Shown here: positions 1 to 64,000 of the stretch, in pieces | Layout: each line of letters begins with the position of its first letter | How positions within the stretch are numbered: the first letter of the stretch is position 1 | Assembly (NCBI GenBank): GCA_017883265.1 | Contig: JADGNX010000001.1 | Coordinates: 812 to 64,811 of the forward strand | DNA from: Thermoanaerobaculia bacterium | GTDB taxonomy: Bacteria; Acidobacteriota; Thermoanaerobaculia; Gp7-AA8 | Length of the DNA: 64,000 bases | Direction of reading: 5' to 3' | Program-made: the position numbers and the translations under genes | The notes under the pieces: generated by a model | What the model was told of the DNA's origin: nothing | Databases searched by the model: none | The model's input: the letters and a program-made list of their open reading frames with translations, nothing else

Positions 1-170
1 GTTCGTGCTCCTGCGCCTGCCAGTACGTCCGTCCCTTCGCCTGGAAGCTGATACGGCGTGAGCGTCCGGTTGTACGCGCTGCTGCGAGGTCCAGGGTTTG
101 GTCCGTGCGATGGGGCAGGCCTTGACGCCTACCGGCCCTGGCCCGCGACGGCCGAGCTAATCTCGCGCCA

Positions 171-2885
171 TTGCGCGGAGGGCGTGCAACCCATAAGCTA
201 CAGCGGCGAATGAGCGACGAGGAGAATCTGGACGCCCAGCAACTGGCCATGCTCGTCAAGCGCCTTGACCGGCAACGGCGTGCACGAAACGCTGCCGACG
301 CTATCTCCGAGCAGGCCACCGGAGAACTAACGTATGACCGTCAGCAGCATCTCAAACTGCTCCAGGCAGTGGCGGTTGCAGCGAACGAGTCCCCTTCGCT
401 GGATGACGCGCTGCAGGCCGCGGTCGACGAGGTCTGCGCGTACTTTGGCTTTCCCGTCGGGCACGCTTATCTGGCCATCGGCAACTCGTCGATTCTGGCG
501 TTGAGCGACATCTGGTTCGTCGGGGACTTCGCACGCTTCGAGCAGTTTCGCCTGGCTGTGGAGATGACGCTCATCGCTCCCAGGACCAGCGTAGCCGGCC
601 GCGCGCTGACTCAACGCGCGCCAGCCAGCTCGTCGGAGCTGGACCGCGTCCTGCCGCCCCCACTGGCGGCGGCCGCGAAGGATGCCGGGCTGGCTGCCGC
701 ATTCGCCTTTCCTGTGATTGGCATCGACGCTCCGGTCGCGGTCCTCGAGTTCTTCGCCACCGAGCCCTTCGTACTCGACGAAGGGATGGACGACGTCATC
801 AGGCGCGTGGGCGACCTTCTCGGCAAAGTCCACGTCCGGACCATGGCTCAGGCCACCTCCAGCAGCTCGCCCGAACAGTATCGACTTCTCTTCGAGGGAA
901 ATCCGAATCCGATGTGGATCCATGATGCCGAATCGTTTGAACTGATTGCCCTCAACGATGCTGCGGCCGCCCAATTCGGTTATACGCGCGACGAGTTGCT
1001 GACGATGACCGTTTTTGACCTGCAGCGTCCTGCGGATCGGGCCGGCGGTCTCCCACCTCGTAGCGGTGCCCTGACTCTGCTGACTCGGGATGGCCACGCT
1101 CTCACCTTCGATGTTACCGGCTACGACATCCGCCTGCCCGGTCGCAATGCGCGCATGACGATGGCCGTCGACATCGATGAGGGCCGTCGCGCCGCGGAGG
1201 GACTGCGTGAGTCGGAACGCCGATTTCGCGAGATGCTCGACACCATCGAGCTTGCGGCGGTCCTTCTCGACGTGGTGGGCCATGTGACGTACTGCAACCC
1301 CTACCTCCTCCACTTGACCGGCTTCGGCAAGGATGAAGTCCTTGGAAACAATTTCTTTGAGCTGTTCCTGCCAGAGGAGAGACGAGATCAGGGAGCGAGA
1401 AACTTCGCATCCAATATCGGCGCCGGCATGATCGCCTCGCACGATGAATCGGAGATCGTCACGCGGCACGGTGAACGCCGCACGATCCTCTGGAACAACA
1501 CCGTTCTGCGCAACTCTCAGGGAAGCATCCTCGGAACGGCCAGTATCGGCTCCGATGTCACCGAGCAGCGCATCGCCGAGAAGCAGCTGGTCTACAACGC
1601 CTTCCACGACTCACTCACCGGCCTGCCCAATCGGGCGCTCTTCCTGGACCGGGTTTCCCATGCCCTCAACCGGGTCAAGCGTGACGGCGGCCAGAACTTC
1701 GCCGTCCTGCTGCTGGACGTCGATCACTTCAAGAACGTGAATGACAGCCTGGGACACGCCATGGGGGATCTGTTGCTCGTGGCCATCGGTGAGCGCCTGT
1801 CGCAGTCGCTGCGCGCGGCCGACACCGTGGCCAGGTTCGGCGGGGACGAGTTCACGATTCTCGTCGAGCCGGTCACCGACGCCACCGGCTCCACCCGCGC
1901 CGCCGAGCGGATCCAGCGTGCCATCGCAGCGCCATTCCTGATCGGCGAGGTCGAGATCTTCGTCTCCATCAGCGTCGGAGTCACTCTGGCCGGACCGGAG
2001 TACGAGGATCCCGGACAGATCGTCCGCGACGCCGACACCGCCATGTACAGGGCCAAGGGCCAGGGGAGAGGCCGGTCCGAGATCTTCGACGCAGACATGC
2101 GCGCCGAGGTCGTGGCTCGCTTACAACTCGAAAATGACCTGCGCCGAGCCGTCGAGCGCGACGAGCTGCGCGTTGTCTACCAACCTCTGGTCCGCCTCGA
2201 CTCGGGTCAACTGGTCGGGTTCGAGGCTCTGGTCCGCTGGCAGCATCCGCGGCGCGGTCTGGTGTCGCCGGCGGCATTCATCCCCGTCGCGGAAGAGAGC
2301 GGCCTCATCGTATCCATCGGGAAATTCGTCCTTGGTGAAGCCTCGCACCAGGCCGCGCTATGGCCCGCTGAGAGCGCGGCGGCGGCTCCCCTTCACGTCA
2401 GCGTCAACGTCTCCACGCGCCAATTCGCCAAGAGCGATCTGGTGGCCGATGTGCGCAGCGCGCTCGATGCCTCCGGCCTTCACCCTTCGCGCCTTCACAT
2501 CGAGGTGACAGAGAGTGTCATCATGCTTCAGCCGGAGGCGGCACTGAAGGTGATGAACGACGTGCGGGCTCTCGGTTGCCGTATCTCGCTCGACGATTTC
2601 GGAACAGGCTACTCATCGCTCAGCTATCTGCATCGCTTCCCGATCGATACGCTGAAGATCGACGCGTCGTTCGTTCGCAATACCAGCCGCGACACGAAGA
2701 ACGTCGAGATCATCCGCTCCATCATTGCCCTGGCCCGTGCGCTGTCCATCGAAGTCGTGGCCGAGGGAATCGAGACCATGGAGCAGCATGCGATGCTGCG
2801 GGATCTGGGCTGCCCGCTCGGTCAGGGCTATCTATTCGCCAGACCGCTTCCCCCCGACCAGGCCCTCGAATTCACCCGCAAATAG
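171..2885 (+). CDS. Multidomain c-di-GMP signalling protein with N-terminal sensory (GAF/PAS-like) regions, a GGDEF diguanylate cyclase domain and an EAL phosphodiesterase domain
   Basis: 904-aa ORF. Contains the literal GGDEF motif (RFGGDEFTIL) and EAL motif (GFEALVRWQHP), followed by the typical C-terminal EAL-domain block (DDFGTGYSSLSYL). Confidence 0.8.
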   Translation: MRGGRATHKLQRRMSDEENLDAQQLAMLVKRLDRQRRARNAADAISEQATGELTYDRQQHLKLLQAVAVAANESPSLDDALQAAVDEVCAYFGFPVGHAYLAIGNSSILALSDIWFVGDFARFEQFRLAVEMTLIAPRTSVAGRALTQRAPASSSELDRVLPPPLAAAAKDAGLAAAFAFPVIGIDAPVAVLEFFATEPFVLDEGMDDVIRRVGDLLGKVHVRTMAQATSSSSPEQYRLLFEGNPNPMWIHDAESFELIALNDAAAAQFGYTRDELLTMTVFDLQRPADRAGGLPPRSGALTLLTRDGHALTFDVTGYDIRLPGRNARMTMAVDIDEGRRAAEGLRESERRFREMLDTIELAAVLLDVVGHVTYCNPYLLHLTGFGKDEVLGNNFFELFLPEERRDQGARNFASNIGAGMIASHDESEIVTRHGERRTILWNNTVLRNSQGSILGTASIGSDVTEQRIAEKQLVYNAFHDSLTGLPNRALFLDRVSHALNRVKRDGGQNFAVLLLDVDHFKNVNDSLGHAMGDLLLVAIGERLSQSLRAADTVARFGGDEFTILVEPVTDATGSTRAAERIQRAIAAPFLIGEVEIFVSISVGVTLAGPEYEDPGQIVRDADTAMYRAKGQGRGRSEIFDADMRAEVVARLQLENDLRRAVERDELRVVYQPLVRLDSGQLVGFEALVRWQHPRRGLVSPAAFIPVAEESGLIVSIGKFVLGEASHQAALWPAESAAAAPLHVSVNVSTRQFAKSDLVADVRSALDASGLHPSRLHIEVTESVIMLQPEAALKVMNDVRALGCRISLDDFGTGYSSLSYLHRFPIDTLKIDASFVRNTSRDTKNVEIIRSIIALARALSIEVVAEGIETMEQHAMLRDLGCPLGQGYLFARPLPPDQALEFTRK

Positions 2886-2906
2886 TGGATACCAGAAGGG
2901 ACCTCG

Positions 2907-4115
2907 ATGCTCGTCGATCCTCTCCTCGAATTTCGAAGCCACTTTCCGATCCTCGCCCAGACCACCTATCTCGTTTCGCACTCTCTCGGTGCCATGCCGG
3001 CGGCCACCCGTGAGGCACTGGCTGAATATGCCGAACTGTGGGCCACGCGCGGCGTCCGGGCCTGGGGCGACCGGTGGTGGCTCATGTCCATTGAGATCGG
3101 CGACCTCATCGCTCCCTTGATCGGTGCGCCGAGGGGATCCGTGGTCATGCTTCCGAACGTGACGACGGCTGAAGCGGTCGTGTTGTCGTCTTTCGACTTC
3201 TCAGGACCCCGAAACCGCGTGGTCATCGTCGATGGAGAGTTTCCTTCGGTCCGCTACATCTACGATGGTCTGGCCCGCCGCCTCGGAGCCGACATCGTCA
3301 CGATTCCTCACGACGCGACCGGACTCGGATTCGATCTCGATCGCCTTCTCAAAGCGATCGACGAGCGCACACAGATCGTCCCGATCGCACACGTCCTGTT
3401 CGAATCCTCGTTCATGATCGATGTCGAACCGATCGCGCGTCGCTGCCGGGAGGTCGGCGCCACGCTGGTTCTCGATGTCTTCCAATCGGCCGGAATCGCT
3501 CCGGTGGAGGTAAAGCGGTGGGACGTTCCCATCGCGGTCGGAGGCGTGCTGAAGTGGCTTTGCGGCGGCCCGGGAGGGTCGTTCCTCTACGTCGACCCTG
3601 AGCTCCGTCCGAGGCTGGAGCCGAGCTTCACCGGCTGGATGGCGCATGCGAACCCGTTCGGCTTCGAGCCGCCGCCAATGCGGTTTCGAGACGATGCCTT
3701 GCGCTTTGCCCTCGGCACCCCTTCGGTACCGTCGCTATACGCAGCGCGCGAGGGGCCGAAGATCATCAGCGAGGCCTGCGGCGGAGAAATGATCCTGATC
3801 CGCAGGAAGTCTCTGCGGCAGACAGAGAAGCTCATCGCCATGGCAGATCAGCGCGGGTTCGAGGTGCGCACTCCTCGCGATACTTTGCAACGTGGCGGGT
3901 CCGTTTCGATCCTCATTCCTCACGCCAAAGAGGTCGCCGCAGAGCTCAATGCCGAGGACATCGTCTGCGACTTCCGCCCAGGCGCCGGGGTCCGGTTTTC
4001 GCCCCACTTCTACACCACGGATGAAGATCTGGACCGTGCCTTTGCCGCGGTGGACGATATCCTGCGCAGCGAGCGCTGGCATCGGCAGGACTCCAGGCAA
4101 AACATCGTGACCTGA
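2907..4115 (+). CDS. Kynureninase-like PLP-dependent enzyme (aminotransferase class V fold)
   Basis: 402 aa. N-terminal LEFRSHFP...YLVSHSLGAMP, plus KWLCGGPGGSFLYV and FTGWMAHANPFGF blocks resembling kynureninase family signatures. A GGAGG-free 20 nt gap separates it from the upstream gene. Confidence 0.55.
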   Translation: MLVDPLLEFRSHFPILAQTTYLVSHSLGAMPAATREALAEYAELWATRGVRAWGDRWWLMSIEIGDLIAPLIGAPRGSVVMLPNVTTAEAVVLSSFDFSGPRNRVVIVDGEFPSVRYIYDGLARRLGADIVTIPHDATGLGFDLDRLLKAIDERTQIVPIAHVLFESSFMIDVEPIARRCREVGATLVLDVFQSAGIAPVEVKRWDVPIAVGGVLKWLCGGPGGSFLYVDPELRPRLEPSFTGWMAHANPFGFEPPPMRFRDDALRFALGTPSVPSLYAAREGPKIISEACGGEMILIRRKSLRQTEKLIAMADQRGFEVRTPRDTLQRGGSVSILIPHAKEVAAELNAEDIVCDFRPGAGVRFSPHFYTTDEDLDRAFAAVDDILRSERWHRQDSRQNIVT

Positions 4116-4125
4116 TGCGATCAGC

Positions 4126-4611
4126 TTACGCCGGCGCTTCGTCGCCCGACGGTCCGTAGATCGACGGAACCTTCCCGCCCATCGGTCGGATATAGGCCGC
4201 CAACTGTCCGCGGTGATGAACCATGTCGAAGAGAAAGCCCCACAGATAGTCCCGCACAGAAGATTCACCGACGACCTTGCCACCCATGATGAACTTTCCG
4301 CCGCTCTCGAATTTGTGATCGTCGAGCTTCGCCAGTTTCCTGCGCAGGTCGTCGGTATGCTTCTCGTACGCGGCGACGATACCGTCGAGGGTCGCCGGCC
4401 GATCGCTCTTATCCCATCGGATCTCCCCCTTATCCACGAGGTCGCAAAGGCTCTTCTGCTCCTCGGCCAGCTGCCATGCGAGATCTCCCGCGCTTGCCGA
4501 TCGCTCATGGGGCTTGTACGAAAGCTTGTCCGCCGGCAGCGCGCGCAGGACCCGCAGGAATGCCGGCTGCTCCATCTCCCACCGTTTTGCATAGAATTCG
4601 CGAACGTTCAT
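4126..4611 (-). CDS. DinB-family (DinB_2) four-helix-bundle metalloprotein
   Basis: 161 aa with a HHRGQ motif near the C-terminus and His-rich helices typical of DinB/YfiT proteins. Confidence 0.65.
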   Translation of the reverse strand: MNVREFYAKRWEMEQPAFLRVLRALPADKLSYKPHERSASAGDLAWQLAEEQKSLCDLVDKGEIRWDKSDRPATLDGIVAAYEKHTDDLRRKLAKLDDHKFESGGKFIMGGKVVGESSVRDYLWGFLFDMVHHRGQLAAYIRPMGGKVPSIYGPSGDEAPA

Positions 4612-4795
4612 CGGTCACCTCCACTTGATTCCCGTGGCGAGAGGATACGCGAATCGCCTGCGATCTGACCGGGAGTACTGCGGAAACTTTCGGCTGCTGC
4701 TCAGGGCTGCGGCACGGCGTTCTTCCCCATTTGCCGCGGTACAGGTAACCTGACGCCGCGCGGCTGGGCGAAGCGGCGGGCGCGGGAGGCTGTCT

Positions 4796-5152
4796 GTGGA
4801 ACGGAAGGTCTATGCGGCGAAGGCGGCGTTTCCCATCCGCGAGGTCTGCTCGCGGCTCGAGGAGCGCCTGGCCCTCAGGAAGTTCCCGAAGATCGAGGTC
4901 GACGTCGAAGCGGGGACGCGATGGGAGTACGCCTCATCCGGGAACAAAGCCGTTACGCTCACCGTGACCCAGCTGGTCAAGAGCGTCAACCCGACGACCC
5001 ACAGAACGATGTGGGACGCACCTGAAAAGAACTATCAATTCATCGTCACTCTTCTACGCGATAGCGACACGACATTCGAGCGCGTAGCGCAGCAGATCGG
5101 CCTGGCTTTGGAGAGCCGGCTGGAGCCTTACCCCACCGATTGGAAGTTCTGA
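4796..5152 (+). CDS. Hypothetical protein
   Basis: 118-aa ORF in an otherwise empty gap. No recognisable motifs. Confidence 0.3.
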   Translation: MERKVYAAKAAFPIREVCSRLEERLALRKFPKIEVDVEAGTRWEYASSGNKAVTLTVTQLVKSVNPTTHRTMWDAPEKNYQFIVTLLRDSDTTFERVAQQIGLALESRLEPYPTDWKF

Positions 5153-5180
5153 AGCGCGGAACAGCCGCTCCACTCCGCTA

Positions 5181-5516
5181 TCAGACGACTGTGGTCGTTC
5201 CCAGCCGCGAGTCACCGATGAACGAGGCGAGAGTCCGAAGTGCGGATTCGACCTGCCGAGCATCGCTCGTGGCGCCGATGGAGAGACGAACGGCCTGGGA
5301 CGGACTCGAGCGGCTTACCGCAAACGATGACGCCGGGGCCACGGCGATCCCGCGCAATCGAGCACGGTCGGCGATCTCATGAGCCTCCATTCCGTGGGGC
5401 AGCATCAACCACAAGTGCGGACTCATCGGGTGCGCTGCGACGGAGAGGTGGCCGAGGCCGCCATGATCGTCATCCTCGCGGGTGTGGCGGTCATTCAGTT
5501 TGACCGCCGGCTGCAA
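5181..5516 (-). pseudogene. C-terminal remnant of a PLP-dependent aminotransferase (class I/II or MocR-type C-terminus)
   Basis: 111-aa ORF starting at TTG. LWLMLPHGMEAHEIADRARLRGIAVAPASSF...VRLSIGA resembles only the last ~100 aa of aminotransferases. The upstream in-frame sequence shows no aminotransferase similarity. Confidence 0.4.
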
Positions 5517-5556
5517 GTGGTAAGAAGAACGTGAATCCGGCTGCCCAAGGTAGGAC

Positions 5557-6279
5557 CTATTCCTTCTCGACGCTGAGGCGCGCCATCAGTCGAATGAGGT
5601 TGCGATCCTCCTCGGTCCCTTCGAGATACGTCTGGCAAAGCTCCTCGACCTCGCGCTCGGTTTCGGAGGCCGAGACTGTGAACCCTTCCGCCGGCTGCTC
5701 GGGCGTCCGGCTCCACTTTGTTTCCCATCTCCGGTCGATCAGTGTGCAGCGAAGGTAACCTCGCTCGATCGCTACGGAAGATTTCGGGAGAATCTTCTCG
5801 TCGCCCTCATCGACTGGCACGCCTCCAACCGCTGCGACGATCCCTTCCCGGAATACAGGCATGACCGGTGGGGTGGCGGGAAGCACTCCGCGCGCGTTGG
5901 CCACTTGCTCGGCCAGGGAGCGGGTCACGACTGTGGAGACCAGATCCCTCAGTGCGCTGGCCGCCTCTCCTTTGTAGTCGGTAAAGGAGAGACCCGACTG
6001 ATACACGGTCGTTCCGTCCTCCCCTTCGGCAAAGCGATGGACGCGGCAGGAGACGACCTGAGCGCTCGTCTCGATCTTCGTCTCGTTCCACTGAAACCGG
6101 AACGCCGAGGTTTTCCGGAGCTCCACGCGATTGAAATGTTCGATCCGTGCACCGATATCCGTGATGTCGAGGATGATCGCTCCCATGCCTCCGAACCTGG
6201 CGATCAATCCCCGGGTCAGCTGGATCCGGGTCTTGCTCCGCCGCTCCGAGGGACGCACGGCCCCGCTTCTCGTCAACAT
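5557..6279 (-). CDS. PilZ-domain (c-di-GMP-binding-like) protein with an unknown C-terminal domain
   Basis: 240 aa. N-terminal RRSKTR (RxxxR) followed ~25 aa later by DITDIGARI (D-x-S/T-x-x-G), matching the bipartite PilZ c-di-GMP binding signature. Lies directly downstream of the ABC/M1 gene on the same strand. Confidence 0.5.
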   Translation of the reverse strand: MLTRSGAVRPSERRSKTRIQLTRGLIARFGGMGAIILDITDIGARIEHFNRVELRKTSAFRFQWNETKIETSAQVVSCRVHRFAEGEDGTTVYQSGLSFTDYKGEAASALRDLVSTVVTRSLAEQVANARGVLPATPPVMPVFREGIVAAVGGVPVDEGDEKILPKSSVAIERGYLRCTLIDRRWETKWSRTPEQPAEGFTVSASETEREVEELCQTYLEGTEEDRNLIRLMARLSVEKE

Positions 6280-6343
6280 TCCAGCGCGATCTTACATCGC
6301 CACCCTGGCCAGGTACGTGTGGTACCGGTGACTTCCGCCGAGT

Positions 6344-9300
6344 CTAGTTTGCACCGACTTTCTTCGTGTTGTCTTCAGGATTCCGGTCGATCAGCTTATT
6401 GAGCGGATCGATCCCTCCCTTCGACGGTTTCCCGCTCACGACGAAGTCGAACGATGTCTGTCGTGCCGTGAGATGGTGCTTCTCCAGAATGAGGACCTTA
6501 TCGTCGTTCTTCGAGGAGCCGCTGGACAGCACTCCCAGGTCGATCCAGTCGTCGAGTGGCACCTCTTTCTCGTCTCCCATCCCGCTGGCGCGCAGCTTCT
6601 TCGCCTCCACCGTGGCCCGAACGTGGTATCTGCCGTCGGCCGACTTCGTCGATGTCAGCGCAACGTCCTTATTGTCGTAAAGCGTAATCGTCTCGAAGAG
6701 ATCGTGAATGATCGACTGGCGGTCGAGCGGCGTCATGGCCCGGAACTGCGCTACGAGCTCGCTGCTCCGCACATACGGCGGTCCCTTGAAGGCCCAGCGA
6801 CCGATGATGTTGCGGAGCGCGCGATTGACACCCTCTTCGCCGATGTAGTCACGGAGCGCATACATGACCAGCGATCCCTTCCGGTAATGAACGTATGCCT
6901 GATTCTCAACCAGCATCAGAGGCATCTCGGCGATCAATTCCCCTCCGCGTCCCTGCAGGTACGAGTTCAGCTCATGCGCCAGGAACTTGCGCATCTGGTC
7001 CCGACCGTATTCTTTCTCCATGACCATGAGTGCCGAATATTGGGCCATCGTTTCGGTGATCATCGTTGCTCCCTGCACCTGAGCACCGATGACCTGATGG
7101 GCCCACCATTGATGTGCGACTTCGTGAGCCGTGACATAGAAGACGTAGTCGATCGCCGTCTTGTCGCGCAGGTCGGCGATGAAGCCAATCGATTCAGAGA
7201 AAGGGATGGTATTGGGAAAGGACTGAGCGAAACGGGCGTAGCGGGGAAACTCCAGGATGCGGACCTGTTTGTGCTGGTAGGGAGAGAAGTTCGCCGTGTA
7301 GTAGTCGAGCGATCGCTTGACCCCGTCGATCATCCGGTCGACGTTGTACGGATGCTTCGCGTCGAAGTAGACCTCGATGGCCACATCCTTCCAGTGATCG
7401 CGCCTGACCTGATATCGAGCCGACAGGTACGACCAGAATCCGAGGATTGGCGATGTCGTCTTGTAGTGAAAGTAGTGGCGGCCGTTCGTGGTCCAATCCT
7501 TCTGCAGATAGCCGGGGGCGATGGCAATCTGATCCCCTGAAGTGCTGACGGTCGTGTCGAGATTGAGCCAGTCCGATTCCGAGGTCAGCTCATTGATGTT
7601 GCGCGCGACCGGATCATCGATCTTCGGCAGACGCTCGGCCGGCCCGAGACCGTACTTCTTCCGTTTGTTTCGGTCCTGCAGCTCAGCCACGGGCTGATAT
7701 GCAAGGTGGGGGAAATAAGCGAAGTTGTTGACGAAGGTGCCGTTGGCGACGATGTCGGTGTTGGCATTCGAGTTGACGAAGCCCTGACTCTCGACCTTGA
7801 CGGTGTATCGCATCGGCAGGGTCGCTCCGGCCGCCAGGGGAGGCGAGAGACGGTAGATGGTGTAGCCGAAGTTCCGGTCGTCGGAGCGAACCGCGGCGCC
7901 CGGAATGGTGATCGTATACGACGTGACGTCCGGATTCATCGAGACGTGCAGCTCCGGGATCGGGGCACCGCTCTTGTTCACGAGGGTATACGCGCCGCGG
8001 ATCTCCAGTGCCAGCCGTTCCGGATAAATGTCGACGTCGGCCCGGACGTCTGTGATCTTCGGTTGCGCCAGATACTGAAATCGCTTGTATTTCTTCTCGT
8101 ACTCAGCCGACCGCTTTTCGTTCTGGTCGGTCGTCCGATAGTGGTTGAGAATGTTGGTGTTGTAGTAGATGTAGCAGCCGCTGAAGACGAAGGCCACCGC
8201 CAGGAGCGCGAATACGGTTCGAGCAGGAGCGCCGAAGCGCGCCGCGGCAATCCGCAGTCGGGTTCGCATCGCGGTCTCGGAGCCTCGCACCCACATGAGA
8301 TGCCCGGCAACGATGAGGATGCCGCTGAATAGAAGCCAGTAGAGGTTGAACCACACCAACGGCTGCACAAAATGCCCAAAGCCGTTCATGTCCGAGTAGG
8401 GGGATGGCGGCGTCTGGGCGAAACGATAGAGGTAGTGCTCGAAGTGCATGGCCGGCAGCACCGCCAGGCTCACAAAGTACAGCAGCATGCACAGGAAGCC
8501 GACATACTTGTTGTTGGCCAGCACTTGTAGAAAGAACGCCAGCGTGGCGATCATGAACATGGGTAGAAGGCTGTCTGCCAGCAACCCTCTGGCGTAGAGC
8601 CCGAGCTCGTAGTTGTGATACCCCTTGGCGGTCTGCACGACGATGGTGGCCAGCACCGCCGTGGCCATGAGGAAGACGACCATGGCCCAGAGAGCCGCCA
8701 GCTTGCCGCCCCACACCGCGGAGCTGCGGACCGGCATCGAGTCGGTGACATCGCTCAGTTTCATCTGACGCTCGCGCCAGACGATCTCCCCCGCAAAAAA
8801 GGTCACGATGATCAGAGCGAAGAGGACGAAAGAGCCGGCGATCGTTCGCAGCATGACTCCGGTGACCGGATAGATCTTGGTATCGAACAATGAATCGGCG
8901 AAGGCAGCTCCGCCGGTCACGTTCAGCAATCCCAGAAAGAGAATGATGAGAAACGGCACGCTCTTGACGACGCTGGCCAGCTCGAGTCGGAAGGTGCTTC
9001 CGAACTGTGAAAGCCATGCACCGGCGTCGAAGCGCTGCGACGCGATCCCACTCCTGAGCGAAGCAGCGTTGTGCGGGCTCGCGGACAGCAACCCGGAATC
9101 GGCCGGCTCGGCGCCCTTCTGTTTCGACTTTCCCGACTTTCTTGGTCCGCTCTCGACGCGAAACCTCCAGACGGTGAAGACGAATACTGCGACGCCCACT
9201 CCGACCCAGAGAATCCGGTTCCAGAGAAAGATCCCTTCGAGTGGAAGCACCTTGGTATTGCGCTCGGCGACCGTCCAGTACCGCGTGGCCAGTGCGAACG

Positions 9301-9946
9301 AAGAGAGGCCGAAAGGATCGAACAGACTGGCGACCTTCTCGTACTCGAGATTGTTGCCGATGAACGAGTTGGCCACGACATAACTGACCAGAAACCCCAC
9401 CGCGCTGGCATAGGTGGCCATCGTGCTCCGCGTCAGGACGGCAACACAGAAGAAGATCGACGCGACGAGAAAAACGGTCGGGAGGACGAGCACGAAGAGC
9501 GAGTAGAGATACGGAACGAGGGTGAAGGCCCCGACCCGCTCCTTCTCCAGCCACGGCATGAAGCTGCCGATCATGATGCCTGCCACCACGCCGAGGTAGA
9601 CGAGGAAGGAGATGAAGACCGAGCCGGTGAAGCGGCCGAGGAGGTAGTCGCGCTTGCGGATTGGTGAAGAGAAGAAGAGGGAATCGGTGGACAGATCGTA
9701 GTCGCGCAGCGCGGCGTTGGACACGAATGCGGTCGTGGTGAAGACGGCGAAGACCGACATCACCAGCAGGAACTGCATGATGACGAACGGAGCGTTTCGA
9801 TGAACGTTGCCGATGCTGCCACCGATCTGCACGCTGTCGCTCGTCACCGCGCCGAAGGTCAGGAAAAAGAAGATGATCAGGCAGACGTAGAAGACGAGCT
9901 GCTTGAGGTGGTAGCGCGTTTCGAAGCGAATGAACTCCCTCAGCAT
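6344..9946 (-). CDS. Fusion protein: N-terminal ABC-2-type multi-pass permease and C-terminal M1-family zinc aminopeptidase
   Basis: 1200 aa. The first ~590 aa are dominated by hydrophobic TM segments. The C-terminal half contains the gluzincin motif HEVAHQWW with a downstream E, plus M1-like blocks. Confidence 0.75.
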   Translation of the reverse strand: MLREFIRFETRYHLKQLVFYVCLIIFFFLTFGAVTSDSVQIGGSIGNVHRNAPFVIMQFLLVMSVFAVFTTTAFVSNAALRDYDLSTDSLFFSSPIRKRDYLLGRFTGSVFISFLVYLGVVAGIMIGSFMPWLEKERVGAFTLVPYLYSLFVLVLPTVFLVASIFFCVAVLTRSTMATYASAVGFLVSYVVANSFIGNNLEYEKVASLFDPFGLSSFALATRYWTVAERNTKVLPLEGIFLWNRILWVGVGVAVFVFTVWRFRVESGPRKSGKSKQKGAEPADSGLLSASPHNAASLRSGIASQRFDAGAWLSQFGSTFRLELASVVKSVPFLIILFLGLLNVTGGAAFADSLFDTKIYPVTGVMLRTIAGSFVLFALIIVTFFAGEIVWRERQMKLSDVTDSMPVRSSAVWGGKLAALWAMVVFLMATAVLATIVVQTAKGYHNYELGLYARGLLADSLLPMFMIATLAFFLQVLANNKYVGFLCMLLYFVSLAVLPAMHFEHYLYRFAQTPPSPYSDMNGFGHFVQPLVWFNLYWLLFSGILIVAGHLMWVRGSETAMRTRLRIAAARFGAPARTVFALLAVAFVFSGCYIYYNTNILNHYRTTDQNEKRSAEYEKKYKRFQYLAQPKITDVRADVDIYPERLALEIRGAYTLVNKSGAPIPELHVSMNPDVTSYTITIPGAAVRSDDRNFGYTIYRLSPPLAAGATLPMRYTVKVESQGFVNSNANTDIVANGTFVNNFAYFPHLAYQPVAELQDRNKRKKYGLGPAERLPKIDDPVARNINELTSESDWLNLDTTVSTSGDQIAIAPGYLQKDWTTNGRHYFHYKTTSPILGFWSYLSARYQVRRDHWKDVAIEVYFDAKHPYNVDRMIDGVKRSLDYYTANFSPYQHKQVRILEFPRYARFAQSFPNTIPFSESIGFIADLRDKTAIDYVFYVTAHEVAHQWWAHQVIGAQVQGATMITETMAQYSALMVMEKEYGRDQMRKFLAHELNSYLQGRGGELIAEMPLMLVENQAYVHYRKGSLVMYALRDYIGEEGVNRALRNIIGRWAFKGPPYVRSSELVAQFRAMTPLDRQSIIHDLFETITLYDNKDVALTSTKSADGRYHVRATVEAKKLRASGMGDEKEVPLDDWIDLGVLSSGSSKNDDKVLILEKHHLTARQTSFDFVVSGKPSKGGIDPLNKLIDRNPEDNTKKVGAN

Positions 9947-10049
9947 CGGTCATCCCTGAAAGACGTTTGCGTCGTCAGCGGACCAGAGTACGGCCCCCTG
10001 AACGCCGGACGCTTCCGGCGCTTCGCCGTGCTGTCGACGAAGGTCCGTC

Positions 10050-11006
10050 TCATGCCGCATGGTGAAGCGTTGAAAAGTAGACGTCTTCGAGTGACGCATT
10101 CACCGGCTCGAATGTTTCGCCGGGGCTCGATTCACTGTAAACGTGGACCACGGTGCGTCCAGCCACGAGGCGGCTGGAGATCACGGCATGGTCGCGCTGA
10201 TACCCTTCCAGCTCGTTTCGGGGAACGGCGCGCTGCCAGATCCGGCCACCGATGGCCCCGATGGCCTCGGCCGGGTCGCCGGTCATCAACACCCGGCCGT
10301 GAGAGATGATGGCCATCCGGCTGCAGAGGTCGGAGACGTCCTCGACGATGTGCGTCGAGAGAATGACGATGACGTTCTCTCCGATCTCGGCCAGGAGATT
10401 GTGAAAGCGAACCCGCTCGCCCGGATCGAGTCCGGCCGTCGGTTCATCCACGATGATCAACTTCGGCGATCCCAGGAGCGCCTGAGCGATCCCGAAGCGC
10501 TGCCGCATACCGCCGGAGAAGGTCCCGAGGTTCTGCTTGCGGACGTCGAAGAGGTTGACGCGCTCGAGGAGAGCGTCGACCACTTCCTTCCGTTCTTTCG
10601 CGGCGGTCAGACCCTTGAGGACCGCGAAGTGGGTCAGCATCGTCTCGGCGGAGATCTTCGGATAGACGCCGAATTCCTGCGGCAGATATCCGAGAATGCG
10701 CCGGACCTCGTCCTTCTGAACCAACAGATCGAGATCGAGCTCCCCAATGCGCGCCGATCCCGAGTCGGCCTCCTGCAAGGTAGCCAACGTTCGCATGAGC
10801 GTCGACTTGCCGGCGCCGTTCGGCCCCAACAGGCCGAACATCCCGGTAGGAATCGTCAGTGTGACGTCCGACAACGCGCGCACACCATTCGGGTAAGTCT
10901 TCGACAGGCCGCGGATCGAAAGCTCCAGCATCAACCCTCCCAGAAAGTCGCGGATCATCGGATCATACGGTTCCCTTGCTACATTAGTTGCGACCGGCGG
11001 AGTCAA
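10050..11006 (-). CDS. ABC transporter ATP-binding protein
   Basis: 318 aa with Walker A GPNGAGKST, ABC signature LSGGMRQR and Walker B LIIVDEPTAGLD. Confidence 0.9.
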   Translation of the reverse strand: MTPPVATNVAREPYDPMIRDFLGGLMLELSIRGLSKTYPNGVRALSDVTLTIPTGMFGLLGPNGAGKSTLMRTLATLQEADSGSARIGELDLDLLVQKDEVRRILGYLPQEFGVYPKISAETMLTHFAVLKGLTAAKERKEVVDALLERVNLFDVRKQNLGTFSGGMRQRFGIAQALLGSPKLIIVDEPTAGLDPGERVRFHNLLAEIGENVIVILSTHIVEDVSDLCSRMAIISHGRVLMTGDPAEAIGAIGGRIWQRAVPRNELEGYQRDHAVISSRLVAGRTVVHVYSESSPGETFEPVNASLEDVYFSTLHHAA

Positions 11007-11040
11007 CCCTCAGCCTGAACAAGGACCCTGGGGATCTACT

Positions 11041-11667
11041 TTATGGATGGGGATCGGGTCGCGGCACCCGTGGCGGCGCGCCGGCCTCGATCGCAAACCG
11101 CTCGAATATCTCGTAGGGCTGGCAGCCGCTGAGGCCGAGGTTGCCGATGATGAACGTCGGGATCCCATGGACGCCGACCTCGCTGGCCTCGTCGCGAGCG
11201 TCGTCGACGCGCGCCAGGATCAGCGGATCGCGCGAACGCTCCACGGCATTCTCCGCGAGGCCGGAGTCCAGGGCAATCGCGGCCAGGTCGACGTCGTTCT
11301 CGAGGTCCATACCATCGCGCCAGTGCGCGTCCATGGCCCTCGTTCTGAAGGCCTCGAGCTTCCCTTCATCGCGCGCCACCTCGGCCAACGCCAGTGCGCG
11401 ACGCGTATTCGGAATCCGCTCGCGCTGCTGGAAGTCGTCGATGCCGAACTGCGAAGCGAAACGCTTCATGTAAGCCGCCATGCCGGACAGCTTATCGGCT
11501 GGGAACATCTCGTCGAGCCGCGCTCCGCCCGCCGGTGTCTCCGGATGAAGCTCGAACCCGCGCCAATCGAGCTCCAGATCGAATTCCCCGAGCAGCCTGA
11601 CCAGACTGCTTCGCTCAGCGATATAGCAGAACGGTCAGACGAAGTCGGAGTAAAGGCGAAGTTGCAT
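11041..11667 (-). CDS. FrnE/DsbA-family thiol:disulfide oxidoreductase with an in-frame TGA (candidate selenocysteine) replacing the first Cys of the CxxC motif
   Basis: ATG at 11667..11665 is preceded by an in-frame TAG. Translation gives MQLRLYSDFV-[TGA 11637..11635]-PFCYIAERSSLVRLLGEFDLELDWRGFELHPE, continuing in frame into the track ORF 11041..11508. This matches the FrnE N-terminus ([20 protein letters not shown]). The total 208 aa equals FrnE length. Confidence 0.55.
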
Positions 11668-11817
11668 GCGGAGGTTCTAATGCAAGAGCGTTCTCAGAGC
11701 AATCCTTAGAGCTGGGCATGACCCTGTTCGTCTCTGGGAATGAAGACTGCAAATGCGTCGCGAGGACGGCACGCTCCGTGCAGTCGCTATCGCCAGTCTT
11801 TCCCGCTGAGCTCGTAG

Positions 11818-11874
11818 CTCAAAGCGGTCTCTCTCGGCCTCCGCGTTCCACGCGCGGAGGCCTTCCTTGTTTTA
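11818..11874 (+). terminator. Terminator-like element, copy 1: 10-bp GC stem (GGCCTCCGCG / CGCGGAGGCC), 6-7 nt loop, then T-rich tract
   Basis: Perfect inverted repeat 11836..11845 / 11853..11862, followed by ttccttgtttt. A conserved 5' flank aaagcggtctctctc is shared with copy 2. Confidence 0.4.
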
Positions 11875-11975
11875 AGCGACTGGGTGCCGGTATTTTCGGG
11901 CATCCATCAGATTGCTGTTCTACGGGTGCCATTTGCAGTGTCTACCTTGTTGAACTCACCCGCTTTTCGCCCCTG

Positions 11976-12030
11976 CCCAAAGCGGTCTCTCTCCCGGCCC
12001 CCGCGCTGCACGCGGGGGCTTTTCTTTTGG
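11976..12030 (+). terminator. Terminator-like element, copy 2: stem GGCCCCCGCG / CGCGGGGGCT, 5-nt loop, then T-rich tract
   Basis: Same architecture and 5' flank as copy 1. The stem differs from copy 1 at one base pair, with the change on both arms (T/A to C/G), so pairing is preserved. Followed by tttcttttgg. Confidence 0.4.
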
Positions 12031-12062
12031 GCCACCTCGCGGCGTCCAGGGTGCAGTCCGCT

Positions 12063-12359
12063 TCACCGGCTATAGAACTCGACAGCTGAGATGCCGCCTT
12101 GCGAGTCGAAGATCGTTTCCGACCGCAGGCCCGATGTGCCCTTCATACTGTGGTTCCGCTGAAGATGCTCGCGCATGTCGTTGTGGACGGCAGGGTTACT
12201 GGTCGGTCCGGCGCTATCCATCGAACCACAGATGGAGCAGGTGTAGCGAATTCGGCCCTCATGCCACGCCAGAGCATCCACGATGAATGTTGCGACAATC
12301 GAGCGATACCCTGACTCTCCCGAAGGCGGATCCTCGACCCTCACGACACTCGCCCCCAC
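12063..12359 (-). CDS. Small hypothetical protein with a possible C2H2-like zinc-binding motif
   Basis: 98 aa. YTCSICGS ... AVHNDMREHLQRNH gives C-x2-C ... H-x4-H spacing. No other support. Confidence 0.25.
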   Translation of the reverse strand: MGASVVRVEDPPSGESGYRSIVATFIVDALAWHEGRIRYTCSICGSMDSAGPTSNPAVHNDMREHLQRNHSMKGTSGLRSETIFDSQGGISAVEFYSR

Positions 12360-12573
12360 CGCCTGCGCGTAAGAACCGTGAGGGCGAATAAGAGAGGGCA
12401 GTCAGCGGTCATTCGCCCAACGATAGCAGGGACAAAATGGCGGGGAGATTAACGCGCTCGGTCGTTCCCCTGACTGACGAAGTTACAGGGGGGCGGTTGC
12501 GTCGCGAGGAGCGCGAAACGTCTTTGAACGCGTAGGCCAGACCGGCGGCAGGCGTTTGAGATTCTCAATGAGG

Positions 12574-12606
12574 CCCAAAGACAAAAGCCACCGGGCGGCG
12601 GTGGCC
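12574..12606 (-). terminator. Rho-independent terminator of tRNA-Asn
   Basis: On the minus strand: GGCCACCG-CCGCC-CGGTGGC hairpin (plus 12587..12605), followed by UUUUGUCUUUGGG immediately 3' of the tRNA. Confidence 0.5.
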
Positions 12607-12624
12607 TTAAGCGACTGATTCTAA

Positions 12625-12700
12625 TGGCTCCGGCAGCAAGACTCGAACTTGCGACCCACGGATTAACAGTCCGTTGCTCTACCAACTGAGCTATGCCGGA
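12625..12700 (-). tRNA. tRNA-Asn (anticodon GTT), CCA encoded
   Basis: The reverse complement reads TCCGGCATAGCTCAGTTGGTAGAGCAACGGACTGTTAATCCGTGGGTCGCAAGTTCGAGTCTTGCTGCCGGAGCCA. It has a 7-bp acceptor stem, a GTTCGAGTC T-arm, the anticodon loop CT-GTT-AA and discriminator G. Confidence 0.9.
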
Positions 12701-12782
12701 GTGCTGGAAGGCGACGCAAAATATCAAAGGCGCGCTGGCGTCGTCAACAAAGGCGAACCGTCCAACCGGAGGGGTGGCGCGT

Positions 12783-13247
12783 TTATTCGCGGAGACCGGC
12801 AGCCACCCTTTCCAGGGTCTGGTCGAGACGTTCGAAGAGATCCTCCAGGCCCTTTTCGTCGTAGTCGATCGTCTCGATTCCGGCGTCCCCACGGATCATG
12901 GCCGAGCAGCGGCTGGTGTGCGCCGGACGGTAGAGGGCGATGACCGGCATGTCGAAACGATAGCGCGCCACGGCGATCTCGTAGCCGACGCCGGTGGAAG
13001 GAACGGAGACATCGGCCACCAGGACGCCTCCGGCAGCAGCCGCTTCGGCGATCCAGGCCAGGTCGCGCTCGAAGATGGCCCGCTCGCCCAAAGCCTCCCC
13101 GCCGGCTGAGACGCTCTCCGTGGCCACAGCTCCGGCCAGAACGCGGTGCCCCTTCGCCTCCAGATGGTCGACGATCCGGCGGTAGAGGCCCACGTCCTGC
13201 CGCCCGCCGCTGATCGAGCCTGAGAAGTAAATGGCCGCCGGCATCAT
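12783..13247 (-). CDS. Nucleoside 2-deoxyribosyltransferase-like (Rossmann-like, PF15891-type) protein
   Basis: The start is placed at the MM pair (ATG 13247..13245), giving MMPAAIYFSGSISGGR..., a typical N-terminus for this family. The longer track ORF (to 13367) has a non-homologous N-extension. Confidence 0.45.
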   Translation of the reverse strand: MMPAAIYFSGSISGGRQDVGLYRRIVDHLEAKGHRVLAGAVATESVSAGGEALGERAIFERDLAWIAEAAAAGGVLVADVSVPSTGVGYEIAVARYRFDMPVIALYRPAHTSRCSAMIRGDAGIETIDYDEKGLEDLFERLDQTLERVAAGLRE

Positions 13248-13390
13248 GATTTGATCAGCATCATTTAAGCATCCGCGGGGGGCATTCGACATTGCCCGTT
13301 TGTCATGCCGAGGCTCAAAGGGCCGTGGGTCGCGAAGTGCGGGCCCGTCCACCCGGCTCTGTCGCACCCCTCATGTACAATCGCCCACCC

Positions 13391-14881
13391 ATGGCCCGTG
13401 AGATCGTCATTAACACCACGAAGCACGAGTCACGCATCGCGGTGCTCGATGAGGGGCAGGTCGTGGAGCTCTGGGTCGAGCGGACCCGCCAGCGGACGAT
13501 CGTCGGCAACATCTACAAAGGCCGCGTCACCAAGGTCCTGCCGGGGATGCAGTCGGCCTTCGTCGATCTCGGGCTGGACCGCGATGCTTTCCTCTATGTC
13601 TCCGACGTCATCGAGGAGGTCGAGGATCTGGAGAGCGAGGGAACCCGGGAGATCCAGATCGATGACGTTCACCGCCCCGAGGCCTCGATCTCGGACCTGC
13701 TGCGTGAAGGTCAGGAGATCGTGGTGCAGGTCTCCAAAGACACCATCGCCACCAAGGGCGCCCGCATCACGACGCACGTTACCCTGCCGGGCCGGTTCCT
13801 GGTCTACATGCCGACCGTCAATCACATCGGCGTTTCCCGGCGCATCGAGAGCGAGGGGGAGCGAAGCCGTCTCAAAGAGATCCTCGAGAGGATCCGGAAA
13901 GGCCCCGGCGGATTCATCGTTCGCACCGCCGGCGAAGAGCGCAATGAAGAAGAGTTCGTCGCCGACCTCAACTATCTGACCGACCTGTGGGAACAGATCC
14001 GGCGACGAGCCGAAAAGACGGGCGCTCCCACCGCGCTTCATCACGATCTCGATCTGGTCCTCCGAACCATCCGCGATGTGCTGTCGCCCGAGTTCAAGAC
14101 GGTGTGGGTTGATTCGGTCGAGCAGTATCAGCGCATCGTCGAGTTTCTCGACCAGATTCAACCGAATCTGGTGTCACGCGTCCGTCTCTACCTTCGCGAC
14201 GACCCGATCTTCGAGGAGTTTGGCATCGAGCCCGAGATCGCCAAGGCCCTCAAGTCAAAGGCATGGCTCAAGTCGGGCGGCTACATCGTCATCAACCAGA
14301 CCGAAGCGCTCGTGGCCATCGACGTGAACACCGGAAAATATGTCGGCAAGCGCAATCTGGAGGAGACGGTCTTCCGCACCAACCTCGAGGCAGCGAAGGA
14401 GATCGTTCGCCAGATCAGGCTGCGCGATCTGGGCGGAATCATCGTCCTCGATTTCATCGACATGGAAATCCCGGAAAACCGGGCCGCACTCTTCGACGCT
14501 CTGGAAACAGAGATCCGCAAAGATCGGTCGAAGACAAAGATCCTGCAGATCTCCGAGTTCGGCCTGATCGAGATGACGCGAAAGCGCGTCCGCCAGAGTC
14601 TCGAGCGCTCCCTCACTCAGGCCTGTCCTTATTGCGGCGGCAGCGGGCGCATCAAGTCGAACGCCACGATCTCCATCGAGATCTGGCGCGAGCTGATGAA
14701 GCTGCGCGATCTGCACGAAGGGCAGGACGTCATCGTGCGCGTCAATCCGATCGTCTACGGAACTTTCTCCAACGGCTCCGAGCCGGTCTTCGCCGAGATC
14801 GAGAGTCATCTCGGAATCCATCTGGTTTTCAAGCCGGACGATTCGCTGCATCATGAGCAGTTCGATGTCATGACGATCTGA
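13391..14881 (+). CDS. rng: Ribonuclease G/E-family endoribonuclease (Rne/Rng)
   Basis: The start is set at ATG 13391 (MAREIVINTTKHESRIAVLDEGQVVELWVE = S1 domain). DNase I-like catalytic blocks and the C-terminal CPYCGGSGRIKS zinc link are present. Confidence 0.8.
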   Translation: MAREIVINTTKHESRIAVLDEGQVVELWVERTRQRTIVGNIYKGRVTKVLPGMQSAFVDLGLDRDAFLYVSDVIEEVEDLESEGTREIQIDDVHRPEASISDLLREGQEIVVQVSKDTIATKGARITTHVTLPGRFLVYMPTVNHIGVSRRIESEGERSRLKEILERIRKGPGGFIVRTAGEERNEEEFVADLNYLTDLWEQIRRRAEKTGAPTALHHDLDLVLRTIRDVLSPEFKTVWVDSVEQYQRIVEFLDQIQPNLVSRVRLYLRDDPIFEEFGIEPEIAKALKSKAWLKSGGYIVINQTEALVAIDVNTGKYVGKRNLEETVFRTNLEAAKEIVRQIRLRDLGGIIVLDFIDMEIPENRAALFDALETEIRKDRSKTKILQISEFGLIEMTRKRVRQSLERSLTQACPYCGGSGRIKSNATISIEIWRELMKLRDLHEGQDVIVRVNPIVYGTFSNGSEPVFAEIESHLGIHLVFKPDDSLHHEQFDVMTI

Positions 14882-15036
14882 AAATCTAACCGCCAGCCGG
14901 GAAAGCCCGCTGGGTGATGGCGAGCCCGATCGGTGGGCGGTCTGGTTCGGCCATCAGCAAGAGTTGAGAATCGAACAGCGGACAAGGCACGGCGATCCGT
15001 GGCATGTCGTGTGCAAATTTTGGCTCAGGAGAAGTG

Positions 15037-15351
15037 ATGTCCCTCGACGAAACCTTCCAGAATCTCAGCTCGTTTCTCAGCAGTCTGGATGCCGAGGGCG
15101 AGCAGAAGTTCGAGCTATCTCACTCGCTGGTAATCATTTGCCCCGACTGTGGGAAGAACATCGCGTTTCGTGGCCGCTGCCCGAAATGCGGTGGGAACAG
15201 CTGGATTCCGGCCGGTCACGCCGGCGGGATCTTCGAGCGCATGAAGGCGCAGCGGTGGCGGGCCATGATCCATACCGGAGATGAGGCGGAGGCGGAATCG
15301 TTCCCCTCTCCTGACGCCGTCGGGGAGCCGGGCGGCTCGCTCCCGCAGTAG
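15037..15351 (+). CDS. Small zinc-ribbon protein (CPDC...CPKC)
   Basis: ATG 15037 is preceded by GGAGAAG. Two CxxC pairs are spaced for a Zn ribbon. Confidence 0.4.
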   Translation: MSLDETFQNLSSFLSSLDAEGEQKFELSHSLVIICPDCGKNIAFRGRCPKCGGNSWIPAGHAGGIFERMKAQRWRAMIHTGDEAEAESFPSPDAVGEPGGSLPQ

Positions 15352-15354
15352 CAG

Positions 15355-15639
15355 TCAGATCGTCAGCCCGTCGTGGGCGTACTCCTCTTCCATCAACTGA
15401 CGGAAGAGCGTCTCGTACTCCCGGGTTTGCTGCAGTGGCGGCTTTTTCATCGCCAGAATTCGCAGCCGCACCCTCTGCTCGCGCTCTTCCTCGCGTTTCA
15501 GCTCATCGCCAAGAGCGTGAACGATCGATTGCCGCACGGCGTCGCGGTCCTTGAGCAGATTGACCGCACGCGCACGGGTCATCTCGTCCACCAGGAGCCG
15601 CGCCAATTGATTGACGCGGTCCCGCGAGAGTTTTGGCAT
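15355..15639 (-). CDS. Hypothetical small charged protein
   Basis: 94-aa ORF, strongly helical and charged, downstream of gyrA on the same strand. Confidence 0.35.
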   Translation of the reverse strand: MPKLSRDRVNQLARLLVDEMTRARAVNLLKDRDAVRQSIVHALGDELKREEEREQRVRLRILAMKKPPLQQTREYETLFRQLMEEEYAHDGLTI

Positions 15640-15741
15640 TCATTAATTGTACGACGGCGCTGACCGGGTGGAACGCAAACAGCGGGCTGCCGGTCGATCC
15701 GAGCCGGCGTGGCCGGTGCCGGCGATCAGCTGAAAAGCAAA

Positions 15742-15768
15742 GGCCGCCACTCATGCCAGCAGGCGGCC
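15742..15768 (-). terminator. Rho-independent terminator downstream of gyrA
   Basis: Perfect 7-bp inverted repeat GGCCGCC (15742..15748) / GGCGGCC (15762..15768). On the minus strand it is followed by UUUGCUUUUC, and lies ~25 nt after the gyrA stop. Confidence 0.5.
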
Positions 15769-15789
15769 CGTGCCACCCATCACGACCGC

Positions 15790-18381
15790 TTAGTGCACTG
15801 GTTCGTCGTCTTCCGGGACCTCCGAATCGGGTTCCTCGACTGAATCATCCTCGGGGAGATCGGCGTCATCAAGACTTGTCTCGGGAATCGCCACTTCCAC
15901 CCCTGCGGCGTCGAGCTCTTCCTCTGCATTGTCCCTCTCGACGATCTTGACCGCAGCAACGACGCTGTCGGCATCATCCACGTTGATCAGGCGGACGCCC
16001 TGGGTCGAGCGACCGATGGATCGGATCGTAGCGCAGGCCACGCGGATGATCTTCCCCTGTTCCGTAATGAGCAGCACCTGATCCTCAGCGGCTACGTGCT
16101 TGATCCCTGTGACTTTTCCATTCTTTTCGGTCGTCTTGATGTTGATGACGCCCAGTCCGCCCCGGGTCTGGAGGCGATACTCGTCAACGGCCGTGCGTTT
16201 GCCGAAGCCCTTCTCAGTGACCGTGAGGATCTCGCCGGGCTCGGACTTTCGCAGCACGTCCATCTCCACAACATAGTCGCCCTCGCGCAGGGTGATGCCC
16301 TTGACTCCCGCCGCTCCTCTTCCCATCGGCCGCACGTCTTCTTCGCTGAAACGGATGGCCACTCCGTTATGCGTTCCGATGAAGATCTGTGAATCGCCGT
16401 CGCTGGTATCGACGCTGTGAAGATCGTCGCCCTCGTTGATGTCGATGGCGATGATGCCCGCCGCGCGTGGATTGGAAAAGGCCGACAGCTCGGTCTTCTT
16501 GATCTTTCCGCCCCGCGTCGACATGACCACGTACTTCGCCGCGTTGTTGAAGTCACGTACCGTCAGAAGCGCGCGAACGTTCTCCCCCTGCTCGACCTGA
16601 AGCAGGTTGACGATGGCCTTGCCGCGCGCCGCGGTGCCCACCTCGGGCAGGGTGTGGACCTTCAGCCAGTAAAGACGCCCGCGATCGGTGAACACCAGGA
16701 TGTAGGCGTGCGTGGAGGCGACGAAAAGATGCTCCACGATGTCCTCTTCCTTCGGGATCATCCCGATCTTTCCTTTGCCGCCGCGGCGCTGCTCGCGATA
16801 GAGGGAGAGCGGAGACCTCTTGATATACCCGCCGCGCGAGACGGTGATCACCATGTCCTCTTCGGTGATCATGTCCTCGATGCTGATCTCGCGCGTCTCG
16901 GCCACGATCTCAGTGCGCCGTGGGTCGCCGTACTGTTCCCGGATCTGGCGGAGCTCACCGGCGATGATCTCCAGGACCAGGCGCTCGGAGGCCAGAATCT
17001 CTTTGAGCTTCTTGATGAGAGCCTGCACCTCCTGGTATTCGGTGACGATCTTGTCCCGCTCCAGACCGGTGAGACGCTGCAAGCGCATATCGAGGATGGC
17101 CTGGGCCTGAATCTCGGAGAAGGCGAACTCTCCCACCAGTCCGCTCTTGGCCTCGCCCGGTGTGGGACTTCTGCGGATCAGGGCGATGACCGCGTCGAGA
17201 TGATCGAGGGCCTTGACCAGTCCCTCGAGAATGTGAGCGCGCTCTTCGGCCTTCCGGAGATCGTAGCGGGTGCGGCGGACGACGATCTCTTTACGATGGT
17301 CGATGAAGTGCCGCAGCATCACCGGCAGGCTCATGACCTGCGGCTGGTTGTTGACGATGGCCAGGAAGATGATCCCGAAGGTCGTCTGCATCTGCGTATT
17401 CTTGTAGAGGCTGTTGAGGACGACTTCAGGGACCTCATTCCGCTTGAGCTCGATGGCCACTCGGATGCCGTCCCGGTCCGATTCGTCGCGGAGATCGGCG
17501 ATTCCTTCGATGCGTTTGTCGCGAACCAGTTCGGCAATCTTTTCGATCAACCGGGCCTTGTTCGTCATGTAGGGGATCTCGTTGATGATAATCGACTGCT
17601 TGTCGCTCCCTTTTTTCGGCGTCTCGATGGTGACGCGGGCCCGCAGCTGGATGATGCCGCGGCCGGTTTCGTAGGCCTGGCGGATGCCGTCCAGTCCATG
17701 AATGAAGCCGGCGGTCGGGAAGTCGGGGCCCGGCAACACGGTCATCAGTTCAGAGACGGTCGCGTTCGGGTTGTCGATGACCATGAGACAGGCGTCGATG
17801 ATCTCGCCGAGATTGTGCGGGGGAATGTTGGTTGCCATTCCGACGGCGATGCCGGAGGAGCCGTTGACGAGCAGGTTCGGGTACTTTGCGGGGAGGACGG
17901 AAGGCTCGGATAGTGAGCCGTCGTAGTTCGGTACCCAGTCGATGGTCTCCTTGTCGATGTCATCCCGCATCAGCTCTTCGGCCAGTTTGGTCAGACGGAC
18001 CTCGGTGTATCGCATGGCGGCCGCGTTGTCGCCGTCGAGCGACCCGAAGTTGCCCTGACCGTCGACCAGCCGGTAGCGCATCGAGAAATCCTGGGCCATG
18101 CGGACGACCGCATCGTAGATGGCGCTGTCGCCGTGCGGATGAAACTTGCCCATCACGTCGCCTACGATACGAGCCGATTTCTTGTAAGCCTTATTGGCCG
18201 TATTGCCCTGCTCATACATCCCGTAGAGGATGCGGCGGTGGACAGGCTTGAGGCCGTCGCGGACGTCAGGCAGGGCCCGCCCGATGATGACGGACATGGC
18301 GTAGTCGAGATACGACTTGCGCATCTCGTCTTCGATGTTGACCGGGATCCGGAGGTCGTCGATTAGCTGGTAGTCGGACAT
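15790..18381 (-). CDS. gyrA: DNA gyrase subunit A
   Basis: 863 aa with the canonical N-terminus [24 protein letters not shown], the active-site region AAMRYTE and an acidic C-terminal tail. Confidence 0.95.
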
Positions 18382-18572
18382 GGGTGCGAGTGTGCTCCGT
18401 TGCAGGCCTGGGGGCAGCGGGTTTCCGGGACCGGTCGGGTAACCGCTTTAACGGACTGCCTTTAAAGTCTGTATTTCCTTGCGATATAATGCTCGCAATA
18501 CTGAATACTATTAAATCGTTCTATTAACAACGTCGCGATACAAACGATTATCACCGCGTGATAACGTTGCTT

Positions 18573-20960
<2,388 letters not shown>

Positions 20961-20982
20961 TCAGTCGTTTTCTCGTGGTTGT

Positions 20983-21000
20983 GACTCCGATTTCGGAGTC
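20983..21000 (-). promoter_or_regulatory. Stable hairpin in the recF-gyrB intergenic region / gyrB 5' leader
   Basis: GACTCCGA-TT-TCGGAGTC perfect inverted repeat (7-8 bp stem), 22 nt upstream of the gyrB start codon. Confidence 0.3.
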
Positions 21001-21145
21001 CATTCGGCGTTCGCTCAGAGCTGCTTCGTGTCGGCCATCCCGCTGCGTAGGTCTCGCGTTACGAACGCGGACTGAGGACCGCCTTTCGGAACATTAATTG
21101 TGTATGGAAAATTCTCATTTTACGCCTTGGGGAAGGGCTCTCCTC

Positions 21146-22252
21146 TCAATGTTCGGAGACCTCGACCGCCCTACCGCCGTCCATCGCAAAACGCCGGTGC
21201 GGTCCTGTCTCTAAAGCGCTGATTACAGACTGTTTAGCAGACGTCGCGAAGAGCTGGGTGGCCGCGGGCAGATTCAGGAGCACCGCTTCGAGGATGTCGA
21301 CGTCGAGCTCGGCATCGATATCGTCGAGTACGAAGACGGCGGCCTCACCGGTCTCGTCGCGAAAATGCTCCAGTTTGGCGAATTTGAGAAACAGGACGAT
21401 CGTCTTGAGCTCCCCGCCCGAGAGGACCTCGGCGGCCGGCCTTCCTTCAAGCTCGAAAGCCACGTTGTCCCGCTGCGGTCCGACCAGAGTCATCCGGCTG
21501 CGCAACTCCTGTCGCTTCACCTCCTGGAGGCGCTGGCGCCAGGCGCCGGGGTCGCCCGAAGCCTCACCGCCCGGCAGGTAACGAAGCGTGAGGCCCGTGA
21601 CGTGGTAGCGGTAGCGGTCCACCGTAGCCCCGAGCAACGCCGAGATCCGCCTGGCATAGTCCGCCCGGGCCGCGGAGACCGGAATGGCCGCGAGCAGAAA
21701 CTCTTCATCCCACGCGTCCAGGTCGGACGCCCGGGCCTGACGCGCAGCAATTGCGTGGAGGAGCGCGTTCCGCTGTTTGAGCGCACGCTGGAAACGATTG
21801 AGCCGCTCGAGATAGCCTGGTTCCACGCTCGCGATGCCCCGGTCGAGAAACCGGCGCCGGTCTTCGGGCCCACCACGGATGATCTCCAGCCGAGAAGAGG
21901 AGTAAGCGATCACGGTCAGACTCTGGAGGTAGCGGCCGAGCGGCACCCTCTCGGCATTGATCGTCAGGACCCGCCGCGACTCCCCGGGATCGACTCCCGC
22001 GGATAGCGTCTGGGTCACACCCTGGCGCGCGATATCGCCGTTTACGAAAAGGTACGACTGCCCGAAACGGATGAGGCTCTGGGTCCTGGCAGTGCGAAAG
22101 GACTTGGTGGTGGCGAGGAAATAGACAGCCTCGAGAAGATTCGTCTTCCCCTGGCCGTTCATGCCGACGACCAGATTGACCGCCGGATGAAACCGATACT
22201 CGGCAGCTTCGAGGTTGCGAAAATTCTCGCTGCTCAGTCGCTCGAGAATCAA
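21146..22252 (-). CDS. recF: DNA replication and repair protein RecF
   Basis: 368 aa. N-terminal Walker A GMNGQGKTNLLEA, C-terminal VLDDIDAELD (Walker B/D-loop). Confidence 0.9.
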   Translation of the reverse strand: MILERLSSENFRNLEAAEYRFHPAVNLVVGMNGQGKTNLLEAVYFLATTKSFRTARTQSLIRFGQSYLFVNGDIARQGVTQTLSAGVDPGESRRVLTINAERVPLGRYLQSLTVIAYSSSRLEIIRGGPEDRRRFLDRGIASVEPGYLERLNRFQRALKQRNALLHAIAARQARASDLDAWDEEFLLAAIPVSAARADYARRISALLGATVDRYRYHVTGLTLRYLPGGEASGDPGAWRQRLQEVKRQELRSRMTLVGPQRDNVAFELEGRPAAEVLSGGELKTIVLFLKFAKLEHFRDETGEAAVFVLDDIDAELDVDILEAVLLNLPAATQLFATSAKQSVISALETGPHRRFAMDGGRAVEVSEH

Positions 22253-22256
22253 ATCG

Positions 22257-23381
22257 CTATGCGATCCGCATCGGCATGACGACGTAGAGATACTCGTACG
22301 ACAGATCGTCTGCCGCGGCGGCCGGTCGCCCGATGCACTGACTGTTCTCGTCCTTCAGTTCCAGCGAGACGTTCGGCGTGTCGACTGCGCTCAGAAAATC
22401 GGTCACGTAGGCCGCGTTGAGGCCCACGAAAAACGTCGCTCCGGCATAATCGATGGGCACCGTCTCCCGGGCGTCTCCGAGCTCCGGATTGGTCGACGAC
22501 ACGGTGAGCTTTCCCGGCGCGAAATCGAAACGGACCGCGCGCGTCCGCTCATTCGCCACGAGGGAGATCCGGCGAATCGTAGACAGCAGGCGTTCGCGGT
22601 CGACCATGACGCGACGGTCGTTGTCGCGGGCGATTACTTCCATGTAATTGGGGAAATTCACGTCGATCATGCGAGCTAGAAGCCTTCGATCGCCCGCTTC
22701 GAAGAAAAGGTGGTTTTCCGAGGTGCCGAATTGCACCAGGCCGTCTTCAGAAGCCTCGAGCCGCAGGATCTCATGAAGCGCCTTCCGTGGAATGAGAATG
22801 GTCAGCTCCTCGCTCTTCTTATGCCCGACGGTCTGGGCGAAGTTGATGAGCGCCATTCTGTGTCCGTCGGTAGCCACCATCTCCATCTTCGACGGTTGGA
22901 CTTTCAGAAGGGCGCCGTTCAACTGGAAACGCGTCTCTTCATGGGTGATGGCGAAAATCACCTTGCCGACCATTGTCTTCAGCTCATCGAGCGGCATGGA
23001 ATAGGGGTCTGTCGAGGTGACCGTCGGAAGCGTTGGATAGTCCTCCGCCGGCAGACCCAGCAGCCGGAACTTGGCGGTACCCGATTCGACCTGCAGAGAG
23101 AAATTCTCCTGCAGCGTGAGCTTGACGTCATCGTTTGGCAGGGAACGGATCACATCGAAAAAGCGGCGCGCCTCGATTGTGACTCCGCCTTCTGTGATGA
23201 CGGTTGCCGGGCAGGAGCTGAGGATCGTGACATCGAGGTCGGTGGCGGCGATCTCGAGCCGGCCATCAGTGGCCTTGATCAGAACGTTCGACAAAATCGG
23301 AATCGTCGAGCGTTTCTCGACAACTCCCTGGCAAAGCTGCAGCTCCTTTTGCAGATCAGCTTTGGCGAGCGTCAGCTCCAT
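22257..23381 (-). CDS. dnaN: DNA polymerase III beta sliding clamp
   Basis: 374 aa with three-domain clamp similarity (MELTLAKADLQKELQ...). The 4-nt gap to recF is the typical dnaN-recF arrangement. Confidence 0.9.
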   Translation of the reverse strand: MELTLAKADLQKELQLCQGVVEKRSTIPILSNVLIKATDGRLEIAATDLDVTILSSCPATVITEGGVTIEARRFFDVIRSLPNDDVKLTLQENFSLQVESGTAKFRLLGLPAEDYPTLPTVTSTDPYSMPLDELKTMVGKVIFAITHEETRFQLNGALLKVQPSKMEMVATDGHRMALINFAQTVGHKKSEELTILIPRKALHEILRLEASEDGLVQFGTSENHLFFEAGDRRLLARMIDVNFPNYMEVIARDNDRRVMVDRERLLSTIRRISLVANERTRAVRFDFAPGKLTVSSTNPELGDARETVPIDYAGATFFVGLNAAYVTDFLSAVDTPNVSLELKDENSQCIGRPAAAADDLSYEYLYVVMPMRIA

Positions 23382-23625
23382 GTCTATTCCTTTTAAAACA
23401 GAGACTCTTTAATTTGTGGTTGTAGTAGTAGATGCGTGCGGAAAAACTCGGAGTGAGTGCCAAGTGCCTCAAAAGTATAGCAGTCTTCGCAGGCGGGCCG
23501 TGTGGAGATCGTCGAGGAAAACGAGTGGATTACTCCTGAGTTTTCCACCGTGGTGACGGGCCGCTTTTTCGGCCTCTCGCTTTTCCGCAGGATTTAGGCA
23601 CTCATTCCGCAGACCGTCGCGGAAA
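23382..23625. other. Candidate oriC (dnaA-dnaN intergenic region) with an AT-rich stretch and degenerate DnaA-box-like 9-mers
   Basis: Locally AT-rich (ttttaaaacagagactctttaatttg). Contains TGTGGAGAT, TTTTCCACC and GAGTGGATTA-type matches to TTATCCACA with 1-2 mismatches. Confidence 0.4.
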
Positions 23626-24933
23626 TCATCGAAAGTGCTTGATCATCATATCGAGCGTGCTGGCCACCGATTGATCCTCCTGGCGCAGCTTGTCGATCTT
23701 CTCGACCGAGTAGATGACTGTCGAATGATGTTTGTTGTTGAAGAGTTTTCCTATTTCCGGATAGGAAAGATCGGTCAGTGACTTGCAGATGAACATGGCC
23801 ACCTGGCGTGGATAGGCCACGGGACGCGCGTTCGATTTCGACTTCAGGTCGGAAACCTTGATCCCATAGTGAGCGGCTACGAGTTTCAGGATCTCCGTCG
23901 CTGTGATCGGCTTGTTCTCCTTCGAGAGAAGATCGCGGAGTGCCTCCTTGGTCAGATCGAGGTCGATCCGATGGCCAGTGAGTGACGCGAATGCGGCGAC
24001 CCGGTTCAGATGACCCTCGAGCTCCCTGATGTTGGACCGCACACGCTCCGCCACAAAAAGCGCCACGTCATCGGGCAGAAACAATTTCCGATCCTCGGCC
24101 TTCTTTCTGAGAATGGCCACCTTCGTCTCCAGATCGGGAGGCTGGATGTCGGCGATCAGTCCCCATTCGAAACGGGAGCGGAGCCGGTCTTCAAGCGTCG
24201 GTATATCCCTGGGCGGTGCATCGGAGGTAAATACGATCTGTTTCTGCGCTTCGTACAGAGCGTTGAAGGTGTGGAAAAACTCCTCCTGCGTTCGCTCTTT
24301 GCCGGCCAGGAATTGAATATCGTCGAGCAGCAGCGCGTCGACTGACCGATAACGATCTCGAAACGAGCTCATACGGTCGTAGCGGATCGAGCTGATGAGC
24401 TCCGTGACGAACGAATCGGCCGACATGTAGACGACCTTCAGCGTCGGATTCTGTTGCTTCATCTGCTGGCCGATGGCCTGGATGAGGTGCGTCTTTCCGA
24501 GGCCTGCGCCTCCGTAGATGAAGAGAGGATTGAACGAGCCGCTCGGCTTCTCGGCGATGGAGAGCGAGGCGGCATAGGCCAGTTGATTCGAGCTCCCAAC
24601 CACGAACGTGCTGAAGCGGTATCGCGGGTTGAACAGTGCGGTGGGGGGCTCGGTCGGCGGCGGCGGAGCGGACCCGGATGGCGCCTGCTGATGCGCGGAG
24701 GCGTCTGCGACGAAATGAATTTTGGTCCGGTCTGACGCGAGCTGGCTGAGGATCGATCGGATCTGTGGACTGTAGCGATCGGAGATCGCGTCGACGAACC
24801 GTTCGTCCGGGACTCTCACTTCAATGGTCTCGCCGCGAGCCGCCAGAAAGGTGGTCGGAGCGAACCAGGTCTCGTACTCCGACCGGTCTACGGTTTGCTC
24901 GAGCCGGAGCAGGACTTCGTTCCAGAGATTCAT
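23626..24933 (-). CDS. dnaA: Chromosomal replication initiator DnaA
   Basis: AAA+ block GGAGLGKTHL and C-terminal DNA-binding helix-turn-helix (VAMFICKSLTDLSYPEIG). The start is placed at MNLWNEVLLRLEQ (ATG 24933), matching the usual DnaA N-terminus. The track ORF extends 87 nt further over the DnaA-box palindrome. Confidence 0.85.
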   Translation of the reverse strand: MNLWNEVLLRLEQTVDRSEYETWFAPTTFLAARGETIEVRVPDERFVDAISDRYSPQIRSILSQLASDRTKIHFVADASAHQQAPSGSAPPPPTEPPTALFNPRYRFSTFVVGSSNQLAYAASLSIAEKPSGSFNPLFIYGGAGLGKTHLIQAIGQQMKQQNPTLKVVYMSADSFVTELISSIRYDRMSSFRDRYRSVDALLLDDIQFLAGKERTQEEFFHTFNALYEAQKQIVFTSDAPPRDIPTLEDRLRSRFEWGLIADIQPPDLETKVAILRKKAEDRKLFLPDDVALFVAERVRSNIRELEGHLNRVAAFASLTGHRIDLDLTKEALRDLLSKENKPITATEILKLVAAHYGIKVSDLKSKSNARPVAYPRQVAMFICKSLTDLSYPEIGKLFNNKHHSTVIYSVEKIDKLRQEDQSVASTLDMMIKHFR

Positions 24934-24960
24934 GCGAGGAGGGGGCGTATCTGTCTGATG

Positions 24961-24990
24961 TTCCACAACTTTTCCACAATTGTGGAAATC
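24961..24990. promoter_or_regulatory. Cluster of DnaA-box-like sites, including the perfect palindrome TTCCACAATTGTGGAA, upstream of dnaA (autoregulatory operator candidate)
   Basis: TTTTCCACA (one mismatch to TTATCCACA) at 24970..24978. The 16-bp palindrome at 24972..24987 reads as two inverted boxes. Confidence 0.5.
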
Positions 24991-25128
24991 GCGGATGGGG
25001 AAGGCGAGGGAGTCTAGCACAGCACCCCAGCCTCATCAACCGGCGTTGTAACCACTCCGAAAGCGGTGACTCGGCGCTGGAATAGGGCACCGTTCAGTCT
25101 CGTTTGCGGCGGTGCTCTCGGTATCGCG

Positions 25129-25157
25129 TTGACCGGCCCTGGTATGACCGCTATACT
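25129..25157 (+). promoter_or_regulatory. Sigma-70-type promoter of the rpmH-rnpA-yidD-yidC operon
   Basis: TTGACC (25129..25134), a 17-bp spacer, then TATACT (25152..25157), ~30 nt upstream of the rpmH ATG. Confidence 0.5.
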
Positions 25158-25188
25158 CCCCGCTTTCTTTTCAAAAGGTTAGGACAAT

Positions 25189-25323
25189 ATGAAGCGTACC
25201 TTTCAACCGAACAACCGCCGGCGTAAGCGCACGCATGGCTTTCTCGTCCGCATGAGAACCAAAGATGGCCAGGCGGTGCTTTCGCGCCGTCGTCGCAAGG
25301 GGCGCAAGCGTCTGGCGGTTTAG
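25189..25323 (+). CDS. rpmH: 50S ribosomal protein L34
   Basis: Translates to [44 protein letters not shown] (44 aa). Not in the ORF track because it is short. Confidence 0.9.
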
Positions 25324-25347
25324 CCGTAGCCACAACGCGAGGGGTCG

Positions 25348-25734
25348 GTGGAAAACAGCCTCCTGACCGCTCGCGGTCGCCGCACCCTGCCAAAGCAGAC
25401 TCGTCTTGCCAAGCGCGCGGACTACCTTCGTACGTACGAGTCGGGACGAAAGTATTTTTCGCGTTTCTCCGTGCTGTTCATCGCTGACAACCAGATGACC
25501 TTTTCCCGGCTCGGGATTACCGCCACGAAGAAGGCAGGCAAGGCGAACATCCGCAATCGCCTCAAGCGATGGACGCGGGAGGTCTGGCGTGCTCATCGGG
25601 AGCCGCTCGCTCTCGATCTTCAGCGAGCCGATTTTGTCGTGAACATCAAACCATCGGCGGCTCGAGCCTCTTTTACCGATTTCAAGTCGGACCTGGTGGC
25701 CCTGTTCCGCCGCGCTGCAACGAGCCTGCAGTGA
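25348..25734 (+). CDS. rnpA: Ribonuclease P protein component
   Basis: 128 aa with a GTG start. A basic protein with an RNR-like motif ([18 protein letters not shown]), immediately after rpmH. Confidence 0.8.
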
Positions 25735-25744
25735 CTGGATCGCG

Positions 25745-25954
25745 ATGCGCTGGCTTCTCCTCTTCCTGCTGCGGCTCTACAAGGTGGTCGTCTCCCCGAT
25801 CCTGCCTCCGATGTGCCGATTCGAGCCGACGTGCTCGATGTATGCCATGAACGCTGTGGAAAAATACGGCGCTGTACACGGCAGTTGGCTGGCTCTCAAG
25901 CGACTCTTCCGCTGTCATCCGTTTCACCCTGGAGGTTGGGACCCCGTCCCGTAA
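25745..25954 (+). CDS. yidD: Membrane protein insertion efficiency factor YidD
   Basis: 69 aa with [31 protein letters not shown], the canonical YidD sequence. Confidence 0.85.
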
Positions 25955-25957
25955 CAA

Positions 25958-27607
25958 ATGGAAAAGCGACTATTCATGGCGGTCCTGATCTCGATCGCCT
26001 TTCTGTGGGCGTGGGCGGCGCTGGTCCCGAGATTCTTTCCCGAGCTGGTCAAACAGAAAGCCGTGGTGAAGGCAGCCGCACCTGCGTCACGTCCGAGTGT
26101 CCCGGCTGCGGTGGCCGGCGGCCAGCGGCCGGCCGCTGAAACGAGAGTGCCGGCGCCGGCACCTGTGGCGCCTATCACTCCGAAGAAGACCACGGCTTCC
26201 CTTCGGGTGACCACAGTCGATGCTCCCGACTTTGTCGCGCGATTCTCGAACCGCGGCGCGCAGCTCGTCTCCTTCCAGCTCAAACATTACAAGATGGCCG
26301 ACGGTTCGGCGGTCGATCTGGTGAAGGGACGCGACCCGACGAGGACCGACTACCCGTTCGCAATCATCGGCGCAGATCCGGCTTTCAACTCATTCGCCAA
26401 CGGGTCGCTCTATGAAGTCGCGGACGAGGTTGTGGGTCCCATCCATACCATCACATACACGGTCAGCGACGGAACGGTCTCGATCAGCAAGGTCTTCCGG
26501 ATGGGCAACGAACCGCAATTTGCCTTTTCGGTCTCCGCGACCCCACAAGGCATCCCATTCCGCGTTGTCATTGGGCCTGGAATCCGGACGCTCGCACCGG
26601 ATGAGAAGGACAACCAGTTCATCGTGACTGGAAACGCTGTCGTCCAGCGCGATGACAGCCTCAAGACCGTGCCTCGTGAGAAGGCCCCCCTCTTTCAGAC
26701 TTTCGACCCGCCAATCGACTACATCGGCATCGAAGACAACTATTTCCTCACAGTCCTCAAGCCCGAGAAAGCAGGCAGTGCTTCGATCAAGGCAGAGGAT
26801 TTCCCGCTTCTCGGAAGCGAACAGAAGAAACGCCGCGATCTGTACGCCGGTCTCAATTCAGCACCCGGCCTGGGTATGGTGAGTGGAACGTCGTTTTTCG
26901 GTCCGAAGAAGGCTGAGTTGCTCGATCACTACGGCCTCGAAAAGACCCTGCAGTTCGGCGTGTTCGGAATCATCGCCCGCTTTCTGCTGACCGCCCTGGT
27001 CTGGATCAACAAGACGACCCGGAACTACGGCTTCGCGATCATCGTCCTGACTATCCTCCTCAAAGTCGTGCTCTACCCGCTGCAACACAAGAGCATTGTC
27101 TCGATGAAGAAAATGCAGCGGGTGCAGCCGAAGATGAACGTGATCCGCGATCGCTACAAGAAGGCCAAGACCGATTCGGAACAACGCCAGAAGATGAACA
27201 TGGAGATGATGAAGCTCTACCAGACGGAGGGCATCAGCCCGATGAGCGGTTGTCTCCCGATGGTGCTTCAGCTTCCTATCCTCTGGGGTTTCTACGGGCT
27301 GCTGGGCAAGGCCATCGAATTGCGCGGAGCGCCCTTCATCTGGTGGATCCATGATCTCTCGCTCAAGGACCCGTACTACATCACGCCGATCCTCATGACC
27401 ATCACGATGTTCGTGCAGCAGCTCATCACGCCGAACACCGCGGACGCGACGCAACGGCGCATGTTTCTCATGATGCCGCTGATCTTCGGCTGGATCTTCA
27501 AGGAATTCCCGAGCGGTCTGGTTCTCTACTGGCTCGTTCAGAACATTTTGACGATAATCCAGCAGACCATCATGAATAAGTACTGGAAGGATCATCCGGC
27601 TGATTGA
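25958..27607 (+). CDS. yidC: Membrane protein insertase YidC
   Basis: 549 aa with an N-terminal TM, a large periplasmic domain and a C-terminal 5-TM core (LYPLQHKSIVSMKKMQRVQPKM...). Confidence 0.9.
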   Translation: MEKRLFMAVLISIAFLWAWAALVPRFFPELVKQKAVVKAAAPASRPSVPAAVAGGQRPAAETRVPAPAPVAPITPKKTTASLRVTTVDAPDFVARFSNRGAQLVSFQLKHYKMADGSAVDLVKGRDPTRTDYPFAIIGADPAFNSFANGSLYEVADEVVGPIHTITYTVSDGTVSISKVFRMGNEPQFAFSVSATPQGIPFRVVIGPGIRTLAPDEKDNQFIVTGNAVVQRDDSLKTVPREKAPLFQTFDPPIDYIGIEDNYFLTVLKPEKAGSASIKAEDFPLLGSEQKKRRDLYAGLNSAPGLGMVSGTSFFGPKKAELLDHYGLEKTLQFGVFGIIARFLLTALVWINKTTRNYGFAIIVLTILLKVVLYPLQHKSIVSMKKMQRVQPKMNVIRDRYKKAKTDSEQRQKMNMEMMKLYQTEGISPMSGCLPMVLQLPILWGFYGLLGKAIELRGAPFIWWIHDLSLKDPYYITPILMTITMFVQQLITPNTADATQRRMFLMMPLIFGWIFKEFPSGLVLYWLVQNILTIIQQTIMNKYWKDHPAD

Positions 27608-27628
27608 GCTGGTGATCGAGGTGATTCG

Positions 27629-28528
27629 ATGAGTCCACAGTTCGACGGAAGAACACTCGAAGAAGCCCTCGCCAGCGCGGGTGAGACACTCGGCGTCGAT
27701 CGTTATCGGCTCACCTACCACGTGGTGCTCGAGAAGAGAGGCTTTCTCGGAGGAATCAAGAGGGTAGTCATCGAGGCCGACGTCAACGACGAGGAAATAT
27801 CTCAGGAGCCGGCTCCTCGCCAGCACGCGGATAGGGTCTCCAGTGACTCCAGCACCGCTTCTCCCCGCCCCACTCCCTCTCGTTCTCGTGGCCGGCGCGG
27901 CCGTGGCCGCGATCGGGGCCCCGCTCAGGGCGCCGGCCGGACCTCACGATCCGAAAGAGGAGAGCGCGGTGAGCGGCCGCGACAGGCCCGGCGACCCGAC
28001 GAGAACGAGATCGGCGCGGCCTCCGTCTCCGCTCCCGTTCAAGAGCCGCAGACCCCGGAGGCGGCAGCAGTGGCCGAATGGTGCGGACGACTCGTCCAGC
28101 TCACGAACCTGCAACTCGATCTTCGGACGTTTGAGGACGATCAACAGATCTCGGTTCGCCTCTACGGGCGCGATCGCATGCTTGTTCTGGAGCAGAACGG
28201 CGCGCTGATGGATTCACTGCAAGTACTTACGAATAAGGCACTTGTCGGTCGCAAGGTCGAGAAGATCATCGAGTTCGACTGCGAGGAGTTCAAGGGGAAA
28301 CGCAACGATGACCTCGGCAAACAGGCGCGAGGCCTCGCCGACCGCGTCCGCAGTGACGGCCGAGAACAGCTGCTGCCGGCCATGACGCCGATCGAGCGTC
28401 GTATCGTTCATCTGGCGCTTCAGGACGACCACGAAGTGACGACCGAATCGCGCGGTGAGGGCTTCTACAAGCGAGTGGCTATCATTCGTCGGCAGGCTCC
28501 TCCCGCCGGCATGCAGCGCGAGCCGTGA
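27629..28528 (+). CDS. Jag/KhpB-family RNA-binding protein (Jag_N, KH and R3H domains) with an Arg/Gly-rich low-complexity linker
   Basis: 299 aa at the conserved position after yidC. C-terminal R3H-like block (IERRIVHLALQDDHEVTTESRGEGFYKRVAI). Confidence 0.7.
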   Translation: MSPQFDGRTLEEALASAGETLGVDRYRLTYHVVLEKRGFLGGIKRVVIEADVNDEEISQEPAPRQHADRVSSDSSTASPRPTPSRSRGRRGRGRDRGPAQGAGRTSRSERGERGERPRQARRPDENEIGAASVSAPVQEPQTPEAAAVAEWCGRLVQLTNLQLDLRTFEDDQQISVRLYGRDRMLVLEQNGALMDSLQVLTNKALVGRKVEKIIEFDCEEFKGKRNDDLGKQARGLADRVRSDGREQLLPAMTPIERRIVHLALQDDHEVTTESRGEGFYKRVAIIRRQAPPAGMQREP

Positions 28529-29859
28529 GCAGCGGCGACCCGGCCGATACCATCGTCGCTGCAGCGACGCCGCCGGCGAAGAGCGCGCTGGCGCTGGTCC
28601 GTATGGACGGGCCACGAGCGCATTCGATGATTTGCGGGCTAGCCAACCGGGAGCCTCCAGCCGAACGCGTGGCAACCCGCGTGACGCTGACCGATCATGG
28701 GGAAACCCTGGACGACTGCGTGATGACCCTCTACATGGGGCCGCGTAGCTTCACCGGGAATGACCTGGTCGAGCTCTCACTTCACGGCAGCCCACTGGTG
28801 GTAGAGAACGTCATCAGGGCCGCGCTTCGATGTGGTGCGCGGATGGCGGAACCGGGCGAATTCACGGAGCGGGCGGTCCTGAATGGAAAGATCGATCTCA
28901 TTCAGGCCGAGGCCATCGCGGATCTCATCGACGCGCGCACGTCGCTCCAGGCTCGCATGTCTCTGGCGAACATGGCCGGGCGTCTGAGTAATGAAGCTGC
29001 TGGTATTCGCGAGAGGCTGTTGTTCGTCATTTCGCGCCTCGAGGCGGCTCTCGATTTCAGCGAAGAAGGTTACGACTTCATCAGTCGCGAGGCTGCCGGC
29101 ACGATTCTCGACGAAGTCATTCGCCTGGAAGAGACGTTGGCGCAGACCTACGAGAGGGGTCGAGCGACACGACGAGGCCTGAAGATCGTCCTCCTCGGCG
29201 CACCGAACTCGGGAAAATCGACGCTGCTCAACACCTTGGTCGGGAGTGAGCGCGCCATCGTCACGGAGATCGCGGGCACGACCCGCGACCTGATCTCAGA
29301 AACGATCGAGATCGCGGGACTTCCCGTGACGGTAACGGATACTGCCGGGCTTCGGGCCAGCGACAACCTTATCGAGGTCATGGGGATCGAGCGTGCCCGT
29401 CTGGCGGCATCAGATGCCGACCTCATCCTGTATCTGATCGACACGACAGTGGGCCGGACGGTAGCGGACAATGACGAGCTCAGCCGCTTGCCGCATCCTC
29501 CCCTCGTCGTTTACACCAAGGGAGATCTGAGCTCGGGGCCCGTGGGCGAGTTGGCCATCAGCGCCCTCCGGGGAGCCGGGATGCCAGAGCTGTTCTGCGA
29601 GCTCGACCGTACGGTTCGCGACCGGTTCGCGGTCCGCTCCGACTCCCCGGCTGTTGTAAACGAGCGGCAGATCGCCGCCCTGCGCGACGGAATCTCGGCC
29701 TTGCAAATGGCGCGAGAGACGCTCGAGACGGGTGCTTCTGAGGAAGTGATCCTGGTCGATCTTTACCGAGGTGCGGAGGCCGTGGAAAGGCTGATTGGCC
29801 GGATAGAGAGCGAGGAGGTTTTCGCCGAGATCTTTGCAAAATTTTGCATCGGTAAGTAG
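28525..29859 (+). CDS. mnmE: tRNA modification GTPase MnmE
   Basis: 444 aa with G1 GAPNSGKSTLLN, G3 DTAGLR and C-terminal CIGK. Confidence 0.9.
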   Translation: MSSGDPADTIVAAATPPAKSALALVRMDGPRAHSMICGLANREPPAERVATRVTLTDHGETLDDCVMTLYMGPRSFTGNDLVELSLHGSPLVVENVIRAALRCGARMAEPGEFTERAVLNGKIDLIQAEAIADLIDARTSLQARMSLANMAGRLSNEAAGIRERLLFVISRLEAALDFSEEGYDFISREAAGTILDEVIRLEETLAQTYERGRATRRGLKIVLLGAPNSGKSTLLNTLVGSERAIVTEIAGTTRDLISETIEIAGLPVTVTDTAGLRASDNLIEVMGIERARLAASDADLILYLIDTTVGRTVADNDELSRLPHPPLVVYTKGDLSSGPVGELAISALRGAGMPELFCELDRTVRDRFAVRSDSPAVVNERQIAALRDGISALQMARETLETGASEEVILVDLYRGAEAVERLIGRIESEEVFAEIFAKFCIGK

Positions 29860-29874
29860 TGTTCCACGTGAAAC

Positions 29875-31866
29875 ATGACGGATAGATACGATGTCGTCGT
29901 GATCGGCGGCGGTCACGCCGGCGCGGAAGCCGCCCGCATCGCCGCCCGTGGCGGGTCCAGCGTTGCTCTGGTGACCATGGCCCGACAGGCCATCGGCCGC
30001 ATGTCGTGCAACCCGGCGATCGGCGGCCTGGCCAAGGGCAATCTGGTCAAAGAGATCGATGCGCTCGGCGGGCTGATGGGCGAAGCCGCGGATCGCTCCG
30101 GCATCCAATTCAAGATTCTCAATCGCTCCAAGGGACCTGCGGTTCAGGGACCTCGAGCGCAGTGTGATCGTGATCTCTATGCCGAAGCGGTTCAGAATCT
30201 TCTGGCATGCGAGGCCAACCTCGCCGTGGTCGAGGGAACGGTCCGTTCGCTCCTGATCGAGGGGTCTCGCGTCCGCGGTGTTCTACTCATTGACGGGCGG
30301 CTCCTGACCAGCTCCGCGTGCGTCGTGACGACCGGTACCTTTCTGCGAGCCCTCATGCATTCGGGCGAAGAACAGAGCCCAGGTGGCCGCTTCGGCGAGC
30401 CTTCGGCCCAGACCCTGTCCGATTCGCTCCGGATGCTCGGCCTCAACCTCGGCCGGCTCAAGACCGGAACCCCGCCTCGCGTCGATCGGAGCTCGGTCGA
30501 TTTCGGCCGGCTCGTTCCGCAGCCCGGCGATGCCTCCCCACGGCCGTTTTCGATTCTCACCGACCGCCTCGAGCTTCCGCAGGTCCTTTGCCACCTCACG
30601 CATACGAGCGAGGCCACGCACCAGCTCATCCGGGCCAACCTTCACAGGGCTCCGATGTACAGCGGACAGATCGCCGCCACCGGTCCGCGTTACTGCCCGT
30701 CGATCGAGGATAAGGTCGTCCGCTTTTCAGACAAGCCGAGGCATCAGGTGTTTGTCGAGCCGGAAGGGCTGAATCACCCGTGGTTGTACATGAATGGGAT
30801 CTCGACATCGCTACCGTCCGATGTCCAGGACGGTGTCGTTCGGTCGTTGCCCGGCTTCGAAGAGGCCGTGATAGCCCGCTACGGATATGCCGTCGAGTAC
30901 GATTTCGTGAATCCGCAACAGCTGGAGCCGACTCTGAAGGTCCGGGGGATCGAAGGCTTGTATCTGGCTGGCCAGATCAACGGTACCTCAGGATATGAAG
31001 AGGCGGCGGCCCAGGGCCTCATCGCCGGGATCAACGCCCTCCTGGCGGTAAGAGGCCGGCAACCGTTCATCCTTCGCCGGGATCAGGCCTATGCCGGCGT
31101 GATGATCGACGACCTCGTGACTCAGGGCACCGAGGAGCCGTATCGCATGTTTACCTCGCGGGCCGAGCACCGGTTACTTCTGGGATGCGATTCGGTCTAC
31201 GAACGTTTGACGCCCCTGATCGAAGAGCTGGGTATCTCGGACATCGAGCGGCTGCGGCGGGCTGCCGGGCGCCGCAGCCGTATGCGAGCAGCTTGCGCTG
31301 CTGCTGAGCAGGCGGTATTGACACCGGAACGGGGCACGACAGAATGGCTCGGTCCTCTGGGAATCGTACTGCGGGAAAAGACGACCGTGGCGCGGCTGGC
31401 GCAACGGATCCCGTTCGAGCTGAAGGATTTCGTGACGCACTGCCGGGAAGCTTCGCGCTGGCCGGAGTTGACCTGGGCGGTCGACGGGCTCTCGGACGAA
31501 GAGCGGGAGGGGGTCGTCAACGAGTTGCGCTACGCGGGTTACCTGGAGCGGCAGCAGCGCGAGGCCGATTCGCTTCAACGGGTCGAGGCAGTCGCGATCC
31601 CCGGCGACATGGCGTACGAGTTGCCAGGCTTGTCCCGTGAATTAGTCGAAAAGCTCAATGCCACGCGGCCTGTCTCCCTCGGACAGGCCAGTCGAATACG
31701 AGGGATGACGCCCGCGGCGTTGTCCCTTCTTCGCATGCATCTGCACCAGAGAGGACGCAGGGCCGATGGAGCAGCAGGAGCGGTTGGAAAGGTTTCGAGA
31801 TCTTCTGCGCGCGTGGGGCCGGAAGGTCAATCTGATCGGTCCGGAAGCGTTCGCTCATCTGGATGA
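29875..31866 (+). CDS. mnmG: tRNA uridine 5-carboxymethylaminomethyl modification enzyme MnmG (GidA)
   Basis: 663 aa with FAD motif VVIGGGHAGAEAA, the conserved SCNPAIGG block and C-terminal LGQASRIRGMTPAALSLL. It ends with a ~38-aa low-complexity tail that overlaps rsmG. Confidence 0.9.
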   Translation: MTDRYDVVVIGGGHAGAEAARIAARGGSSVALVTMARQAIGRMSCNPAIGGLAKGNLVKEIDALGGLMGEAADRSGIQFKILNRSKGPAVQGPRAQCDRDLYAEAVQNLLACEANLAVVEGTVRSLLIEGSRVRGVLLIDGRLLTSSACVVTTGTFLRALMHSGEEQSPGGRFGEPSAQTLSDSLRMLGLNLGRLKTGTPPRVDRSSVDFGRLVPQPGDASPRPFSILTDRLELPQVLCHLTHTSEATHQLIRANLHRAPMYSGQIAATGPRYCPSIEDKVVRFSDKPRHQVFVEPEGLNHPWLYMNGISTSLPSDVQDGVVRSLPGFEEAVIARYGYAVEYDFVNPQQLEPTLKVRGIEGLYLAGQINGTSGYEEAAAQGLIAGINALLAVRGRQPFILRRDQAYAGVMIDDLVTQGTEEPYRMFTSRAEHRLLLGCDSVYERLTPLIEELGISDIERLRRAAGRRSRMRAACAAAEQAVLTPERGTTEWLGPLGIVLREKTTVARLAQRIPFELKDFVTHCREASRWPELTWAVDGLSDEEREGVVNELRYAGYLERQQREADSLQRVEAVAIPGDMAYELPGLSRELVEKLNATRPVSLGQASRIRGMTPAALSLLRMHLHQRGRRADGAAGAVGKVSRSSARVGPEGQSDRSGSVRSSG

Positions 31867-32341
31867 GCACATCCTCGAGGCGGTAGCGGCTGCCCGGCAG
31901 GTGCAGCCGGCCGGCGAGTGTCTCGATTTCGGAAGTGGCGGCGGCTTGCCGGCGATTCCGATGGCCATCGTGGCGGGGGATGCTGCCCGGTTTCATCTCG
32001 TGGAATCGGACGTCAAGAAGTGGTCCTTCCTCAAGCGGGCGGTCCGCGAATGCGAATTGAACTGCGTAGTTCACGGTGATAGATTGGCCGCTGTTCTCAA
32101 ACGGCTGCCGCCTCAGCAGCGGTTTACGCTCGTGACGTCGCGAGCGGTCGGCTATCCTGAAACGTGGGTTCCGCTACTTTCAGACCGCCTTGCCACCGGG
32201 GGACGCATCGCGCTTTTTCAAGGTTCTCCGGAGTTGCCGCCGAACCTCTCGGCTTTCGACGTCGAAGTATTCGCCCTGCCGCGAGGATCGGCAAACTATC
32301 TCGTAACCTTTGACGTTCCACGTGGAACAGCGGACTCATGA
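31766..32341 (+). CDS. rsmG: 16S rRNA (guanine527-N7)-methyltransferase RsmG (GidB)
   Basis: 191 aa with LLRAWGRKVNLIGPEAFAHLDEHILEA and the SAM-binding block LDFGSGGGLPAIPMAIV. Confidence 0.8.
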   Translation: MEQQERLERFRDLLRAWGRKVNLIGPEAFAHLDEHILEAVAAARQVQPAGECLDFGSGGGLPAIPMAIVAGDAARFHLVESDVKKWSFLKRAVRECELNCVVHGDRLAAVLKRLPPQQRFTLVTSRAVGYPETWVPLLSDRLATGGRIALFQGSPELPPNLSAFDVEVFALPRGSANYLVTFDVPRGTADS

Positions 32342-33108
32342 CCAGGATCGTATCGATAGCCAACCAGAAGGGGGGCGTTGGAAAAACGACGACCGCGATC
32401 AATCTCGCGGCCTCGATCGCCGCTTGTGAACGCCGCGTTCTGCTGGTAGACCTCGATCCTCAGGCCAATGCGACGTCAGGGCTTGGGTTTTCCAAGTTCG
32501 AAGAACCATCGATCTATCCTGTTCTAGTGCAAGGACTTAGCGCTCAGGAAACGGTCCGCAAGACAGAGATTCCGACACTCGATATCATCCCGTCATCCGT
32601 CGATCTCGTGGCTGCCGAACTCGAGCTTACCGACGCAGGCGGCCGCGAGTTTCATCTTCAGAAGGCTCTCGAGTCCGTTGCGGCAGCCTACGATTACGTG
32701 CTCATCGACTCCCCTCCTTCCCTCGGTCTCCTGACGATCAACGGGCTGACAGCTGCCGACAGCGTCCTCGTCCCGATGCAGTGCGAGTACTTCGCCCTCG
32801 AGGGTATCTCCCAGCTGATGAATACCGTCGAGAGAGTGCGGGATGGGCTGAATCCCTCTCTCGAAATCGAGGGGATCGCCCTGACCATGTACGACGACCG
32901 CATCAATCTCTCACGCCAGGTGGCCGATGAGGTCCGCACGCACTTCGGCGACAAGGTCTACCGCTCCGTCATTCCTCGAAATGTGCGGCTTGGGGAAGCA
33001 CCATCATTCGGCAAGCCGATCATTCTTTACGATATCCGTTCGCGCGGCAGCGAGGCGTATCTGGCGCTGGCCCGCGAGTTCATCCAGCGCGCCGAAACCA
33101 TCATTTAG
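32338..33108 (+). CDS. parA: Chromosome partitioning ATPase ParA (Soj)
   Basis: 256 aa with the deviant Walker A IANQKGGVGKTTTAINLA. Confidence 0.9.
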   Translation: MTRIVSIANQKGGVGKTTTAINLAASIAACERRVLLVDLDPQANATSGLGFSKFEEPSIYPVLVQGLSAQETVRKTEIPTLDIIPSSVDLVAAELELTDAGGREFHLQKALESVAAAYDYVLIDSPPSLGLLTINGLTAADSVLVPMQCEYFALEGISQLMNTVERVRDGLNPSLEIEGIALTMYDDRINLSRQVADEVRTHFGDKVYRSVIPRNVRLGEAPSFGKPIILYDIRSRGSEAYLALAREFIQRAETII

Positions 33109-33120
33109 GAATGCAATCGT

Positions 33121-33991
33121 GAGCACTCAGAAAAAAGTTCTCGGGAGGGGCCTCGGCGCCCTGATCCCACAAAGGCAGACTCCTCACCAGGCGGCGCCGG
33201 ATTCGGCGACAGGTCTTCTGGAGATTCCGGTAGCGCTCATTTCGCCGAATCCGCTTCAGCCGCGAAAAACATTCAACGAAGCGTCGATCGAGGAGCTGGC
33301 CCGCAGCGTGCGCGAGCATGGAATCGTTCAGCCGCTCGTCGTAACCCGGTCCGGTGACCGCTACAAGCTGATCGCGGGAGAGCGGCGTTTCCGTGCTGCA
33401 CAGAAGGCCGGGCTGACCACCGTACCCGTCGTTGTCAAGGAGGCCATCGGCGAGAGCGATGCGCTCCAGGTGGCGCTCATCGAGAACATTCAGCGCGAAG
33501 ATCTGAACCCGATCGAAGAGGCGATGGCCTACCATCAGCTTCATCGCGATTTCGGACTGACGCAGGAGGAGATCGCCAGGCGCGTCGGCAAAGAGCGGTC
33601 GACGGTGGCAAATTTCTTACGGCTCATGAAGCTCCCGGACAGCGTGAAGCGCCTGCTGGCGGCCGGCCAGCTGTCGATGGGCCACGCCCGCGCGCTGCTT
33701 GCCGTAGAGACGACGAAGAAACAGGAACTGCTGGCTGAACGTGTCGTGCGCAAGAGTCTCAACGTCCGCCAGACAGAGTTGCTGGCCTCGCCGGCAGCCG
33801 GCGGCAGGGAGCGGCAGCCGGAGCGCGAGAAGGATGTGTTTACCCGCGACGCGGAAGAGAAACTGACTCGCAGTCTGCATTCGCGCGTGGAGATCGATCG
33901 GAAGCGCCGAGGCGGTTCGATCGTGATCCGATTTTCAAATGAGGAGGACCTCATGAGGCTGTTCGAGGAGTTGACGGGGAGGAGACGATGA
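33121..33991 (+). CDS. parB: Chromosome partitioning protein ParB (Spo0J)
   Basis: GTG 33121 gives VSTQKKVLGRGLGALIP..., the canonical ParB N-terminus, with ParB box GERRFRAA and HTH. The track ORF carries a non-homologous N-extension back to 32927. Confidence 0.85.
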
Positions 33992-34362
33992 AATCAAAGG
34001 GTGGAGAACTGAATGGCTTTCTCGATCGCGGCGCGTCGTTCCGGGGCGAGCTGGAGTTCGAGGACACTATGCGTATCGATGGCCGGTTCAACGGAAAAAT
34101 CTTTTCCAAGAACGAGCTGATCGTCGGTGAGACGGCCACCGTCGAAGGAGAGATCCACGTCGGACGAGTGGCCATCAGCGGCACGGTGATCGGCAAGATC
34201 ACAGCCGATCAGAAGATCGAGATCCACCGCAGCGGAAAGGTCTACAGCGATGTCGACACGCCCGCGCTGGTGATCGAGGAAGGGGCGATTTTCCAGGGCA
34301 ATTGCGTCATGGGCGACCGCGACCGCTCACGCGATAACGTCACAAACATCGCGGCCAAGTAG
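33988..34362 (+). CDS. Bactofilin-family cytoskeletal protein
   Basis: 124 aa made of repeated beta-helical turns (GKIFSKNELIVGETATVEGEIHVGRVAISGTVIGKITAD...). Its start overlaps the parB stop by 4 nt. Confidence 0.7.
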   Translation: MKSKGGELNGFLDRGASFRGELEFEDTMRIDGRFNGKIFSKNELIVGETATVEGEIHVGRVAISGTVIGKITADQKIEIHRSGKVYSDVDTPALVIEEGAIFQGNCVMGDRDRSRDNVTNIAAK

Positions 34363-34393
34363 ACGCCATTCTCGAGAGATTTCGGTTCTGGCG

Positions 34394-34957
34394 CTACAGC
34401 CAGCCCCGAATCCGCGCTGCGATCATGATCGCCTCCGGAATGGTGTACTCATCCTCCGGTCCGACGACGTCTTCCCACTGCAGATCCCACGCGGCCGAGC
34501 TTTTTTCGGCATCTGATGCGTCGCGAAAATTGAGATCGCAGATGTCGCCGATGTAGCGGCGGCCGTCCCGGAGGGGGAGTCCGAACGTGCGGCAGATGAG
34601 CGGGCGCGATTCGTAAATCAGGCACTCCCCGAAATCCGAGAGATTCGGACAGGCGACGGCGTCGGTTCGCTTGAAGAAGCGCTCCTTTTCCCCTGTGCCG
34701 CAGTCCCGCAGATCGGGGTGGGCGTATTCCTCCATGATCTTCGCAGCCCGGCCGATGACCGCCCTCCGAGTACGTCCGTCGAGCGTTTCCAGTCCCTCTG
34801 CGATCATGGCGATATCCGCCTCGGCGACTCCAAAAAGGCCGTGACAACAGAAGGAGCAGCCTTTGCCGCATTGCAGGTTTGCGGGCTGCTCGGCAAGGAC
34901 CTGCGCGAAATGGGAATCGGCGTGTTTGAGAATCGCTTTGTAGCTGTCGTCCTTCAT
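34394..34957 (-). CDS. YkgJ-family (UPF0153) Fe-S/zinc-chelating CxxCxxCC protein
   Basis: The start is placed at MKDDSYKAI (34957). The CGKGCSFCCHG motif plus downstream Cys residues match the YkgJ family. Confidence 0.55.
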   Translation of the reverse strand: MKDDSYKAILKHADSHFAQVLAEQPANLQCGKGCSFCCHGLFGVAEADIAMIAEGLETLDGRTRRAVIGRAAKIMEEYAHPDLRDCGTGEKERFFKRTDAVACPNLSDFGECLIYESRPLICRTFGLPLRDGRRYIGDICDLNFRDASDAEKSSAAWDLQWEDVVGPEDEYTIPEAIMIAARIRGWL

Positions 34958-35182
34958 CGGAGTGGCCGGAAGAGAGGGCGCCCACGAAAGCAAGGGAAAC
35001 GGCAGCGGGTGCCGAATCGCTAACCTCCTCAGTCAACAGCATCGACGCGACTCCACTTCCCAACGTCGCGGTTGCGATCCCTCTCTGGCGTATGCTATAC
35101 AACGGCGGCCTTCGGGCACCGGGTTCGTGCGCGCTTTCGGCCGGCGCCCGGCCGGTCCGACCTCCACGACAAACCAAACTTT

Positions 35183-35611
35183 ATGAAGCTGACGCCCGAC
35201 TACTCTCTATTCGTCATCCTGGCGATCTTTTTTCTCACCTACCTGGTCGTCAGGCGCTTTTTCCTGATGCCGGTCAACAGGATTCTAGTCGAGAGAGATA
35301 GCGAGCACCGTGCAGCCGAGCAGCTCTACGAGTCTGCCCTGGCCCGCTTCCGGGACGCGACGGCGGCCATGGAGAGCAAGCTGCAGGAGGCCCGGCGCGA
35401 GGGGTCACGATTGCGTGACCGGTTCCGATCTGACGCCGCGGCGCATCGCGCTGAAGTGCTTCAGCGGACGAACTCGCAGGCCGATGTCATCGTGGCGGAA
35501 GCCGATACGAGTCTGAAGAGGGACGTCGAAGAGGCCCGGCGCAAGATCGTTGCTGAATCGGAGTCGCTGGCTCATCTGGCCGCCGAGCGGATTCTCGGGA
35601 GGGCGGTGTGA
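35183..35611 (+). CDS. ATP synthase Fo subunit b' (second b-type stalk subunit)
   Basis: ATG 35183 gives MKLTPDYSLFVILAIFFLTYLVVRRFF (single TM), then a long charged coiled coil. It overlaps the next b-subunit gene. Confidence 0.6.
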   Translation: MKLTPDYSLFVILAIFFLTYLVVRRFFLMPVNRILVERDSEHRAAEQLYESALARFRDATAAMESKLQEARREGSRLRDRFRSDAAAHRAEVLQRTNSQADVIVAEADTSLKRDVEEARRKIVAESESLAHLAAERILGRAV

Positions 35612-36264
35612 TCAAGCGCCTTTCCGCTGGAATCTTCCTTCTCCTCCTGATCGCAGCGACGATGGCCCGAGCCGAGACCGCGCGGACCGGCGAGATCGCC
35701 CATGGCGCCGAGAAGGACGTACACGCCATCGCCCATCCTCACGAGGGCAATGGTGTAGGCACAGAGGAGCCCGAGACGACCTGGGGCATCCCGACGTGGA
35801 TCTTCAAGCTGGCCAACATGATCGTATTCATCGGCGTGCTGGTCTACTTCCTCAAGGGGCCGGTGACGGGGGCCTTCCGCGCTCGACACGAAAGCGTCCG
35901 AGCCGCCACCGAAGAGGCGAGAGCACGACGGAAGAAGTCGGACGATCTCGCAGCAGACATTCAGGCGAGGCTCGGGCAGATCGAGCAGGAAGTCGCAGCG
36001 ATCGTCGAGCGCGCCCGGCAGGAAGGGGAGCGTCAGAGAGTCGAGCTGGTGGCGGCGGCTGAAGCGGAGAGCAGGAAGATCCTGCTGGCCGCGAAGAACG
36101 AAGTCGAGAACCGTCTCAAGGCCGCGCGTACCGAGTTGACGCAGTACGCCGGCGAGCTGGCAGCCGATCGTGCCGAACAAATCCTCAGGAGCTCGATCAC
36201 CGAGGGTGACCAGAAGAAACTCTTCCAGGACAGCCTCTCCGAGATCGGCGAGGTGGGCTCTTGA
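35608..36264 (+). CDS. atpF: ATP synthase Fo subunit b
   Basis: 218 aa with one TM (IPTWIFKLANMIVFIGVLVYFL) followed by an Ala/Glu/Arg-rich helix. Confidence 0.65.
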   Translation: MIKRLSAGIFLLLLIAATMARAETARTGEIAHGAEKDVHAIAHPHEGNGVGTEEPETTWGIPTWIFKLANMIVFIGVLVYFLKGPVTGAFRARHESVRAATEEARARRKKSDDLAADIQARLGQIEQEVAAIVERARQEGERQRVELVAAAEAESRKILLAAKNEVENRLKAARTELTQYAGELAADRAEQILRSSITEGDQKKLFQDSLSEIGEVGS

Positions 36265-36794
36265 TCCGCCGCTTCGCCCGTCCTTACGCAACGGCCATCA
36301 TGCAGGTGGCCGGCACCCCGGAAGCGGCCCGGAAGGTCTACGACGAACTGGTGCGCTTTGACCGGACCCGCCGGAGGTCGAATGAGCTCCAGGAAGTATT
36401 CGCCAACCCGGGAATCGAGACCTCCGCGAAGCTGGCTATCGCCAGTGCGATCGGCGGGAAGCTGGGGCTTTCGCCTCTCACGACCAAAGTCCTCGAGATC
36501 CTCATCAACAACCATCGGATCAACGATCTCGGGGCCATAGCCGAGGGACTTTCGATCATGATTCACAGCGCGCTCGATATCGTCGTGGCCGAGGTGAGCA
36601 CGGCTCACGAGTTGAATGCCGGCGAGGTACACGATCTGACAGCGGCGCTGGAGAAGAAGACCGGGAAGACGGTCGAAGTGCAGCTGAGGACCGATCCGAC
36701 CCTGCTGGGCGGGATGGTTGCTCGGATCGGCAGCGAGATCTTCAACGCTTCGGTATCCGGGCGGATCGAGAAGCTGCGCCACAATTTGACGTAG
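36261..36794 (+). CDS. atpH: ATP synthase F1 subunit delta (OSCP)
   Basis: 177 aa with RYARPYATAIMQVAG, a typical delta N-terminus. Its start overlaps the atpF stop. Confidence 0.75.
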   Translation: MIRRFARPYATAIMQVAGTPEAARKVYDELVRFDRTRRRSNELQEVFANPGIETSAKLAIASAIGGKLGLSPLTTKVLEILINNHRINDLGAIAEGLSIMIHSALDIVVAEVSTAHELNAGEVHDLTAALEKKTGKTVEVQLRTDPTLLGGMVARIGSEIFNASVSGRIEKLRHNLT

Positions 36795-36851
36795 CGAATT
36801 GTCGCTGGGCTTTATCAGGCGACGATTCCGTCTCACATTAGGAGAGCTTTT

Positions 36852-38393
<1,542 letters not shown>

Positions 38394-38399
38394 TCCGAC

Positions 38400-39257
38400 G
38401 TGCCGAATACACTCGACATCCGGCGACGGATCCGAAGCGTCAAGAACACGCAGCAGATCACCAAAGCCATGAAGATGGTGGCGGCGGCGAAGTTGCGGCG
38501 GGCCCAGGCCCGCATGCTGGCCGCGCGTCCCTATTCGGCAGGGCTGGAGACCGTTCTGCGTTCTGTGGCCTCGCGAGTTGACGCCGAGAGGCACCCGCTT
38601 CTGGCCGAGCGCGATGAGAACAAGGTGCTTCTGGTCGTCATTACCAGCGACAAGGGTCTGGCCGGAGCGTTCAACGCCAATGTCTTGAAGACGACGCAGC
38701 GTCTGGTGGCCGAACGGAGCTGGAGTGAGGTCGAGGTGCTACCGATCGGACGAAAAGCATCGGACTTCTTCAAGCGCCGCGAGCTGGCCATCCGGCAATC
38801 GCAGGTCAACGTCCTGCAGGCTCTTTCGATCGAGACAGCCCGGGAACTGGCCGCATCGATCTCCGAAGACTTTGTCAGCGGAGAGCTCGACGCCGTCTAC
38901 CTTGTCTACAGCGAGTTCGTATCGGTCATCTCGCAGGCGGTCAAGGCCGAGCGCCTCCTCCCGATCCAGCGAGACGTGCAGGATCCCTCGACACCTGAGA
39001 TCGACTATCTCTACGAGCCGGGGCCGGAGCAGATTCTGGCGCAGCTCCTGCCGAAGTACATCGAGTTTCAGTTGTATCGGGCACTGCTTGAGTCGGCGGC
39101 CGCGGAGCAGGGAGCGCGCATGACTGCGATGGAGGCGGCTTCGAAGAACGCCTCGGAGATGATCGAGAGTCTGACCCTCACTTACAACCGGATCCGCCAG
39201 GCAGCCATCACCAAGGAAATCATCGAAATCGTCTCAGGTGCTGCGGCCCTGGACTAG
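38400..39257 (+). CDS. atpG: ATP synthase F1 subunit gamma
   Basis: 285 aa with N-terminal IRRRIRSVKNTQQITKAMKMVAAAKLRRAQ and a C-terminal conserved helix. Confidence 0.9.
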   Translation: MPNTLDIRRRIRSVKNTQQITKAMKMVAAAKLRRAQARMLAARPYSAGLETVLRSVASRVDAERHPLLAERDENKVLLVVITSDKGLAGAFNANVLKTTQRLVAERSWSEVEVLPIGRKASDFFKRRELAIRQSQVNVLQALSIETARELAASISEDFVSGELDAVYLVYSEFVSVISQAVKAERLLPIQRDVQDPSTPEIDYLYEPGPEQILAQLLPKYIEFQLYRALLESAAAEQGARMTAMEAASKNASEMIESLTLTYNRIRQAAITKEIIEIVSGAAALD

Positions 39258-40730
<1,473 letters not shown>

Positions 40731-40737
40731 GGCAACG

Positions 40738-41169
40738 ATGGCAGACAACATCCCATCGTTGCCGACAAAACTGAATCTCACGGTGGTGAGCCGCGATCGG
40801 AAGGTCCTCGAGGCGGAAGCCGATGAGGTTGTCCTTCCGGCAACTGACGGAGAGATCGGCATCCTGCCGGGACACACGCCTCTCTTGACGACGCTGAAAA
40901 TCGGTGAGATGCGTTATCGGAGCGGGACCAACGTCTCTCGGCTGGTGCTGCTCTGGGGACTGGCGGAAGTTCTTCCGGACCGCGTGACGGTGCTGGCCGA
41001 CACCGCGGTCCTGGCCAGCGAGATCGACCCGGCTGTAGCCGAGCAGGAGCGGGTGGCCGCGGAGAAGGAGCTGGCCTCGCTGGCCTCACACGATTCCGAA
41101 TTCGCGATGGTGGAAGCGCGTCTCGAGGAATCGATCGCCCGGATCAACGTCAGTCGATTCGACGCTTAG
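40738..41169 (+). CDS. atpC: ATP synthase F1 subunit epsilon
   Basis: ATG 40738 gives MADNIPSLPTKLNLTVVSRDRKVLEAEADEVVLPATDGEIGILPGHTPLLT, the canonical epsilon N-terminus. Confidence 0.85.
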   Translation: MADNIPSLPTKLNLTVVSRDRKVLEAEADEVVLPATDGEIGILPGHTPLLTTLKIGEMRYRSGTNVSRLVLLWGLAEVLPDRVTVLADTAVLASEIDPAVAEQERVAAEKELASLASHDSEFAMVEARLEESIARINVSRFDA

Positions 41170-41243
41170 GCCCGGCGGCCGATTCTGTCGCCGTCACGCA
41201 CCCGCCGCAAGTGCTGTCGTACCATGCCGAATCTGGGGGCTCG

Positions 41244-41909
41244 ATGCAACGCTGGCTGGAGGACTATGCTGCGGTGGCGTTTTCCCGCGCCGGCGACACG
41301 GCGCACGACCTGAAGACGCCGCTGAACATCGCCGTGCTCAATCTCGAGCTGCTTCGGATGCGGCTTCGGAAGCTTTCCGACGGCCCACCGGACGAGCGGC
41401 TGGAGCAGTACGCGCGGTCCATTGAGATCGAGCTGCGGCGCATGGCGGACATTTTCGACGCCTACTTCATCTTTTCCACTCCGCCAAAGGGGGAGGGGGA
41501 CCCGCAACTCATCGACCTGGTGGCCCTTTGTGACGATGCGGCGACCACAACAGTGACCGCTCTCGATGCCGTTGCAGGCCCAGCCACGACGGTCGCACAC
41601 GAGGGGAGAATTCGCCAGGCCTTCAGGCTGTTTTTCGCAGGAGTACAAAAGGTCCTAAAGTCAGGTTTCCTCTCGTCGACGGCTGTGCGCGATGGTCAAT
41701 TCGTGGTTCGGGCCCGGGGCACTCCAGCGACCGAGGACTTTGAAATCTCCAAGATCTTCAAGTTCTATTACACTGACGCGCTCGGAAATCCGGAACTGTC
41801 GCTGGCTACCGCGCGTCTCATCGCCGAGACGTACGGCGGTCGGCTGTCAGCCAGGCTGGATGAGCAGCAAGCGGTCCTCGAGCTCTCGTTGCCGCTGGGA
41901 GAAGAATGA
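41244..41909 (+). CDS. Minimal cytoplasmic histidine kinase-like protein (DHp H-box plus a short, divergent catalytic region; no sensor/TM)
   Basis: H-box AHDLKTPLN. The C-terminus has a G-box-like TYGGRL but lacks clear N/G1 boxes. The stop overlaps the response-regulator start. Confidence 0.5.
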   Translation: MQRWLEDYAAVAFSRAGDTAHDLKTPLNIAVLNLELLRMRLRKLSDGPPDERLEQYARSIEIELRRMADIFDAYFIFSTPPKGEGDPQLIDLVALCDDAATTTVTALDAVAGPATTVAHEGRIRQAFRLFFAGVQKVLKSGFLSSTAVRDGQFVVRARGTPATEDFEISKIFKFYYTDALGNPELSLATARLIAETYGGRLSARLDEQQAVLELSLPLGEE

Positions 41910-43279
41910 ACAGAGTCCTGATCGTTGATGATGATCGCGCCACGAGCGCTGGTATGGCCGACGTAATCGAGGAATGGGGATACGAGGCGGAAGTGGCGGA
42001 TACCTTGAAGGCCGGCTGGAACTCTGTGTCCAAACTGGTACCCGACATCGCCATCGTCGATCTCAAGCTTCCGGACGGGTCGGGCCTCGATCTTCTCCAT
42101 CGCATCAAGGAGACTTATCCCGACGTATCGGTGGTCATCCTGACCGGTCACGCCACGGTTGACTCCGCGGTCAAGGCACTCAAGGTCGGTGCTGAGGATT
42201 ATGTAACCAAGCCTGTCGATCTTCCGCGCCTGCAGGTCATCCTCAAGACCGTCGAAGACAAGCAGGAGATGAAAAAAGAGATTCTCGAGCTGCGCCGCCA
42301 GCTCCAGAAGATGGGAGCACTCGGGCATCTGGTCGGAAAGTCACCAGCCATGCAGCGTCTCTTCGAAGAGATCGAGATGGTGGCGAATACCGACGCCAAT
42401 GTCTTCATCGTCGGCGAGTCCGGCTCGGGAAAAGAGGTCGTGGCCAACACGATTCACTCGCTCTCACGGCGGCGCAATAAGCCGTTCATCGCCTTCAACT
42501 GTGGCGCGATATCCCCCACCCTCATCGAATCGGAGATCTTCGGCCACGAGAAAGGGGCCTTCACGAACGCCATCAAACGCCGCGAAGGCTACTTCGAGCT
42601 GGCCAAAGGGGGGACGGTATTTCTCGATGAGATTACCGAGATGCCGATCGAGCTGCAGGTCAAGCTCCTTCGAGTGCTGGAAGAGTCGAAGTTCCGCCGG
42701 GTTGGCGGCAATGAAGAGATCAACATCGACGCACGCATCATCGCGGCATCGAACCGCGATCCGGCGAAGGCCATTGCGGACGGGAAGCTGCGGGAAGATC
42801 TCTACTATCGGTTGAACGTCTTTCCCATCGACGTGCCCCCGTTGCGCGAGCGCCTCGAGGACATTCCACTTTTCTCCTATTTCTTCCTCGAGAAGCTGAA
42901 CGAGACCGAGGAAAAGAAGGTGGAGAAGATCGATCCGGAGTTCGTCGAGGCGCTGCAGCAATACGAGTGGCCCGGCAATGTTCGCGAATTGCGCAATGTC
43001 ATCAACCGCTCGTTCATCATGGCCAGGACCAGCAGTCTCACCGTAGAGTGCCTTCCCGATAAGTTCCTCGGCGCGCGCCGGCGACGCAACCGCACCAGCA
43101 TCAACGTGCCCCTCGGATCGCCCATGGAAGAGATCGAGAAGATCGTGATCGAGGAGACGCTGGTGATGACCGACGGGGATCGGCGCAAGACCGCGGACAT
43201 CCTCGGAATCTCCTACAAGACGCTTTACAACAAGACGAAGAAGTACAAGCAGGGCGGAGACGAGGAAGACGACGAGTAA
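41906..43279 (+). CDS. Sigma-54-dependent two-component response regulator (NtrC family: REC + AAA+ + Fis-type HTH)
   Basis: 457 aa with receiver Asp region IVDLKLPDGSG, Walker A GESGSGKE, GAFTNA, the ESKFRRVGG arginine finger region and C-terminal HTH TADILGISYKTLYNK. Confidence 0.85.
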   Translation: MNRVLIVDDDRATSAGMADVIEEWGYEAEVADTLKAGWNSVSKLVPDIAIVDLKLPDGSGLDLLHRIKETYPDVSVVILTGHATVDSAVKALKVGAEDYVTKPVDLPRLQVILKTVEDKQEMKKEILELRRQLQKMGALGHLVGKSPAMQRLFEEIEMVANTDANVFIVGESGSGKEVVANTIHSLSRRRNKPFIAFNCGAISPTLIESEIFGHEKGAFTNAIKRREGYFELAKGGTVFLDEITEMPIELQVKLLRVLEESKFRRVGGNEEINIDARIIAASNRDPAKAIADGKLREDLYYRLNVFPIDVPPLRERLEDIPLFSYFFLEKLNETEEKKVEKIDPEFVEALQQYEWPGNVRELRNVINRSFIMARTSSLTVECLPDKFLGARRRRNRTSINVPLGSPMEEIEKIVIEETLVMTDGDRRKTADILGISYKTLYNKTKKYKQGGDEEDDE

Positions 43280-43651
43280 GGGTCTGCTGGCAACGGCGCC
43301 AACTGCCCGAGAGGCCAGGGCCATAACGTCATTCGGAACGTGACGAAGGGGCGCGCATGAGCGCGCTGATACGGGAACCCGCACCAGGCGGCTACCCGCT
43401 CTCTCCACAGCGATCCTTTCAAGGCGCCACGGTGTGCCTCAAACGGCAGCCGGGAAGCCCATTGATAGAGCCTTTCTGCCGGCGTACCTGCGGGTGGCCG
43501 ATTTGGGGCCGCTGCGGCGGTCTGATATTGTCCCCTGGTCCGCAACGGAGCACCCGGCATCTCGCGCGCGAGCGACGCCCGCGCGAGGAATATTGCGGAG
43601 GAGCGGCTCAGTTTGCGGCGCTGCTGAACATAGACATAGGAGAAGCAGCCC

Positions 43652-46078
43652 TTGGCCAAGAATCTCGTCATCGTCGAGTCGCCTGCAAAGGCAAAGACGA
43701 TCAATAAATTCATCGGGAGCGACTACGTCGTGAAAGCGTCAGTCGGACATGTCCGCGACCTCCCGAAGAGCGAGCTCGGAGTCGACGAGACCACATTCAT
43801 GCCCACCTACGAAATCCTGGAAGGCAAGGAGAAAGTAGTCGCTGACCTCCGGAGCGCGGCCAAGAAGGCCGACGTGATCTATATAGCCTCCGACCCTGAC
43901 CGGGAAGGAGAAGCGATCGGCTGGCACGTCATGAAACTGATCGGCGGTGACACGAGCAAGATCCGTCGCATTCTCTTTCACGAGATCACCAAGAACGCCG
44001 TCAAGAAGGCCATCTCTCAGCCGGGCGAGATCGACATGAACAAGGTCAACGCGCAACAGGCCCGCCGCGTACTGGACCGCCTCGTTGGCTATAAGCTCTC
44101 GCCGCTCTTGTGGGACAAGGTACGTCGAGGTCTCTCCGCCGGCCGCGTCCAGTCGGTGGCCATGAAGATGATCGTCGACCGCGAGGATGCCATCAATGCA
44201 TTCGTGCCCGAGGAGTACTGGACCTTCGGGGCCCGTCTCTCCGGCAGCAATCCGCCGCCCTTCATCGCCAAGCTGAGCAAGGTCGACGGAAAGAAGGCCG
44301 AAGTCGGCAACGAAGAACTGGCCCGGACCATCGAAACGCAGCTCCGCTCCGGAAAGTACGCCGTCGAGAAGATCGCCAGGAAGGAAAAGAAACAAACCCC
44401 TGGCGCTCCATTCATTACCTCCAAGCTTCAGCAGGAGGCGTACCGACGTTTCAAGTACCCGGTCAAGCGCACCATGCAGATCGCCCAGAAGCTCTATGAA
44501 GGAAAAGAGCTCGGAGAGTTCGGTCACGTCGGGTTGATCACGTACATGCGAACCGATTCGACGCGGGTGTCGGACGAGGCTCTGGCGGAGGTGCGCGATT
44601 ACATCGCCAATCGCTATGGCGCCGAGATCCTTCCTGAAAAGCCGAATGTCTATAAGGCCAAGAAATCGGCGCAGGAAGGGCACGAAGCGATCCGTCCGAC
44701 CACGACCGAGTTCGACGCCGACAAGATTCAGAGCTATCTGACCAAGGACGAATACAACGTTTACAAGCTCATCTTCGAGCGCTTCGTGGCCTCGCAGATG
44801 AAGCCGGCGCTTTTCGACGTCACCGACGTCGACATCCAGTCGGGCAATCTGACCCTGCGCGCTTCCGGTGAGGTACTTCGCTTCCCCGGCTTCCTGGCCA
44901 TCTTTCAGGAGGCCCGCGAGCAGGACGACGAAGAAAGCGGCGAGGAGAAGGAGAGCTCCAAGACCCTGCCTCTTCTCAGCGAAGGGGAAATCCTCGAGCT
45001 CCTCGGCCTCGATACGAAGCAGAACTTCACCCAGCCCCCTCCACGCTACACAGAAGCCACCCTGGTCAAGGCCCTGGAAGAAAACGGAATCGGACGCCCG
45101 TCGACTTACGGCACGATTCTGACCACCATTCAGACCCGTGATTACACCTACAAGGAAGAGGGCAAGTTTTATCCGAGTCAGCTCGGCATGCTGGTCACGC
45201 GGCTCCTTCGAGAGTCCTTCGGCGACATCATCGACGAGAAGTACACGGCCAGGCTGGAGGAAGAGCTCGACGAGATCGAGGAGGGAAAGCTCGACTGGGT
45301 CACATCGATCCGCAATTTCTCGCTTCATTTCAACAAGGATCTGGAGCGGGCTAAGGAGGAGATGAAGCAGGTCAAAGGCGAAGGGATCAAGACCGACGAG
45401 ATCTGCGATAAGTGCGGGTCGCCGATGGCCATCAAGTTCGGGCGGTTCGGCGAGTTCCTGGCCTGTACGAACTATCCGGAGTGCAAGAACACGAAGGAGT
45501 TGGCTAAGGGCGAGGAAAAAAGCACCCCTGCCGGCGACGAAGAGCAGGTGATCTGCGACAAGTGCGGCAAGCAGATGACGCTCAAGCGATCCCGCTTCGG
45601 ACAGTTCTATGCCTGCAGCGGCTACCCCGATTGCAAGAACACCAAAGACCCCCGTCTCCTCAAGGTCGACGTCTCAGGCGAGCCACAGCCTCCCTGTGAG
45701 AACTGCGGGAAGGAAATGGTTCTCAAGAGCGGCCGGTACGGTCCCTTCTATAGTTGCTCCGGCTATCCGGAATGCAAGACGATTCGCAAGATCGGGAAGA
45801 GTGGAGCCCCGGCTAAACCGACCGGCGTCAAGTGCCCCACCTGCAGCGAGGGCGATCTGGTCGAGCGCCGCTCCCGGCGAGGCGTCTTTTACTCCTGTTC
45901 GCGCTATCCCAAGTGCGAGTTTTCTCTCTCCAACCGCCCGATCCCGAAGGCCTGTCCGAAATGCGCCGCGCCCTATCTCATGGAGAAGGAGACGAAGCGC
46001 GAAGGAAAAGTGGAGCTCTGCAACAATCCTGAGTGCGACTACAAAGAAAGGGCGGCTGTCGAAGCCACCGCGGTCTGA
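43652..46078 (+). CDS. topA: DNA topoisomerase I with four C-terminal C4 zinc ribbons
   Basis: TTG start preceded by GGAGAAG. Toprim LVIVESPAKAKTI, active-site region GLITYMRTDS and four CxxC...CxxC repeats at the C-terminus. Confidence 0.9.
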   Translation: MAKNLVIVESPAKAKTINKFIGSDYVVKASVGHVRDLPKSELGVDETTFMPTYEILEGKEKVVADLRSAAKKADVIYIASDPDREGEAIGWHVMKLIGGDTSKIRRILFHEITKNAVKKAISQPGEIDMNKVNAQQARRVLDRLVGYKLSPLLWDKVRRGLSAGRVQSVAMKMIVDREDAINAFVPEEYWTFGARLSGSNPPPFIAKLSKVDGKKAEVGNEELARTIETQLRSGKYAVEKIARKEKKQTPGAPFITSKLQQEAYRRFKYPVKRTMQIAQKLYEGKELGEFGHVGLITYMRTDSTRVSDEALAEVRDYIANRYGAEILPEKPNVYKAKKSAQEGHEAIRPTTTEFDADKIQSYLTKDEYNVYKLIFERFVASQMKPALFDVTDVDIQSGNLTLRASGEVLRFPGFLAIFQEAREQDDEESGEEKESSKTLPLLSEGEILELLGLDTKQNFTQPPPRYTEATLVKALEENGIGRPSTYGTILTTIQTRDYTYKEEGKFYPSQLGMLVTRLLRESFGDIIDEKYTARLEEELDEIEEGKLDWVTSIRNFSLHFNKDLERAKEEMKQVKGEGIKTDEICDKCGSPMAIKFGRFGEFLACTNYPECKNTKELAKGEEKSTPAGDEEQVICDKCGKQMTLKRSRFGQFYACSGYPDCKNTKDPRLLKVDVSGEPQPPCENCGKEMVLKSGRYGPFYSCSGYPECKTIRKIGKSGAPAKPTGVKCPTCSEGDLVERRSRRGVFYSCSRYPKCEFSLSNRPIPKACPKCAAPYLMEKETKREGKVELCNNPECDYKERAAVEATAV

Positions 46079-46082
46079 CCCC

Positions 46083-47192
46083 TCACGGCCGCGCCAGGAA
46101 TTCTGTCACCGGCGGGGTGATGAGCTCGTAGTCGATCAGGAAGGTGTCGTGTCCATTGGGAGAAGAGAGGCGTCGGTGCGTGACGTCGATGCCATTGGTT
46201 TTCATGGCATCCTCGACCTTCTCGACATCACTGACCGGAAAGAGCCAGTCGGTATCGAATGAGATGAGCAGAGCGGGCGAACGAAATTCTGCGAACGCCG
46301 CCTCCAGTGAGCCGTATTGCTCGGCCAGGTCCATCTCATCCATCGCTGCCTGCACGCGGACGTAGGAATTCGCATCATAGGTGCCGGCGAATTTTCTCCC
46401 CTGGTACTCGAAGTACGAATCGATCTCGAACTGACGGGTGGTGCCGCGTCGTCGTCGTCCGAACTTCATCTGCAGCGCCCGCGTCGAGAGATAGGTCATG
46501 TGGCCGACCATTCGGGCCACTTCGAGACCTCGCAGCTGGTGAGGCTCGTCGTAGTAGTCGCCTCCCTTGAAAGCGGCATCGGCCTCGATGATCTTGCGCC
46601 CTATGATGTGCCAGGCGATCCCCTGCACGGGCACGGCTGCGCCCGCGGCCATGGCAATGAGAGATCCGACCATCCCGGGATAGCAGACGGCCCACATCAA
46701 TACCTGCATGCCGCCGAGTGAGCCACCGGCAACAGCAAGCAGGCGCTCGATCCCCAGATGATCGACCACCCGTTTCTCTGCGTGAATCATGTCCTCGATG
46801 GTGACGACCGGGTACTGCGACCCGTATCGCCGGCCCGTCCCTGGATTGACGCTGCTCGGCGAGGTGGTGCCAAAACAGGAGCCGGGGATGTTCACACAGA
46901 GGACGAAGTACTTCGCGAGATCGATGCCTTTCCCGTAGCCAACCAGGCCGTCCCACCACCCTGCCTTCTCGTCGCCCGCATCGTACTTGCCGGCCACATG
47001 CGCGCTCGCTGATAGGGCGTGGCAAACGAGGATGGCGTTCGATCGCTCCTCGTTCAATTCGCCGAAGGTCTCATAGGCGATCGTGAACGGAGCGATGGTC
47101 TGCCCATGCTGAAAACGAAACCCATCAGGCAGCAGCAACTGCTGCAGAGGAGGTGTGATGAACGTGTTGCCTGGGAGCTGAGGGGGGACCAT
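46083..47192 (-). CDS. metX: Homoserine O-acetyltransferase
   Basis: 369 aa, alpha/beta hydrolase with GGSLGGMQ nucleophile motif and typical MetX N-terminus (FTIAYETFGELN). Confidence 0.8.
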   Translation of the reverse strand: MVPPQLPGNTFITPPLQQLLLPDGFRFQHGQTIAPFTIAYETFGELNEERSNAILVCHALSASAHVAGKYDAGDEKAGWWDGLVGYGKGIDLAKYFVLCVNIPGSCFGTTSPSSVNPGTGRRYGSQYPVVTIEDMIHAEKRVVDHLGIERLLAVAGGSLGGMQVLMWAVCYPGMVGSLIAMAAGAAVPVQGIAWHIIGRKIIEADAAFKGGDYYDEPHQLRGLEVARMVGHMTYLSTRALQMKFGRRRRGTTRQFEIDSYFEYQGRKFAGTYDANSYVRVQAAMDEMDLAEQYGSLEAAFAEFRSPALLISFDTDWLFPVSDVEKVEDAMKTNGIDVTHRRLSSPNGHDTFLIDYELITPPVTEFLARP

Positions 47193-47252
47193 GCCTGGCC
47201 ACGGAGCATAGCAAATCGCGTCGCGTCGCGGCCCGTGTAGCCAGGAGCGGCA

Positions 47253-48971
47253 TCAGGAGTCGGCCTGCGGAACGATGTCGATCTCGTTCGGATCGACGTC
47301 TCCGCCCGGGGCGGTATCCGACGGTGAACCGACAGCTCTCACTCCCTCGCGCTTCAGCTGACCTTCGTAGATTCGCCGGACCTCGTCGATTGTCGAGATC
47401 TGTTCGACAGTCTTGTCGTCGCGAATCCGTGCGATCCGCGGAAATCGAAGTGCGTAACCTGATTTGTGACGTCCAGACACTTGAATTCGATCGAATGCGA
47501 TCTCCACCACCACTTCGGGACGCACCAGGTGCACGGGGCCATGCCTGCCGGTCGAGATGGCCAGGAATCGCTCAGTGAGCGACGCGATCTCGACGTCGGT
47601 CAGCCCTGAGTACGCTTTGCCGATGTTGACCAGGTCGTCCTCCCTCCTGACTGCGAAGGTGTAGTCGGATAGAACATTTCGCCGCTTTCCGTGACCGAAT
47701 TCAGCCGCAGTCACGACACAATCCAGGGTAGCCATTGCTTTCTTGTACTTGAGCCACGATTTGCCGCGCCTGCCCGGCGTGTAAACCGAGCCGATGTCCT
47801 TGATCACCAGCCCTTCGTTTGCCCGATCCCTCGCCGCGTCGAAGAGCTCATCGATGTGACTCGCGCTGATTGCGGGCGACTGGGTCGATATCCGAATGGC
47901 CGAGTCATCGGCGCCAGCGATGAGTTCCCGCAAGAGGAGCAGCCGCTCGTGCAGCGGTTTCTCCAGAACAGGCCCGCCGTCGAGGTAAAGGATATCGAAG
48001 GCGAAGAAGGAGACCGGGGCATCCATGAGGAGCTTCGGCGTAACCTTTCGACGCCCCAGCCGGGTCTGGATCGTTGCGAAAGGGAGAATGCGTCCGTCAA
48101 ACGCTACGATCTCACCGTCGAGAATGAAACTCCGGCCCTTAGCCACACCTCGGGCGGCGCTCTCGATCTCCGGAAAACGATGTGTGATCTCATCGAGGGT
48201 TCGGGAGAAAATCCGCACCTCCTGCTCACGCCCGTGGATCTGAGCGCGGATGCCGTCGTACTTGTCGTCTGCGACGGCGTCCGGCCCCAGGGTATCGATG
48301 ATCCTCTCCGGGTCTTCTTCCGGTTGTGCCAGCATGAGTCCGACGGCGTGAAAGAGTGTCATGACGGCCGAATCGAGGGCGTTGGCGCGGGCCAGAAGAG
48401 CGGTGGCGCCGATGTCAGCCGTCAACATGTTGGCGCGTCGCACGTCCGTCAGTGGCCGGCCGAACGCTCGGGCCACAGCCGATTCGACCAGCCCTTCCTG
48501 CAGACCGATGCGAAATTCGTTCTGAAGGATCTTGATGACGAACCTGGCCTCCTGCCCATTGAGACCGCCGAGGAGCTCGGCCAGAATGGCGCGTTTGGCC
48601 GAGGTCCCGGGTGTTGCCGCGAGTCGATCGAAATAGTCGCCGAGCTGGGAGAGCGTCATCGAACGCCTTTCTTCCGCCGGGAACAGCTCGGCCACGCCAT
48701 CTCCGAGATCGCCGTGGCGACCTGCAGCGCCGAAAATCGAGTCGTGATCGATCGACCAGGCGTCCGATACGGCGTCGACAATCGTTGACCACCCGATGCC
48801 GGTCACCCGCTCGTCGCGTCGCGGAAAGGGTCCGCCTGAGAGAAAGACCACTGCGCGCTCCAGCTCAGCGTCATCGAGACGGATGAGATATGCAGCCAGG
48901 AGCGTCTCCTTCACGCTCTTCTTCTTCGTGCCGGAAATGGCCTGAGCAACTGCGGCAAAGTCGGCCAGCAT
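47253..48971 (-). CDS. ATP-dependent DNA ligase
   Basis: Adenylation motif I KYDGIRAQI, with further ligase and OB-fold blocks. The start is set at MLADFAAVAQAISGTKKK. The track ORF runs to 49307, overlapping the mdh start. Confidence 0.75.
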   Translation of the reverse strand: MLADFAAVAQAISGTKKKSVKETLLAAYLIRLDDAELERAVVFLSGGPFPRRDERVTGIGWSTIVDAVSDAWSIDHDSIFGAAGRHGDLGDGVAELFPAEERRSMTLSQLGDYFDRLAATPGTSAKRAILAELLGGLNGQEARFVIKILQNEFRIGLQEGLVESAVARAFGRPLTDVRRANMLTADIGATALLARANALDSAVMTLFHAVGLMLAQPEEDPERIIDTLGPDAVADDKYDGIRAQIHGREQEVRIFSRTLDEITHRFPEIESAARGVAKGRSFILDGEIVAFDGRILPFATIQTRLGRRKVTPKLLMDAPVSFFAFDILYLDGGPVLEKPLHERLLLLRELIAGADDSAIRISTQSPAISASHIDELFDAARDRANEGLVIKDIGSVYTPGRRGKSWLKYKKAMATLDCVVTAAEFGHGKRRNVLSDYTFAVRREDDLVNIGKAYSGLTDVEIASLTERFLAISTGRHGPVHLVRPEVVVEIAFDRIQVSGRHKSGYALRFPRIARIRDDKTVEQISTIDEVRRIYEGQLKREGVRAVGSPSDTAPGGDVDPNEIDIVPQADS

Positions 48972-49119
48972 CGTCACGGGGACTGTGCGAAAGCTGTTCC
49001 GAGTTGCCCAGGCAGAGTGATCCGTTGTGGTGCGTCGAGGGGTACCTCCCGCCCTTCCCGGTCCCCGGCGGCTCGAACTCGCTGATAGAATCCGGCGACC
49101 ATATTTCGAGGAGTCCGGG

Positions 49120-50049
49120 ATGAAAACAAAAGTAACCGTCGTGGGTGGAGGCAATGTCGGAGCCACTGTAGCGCAGGGAATCGCTCTGAAAGAGCTGGCC
49201 GATGTCGTCCTGGTCGACATTGTCGAGGGCGTTCCACAGGGGAAATCACTCGACCTCATGGAGACTGCCCCGGTCGAGAAATACGACTCGATTCTGACCG
49301 GCGTCAACGGCTACGACGGAACCGAGGGATCGGATGTGGTGGTGATCACGGCCGGCCTGCCGCGCAAACCGGGAATGAGCCGCGATGACCTTCTCTGGAA
49401 AAACGAAGAGATCGTGGCGGGAGTGACAGGCGAGGTAGTCAAGCGATCGCCCCACTGCATTCTCGTGATCGTCTCCAATCCGCTCGATGCGATGTGCGAG
49501 GTGGCCAGGCGAGTTTCCGGCTTTCCCCGCGAACGGGTGATCGGCATGGCCGGAGTTCTCGATTCGGCGCGCATGAGGGCCTTCATCGCCATGGAGTTGA
49601 AGGTCTCCGTGGAGAACACACACGCATTCGTTCTCGGCGGCCACGGTGACACCATGGTTCCACTTCCCCGCTACTCGACCGTAGCCGGGATCCCGATCAC
49701 GGAGCTGCTCTCCAAGGAGCGCATCGATGCCATTGTCGAACGGACGCGCAACGGCGGGGCGGAGATCGTCAATCTGCTCAAGACCTCGGCGTGGTACGCG
49801 CCGGGCGCCTCGACCGTGGAGATGGTGGAAGCAATCCTGAAAGACAAGAGAAAGATTCTTCCCTGCGCCGCCTATCTGAACGGCGAGTACGGCCTCCACA
49901 ACCTCTACATCGGAGTACCGGTCAAACTGGGCCGCAACGGGATCGAACAGATCATCCAGATCGAGCTGAAGGGCGACGAGAAGACCGCGCTTCAAAAATC
50001 GGCCGACGCAGTGAAAGAGTTGTTCGACAAGCTGAAGACCGCCGCCTGA
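49120..50049 (+). CDS. mdh: Malate dehydrogenase (LDH-like family)
   Basis: ATG 49120 gives [16 protein letters not shown], the NAD Rossmann motif. Substrate loop [13 protein letters not shown] and catalytic His region [10 protein letters not shown] are present. Confidence 0.9.
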
Positions 50050-50054
50050 GCAGT

Positions 50055-50942
50055 ATGAAGAAACTCGTCATCGATATCGAGACCGTTGGCACTCCCTGGG
50101 AAGAGCACGATTCTTACGTTCGCGAATACCTGATCAAAGGGATGAACGACGCCGAAGCCGAGGAAGAGAAACGTCGCGGCGCTTTGTCGCCGTTCACCGG
50201 CAAGATCGTTGCGATCGGCGTGGTCAACGCTGAGAACGGGCGCTCCTGTGCCCTCTATGAGATTCCGGGGCAGACCGAGCTCGTAACGCGCAAGGAAGGC
50301 AATCGGACCCTGATCTCGGGCAGTGAGAAACAGATCCTGGAGAAATTCTGGGACTTTCTCGGTCGTGACGACCGCTTCATTTCATTCAATGGACGCCAGT
50401 TCGACGGCCCGTTTCTGATGATTCGATCGGCGATTCATGGCGTCGTACCGAAGCGCGACCTGGTGGGCTACCGGTACGCCTTTCATCCGAACTGCGATCT
50501 GCGCGAGGCTCTTAATTTCTCGGGAACTCTCTACGGACGGCAGGTGCGATTCAATCTCGATCTGGCCTGCAAGAGCTTTGGCATCGTCAGCTCAAAAACC
50601 GAGGGCAAGGACGGGCGGGCGGTGGAGTCGATGTATCGCGCCGGACGCTACGAGGAGATCGCCACTTATTGTCTCGAGGACGTGCGCGCTACTTGCGAGT
50701 TGTATCTCAAGCTGGCCCCCACGCTTCTCTCGTTCAATAAGGAGCTGAGGGAGGCGGAAGAGCGCGCGGCGTTCGCCTCGTCGCGCCGCCCGACTCCGGC
50801 CGAACGTCAGGCTGAGCAGACCGCGCCTGACGACGGTCTCTCCGACATAGTTCCTTCCGGTGAGGCCGAGCCGGGACCCGAAACCCTCGGCGATGGCGTC
50901 ACACTCGACGTTCTAGAAGATGAGATTCCGTCGAGCAGCTGA
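50055..50942 (+). CDS. RNase H-like 3'-5' exonuclease-fold protein (PolB-exonuclease-like / YprB-type) with an acidic low-complexity tail
   Basis: ATG 50055. Putative Exo I VIDIETVG, Exo II FISFNGRQFD and Exo III YCLEDV. The C-terminal 50 aa are Asp/Glu/Pro-rich. Confidence 0.5.
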   Translation: MKKLVIDIETVGTPWEEHDSYVREYLIKGMNDAEAEEEKRRGALSPFTGKIVAIGVVNAENGRSCALYEIPGQTELVTRKEGNRTLISGSEKQILEKFWDFLGRDDRFISFNGRQFDGPFLMIRSAIHGVVPKRDLVGYRYAFHPNCDLREALNFSGTLYGRQVRFNLDLACKSFGIVSSKTEGKDGRAVESMYRAGRYEEIATYCLEDVRATCELYLKLAPTLLSFNKELREAEERAAFASSRRPTPAERQAEQTAPDDGLSDIVPSGEAEPGPETLGDGVTLDVLEDEIPSSS

Positions 50943-51037
50943 GTGTTCCTTCGATTATCGGGATTGTGCCACCGCGAGTCCGCTCTCTGCTTGCTTGGCG
51001 ACGAAGGCCTGTGGGAAATGCGAGCTAGAATGCGCGC

Positions 51038-52378
51038 GTGAGGATCTTTCGCGGACGTCTCTTCACACCGCATTCCAGTCCGTTCGGAACGGACGATGTC
51101 GCCGCCAGCTTTACCTATCACGAGGATGGGTTTCTGGCTGTGGACGACGACGGCCGTATCGCATCAGCAGGCTCATGGGAGAGGCGATCCGCGCAATCGC
51201 CTGAGGCAGAGGTCACGACTTTCGGGGCGCACGCATTGATGACCCCCGGCTTTGTCGACACGCATCTCCATGCCCCGCAGCTGGAAATGATCGGCTCGTA
51301 TGGCGGGCACCTCCTGGAGTGGTTGAACCGCTACACCTTCCCTACCGAAGCAAAGTTTGCCGATGCCGGGCACGCCGGTATGATCGCCCAGTCCCTTTTC
51401 GACGAACTGCTGCACAACGGGACGCTGACGGCGCTCATCTTCTCGACCATTCACTACGAGGCCACCGACATCTTCTTCCGTGAGGCCGAACGGCGCGGCT
51501 TTCGGGCCATCATCGGAAAGACGATGATGGACCGCAATGCGCCCGCCGCCCTGCTGGAGGGCGCTGTCGAATCGTACGAGGCAAGCCGCGCGCTGCTGGA
51601 GAAGTGGAACGGCCGGGGTCTGCTGCGCTACGCCATCACGCCGCGCTTTGCGCCGACCTCGACCCCGGAGCAGTTGCGACTGGCAGGGAAGCTCAAGCAG
51701 GAGTTTCCCGATGCCTACGTCCATACGCATATCTCCGAGAACCGGTCCGAGGTCGGCTGGGTCTCAGAGCTCTTCCCGGAAAGCAGCAGTTACGCCGGGG
51801 TCTACGATCACTTCGGACTGCTGAGCGACCGCACTGTGCTGGCACACGGCGTTCACTTGAGCGATGCCGAGCTCGACCTGCTCAGCGCTCGAGGCAGCCG
51901 GATCTCCCACTGCCCGAACTCCAATCTCTTTCTGGGAAGCGGTCTCTTTCCCCTGGGGCGTACCGTAGAGCATCATGTCCAGGTCGGTCTCGGAAGCGAC
52001 ATCGGCGCCGGTACCACTCCCTCGATGTTCAACGCCATGGCCGACGCCTACAAGGTCCAGCAGGTTCAGGGGGTGTCGCTTACTCCCTTCCACCTCTGGT
52101 ACCTGGCGACTCTGGGGGGAGCACGCACACTCTCTCTCGATCCGGCTATCGGAAGCCTCGAGAAGGGGAAGGATGCCGATTTTCTCGTCCTCGACCTTCA
52201 TGCGACGCCATTGATCAGCCTGCGAAGCGACCGCGCGTCATCGGTCGAGGATCTGCTCGCCGGCTTGATCTTCATGGGAGATGACCGGGTCGTGGAACGC
52301 GCCTTCATCGGCGGCAGGGAGGTGTCGAGTCGCCGAGCCTCCGAGGCGCCGGCGGCTCGGATGGAAGCAATGTCTTAG
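51038..52378 (+). CDS. guaD: Guanine deaminase (amidohydrolase superfamily)
   Basis: 446 aa with PGFVDTHLHAPQ metal-binding motif, YVHTHISEN and HGVHLSD blocks typical of guanine deaminases. Confidence 0.7.
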   Translation: MRIFRGRLFTPHSSPFGTDDVAASFTYHEDGFLAVDDDGRIASAGSWERRSAQSPEAEVTTFGAHALMTPGFVDTHLHAPQLEMIGSYGGHLLEWLNRYTFPTEAKFADAGHAGMIAQSLFDELLHNGTLTALIFSTIHYEATDIFFREAERRGFRAIIGKTMMDRNAPAALLEGAVESYEASRALLEKWNGRGLLRYAITPRFAPTSTPEQLRLAGKLKQEFPDAYVHTHISENRSEVGWVSELFPESSSYAGVYDHFGLLSDRTVLAHGVHLSDAELDLLSARGSRISHCPNSNLFLGSGLFPLGRTVEHHVQVGLGSDIGAGTTPSMFNAMADAYKVQQVQGVSLTPFHLWYLATLGGARTLSLDPAIGSLEKGKDADFLVLDLHATPLISLRSDRASSVEDLLAGLIFMGDDRVVERAFIGGREVSSRRASEAPAARMEAMS

Positions 52379-52487
52379 GCTGGAGGCCTCGCTGTGACCC
52401 CAAACCACCTATTTTTGGAGTATTCGGTGCGCTAGAGAGCGTTCTGGCGTGCCGTTTGCCGTATCGATGGCGATCCAGGAGGTAGCA

Positions 52488-53804
52488 ATGAAGCAGAAAT
52501 CATCAAAGTCGTGGCTGGTGGCCGTCGCATTGTTTGTCGGCAGCGGATCGATGCTGTCCACTTTTTCTCAAGATCGTACCGTTTGGCGTACAGCGAACGA
52601 CATCCGCAACAATGTTCGAGGCACGATCGTCGGCACGATCGCCGAGATCGATTCCTCGCGGCATCGGTTTCAGGTGCTCGCTGATAGCGATCGGACTGCC
52701 AGGATCAACGTCGTGACGGATTCGATTTCGACTCAGTATTCGGGCTACGCCGGGGTTGTCGGAAGCCAGCCCGAGATCCTCAGCGGATCGAGCGGCTTCG
52801 ACATGGTCAGGACGGGCGACCGGGTGGAAGTCCGTGGAGTGGGCTTTTCGGACGGTAGCGTCTCCGCGGATCAGATCCTCCTGCTGGGGCGATCTTCAAC
52901 GGGCGTTAGCGCGTCGAGCGCCCCAAGCACCAACGCCGCCGATGCGCAGGGTCGCTTTGAAGGAGTCGTCCGCCAGGTGAATCTGGCCGAAAATCGTCTG
53001 GTCATCGAAACCGATCGACGACAGATGTTCACCATAAGCGGCAGCTCTCAGACGCCGGTTAACTTCCGCGGGCAGGTCTATGCGATCGCCAACATCGAGG
53101 TGGGCGATCGCGTTCGAGTCGATCCCTATTCGGCTGCGACTTCCGGTGGGGAGATCCAGGCACGGTCGATCGACGTGCTCTCCAGCGTGTCGGACGGAAC
53201 ACCGGCCGGGGCGATGGATCGGACGGTGGCATCCATCACCGGCCGCGTCACTCGAATCGACCAGCGCGCAGAAGCGATCTGGGTCGACACGGGGCGCTCG
53301 ACCGAGGTCCGCGTCGATACGCATAACGTCAGTGACGACTCCGGACGCCGCATCCGGTCTGCTGATTTTCAAGTGGGCGATCGAGTCACGATCTCCGGCA
53401 CCTACGACCGCAATGACAACTTCCGAGCGAGCTCGATCCGCTTCGGCGATTCGAGCGGCGGCAGTCAGGGCTCTTATCCGGACGCCACCAGCGGCACCCT
53501 TGGCGGAACACCGTCATCGTCCACGCGCACGTCCGCGACAGTTACTGCTGCCGATTACGTCTCCACGGTCATCTATGCCAAGGTTCAGGAGACCCTCGGC
53601 AGCGCCCCGACGCTCCTTCTCCAGGATACGGCGGCGACCCCCAAACGTACGCTCCGCGTGCTCGTTTCCGAAGACTTCGCCGTGCGCACGAAGACCGGCA
53701 ACTATGTCATGGCCGATTCGCTGAAGGTGGGCGATCAGGTCGTTGTGAAGGCTTACCGCGATCCGAGCGGCAACTACATTGCACAGACCATTCGGATGCG
53801 CTGA
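52488..53804 (+). CDS. Secreted protein built from ~5 internal repeats of a ~70-80 aa beta-rich module (DUF5666-like)
   Basis: Signal peptide MKQKSSKSWLVAVALFVGSGSMLS. Repeated (V/I)GDRV(E/R)V(R/D)G..., VGDRVRVDP, VGDRVTISG and VGDQVVVKA segments. Confidence 0.5.
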   Translation: MKQKSSKSWLVAVALFVGSGSMLSTFSQDRTVWRTANDIRNNVRGTIVGTIAEIDSSRHRFQVLADSDRTARINVVTDSISTQYSGYAGVVGSQPEILSGSSGFDMVRTGDRVEVRGVGFSDGSVSADQILLLGRSSTGVSASSAPSTNAADAQGRFEGVVRQVNLAENRLVIETDRRQMFTISGSSQTPVNFRGQVYAIANIEVGDRVRVDPYSAATSGGEIQARSIDVLSSVSDGTPAGAMDRTVASITGRVTRIDQRAEAIWVDTGRSTEVRVDTHNVSDDSGRRIRSADFQVGDRVTISGTYDRNDNFRASSIRFGDSSGGSQGSYPDATSGTLGGTPSSSTRTSATVTAADYVSTVIYAKVQETLGSAPTLLLQDTAATPKRTLRVLVSEDFAVRTKTGNYVMADSLKVGDQVVVKAYRDPSGNYIAQTIRMR

Positions 53805-53826
53805 GGCGCATTCATCGCGTTTCAAC

Positions 53827-53854
53827 AAAAGGGCGGTCGAGAGACCGCCCTTTT
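53827..53854. terminator. Bidirectional rho-independent terminator between two convergent genes
   Basis: AAAA-GGGCGGTC-GAGA-GACCGCCC-TTTT: a perfect 8-bp GC stem with a 4-nt loop, flanked by an A-tract and a T-tract. It sits 23 nt after the secreted-protein gene stop and 11 nt after the SOD gene stop. Confidence 0.75.
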
Positions 53855-53864
53855 GACTTGCAGG

Positions 53865-54566
53865 CTACCGTGACGTGGCCAGTGAAGACTGTCTCTTGAG
53901 CCGCGCGTCGATGACATTCCAGTCCACATGGGCCAGAAAGGCCTCGATGTATTTCGGGCGATCGGCTGGTTTGTAGTCCAGCAGATAAGCGTGCTCCCAT
54001 ACGTCCATGATGAGAATCGGAGCGAAACCGGCGACGTTGCCTGTTTCATGGAGAGTGATCCAGTGATTCAACAGGCGGCCTGTGGTTGGATCCTCCGAGC
54101 AGACGGCCCAGCCGACCCCCCGCATCTTTCCGATTCCGACGAAGTCGGCTCGCCAGATGTCGAGGCTGCCGAAGCTTTCTTCCGCCGCGCGTTTGAATGA
54201 TGAATCGCGCGCCGGCACCCCTCCCGCCTTCTTCGTCATGTTACCGAAGTAGTATTCGTGCAGGACCATGCCGTTGTACTCGAATCCGAGACGTCGGGTG
54301 AGCTCCGAATACGCGGGCATTTCCTCCTGATCGACCTTTCCGTCTGCGAGAATCGCGGAGATCTTCTCGGTCAGCTCGTTCGTCGCCTTGACATAACCTT
54401 CATAAAGCTTGAAATGCATCTCCAGAGTCTTGTCCGAGATGCCCGTCAGACCGCTGAGATCAAAAGCCTTCGGCTTGTAAACCTTGGAATTTGCCATCGT
54501 CGATGCCATTGTCGTTACCATGTCAAACACCTTCCTTTCATCCCATATCAGATGCATTTCCCGCAC
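53865..54566 (-). CDS. sodA: Fe/Mn-family superoxide dismutase
   Basis: C-terminal DVWEHAYLLDYKPADRPKYIEAF, with N-terminal ligand His and Tyr spacing (MHFKLYEGYV). The true start is probably an internal Met (around 54497-54509). The track coordinates are kept. Confidence 0.8.
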   Translation of the reverse strand: MREMHLIWDERKVFDMVTTMASTMANSKVYKPKAFDLSGLTGISDKTLEMHFKLYEGYVKATNELTEKISAILADGKVDQEEMPAYSELTRRLGFEYNGMVLHEYYFGNMTKKAGGVPARDSSFKRAAEESFGSLDIWRADFVGIGKMRGVGWAVCSEDPTTGRLLNHWITLHETGNVAGFAPILIMDVWEHAYLLDYKPADRPKYIEAFLAHVDWNVIDARLKRQSSLATSR

Positions 54567-54616
54567 CCGCTATGGAAGGCCAGCCGGCGGAAGCTGCTGA
54601 CTCCGCTTTGTTCGCG

Positions 54617-55951
54617 TCAGTCCCGAACACAGCGGAACGTCGCGTAGAGGTATGGATATATCGGTCGAAACCAATTTCGAAAACTGCGCCGGACGAGAAG
54701 GTCATCCGTGACGGGCGATGCTCCCTTCAATACGAAGTGCTGCCCATCAAAAAAATCAGTCGAGTAGACCGGATAAGAAGCCATCGGCGAGAAGCCCTCG
54801 AAGGGGGCAAACGGCGTCGACGTCCACTCCCAACCGTTGCCTACGAGATCCTCGACGCCCCATGCGCTGGCCCCGGCAGGAAACGAGCCGACCGCGACAG
54901 GATCAGCGGCGCGGAAGCCGAAATTGCCATGATGAGCGGCTGGGGCCTCGTCGCCCCACGGATGGAGCCGTTCAGCCCCCTGCGGCGTGCCGAAGGCCGC
55001 TCGATGGTATTCGGCCTCGGTGGGAACCCTCATGCCGGCCCAGCGCGCGTAAGCGGAAGCTTCGGCATGCGTGACATATACCGGACCATGCGGAGGGAGC
55101 GGATAAGCCTCGAACAGACCTCGCCACATCCAGCTCTCTCCTGAACGCGTCCAGAAGTGCGGATGACTCACTCCCTCTTTCTCGATCCACCGCCGGGCCT
55201 CGGCGGTCCAGAGAGACCGATCCGTGTAGCCTCCCGCCCCGACAAAGTCGAGATACTCATTGTTTGTCACATTGAATTTCTGAATGCTGAACGGAGAAAC
55301 GTGCTGCACGTTCGTCGGAAACTCGTTGTCCCAGAAGAAGTCGTCGGTCGTGTAGTCGGTGCCGAGCGTTGCCGTACCGCCCGGAATATCGATCAATTCC
55401 TGCACGACGACGCGGTCGGTCGACGTATGGCGTTGGGGGCTGTTCGGCCGCTTCCTGCCATACGACAGCTCGTGCAGGATGTAGTGCAGCGTCTCCTGAT
55501 GCATGAACTCGTGCTCGATCACCGCCAATGCCGCCTGCCCGCGACGCAGCATCGGGTTGTCATCGTTCTCGAGCTCGGATTCGAGGAGCGTTTTCTCGAT
55601 GATCTCGTCCGCCGCCCGGCCGTATGCGAGCACTTCCGACCGGGAGGGCCAGCCAGAGGCCTTTCCCTTTGCCGCCGCCTGTTCATCCTCGGGATCAATG
55701 CCTCTGGCGAAAAGAACTTCCAGCCGCTCATCGATCCCCGGCCGGCCGAGCGCTCCCTTGATCAGCGTGTTGATGATGAACGCCGGAAGGTGCCCCTCGT
55801 AAAAGACAAATGGATGGCGGAGTGGAATCGGCCGTTCGTAGTACGCGTCTTCGCTCGGGATGGCAAAAATGGAGTGAGTGCGGCGACGAGCGGATCGATA
55901 ACGTCCGACAAGCGCACTACGGTCGGACAGGGAGCTGGCGTAGGTCTTCAC
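54617..55951 (-). CDS. EgtB-like enzyme: N-terminal DinB_2 domain fused to a C-terminal FGE-sulfatase (formylglycine-generating-enzyme-like) domain
   Basis: 444 aa. Its length and two-domain layout match EgtB-type sulfoxide synthases. It has the DinB-type His-rich region (IEHEFMHQETLHYILHE), and GNGWEWT and RSFRNW blocks in the FGE half. Confidence 0.6.
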   Translation of the reverse strand: MKTYASSLSDRSALVGRYRSARRRTHSIFAIPSEDAYYERPIPLRHPFVFYEGHLPAFIINTLIKGALGRPGIDERLEVLFARGIDPEDEQAAAKGKASGWPSRSEVLAYGRAADEIIEKTLLESELENDDNPMLRRGQAALAVIEHEFMHQETLHYILHELSYGRKRPNSPQRHTSTDRVVVQELIDIPGGTATLGTDYTTDDFFWDNEFPTNVQHVSPFSIQKFNVTNNEYLDFVGAGGYTDRSLWTAEARRWIEKEGVSHPHFWTRSGESWMWRGLFEAYPLPPHGPVYVTHAEASAYARWAGMRVPTEAEYHRAAFGTPQGAERLHPWGDEAPAAHHGNFGFRAADPVAVGSFPAGASAWGVEDLVGNGWEWTSTPFAPFEGFSPMASYPVYSTDFFDGQHFVLKGASPVTDDLLVRRSFRNWFRPIYPYLYATFRCVRD

Positions 55952-55991
55952 GGCTATATTTCTAACACGGAAGCGCTGCGCTGCGGGCCGA

Positions 55992-56750
55992 TCAACCGGT
56001 GCGCGCCGGCACCTCCGCGGGCACTTCGAATAGCCGGAACGCCGGCTTGTCGGGATAGAGGCGCGCCAGGAGGGGCATGGCCACGTTGAACACCGGGATG
56101 TTGCTCCTGGTCCGCCCTTCTGGCGCCCCGTGGTGCGCGTGGCCGTGGAATACTGCGTTGACGCGGTACCGCTCGAGCGGCTCTTCCAGACGGCTGGAGC
56201 CGAGGAAGGCGATCATTTCGGGAGGCTCGCCGACTACGGTGGCCTGAATCGGTGCGTAGTGAAGGACGGCGATTTTCTGCGGGGTGCGGAGCCGTGCCAG
56301 AGCCGCCTCGAGTTTCAGGCTCTCCTCCACGGCCTCGTGCACGAAGTCCTTGATGAGCTTTTCTCCCCAGGCGCCGAGGGCACGCCGGCCGAACCCACCG
56401 GCGAAACCTTTAACCCCCGCAAAACCGACGCCGTGCAACTCGTGCGAATCTCCGTCCAGCATGATCACGCCGGCCCCGGCCAGAATCTTCGTTACCTCGT
56501 CCTGCTGGCCCGACTCGAAATCATGGTTTCCGAGCACGGCGATGACCGGTACGCGGACCGAGGTCGTCAAATCCTTCGCCAGGATCTTTGCCTCTTCCAC
56601 CGTGCCATAGTCGGTGAGGTCACCACAGAGGAGGAGGACGTCCGCGTCCTCATTCGCGCTCGCGAAGAGTGGCTGTAGTGACCCGGCTGAATTCTTCTTG
56701 ATGTGAATATCGCCAACAGCAGCGATACGCAGCGTTGCTCGAGTGGCCAT
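55992..56750 (-). CDS. Calcineurin-like metallophosphoesterase
   Basis: 252 aa with GDIH, GDLTDYG, GNHD and GHAHH motifs in canonical order. Confidence 0.75.
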   Translation of the reverse strand: MATRATLRIAAVGDIHIKKNSAGSLQPLFASANEDADVLLLCGDLTDYGTVEEAKILAKDLTTSVRVPVIAVLGNHDFESGQQDEVTKILAGAGVIMLDGDSHELHGVGFAGVKGFAGGFGRRALGAWGEKLIKDFVHEAVEESLKLEAALARLRTPQKIAVLHYAPIQATVVGEPPEMIAFLGSSRLEEPLERYRVNAVFHGHAHHGAPEGRTRSNIPVFNVAMPLLARLYPDKPAFRLFEVPAEVPARTG

Positions 56751-56753
56751 GAA

Positions 56754-57557
56754 TCATTTGTCCTTGTCGATCGCTGCAGTCCAGTGCGCGATCTCCGCAG
56801 AGGTCATGTTTCCTCGCGGCTGCAGACGAGCGTCCTCGTAACCCCACAGGCCGATGTCGGTAAGATACTGCTGGCGCGAGATAATCGGACCGAAACAGAC
56901 TCGTTCGCTGCCTTCCGGCGCAGCCGTTTCCTGCTGCAGCCTCCCGGTCAACTCCTGGACTACCCACCTTGGAACTTTGGATCGATGGGAGGGATAGATA
57001 AACCCGAAGAGGATGATGTGTGCAAACAGAGGTCTCCACAGATGGCCGAAACGGTCGAGGAGCCGGCGCCAGTCCATCTGATCGCCGCGAGCGTGGATGA
57101 CGTGCGCGACATCCGCGCCATCGTAGCGCTCGCGCTCCATGATCAGGCCCTTCGACCAGATCATCTCCTCGGCCGGAATGAGACGGACCGGCAGGTCGAG
57201 CACGGTGCCTTCCGTCGACTTCTCAAACCAGATATTGTCAACGCGCGCCACGCCGTTTCCAGCACTGAAGATGAGGTCGATGAAGTCCTCGCCGTGATAC
57301 GCCTTGCCCAGCCAGTGGGGAAAGGTAAGGTCCGTTTGATAGCCGGCGTCCTGCAGCGTCCGGGAGATCCGCGGATAGTCCTCGCGTTTGACAAAGATGT
57401 CGAAGTCCTTGGTGTGACGCTCGATGCCGGTGTATCTGGCAAAGGCGTACGCTCCGCCGACCAGGTAAGGCAGCTTCTGCTCGTTCATGATCGACAGCGC
57501 GCGCCGATAAAATGTCCGGCTCTTTTCGTCGATCCCCTGGTCCATCGCGGTAGGCAT
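56754..57557 (-). CDS. Pol-beta-superfamily nucleotidyltransferase-domain protein
   Basis: ATG 57557 is preceded by GAGGAAGAG. The LVGGAYAFARYTGIERHTKDFDIFV segment matches the hG[GS]x9-13DhD NTase signature. The ~180-aa C-terminal domain has unknown function. Confidence 0.5.
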   Translation of the reverse strand: MPTAMDQGIDEKSRTFYRRALSIMNEQKLPYLVGGAYAFARYTGIERHTKDFDIFVKREDYPRISRTLQDAGYQTDLTFPHWLGKAYHGEDFIDLIFSAGNGVARVDNIWFEKSTEGTVLDLPVRLIPAEEMIWSKGLIMERERYDGADVAHVIHARGDQMDWRRLLDRFGHLWRPLFAHIILFGFIYPSHRSKVPRWVVQELTGRLQQETAAPEGSERVCFGPIISRQQYLTDIGLWGYEDARLQPRGNMTSAEIAHWTAAIDKDK

Positions 57558-57625
57558 TGGATTCTCTTCCTCAACCCGAGGTCGTTCCGGATAAGTGCAC
57601 CTTCCGGACCACTTGCGAGGAGTGG

Positions 57626-58450
57626 TCAGGCTTCCTTGATTCCCTCGGCCCACGACATCGCAAACCAGAAGGCCGCGTCATCCCGACTCGACCACGCAAT
57701 GAGGTTTCGTAGAACGACATCGTAGTAATCGGCGTCGAACAGCTTGTGAAGGACCACGGTCTCCCTTGCCCCGTCCAGGATGCCGTGAAGGTTTTCCACG
57801 AGATCGGCAAAGTTGTCGCTACCGGCGCAGCCTCCGAAAAAAATCCAGTCATTGCGTCGGGCCCTTGCTCCTGCTTCGACCAGCAAGGAGGTCAGGCGTC
57901 GCCCGATGAATGGATCATTTCCGATGCGCTCATAGGACCGCATGTACGCTCTCCAGAGATCGGCCAGCCCCGGCGGCTCGGGCCACAAACGCAGAACGTC
58001 GTGGTCGTCGTCGGCCAGGATGATCCGGCCACCGGGCTTCACGGCTCCCACCATGGCCTGCACCACAGACAGAGGGTCAGAAAGATGTTCGAGGAGAAAA
58101 CGGGCGTGCGCGACATCGAACGACCCATCCTCCGCGTCGGTGAGGGGAGGATCGGCTGCGTCGCCGTGGCGGAAAAGGACCAGAGATTCTTCGTTGTCGG
58201 CACGAGCCAGCTCGATGGCCCTCGCGAGCTGCTCCTCACTCCGTTCGATGCCGACCACGCGACCGGGGGCGGCCTCGCGCGCCATCTCACGGGTGAACTG
58301 ACCGAGGCCACAGCCGAAATCGACGACGCTGTCTCCGGGCTGGAGGCTCAAACGGGCGCGCGAGGCGGGGTTCAGAATCCGGTTCATCACTCCGAGGCGG
58401 CGCTGTTCCACCGGAGATGTGCCATGAATGTAAGTCGATGGAGACTGCAT
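57626..58450 (-). CDS. Class I SAM-dependent methyltransferase
   Basis: ATG 58450 gives MQSPSTYIHG. Motif I VVDFGCGLG and post-I acidic residue. The start ATG overlaps the upstream stop as TGATG. Confidence 0.7.
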   Translation of the reverse strand: MQSPSTYIHGTSPVEQRRLGVMNRILNPASRARLSLQPGDSVVDFGCGLGQFTREMAREAAPGRVVGIERSEEQLARAIELARADNEESLVLFRHGDAADPPLTDAEDGSFDVAHARFLLEHLSDPLSVVQAMVGAVKPGGRIILADDDHDVLRLWPEPPGLADLWRAYMRSYERIGNDPFIGRRLTSLLVEAGARARRNDWIFFGGCAGSDNFADLVENLHGILDGARETVVLHKLFDADYYDVVLRNLIAWSSRDDAAFWFAMSWAEGIKEA

Positions 58451-59391
58451 CACTCCGCCTCGACTGCCTTCACAGAATAACCGGCGTCGGCCCAGCCCTC
58501 CAGCCCTCCTGCGAGGGGGCGAACCAGCGTGAATCCCTGATCGATCAGCATGCGAGCCACACGGGCCGCTGAGGCTTCGTTTGGTCACGTGCAGTACAGG
58601 ATGATCTCCTGGGATGGCTTCATCCCCGCCATGCGCTCGTTGATCTCAGAGAGGCTCATGACCATGGCTCCGGGGATCATTCGTGGATCGCTCTTCCGCG
58701 CCGAGCGCGTCCTGACGTCGAGAACCACGACCGCCTCGCCAGCGTCCATCATTCGCTTGAGCTCTGCCGGCTGGATGCGGGCCATACGCAGGTGGCGATA
58801 GAACCGGATTCGCTGCCACCACTTCAGGAAAATGAAGAGCGCAAGCAGCGAGACAGCCACCACGCCGCCCCAGACGCCCAGATTCTGCAGATGCCGCAAC
58901 ACTTCGTGAAGCGCGTGCCGGAAGATGAAGCCGACGGCGATCCCGCTACCGGCCCAGAGAAGCGCTCCAGCCGCATCGTAGGCCATGAAGAGGAGTGCCG
59001 ATGCCCCGATGGCTCCGGCCAGAGGAGGTCCGACGGTCGAATATCCGGGGATGAACTTCGCCGCGATCAGCGAGGGAAGTCCCCAGCGCTCGAAAAAAGT
59101 CTCGGTTTCGCGAACGCAGGAATCGGGGGAAAGAGAAATCCTGCAGAGCGTGCGCAGGATCCTCCAGCCGTAGCGACGGCCGAGGAGAAACCAGACGATA
59201 TCAGCGATCAGAGAGGCGAGCACCGCAGCCATCAGGATCGATGAAGTCGAGAGGCGGCCTTCGCGAATGAGCGAGCCGGCGACGAGCAGAACGGGAAGTG
59301 CCGGAATCGGCGCTCCTAGCTGCTCCAGAAGGACGTTCAGAAACACGAGCGGTGTGCCATGGCGCACGACGAGGGTGACCAGCTGCTCCAT
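58450..59391 (-). CDS. DedA(VTT)-family membrane domain fused to a C-terminal rhodanese domain, with an in-frame TGA (candidate selenocysteine) at the rhodanese catalytic-Cys position
   Basis: The track ORF 58585..59391 ends ...EIILYCT-TGA(58587..58585). The same frame continues PNEASAARVARMLIDQGFTLVRPLAGGLEGWADAGYSVKAVEAE to TGA 58452..58450, which overlaps the methyltransferase ATG. The extension is the canonical rhodanese C-terminus (GG..W). Ungapped alignment to GlpE puts the TGA on the catalytic Cys. Confidence 0.55.
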
Positions 59392-59435
59392 ACTCGACAG
59401 TGTGCCACAGCGCCGCGGAGCGCTGGAGACCTTGC

Positions 59436-60395
59436 TTACCAGACCTCGTCAATCCGGATCGCAGAGCTCCGGGTGGTGAGCCGGATGACCGGGCTGGCTT
59501 TCCCGATCCGCAGATGGCGAGGTGGATGGTCTGGCGGCAGCTCCATGCAACGGGCCAGATGGCACTCGATCTGCCCGCCCGCGGCAGACTCAGCTTCGAT
59601 GCGCCCGCTGAAATCATCTCGTACATGCAGGCGAACATCCCCACTCTCGCTCCGAGCGTCGAGCAGACGGCCCCATTTCTGGCCCGGCAGGCTGATGGCG
59701 ATGTCGCCGGTGACGGTCGCGGCCGAGACGTCCCCGGTGGTCGACTCGATGGCGATGCCGCCACTCTCGCTGCGGGCGTCGAGCGAGCCGCCGGCATGAT
59801 CGATGGTAATGCCGCCGCCCACGGAATGAACGTGCTGCTCGCCGACGCAGGAGGCCAGGGAGATCTGGCCGTTCGTGGTTTGTGCCTCGATGCGGCCATT
59901 CATGTTACGGACGGCGATGCCGCCGTTTGCAGCCGCCAGCTCGAGGGCAATACCACGCGGAACCTCGAGAATCATATGGACCCACCAGGCCCGCTCGGAA
60001 GTGAGGGCAGGCCCGCTCGACCTGATCCGGCCGTCGAGGGCGCTGGTCACCGAAACCGATCCCAGGACATTCCGCGCCTCCAGAATGGTGGCGGCCGCCG
60101 CAAACTTACAGACCGTCAGGCGCGCGTCCGAGCGACTCCATCCCCGAATGGAGATGCCGCCCGCCTCGCTGGCGGTTACCGAGAGCCTGCCCAATGACGA
60201 GATGGGAAGGAGCCGATGCTCTTCGCCATGGACTTCCGCTCCCAGGGTCGTGAAGCTCGTCGTGTGAAAGTGCTCGCACGATTCGACGTCGCTATGCTCC
60301 TGTGTCGTGGCGATGAAGGAGCGCGTCGTTGGTCGCGCCGCAACCGCGGTGATCAGCAGTACAGGAATCAGAGCTGCCGCAATGCGCATGACCAT
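59436..60395 (-). CDS. Secreted DUF4097-like (putative adhesin / beta-helix repeat) protein
   Basis: Signal peptide MVMRIAAALIPVLLITAVAA, then repeated G-x-I-x-(V/I)-x-x-x-x-G(D/S)(I/V) turns such as GGIAIESTTGDV and GDIAISLPG. Confidence 0.5.
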   Translation of the reverse strand: MVMRIAAALIPVLLITAVAARPTTRSFIATTQEHSDVESCEHFHTTSFTTLGAEVHGEEHRLLPISSLGRLSVTASEAGGISIRGWSRSDARLTVCKFAAAATILEARNVLGSVSVTSALDGRIRSSGPALTSERAWWVHMILEVPRGIALELAAANGGIAVRNMNGRIEAQTTNGQISLASCVGEQHVHSVGGGITIDHAGGSLDARSESGGIAIESTTGDVSAATVTGDIAISLPGQKWGRLLDARSESGDVRLHVRDDFSGRIEAESAAGGQIECHLARCMELPPDHPPRHLRIGKASPVIRLTTRSSAIRIDEVW

Positions 60396-60453
60396 CGTGG
60401 TTCTTCGCGTCTCACTCTGATACGCGACACGGGCTGCCAGGTTTCTTTCGGAC

Positions 60454-61464
60454 CTATCCGCCGATATGCGACATCTCGACTTTCTTCAGACGGAGAGTCG
60501 CCTCCGAGCGGATCTCCGAGTAGCGGTCACCGCGATCAGCCCAGGTCGAGGCGATCAAAGCCGCGACCGTCTCATCGTCGGCGCCGGCACGGAGGAGTCC
60601 TCTCACGTCGCGACCAGAGCCCGCGAAAAGGCAAGTATAGAGCTCGCCGGCGGCTGAGAGCCGTGCCCGCGTGCAACTGCCGCAGAACGGCTGGGTGACC
60701 GAAGTGATGATGCCGATCTCCCCGGCGCCGTCTTCGTACGTCCATCTCCCGGCAACCTCGCCAAAATAAGTCGGCTCTGCGGTTCGCAACGGCCATTCAG
60801 CCGCGATCCTTTCGGCGATCTCCCGGCCGGCTACGACGTCTTCCATACGCCAGGCGTTGGTGTTCCCCACATCCATGTACTCAATGAATCGCACGATATG
60901 TCCCGACCAGCGGAAGCGAGCCGCCATCGGAACGACGCTGGCATCGTTCACGCCGCGCTTGACCACCATATCGATTTTCAGTGGGGTGAGACCGGCCGCA
61001 GCCGCCGCGTCGATGGCGTCGAGAACCCGGGTCACTGGAAAGCTGACGTCGTTCATCGAGCGGAAGACCGCATCGTCGAGAGAATCGAGGCTGATGGTGA
61101 TACGCCGGAGGCCCGCCGCCCTGAGTGCCCTGGCCCGCTCCGCGGTCAGCAGCGAACCGTTCGTGGTCAGCGCGAGATCCTCGAGGCCATCGATCGACCC
61201 GAGCATTGCGATGAGGTGTTCGATGTTGCGCCGGAGCAGAGGCTCACCGCCGGTGAGGCGAATCTTCTTCACTCCCTGCCGCACGAAGATTGCCGCAAGC
61301 CGGGCGATCTCTTCAAAGGAAAGAAGCTCACTCCGTTCGAGAAACGCAAACTCACGGCCGAAAATCTCCTTCGGCATGCAATACGGACAGCGGAAGTTGC
61401 ACCGGTCGGTGACCGAGATCCGCAGATCGCGCAGAGGTCTACGCAGTTTGTCGAAGAGAGGCAT
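60454..61464 (-). CDS. moaA: GTP 3',8-cyclase MoaA (radical SAM, molybdenum cofactor biosynthesis)
   Basis: 336 aa with the radical-SAM cluster CNFRCPYC near the N-terminus and a C-terminal second cluster region (CGSCTRARLSAAGELYTC). Confidence 0.85.
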   Translation of the reverse strand: MPLFDKLRRPLRDLRISVTDRCNFRCPYCMPKEIFGREFAFLERSELLSFEEIARLAAIFVRQGVKKIRLTGGEPLLRRNIEHLIAMLGSIDGLEDLALTTNGSLLTAERARALRAAGLRRITISLDSLDDAVFRSMNDVSFPVTRVLDAIDAAAAAGLTPLKIDMVVKRGVNDASVVPMAARFRWSGHIVRFIEYMDVGNTNAWRMEDVVAGREIAERIAAEWPLRTAEPTYFGEVAGRWTYEDGAGEIGIITSVTQPFCGSCTRARLSAAGELYTCLFAGSGRDVRGLLRAGADDETVAALIASTWADRGDRYSEIRSEATLRLKKVEMSHIGG

Positions 61465-61697
61465 TCGCGTTGAAAAGCCAGGCCTCCGTTGGCGAATTCC
61501 TCGCCACGCAGGTCTTGGGCCGGACTGCCGTCGAGGAGTCAGCCCCCGCCGGATGGACGATGGGAGAGCATGAACCCGGGCGAGAAATGTTGCAAGGAAT
61601 CAATGCTCGCTCACTCCCGGTGTTCGGACCCCAGGGGTCGCACGAATGCGCAGGTCACCCGGATAGGACAGTCCTGTCTCGGCCGTGCCGACCGGTG

Positions 61698-62393
61698 CTA
61701 GCGGAGCGCGGTCATGAAGCGGTCGAAGCGCGGCTTGAAATGATTGGCTCGATCGAAGGAGAACGCCACGGCTGTGGCTTTGCCGACGATGGCTTCCCCT
61801 TTGATGAATCCGATGTAGCGGCTGTCGTTGCTGTCGTCGCGGTTATCTCCCATGACGAAGTATTCGCCTGCCGGCACCTTCCGCGCTTCGAACGAGCGGA
61901 GTGCGGGGACGTTTTCGGTGATCATCAGCATGTGGTGGGTGCCGCTCACCGCCTCCTCGACCTGCCATGCGCGCTGGCCCGCAAAATCGGACAGGCCGGA
62001 AACGTCGGATGGGGACGTCCAGTGCGCCGGCTCGCCGTTGATGAAGAGCTGTTCATCCCTCATGGCGACGGTGTCGCCCGGCAATCCGATGACCCGCTTT
62101 ACGAGACGCATGCCGTCAGCCGGAGAATAGAAGACGATCACGTCGCCGCGCTGCGGTTCGCTCCATCGTGCGATCCGGACCCTGGAGAACGGCACCTTGA
62201 GGTCGTACGCCAGTTTGTTCACGATCACGCGGTCGCCCTCCAGGATCGTTGGCTTCATCGACCCCGTGGGCACGTCATTCCAATCTGCCAGTGCCGATCT
62301 CATCGAACTGACGATGAGCACCATGAGGAGGATTCCCCGGCCGCTGGCCCAGATCTGAAGAGCGCGTTCTCTGAAGTTCATCGGTTCTCTCAT
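61698..62393 (-). CDS. lepB: Signal peptidase I
   Basis: 231 aa with an N-terminal TM, the catalytic Ser region GSMKPTL and GDNRDDSNDSRYIGF (box E). Confidence 0.85.
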   Translation of the reverse strand: MREPMNFRERALQIWASGRGILLMVLIVSSMRSALADWNDVPTGSMKPTILEGDRVIVNKLAYDLKVPFSRVRIARWSEPQRGDVIVFYSPADGMRLVKRVIGLPGDTVAMRDEQLFINGEPAHWTSPSDVSGLSDFAGQRAWQVEEAVSGTHHMLMITENVPALRSFEARKVPAGEYFVMGDNRDDSNDSRYIGFIKGEAIVGKATAVAFSFDRANHFKPRFDRFMTALR

Positions 62394-62552
62394 CAGGCAT
62401 TACGTCGCCGGGCCCGGAAAGGTTCTGAGACGCGGTGCGCGGCGTGTCCCCGACCTGCTGCCCTGCCTTCCCGATCGTGCGCAACTCGTTCGCCCCTGGA
62501 ATCGGTGGCGACCGCCGGTCGGTATACTGGCCGCGGCCCGGGACAGCGCGGA

Positions 62553-64000
62553 TGACGCAACAGACGACGATTCACGACCTCAAGAACCTCATACTCTCGT
62601 ATCACTCGCTCATCACCATCGAGACCGTCGAAGAGGAGCGGGTCTGGGCTCTCCTCAGCGACGTGGCCGGCGAAGCTCGACTTCCGCTCTATCAATGGTC
62701 GCAGAGCCGCGGCCTGGGCCTGGGAGTTCATCCTCCCCTTCTGGAAACGCAGGAGCCGCTGGCGGCGCTTCGCCACATTTCTGCCAGCGAGGGAGACGCC
62801 ATCTATCAGCTGAACGATCTGACGTGCCATCTGGATCAGGCGGCCATCGCCCGCGAATTGCGGGAGCTGGCCCAGAAGCTGACTTCGACGCGCTCCGCGA
62901 TCGTCATTACCGGCGACCCGATCGAGATGCCGCACGATCTCGCGTCCCTGGCCGTCGGATACCCTCTTCAACTGCCCGGCGAAGATGAACTGCGGGAGGT
63001 AGTGCGCGGCGTCGTGGAATCGATCGGAGCCCGCCAGCGGGTGTCGGTAGACCTCGATCGCGACGAGGCCGGCCGCGTCGTGAGGGCTCTGGCCGGACTG
63101 ACGCTCAATCAGGCCCGGCAGGTCGTGGCGGGCGTCATCGTCACTGACGGTCGTCTAACAGGTTCCGACATCGAGAATATCATCAGGACGAAAGGAGAGA
63201 TGATCTCGCGAGAGCGCCTGCTCGAGTTCATTCCGCCGCAGTCGAATCGCTTTCAGCTCGGTGGCTTCGGACGATTGAAACGGTGGCTGGACGATGCCAG
63301 GATCGGCTTTTCACCCGAGGCGCGTGCGTTGAACCTCGAAGCGCCGAAAGGGCTTCTACTTGTCGGCGTTCAGGGCTGTGGAAAGTCGCTGGCGGCGAAG
63401 TTCATCGCCTCTCAATGGCAATTGCCGCTACTCAAGCTGGACGCCGCCCGTCTCTACGACAAGTTTGTCGGAGAGACAGAGAATAACTTTCGCCGTGCCA
63501 CGAGCGTGGCAGAAGCGATGGCGCCCGCGGTCCTCTGGATCGATGAGATCGAGAAGGCGTTCGCCTCAGGAGGATCGGGCGAATCCGACGGCGGTCTGTC
63601 CCAACGCCTTCTGGGCTCATTCCTCACATGGTTGCAGGAGAAGAAGACTGAGGTTTTCGTCGTTGGAGCTGCGAACGACCTTGGCCGACTGCCGCCGGAA
63701 TTGCTGAGAAAGGGGCGATTCGATGAAATCTTCTTCGTCGACCTGCCGGACGCCAGCGAGCGACAGGAGATCTGGACGATTCATCTGGCGTTGCGCAGGC
63801 AGGACCCCGCGGCCTTCGACCTCGGCGATCTGGTTGCCGATAGCGAAGGCTTCAGCGGAGCGGAGATCGAGCAGGCCATCGTCGCCGCTCTGTATGCAGC
63901 GCTTCACCACCGGGAGTCCCTCACAACTCAGCTGCTGAAGAAGTCGCTCTCATCGACCGTTCCGCTCTCTGTGTCGCGGCGCGAGGATGTCGAACTGTTG
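62553..64000 (+). CDS. AAA+ ATPase (Ycf46-like), partial - runs off the window end
   Basis: ATG 62553. N-terminal domain of ~280 aa, then Walker A GVQGCGKS, Walker B VLWIDEIEK and sensor/arginine-finger region GAANDLGRLPPELLRKGRFDEIFFV. Confidence 0.7.

Follow-up and report, generated by a model that had tools for sequence, protein, structure and literature searches.

A DedA–rhodanese fusion gene of Thermoanaerobaculia with UGA at the catalytic cysteine position, predicted to encode a membrane-anchored selenoprotein

A gene for a DedA-type membrane protein in a Thermoanaerobaculia bacterium ends, as annotated, at a TGA codon in the middle of what appears to be a second domain. We asked whether this codon terminates translation or specifies an amino acid. 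The stretch of DNA analyzed, 64 kb in all, is referred to here as the window. Within it, the annotated open reading frame (58585..59391, minus strand) encodes 268 residues with the C-terminus ...QEIILYCT and is followed by TGA 58587..58585. Reading through in the same frame yields PNEASAARVARMLIDQGFTLVRPLAGGLEGWADAGYSVKAVEAE before a second TGA, 58452..58450, is reached. The gene family is systematically annotated in NCBI, JGI, and ENA data as a truncated 268-residue "DedA/VTT protein". An earlier note on this DNA had proposed that the first TGA is a selenocysteine (Sec) codon inside a rhodanese domain. The features discussed below are collected in Table 1.

Table 1. Positions of the DedA–rhodanese gene, its predicted recoding elements, and associated genes in the 64-kb window
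Feature	Position	Strand	Remarks
Full-length DedA(VTT)–rhodanese gene (predicted)	58450..59391	(-)	313 codons + stop; predicted Sec = codon 269
DedA/VTT membrane domain, residues 29-148	58948..59307	(-)	PF09335; E. coli YghB alignment
C83-x8-C92 motif LCRISLSPDSCV, loop after GRRYG	59116..59145	(-)	Family-invariant columns
Rhodanese domain, residues 208-302	58486..58770	(-)	PF00581; split by UGA in current annotation
Invariant Cys267, two residues before predicted Sec269	58591..58593	(-)	CxU/CxC motif; Y266 also invariant
UGA for predicted Sec269	58585..58587	(-)	Rhodanese catalytic Cys position; motif C267-T-U269
Putative SECIS hairpin	58552..58569	(-)	+19..+36 from U of UGA; one-base bulge
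Hairpin 5' arm GCGGCC	58569..58564	(-)	
Hairpin loop CGUGU	58563..58559	(-)	
Hairpin 3' arm GGCUCGC	58558..58552	(-)	Bulge on 3' arm
Predicted true terminal stop TGA	58450..58452	(-)	Overlaps ATG 58450..58448 of downstream methyltransferase
SAM-dependent methyltransferase gene, 274 aa	57626..58450	(-)	Same operon in window
Putative DsbA-like selenoprotein gene	11041..11667	(-)	TGA 11637..11635; Pfam DSBA; U-P-F-C

With the UGA-encoded residue entered as Cys, the read-through protein matched PF00581 over profile positions 2–101 of 102 (E = 4e-13; 50.1 bits against a gathering score of 22.2), and since this match spans residues 208–302, the TGA falls inside the domain. When the protein was aligned without gaps (phmmer) to 6MXV, a rhodanese of solved structure, the TGA codon coincided with the catalytic Cys of YLYCGSGFRS, the position that had been assigned to it in the earlier note. 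The active-site motif is LYC-T-U in the window and [LVF]YC[TAIS]U across the Sec loci, and the AF2 model of a Cys homologue (P0009, pLDDT 84.5) matches solved rhodanese folds. Among NCBIfam models, the top match was NF041203, the rhodanese_LYCAU rhodanese-related (seleno)protein, at 81.9 bits, which does not reach the cut-off of 115; the window protein and four Cys homologues together scored 64–82 bits, all below that cut-off. The LYC-x-U motif and the alternation of Sec and Cys at the catalytic position are shared with NF041203, whereas that family is defined by a single-domain profile of ~126 positions and the matching region here, residues 201–308, is part of a 313-aa DedA fusion. NF041203 corresponds to the rhodanese-like selenoprotein "form 3", with its CxU motif (Zhang & Gladyshev 2005, as listed in PMC13188914).

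To place the codon in a wider context, we compared 80 species-level genome loci that carry the gene; counts of 50 Sec forms refer to 49 of these loci plus the window. The aligned codon is TGA in 49 of the 80 loci and TGC or TGT in the remaining 31, bearing out the Cys/Sec alternation among orthologous DedA–rhodanese fusions that the earlier note had envisaged. Carriers of TGA are mostly Thermoanaerobaculia/Acidobacteriota, together with one betaproteobacterial clade, and the Sec forms comprise a deep acidobacterial clade and a separate betaproteobacterial clade. The TGA-form species are mostly soil-type bacteria. Among the best 120 homologue clusters, ~90 end at exactly 268 aa and the remainder are 306–323 aa long. 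All of the truncated homologues have the C-terminus ...LYCT, and the full-length ones read YC[TAN]CP[NS]EASAARVA. The pattern PNEASAARVAR...VRPL.GG..W, 3' of codon 269, is conserved in all 80 loci. Orthologues without the downstream rhodanese half, which according to the earlier note would have spoken against recoding, were not what we found, as this half is conserved in frame in the 49 TGA loci.

These comparisons bear directly on a first alternative, namely that translation simply ends at the TGA, that a DedA gene carrying half a rhodanese domain is decaying or has been cut short, and that what follows in frame is a pseudogene relic. Gene callers and the NCBI/JGI annotation do stop at 268 aa, and Sec machinery was not found in the window, yet 49 other species have TGA at this very codon, and in them the 39–64 codons 3' of it are intact and in frame. 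Entropy by codon position 3' of the TGA is 0.35/0.29/1.23 among the TGA forms, which is a coding pattern, and the internal codon is TGA in 50 of 50 forms while the true terminal stops are mixed (TGA 33, TAG 9, and TAA 7). A relic would also not retain an RNA hairpin with compensatory changes, such as the one described below. We therefore regard a pseudogene as extremely improbable. Judging from the aligned genomes, the frame 3' of the TGA is under purifying selection, and UGA 58587..58585 functions as a sense codon that ~50 species have retained. Still harder to credit, to the point of being negligible, is a sequencing or assembly error with a true codon of TGC or TGT. A single base (A versus C/T) separates the stop from Cys, but an identical 268-aa product is recorded from NCBI, Logan, and JGI assemblies (a 90% cluster of 10 members), and the same TGA recurs in ~90 further clusters and in the 49 species genomes.

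We then considered the RNA just downstream of the codon, where the earlier note had named a hairpin at 58570..58552. Folded in isolation, the hairpin has an energy of -8.6 kcal/mol and accounts for 88% of the ensemble. In the single sequence, the 48-nt fold after the UGA was no better than chance (z-score 0.14), and searches with Rfam returned no SECIS family in the whole window at the gathering score or in 58400..58700 at E <= 10. The significance of the hairpin can therefore come only from cross-species comparison. Even there, the minimum free energy of a 63-nt segment did not separate Sec from Cys forms (-19.3 vs -17.9 kcal/mol). The hairpin itself, however, is intact in 45 of 50 TGA forms, with four more unbulged and one with 5 bp, compared with 1 of 31 Cys forms. 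The hairpin in that single Cys form can be described as a "fossil". The loop CGUGU is present in 46 of the 50 TGA forms.

Compensatory changes in the stem affect two pairs, 24-30 and 21-33. The first of these is C-G in 45 TGA forms and G-C in the other 5, and a first-Ala codon of GCC co-occurs with the later GCG in 15 of 15 cases. A compensated stem was seen in Betaproteobacteria. At 6 bp the stem is short, and its Ala-Ala-Arg-Val-Ala-Arg codons fix part of it. Tested against shuffled sequences, 94.1% of hairpin cells are paired in the TGA forms vs 84.5% in shuffles, and the covariation score is 0.227 vs 0.060, values reached by 0 of 500 shuffles in each case. Slid controls paired in 26–54% of cells, and RNAalifold recovered the upper stem independently. 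At the synonymous level, third-position entropy at the hairpin sites is 0.40–0.47 bits vs 1.15–1.87 bits in Cys forms, and the Arg codon of the loop is CGU in 46 of 50 TGA forms, a codon with a share of 6.1% among the Arg codons in the rest of these genes. From these alignments, we conclude that the hairpin at +19..+36, with its loop CGUGU, is under RNA-level selection in UGA forms only. It is the same hairpin that the earlier note had singled out, lost in nearly all Cys forms, and together with the TGA/Cys alternation and the in-frame conservation it upholds the proposal of a Sec codon inside the rhodanese domain.

Bacterial SECIS elements feature a stem-loop that follows closely on the UGA and has a small, G-containing apical loop (PMC1088965), and the window hairpin matches this description in both position and loop. 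The earlier note had gone further and ascribed to it the geometry of the Escherichia coli fdhF SECIS. Here, the resemblance holds, in that each hairpin lies within the coding region immediately after the UGA and has a small G-U apical loop and a one-base bulge. The two are not identical: the loop G-U lies at +26/+27 where fdhF has it at +23/+24, the bulge interrupts the 3' arm and not the 5' arm, and the stem has 6 bp where fdhF has an extended helix.

A sense UGA could also be read with a residue other than Sec. Acidobacteria carry allo-tRNAs, which are possible nonsense suppressors, and a tRNA-Cys resembling tRNA-Sec, present in some anaerobes, is a possible opal suppressor (Mukai et al., PMC5389517). 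On this reading, an acidobacterial allo-tRNA suppressor, or a selC*-type tRNA-Cys with a SelB-like factor, would decode the codon, and the window itself identifies no decoding tRNA. However, suppressing TGA in general would carry a cost, since 34 of the 47 long ORFs in the window use it as their genuine stop, more than use any other. At the recoded site, a hairpin accompanies the codon for the catalytic Cys position, which is a hallmark of SelB-dependent decoding, and NF041203, the nearest curated family, is one of (seleno)proteins. The tRNA-Cys type has not been reported from Acidobacteria (PMC5389517), and selD of relatives itself carries a classic Sec codon. Insertion of a non-Sec residue is thus very unlikely, if somewhat less so than the two alternatives above.

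That selD gene emerged from our search for Sec machinery. No selA, selB, selC, or selD was found within the 64-kb window, and a tRNA-Sec search of the window and loci L001–L060 was also negative. When E. coli SelA, SelB, and SelD were run by tblastn against the window and the 80 loci, the only gene recovered was selD, in L004 and L006, where it lies ~1 kb downstream of the DedA–rhodanese orthologue and has TGA at the Cys17 position. These are closely related genomes, and the adjacency is confined to the two; in L004, the ORF between the two genes had no Pfam match. An Acidobacteriota genome is among the Sec users in the deep-Sep paper.

The window also holds a second candidate. A generic scan for TGA-interrupted ORFs was too noisy at a GC content of 61%, and only the CxxU/UxxC-specific version was informative. 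The gene that the earlier note had called "FrnE-like", with TGA in place of a Cys codon, proved real: a separate gene on the same NCBI contig, 47 kb from the DedA–rhodanese locus. Its Pfam DSBA match and U-P-F-C motif fit the DsbA-like UxxC selenoproteins, a family known from the Sargasso Sea set (PMC1088965).

Collectively, these data lead us to conclude with high confidence that 59391..58450 (-) encodes one 313-residue selenoprotein in which the catalytic Cys is replaced by Sec. In its predicted architecture, a long basic helix links an N-terminal DedA/VTT domain to the rhodanese domain at the C-terminus. The rhodanese domain would be cytoplasmic by the positive-inside rule, given the stretch KWWQRIRFYRHLRMAR after the last membrane helix. 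By analogy with the fdhF-type mechanism, SelB·GTP·Sec-tRNA(Sec) would bind the hairpin and Sec would be inserted by the ribosome at the UGA; without selenium or SelB, the product would be the truncated protein of 268 residues.

Examining the membrane half, we found that PF09335 scored 33.1 bits on the window protein against a cut-off of 33.9, with precomputed PF09335 matches recorded for homologues and for the identical product. Scores for the NCBIfam UptA and DedA equivalogs were far below their cut-offs. We take E39 and D51 (YghB numbering) to be the essential acidic pair of COG0586 DedA proteins. In the alignment with YghB, E39 is kept as E23 and D51 falls in a gap. The essential basic pair of these proteins, Arg130 and Arg136 of YghB (PMC10127716), corresponds to K112 and S118, and the family motif in this region is AKF[IV]PG[FYL][SA]T. 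Lacking two of the four residues regarded as essential in such flippases, the DedA domain is probably an anchor, or a transporter of a substrate other than undecaprenyl-phosphate.

The fusion had been called unusual in the earlier note, which overstated the case, as DedA–rhodanese fusions are a recognized minority architecture of COG0586, exemplified by Pseudomonas aeruginosa PA1209 (311 aa). The likeness to the PA1209 type is one of architecture and length, with an N-terminal PF09335 and a C-terminal PF00581 domain in ~310 aa; the described members carry Cys, whereas the window protein is predicted to carry Sec. Cys-type members are annotated as "DedA family protein/thiosulfate sulfurtransferase GlpE". 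A precedent for coupling a Sec-containing rhodanese domain to a membrane redox or transport module exists, but there the membrane partner is DsbD-like and two Sec residues form a UxxxxU motif. Selenoproteins of the rhodanese type and DedA–rhodanese fusions carrying Cys are both already known; the papers that we found on such fusions do not mention Sec forms, and the Sec form of the fusion appears to be unreported.

The surroundings of the gene are variable. TGA 58452..58450 shares its A with the ATG that opens the 274-aa methyltransferase gene, so the TGATG overlap reported in the earlier note is confirmed, and abutting or overlapping stop/start junctions with a methyltransferase gene recur in L002, L013, L026, and L009. 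The methyltransferase is directly downstream in only ~7 of 80 loci, however. Genes for nucleotidyltransferase-like proteins and metallophosphoesterases are near ~10 loci and DUF4097 is near a few. None of the neighbors is conserved family-wide across the 80 loci, and the sulfur or selenium relay suggested in the earlier note is still something that we can only infer.

In such a protein, Sec269 may capture sulfane sulfur, selenium, or some other electrophile in a Se-S/Se-Se adduct, which the invariant C83-x8-C92 loop in the DedA domain might then pass on. Alternatively, Sec269 and the invariant Cys267 (CxU) may be joined in a selenenylsulfide. A more specific proposal is membrane-coupled chalcogen capture, in which DedA brings in or presents selenite/selenide or sulfane sulfur, the cytoplasmic CxU rhodanese traps it as a Se-Se/Se-S adduct, and the adduct is handed on via the invariant Cx8C loop to selenophosphate synthetase. 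We consider this speculative and unlikely. If true, it would give a molecular basis for the older genetic evidence connecting DedA with selenite (Ledgham 2005, as cited in PMC10127716) and would explain the adjoining selD(Sec) in L004 and L006.

The predicted protein would be a membrane-anchored addition to the short list of rhodanese selenoproteins, from a gene family that is common in Thermoanaerobaculia/Acidobacteriota metagenomes and is there systematically annotated as truncated. Its Sec nucleophile, invariant Cys, and family-specific Cx8C loop would offer a handle on the unexplained PA1209-type fusions, and the deep division between Sec and Cys forms, with a SECIS that can be traced, would make the family a clean case for the study of Sec gain and loss.

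The minus-strand ORF at 59391..58588 ends in ...QEIILYCT and is followed by a TGA (58587..58585); the public annotation holds the gene as a truncated 268-aa product. Window translation in the same frame gives 44 further residues, PNEASAARVARMLIDQGFTLVRPLAGGLEGWADAGYSVKAVEAE, up to a second TGA (58452..58450) that shares a base with the ATG (58450..58448) of a methyltransferase gene. The earlier note had proposed selenocysteine (Sec) at the first TGA (codon 269 of the gene), and every coordinate in it was correct. With the TGA taken as a residue, Pfam assigned a VTT/DedA domain to residues 29–148 and a complete rhodanese domain to residues 208–302 (profile positions 2–101 of 102, E = 4e-13). 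As the rhodanese match spans the TGA, a stop there would split the domain in two.

Thousands of homologues were returned by a search of 5.8 billion proteins. Among the best 120 clusters, ~90 were exactly 268 aa long (a few 265–271), at 56–98% identity, and all of these truncated proteins ended in ...LYCT; the other clusters were 306–323 aa, and full-length homologues read YC[TAN]CP[NS]EASAARVA at the aligned point. We then read the aligned codon in the DNA of 80 species-representative genomes encoding a relative. It was TGA in 49 of the 80 loci, mainly from Thermoanaerobaculia/Acidobacteriota, with one Rokubacteria MAG and five loci clustering as Betaproteobacteria; it was TGC or TGT in the remaining 31, mainly from Gamma- and Betaproteobacteria. 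The frame stayed open for 39–64 more codons in every TGA locus, encoding a conserved PNEASAARVAR...VRPL.GG..W, and entropy over the 29 codons 3′ of the TGA was 0.35/0.29/1.23 bits by codon position, a pattern characteristic of a protein under purifying selection. The internal codon was TGA in 50/50 TGA forms (window included), against a mixture of genuine terminal stops in the same genes (TGA 33, TAG 9, TAA 7). Conserved downstream coding and an invariant internal TGA exclude a true stop or a pseudogene, which we regard as extremely improbable, and a sequencing error, which would have to recur at the aligned codon of 49 other loci and is hardly conceivable. Genome-wide reassignment is ruled out because TGA is an ordinary stop in the window, terminating 34 of 47 long ORFs.

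The earlier note had also drawn a hairpin, GCGGCC-CGUGU-GGCUCGC, downstream of the UGA. In isolation, it adopted the drawn fold at −8.6 kcal/mol, which made up 88% of the ensemble; in single-sequence folding, the 48 nt around it did not exceed shuffles in stability (z = 0.14), and Rfam gave no match for the hairpin, so that the evidence for it is comparative. The stem, 6 bp long and bulged by one base, was intact in 45 of 50 TGA sequences, the remainder having an unbulged perfect stem, GCGGCC/GGCCGC (four), or 5 bp (one), and in only 1 of 31 Cys sequences, locus L029. The loop was CGUGU in 46 TGA forms and CGGGU in four, and highly variable in Cys forms. Pair 24–30 (numbered from the U of UGA) joins two third-codon positions and was C-G in 45 forms and G-C in the five betaproteobacterial ones; a first-Ala codon GCC was always paired with a later-Ala codon GCG (15/15), the bulge having moved one base. 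Paired cells for this structure reached 94.1%, versus 84.5% in column shuffles, and the covariation score was 0.227 versus 0.060, with 0 of 500 shuffles reaching either observed value; slid-partner controls gave 26–54% paired, and RNAalifold recovered the upper stem unaided. Synonymous-site entropy at positions 24, 27, 30, and 36 was 0.40–0.47 bits in TGA forms (1.9 bits at the bulge) versus 1.15–1.87 bits in Cys forms, and the loop Arg codon was CGU in 46/50 TGA forms, against a CGU share of 6.1% among the other Arg codons of these genes. The proposed hairpin is thus upheld: judged by covariation and lowered synonymous entropy, it is under RNA-level selection, only where UGA must be decoded. 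In the E. coli fdhF SECIS, as read from the genome, the loop G-U lies at +23/+24; here it lies at +26/+27, one codon farther from the UGA, and the bulge is on the opposite arm.

Of the Cys forms, L029 (10805..10867; TGC) alone falls within the acidobacterial Sec clade, and it keeps the intact hairpin and CGUGU loop; given this placement, Sec seems to have been replaced there by Cys recently, leaving the SECIS as a fossil. The Sec forms from betaproteobacterial MAGs (L037, L049, L050, L062, and L066) make up a clade of their own, with a compensated pair, G24-C30 for C24-G30, and AGC for UCN at the preceding Ser. L049 carries a Streptomyces MAG label yet groups with L050, so its contig is probably misbinned.

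Within the 64-kb window, there was no tRNA-Sec, selA, selB, or selD, and three lines give indirect support for Sec decoding. First, a second selenoprotein gene in the window, DsbA/FrnE-like, reads MQLRLYSDFV-U-PFCY. In public annotation its protein is 155 aa and starts only after the TGA, close relatives are annotated as N-terminally truncated, and distant ones read LYTDFVCPFC. Two relatives, L086 and L087, have retained the TGA together with a hairpin, GCAG(C/U)CU-GGUC-AGGCUGC, whose GGUC loop is fdhF-like, and DsbA-like UxxC proteins are a known selenoprotein family (PMC1088965). Second, two related Thermoanaerobaculia genomes, L004 (a complete 6.6-Mb chromosome) and L006, carry a selD on the same strand as the Sec-type DedA–rhodanese orthologue and ~1 kb downstream of it, and this selD has a TGA at the Cys17 position (TTGG-U-ACK); the intervening L004 ORF (10988..11440) had no Pfam match. 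Third, an Acidobacteriota genome is among the Sec-utilizing bacteria of the published deep-Sep test set. Allo-tRNAs have been reported in Acidobacteria (PMC5389517), and read-through of the UGA by a non-Sec suppressor, such an allo-tRNA or a selC*-type tRNA-Cys, is very unlikely; what we consider highly probable is SelB/SECIS-dependent Sec insertion at codon 269, the gene encoding one protein of 313 residues.

Features of the DedA–rhodanese locus and of related selenoprotein genes (window positions unless a locus is named)
Feature	Position	Strand	Remark
Same-strand gene string	55992..60395	-	DUF4097, DedA–rhodanese(Sec), methyltransferase, nucleotidyltransferase, metallophosphoesterase
Metallophosphoesterase	55992..56750	-	
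NTP_transf_5-like nucleotidyltransferase	56754..57653	-	
Methyltransferase	57626..58450	-	274 aa
DUF4097 "toastrack" protein	59436..60395	-	
MoaA	60454..61464		upstream of gene string
DedA domain	58948..59307	-	
LCRISLSPDSCV	59116..59145	-	Cx8C (C83, C92), in DedA domain
Hairpin	58569..58552	-	+19..+36 from the U of UGA
Hairpin 5′ arm	58569..58564	-	GCGGCC
Hairpin loop	58563..58559	-	CGUGU
Hairpin 3′ arm	58558..58552	-	GGCUCGC
DsbA/FrnE-like gene	11667..11041	-	TGA 11637..11635 replaces first Cys of CPFC
selD, L004	11911..12942		in-frame TGA 11938..11940
selD, L006	8196..9227		in-frame TGA

Comparison of family loci found no gene that consistently neighbours the fusion gene family-wide. The methyltransferase gene was directly downstream in only ~7 loci, where the stop/start junction was also tight, and the nucleotidyltransferase and metallophosphoesterase genes recurred downstream in ~10 related loci.

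In an ungapped alignment with the solved rhodanese 6MXV, U269 falls on the catalytic Cys (YLYCGSGFRS), and an invariant Cys267 lies two residues before it, giving a C-x-U motif (C-x-C in Cys forms). For the Cys homologue P0009, AlphaFold predicts a membrane domain of helices, a single long helix (158–203), and a rhodanese fold (mean pLDDT 84.5), and the best PDB matches of this model were rhodanese domains (Alr3790, 6MXV, and the PRF fusion 5VE3). As KWWQRIRFYRHLRMAR comes after the last membrane helix, the positive-inside rule would place the rhodanese domain in the cytoplasm. The Cx8C loop is invariant throughout the fusion family, in Sec and Cys members alike, and is absent from the aligned position of E. 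coli YghB; it may partner the CxU/CxC site in a thiol relay. Arg130 and Arg136 have been named as essential for undecaprenyl-phosphate-flipping DedA proteins (PMC10127716). By alignment with YghB, R130 is replaced by K112 and R136 by S118 (Ser/Ala across the subfamily). E39 and D51 of YghB, which we take to be essential in these flippases as well, are kept as E23 and fall in a gap, respectively. Two of the four presumed-essential residues, D51 and R136, are therefore missing, a pattern that speaks against a conventional undecaprenyl-phosphate flippase in this subfamily.

Sec269 would act as a nucleophile carrying sulfane sulfur or selenium, or alternatively could form a selenenylsulfide with Cys267; the Cx8C loop might act as a relay, and the DedA domain would serve as an anchor or transporter. 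A selenium capture and relay device feeding SelD is a doubtful reading, to which only the nearness of selD in the related genomes L004 and L006 and an older DedA–selenite link (Ledgham 2005, as cited in PMC10127716) point. Rhodanese-related sulfurtransferases have appeared in lists of selenoproteins since 2005, and a 2026 review distinguishes five Sec-containing rhodanese forms, among them form 3 (NCBIfam NF041203, CxU motif) and form 5, a rhodanese/DsbD-like fusion (PMC13188914); the words DedA, VTT, and SNARE are absent from that review, and our literature search found no paper joining DedA, rhodanese, and selenocysteine. The best NCBIfam match of our protein was NF041203 ("rhodanese_LYCAU, rhodanese-related (seleno)protein") at 81.9 bits, below the 115-bit cut-off, and four Cys homologues scored 64–82 bits. 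Set against the known CxU Sec rhodaneses and the literature found, the protein is, by its sequence, a new variant, a Sec-containing CxU-type rhodanese fused to a DedA membrane domain.
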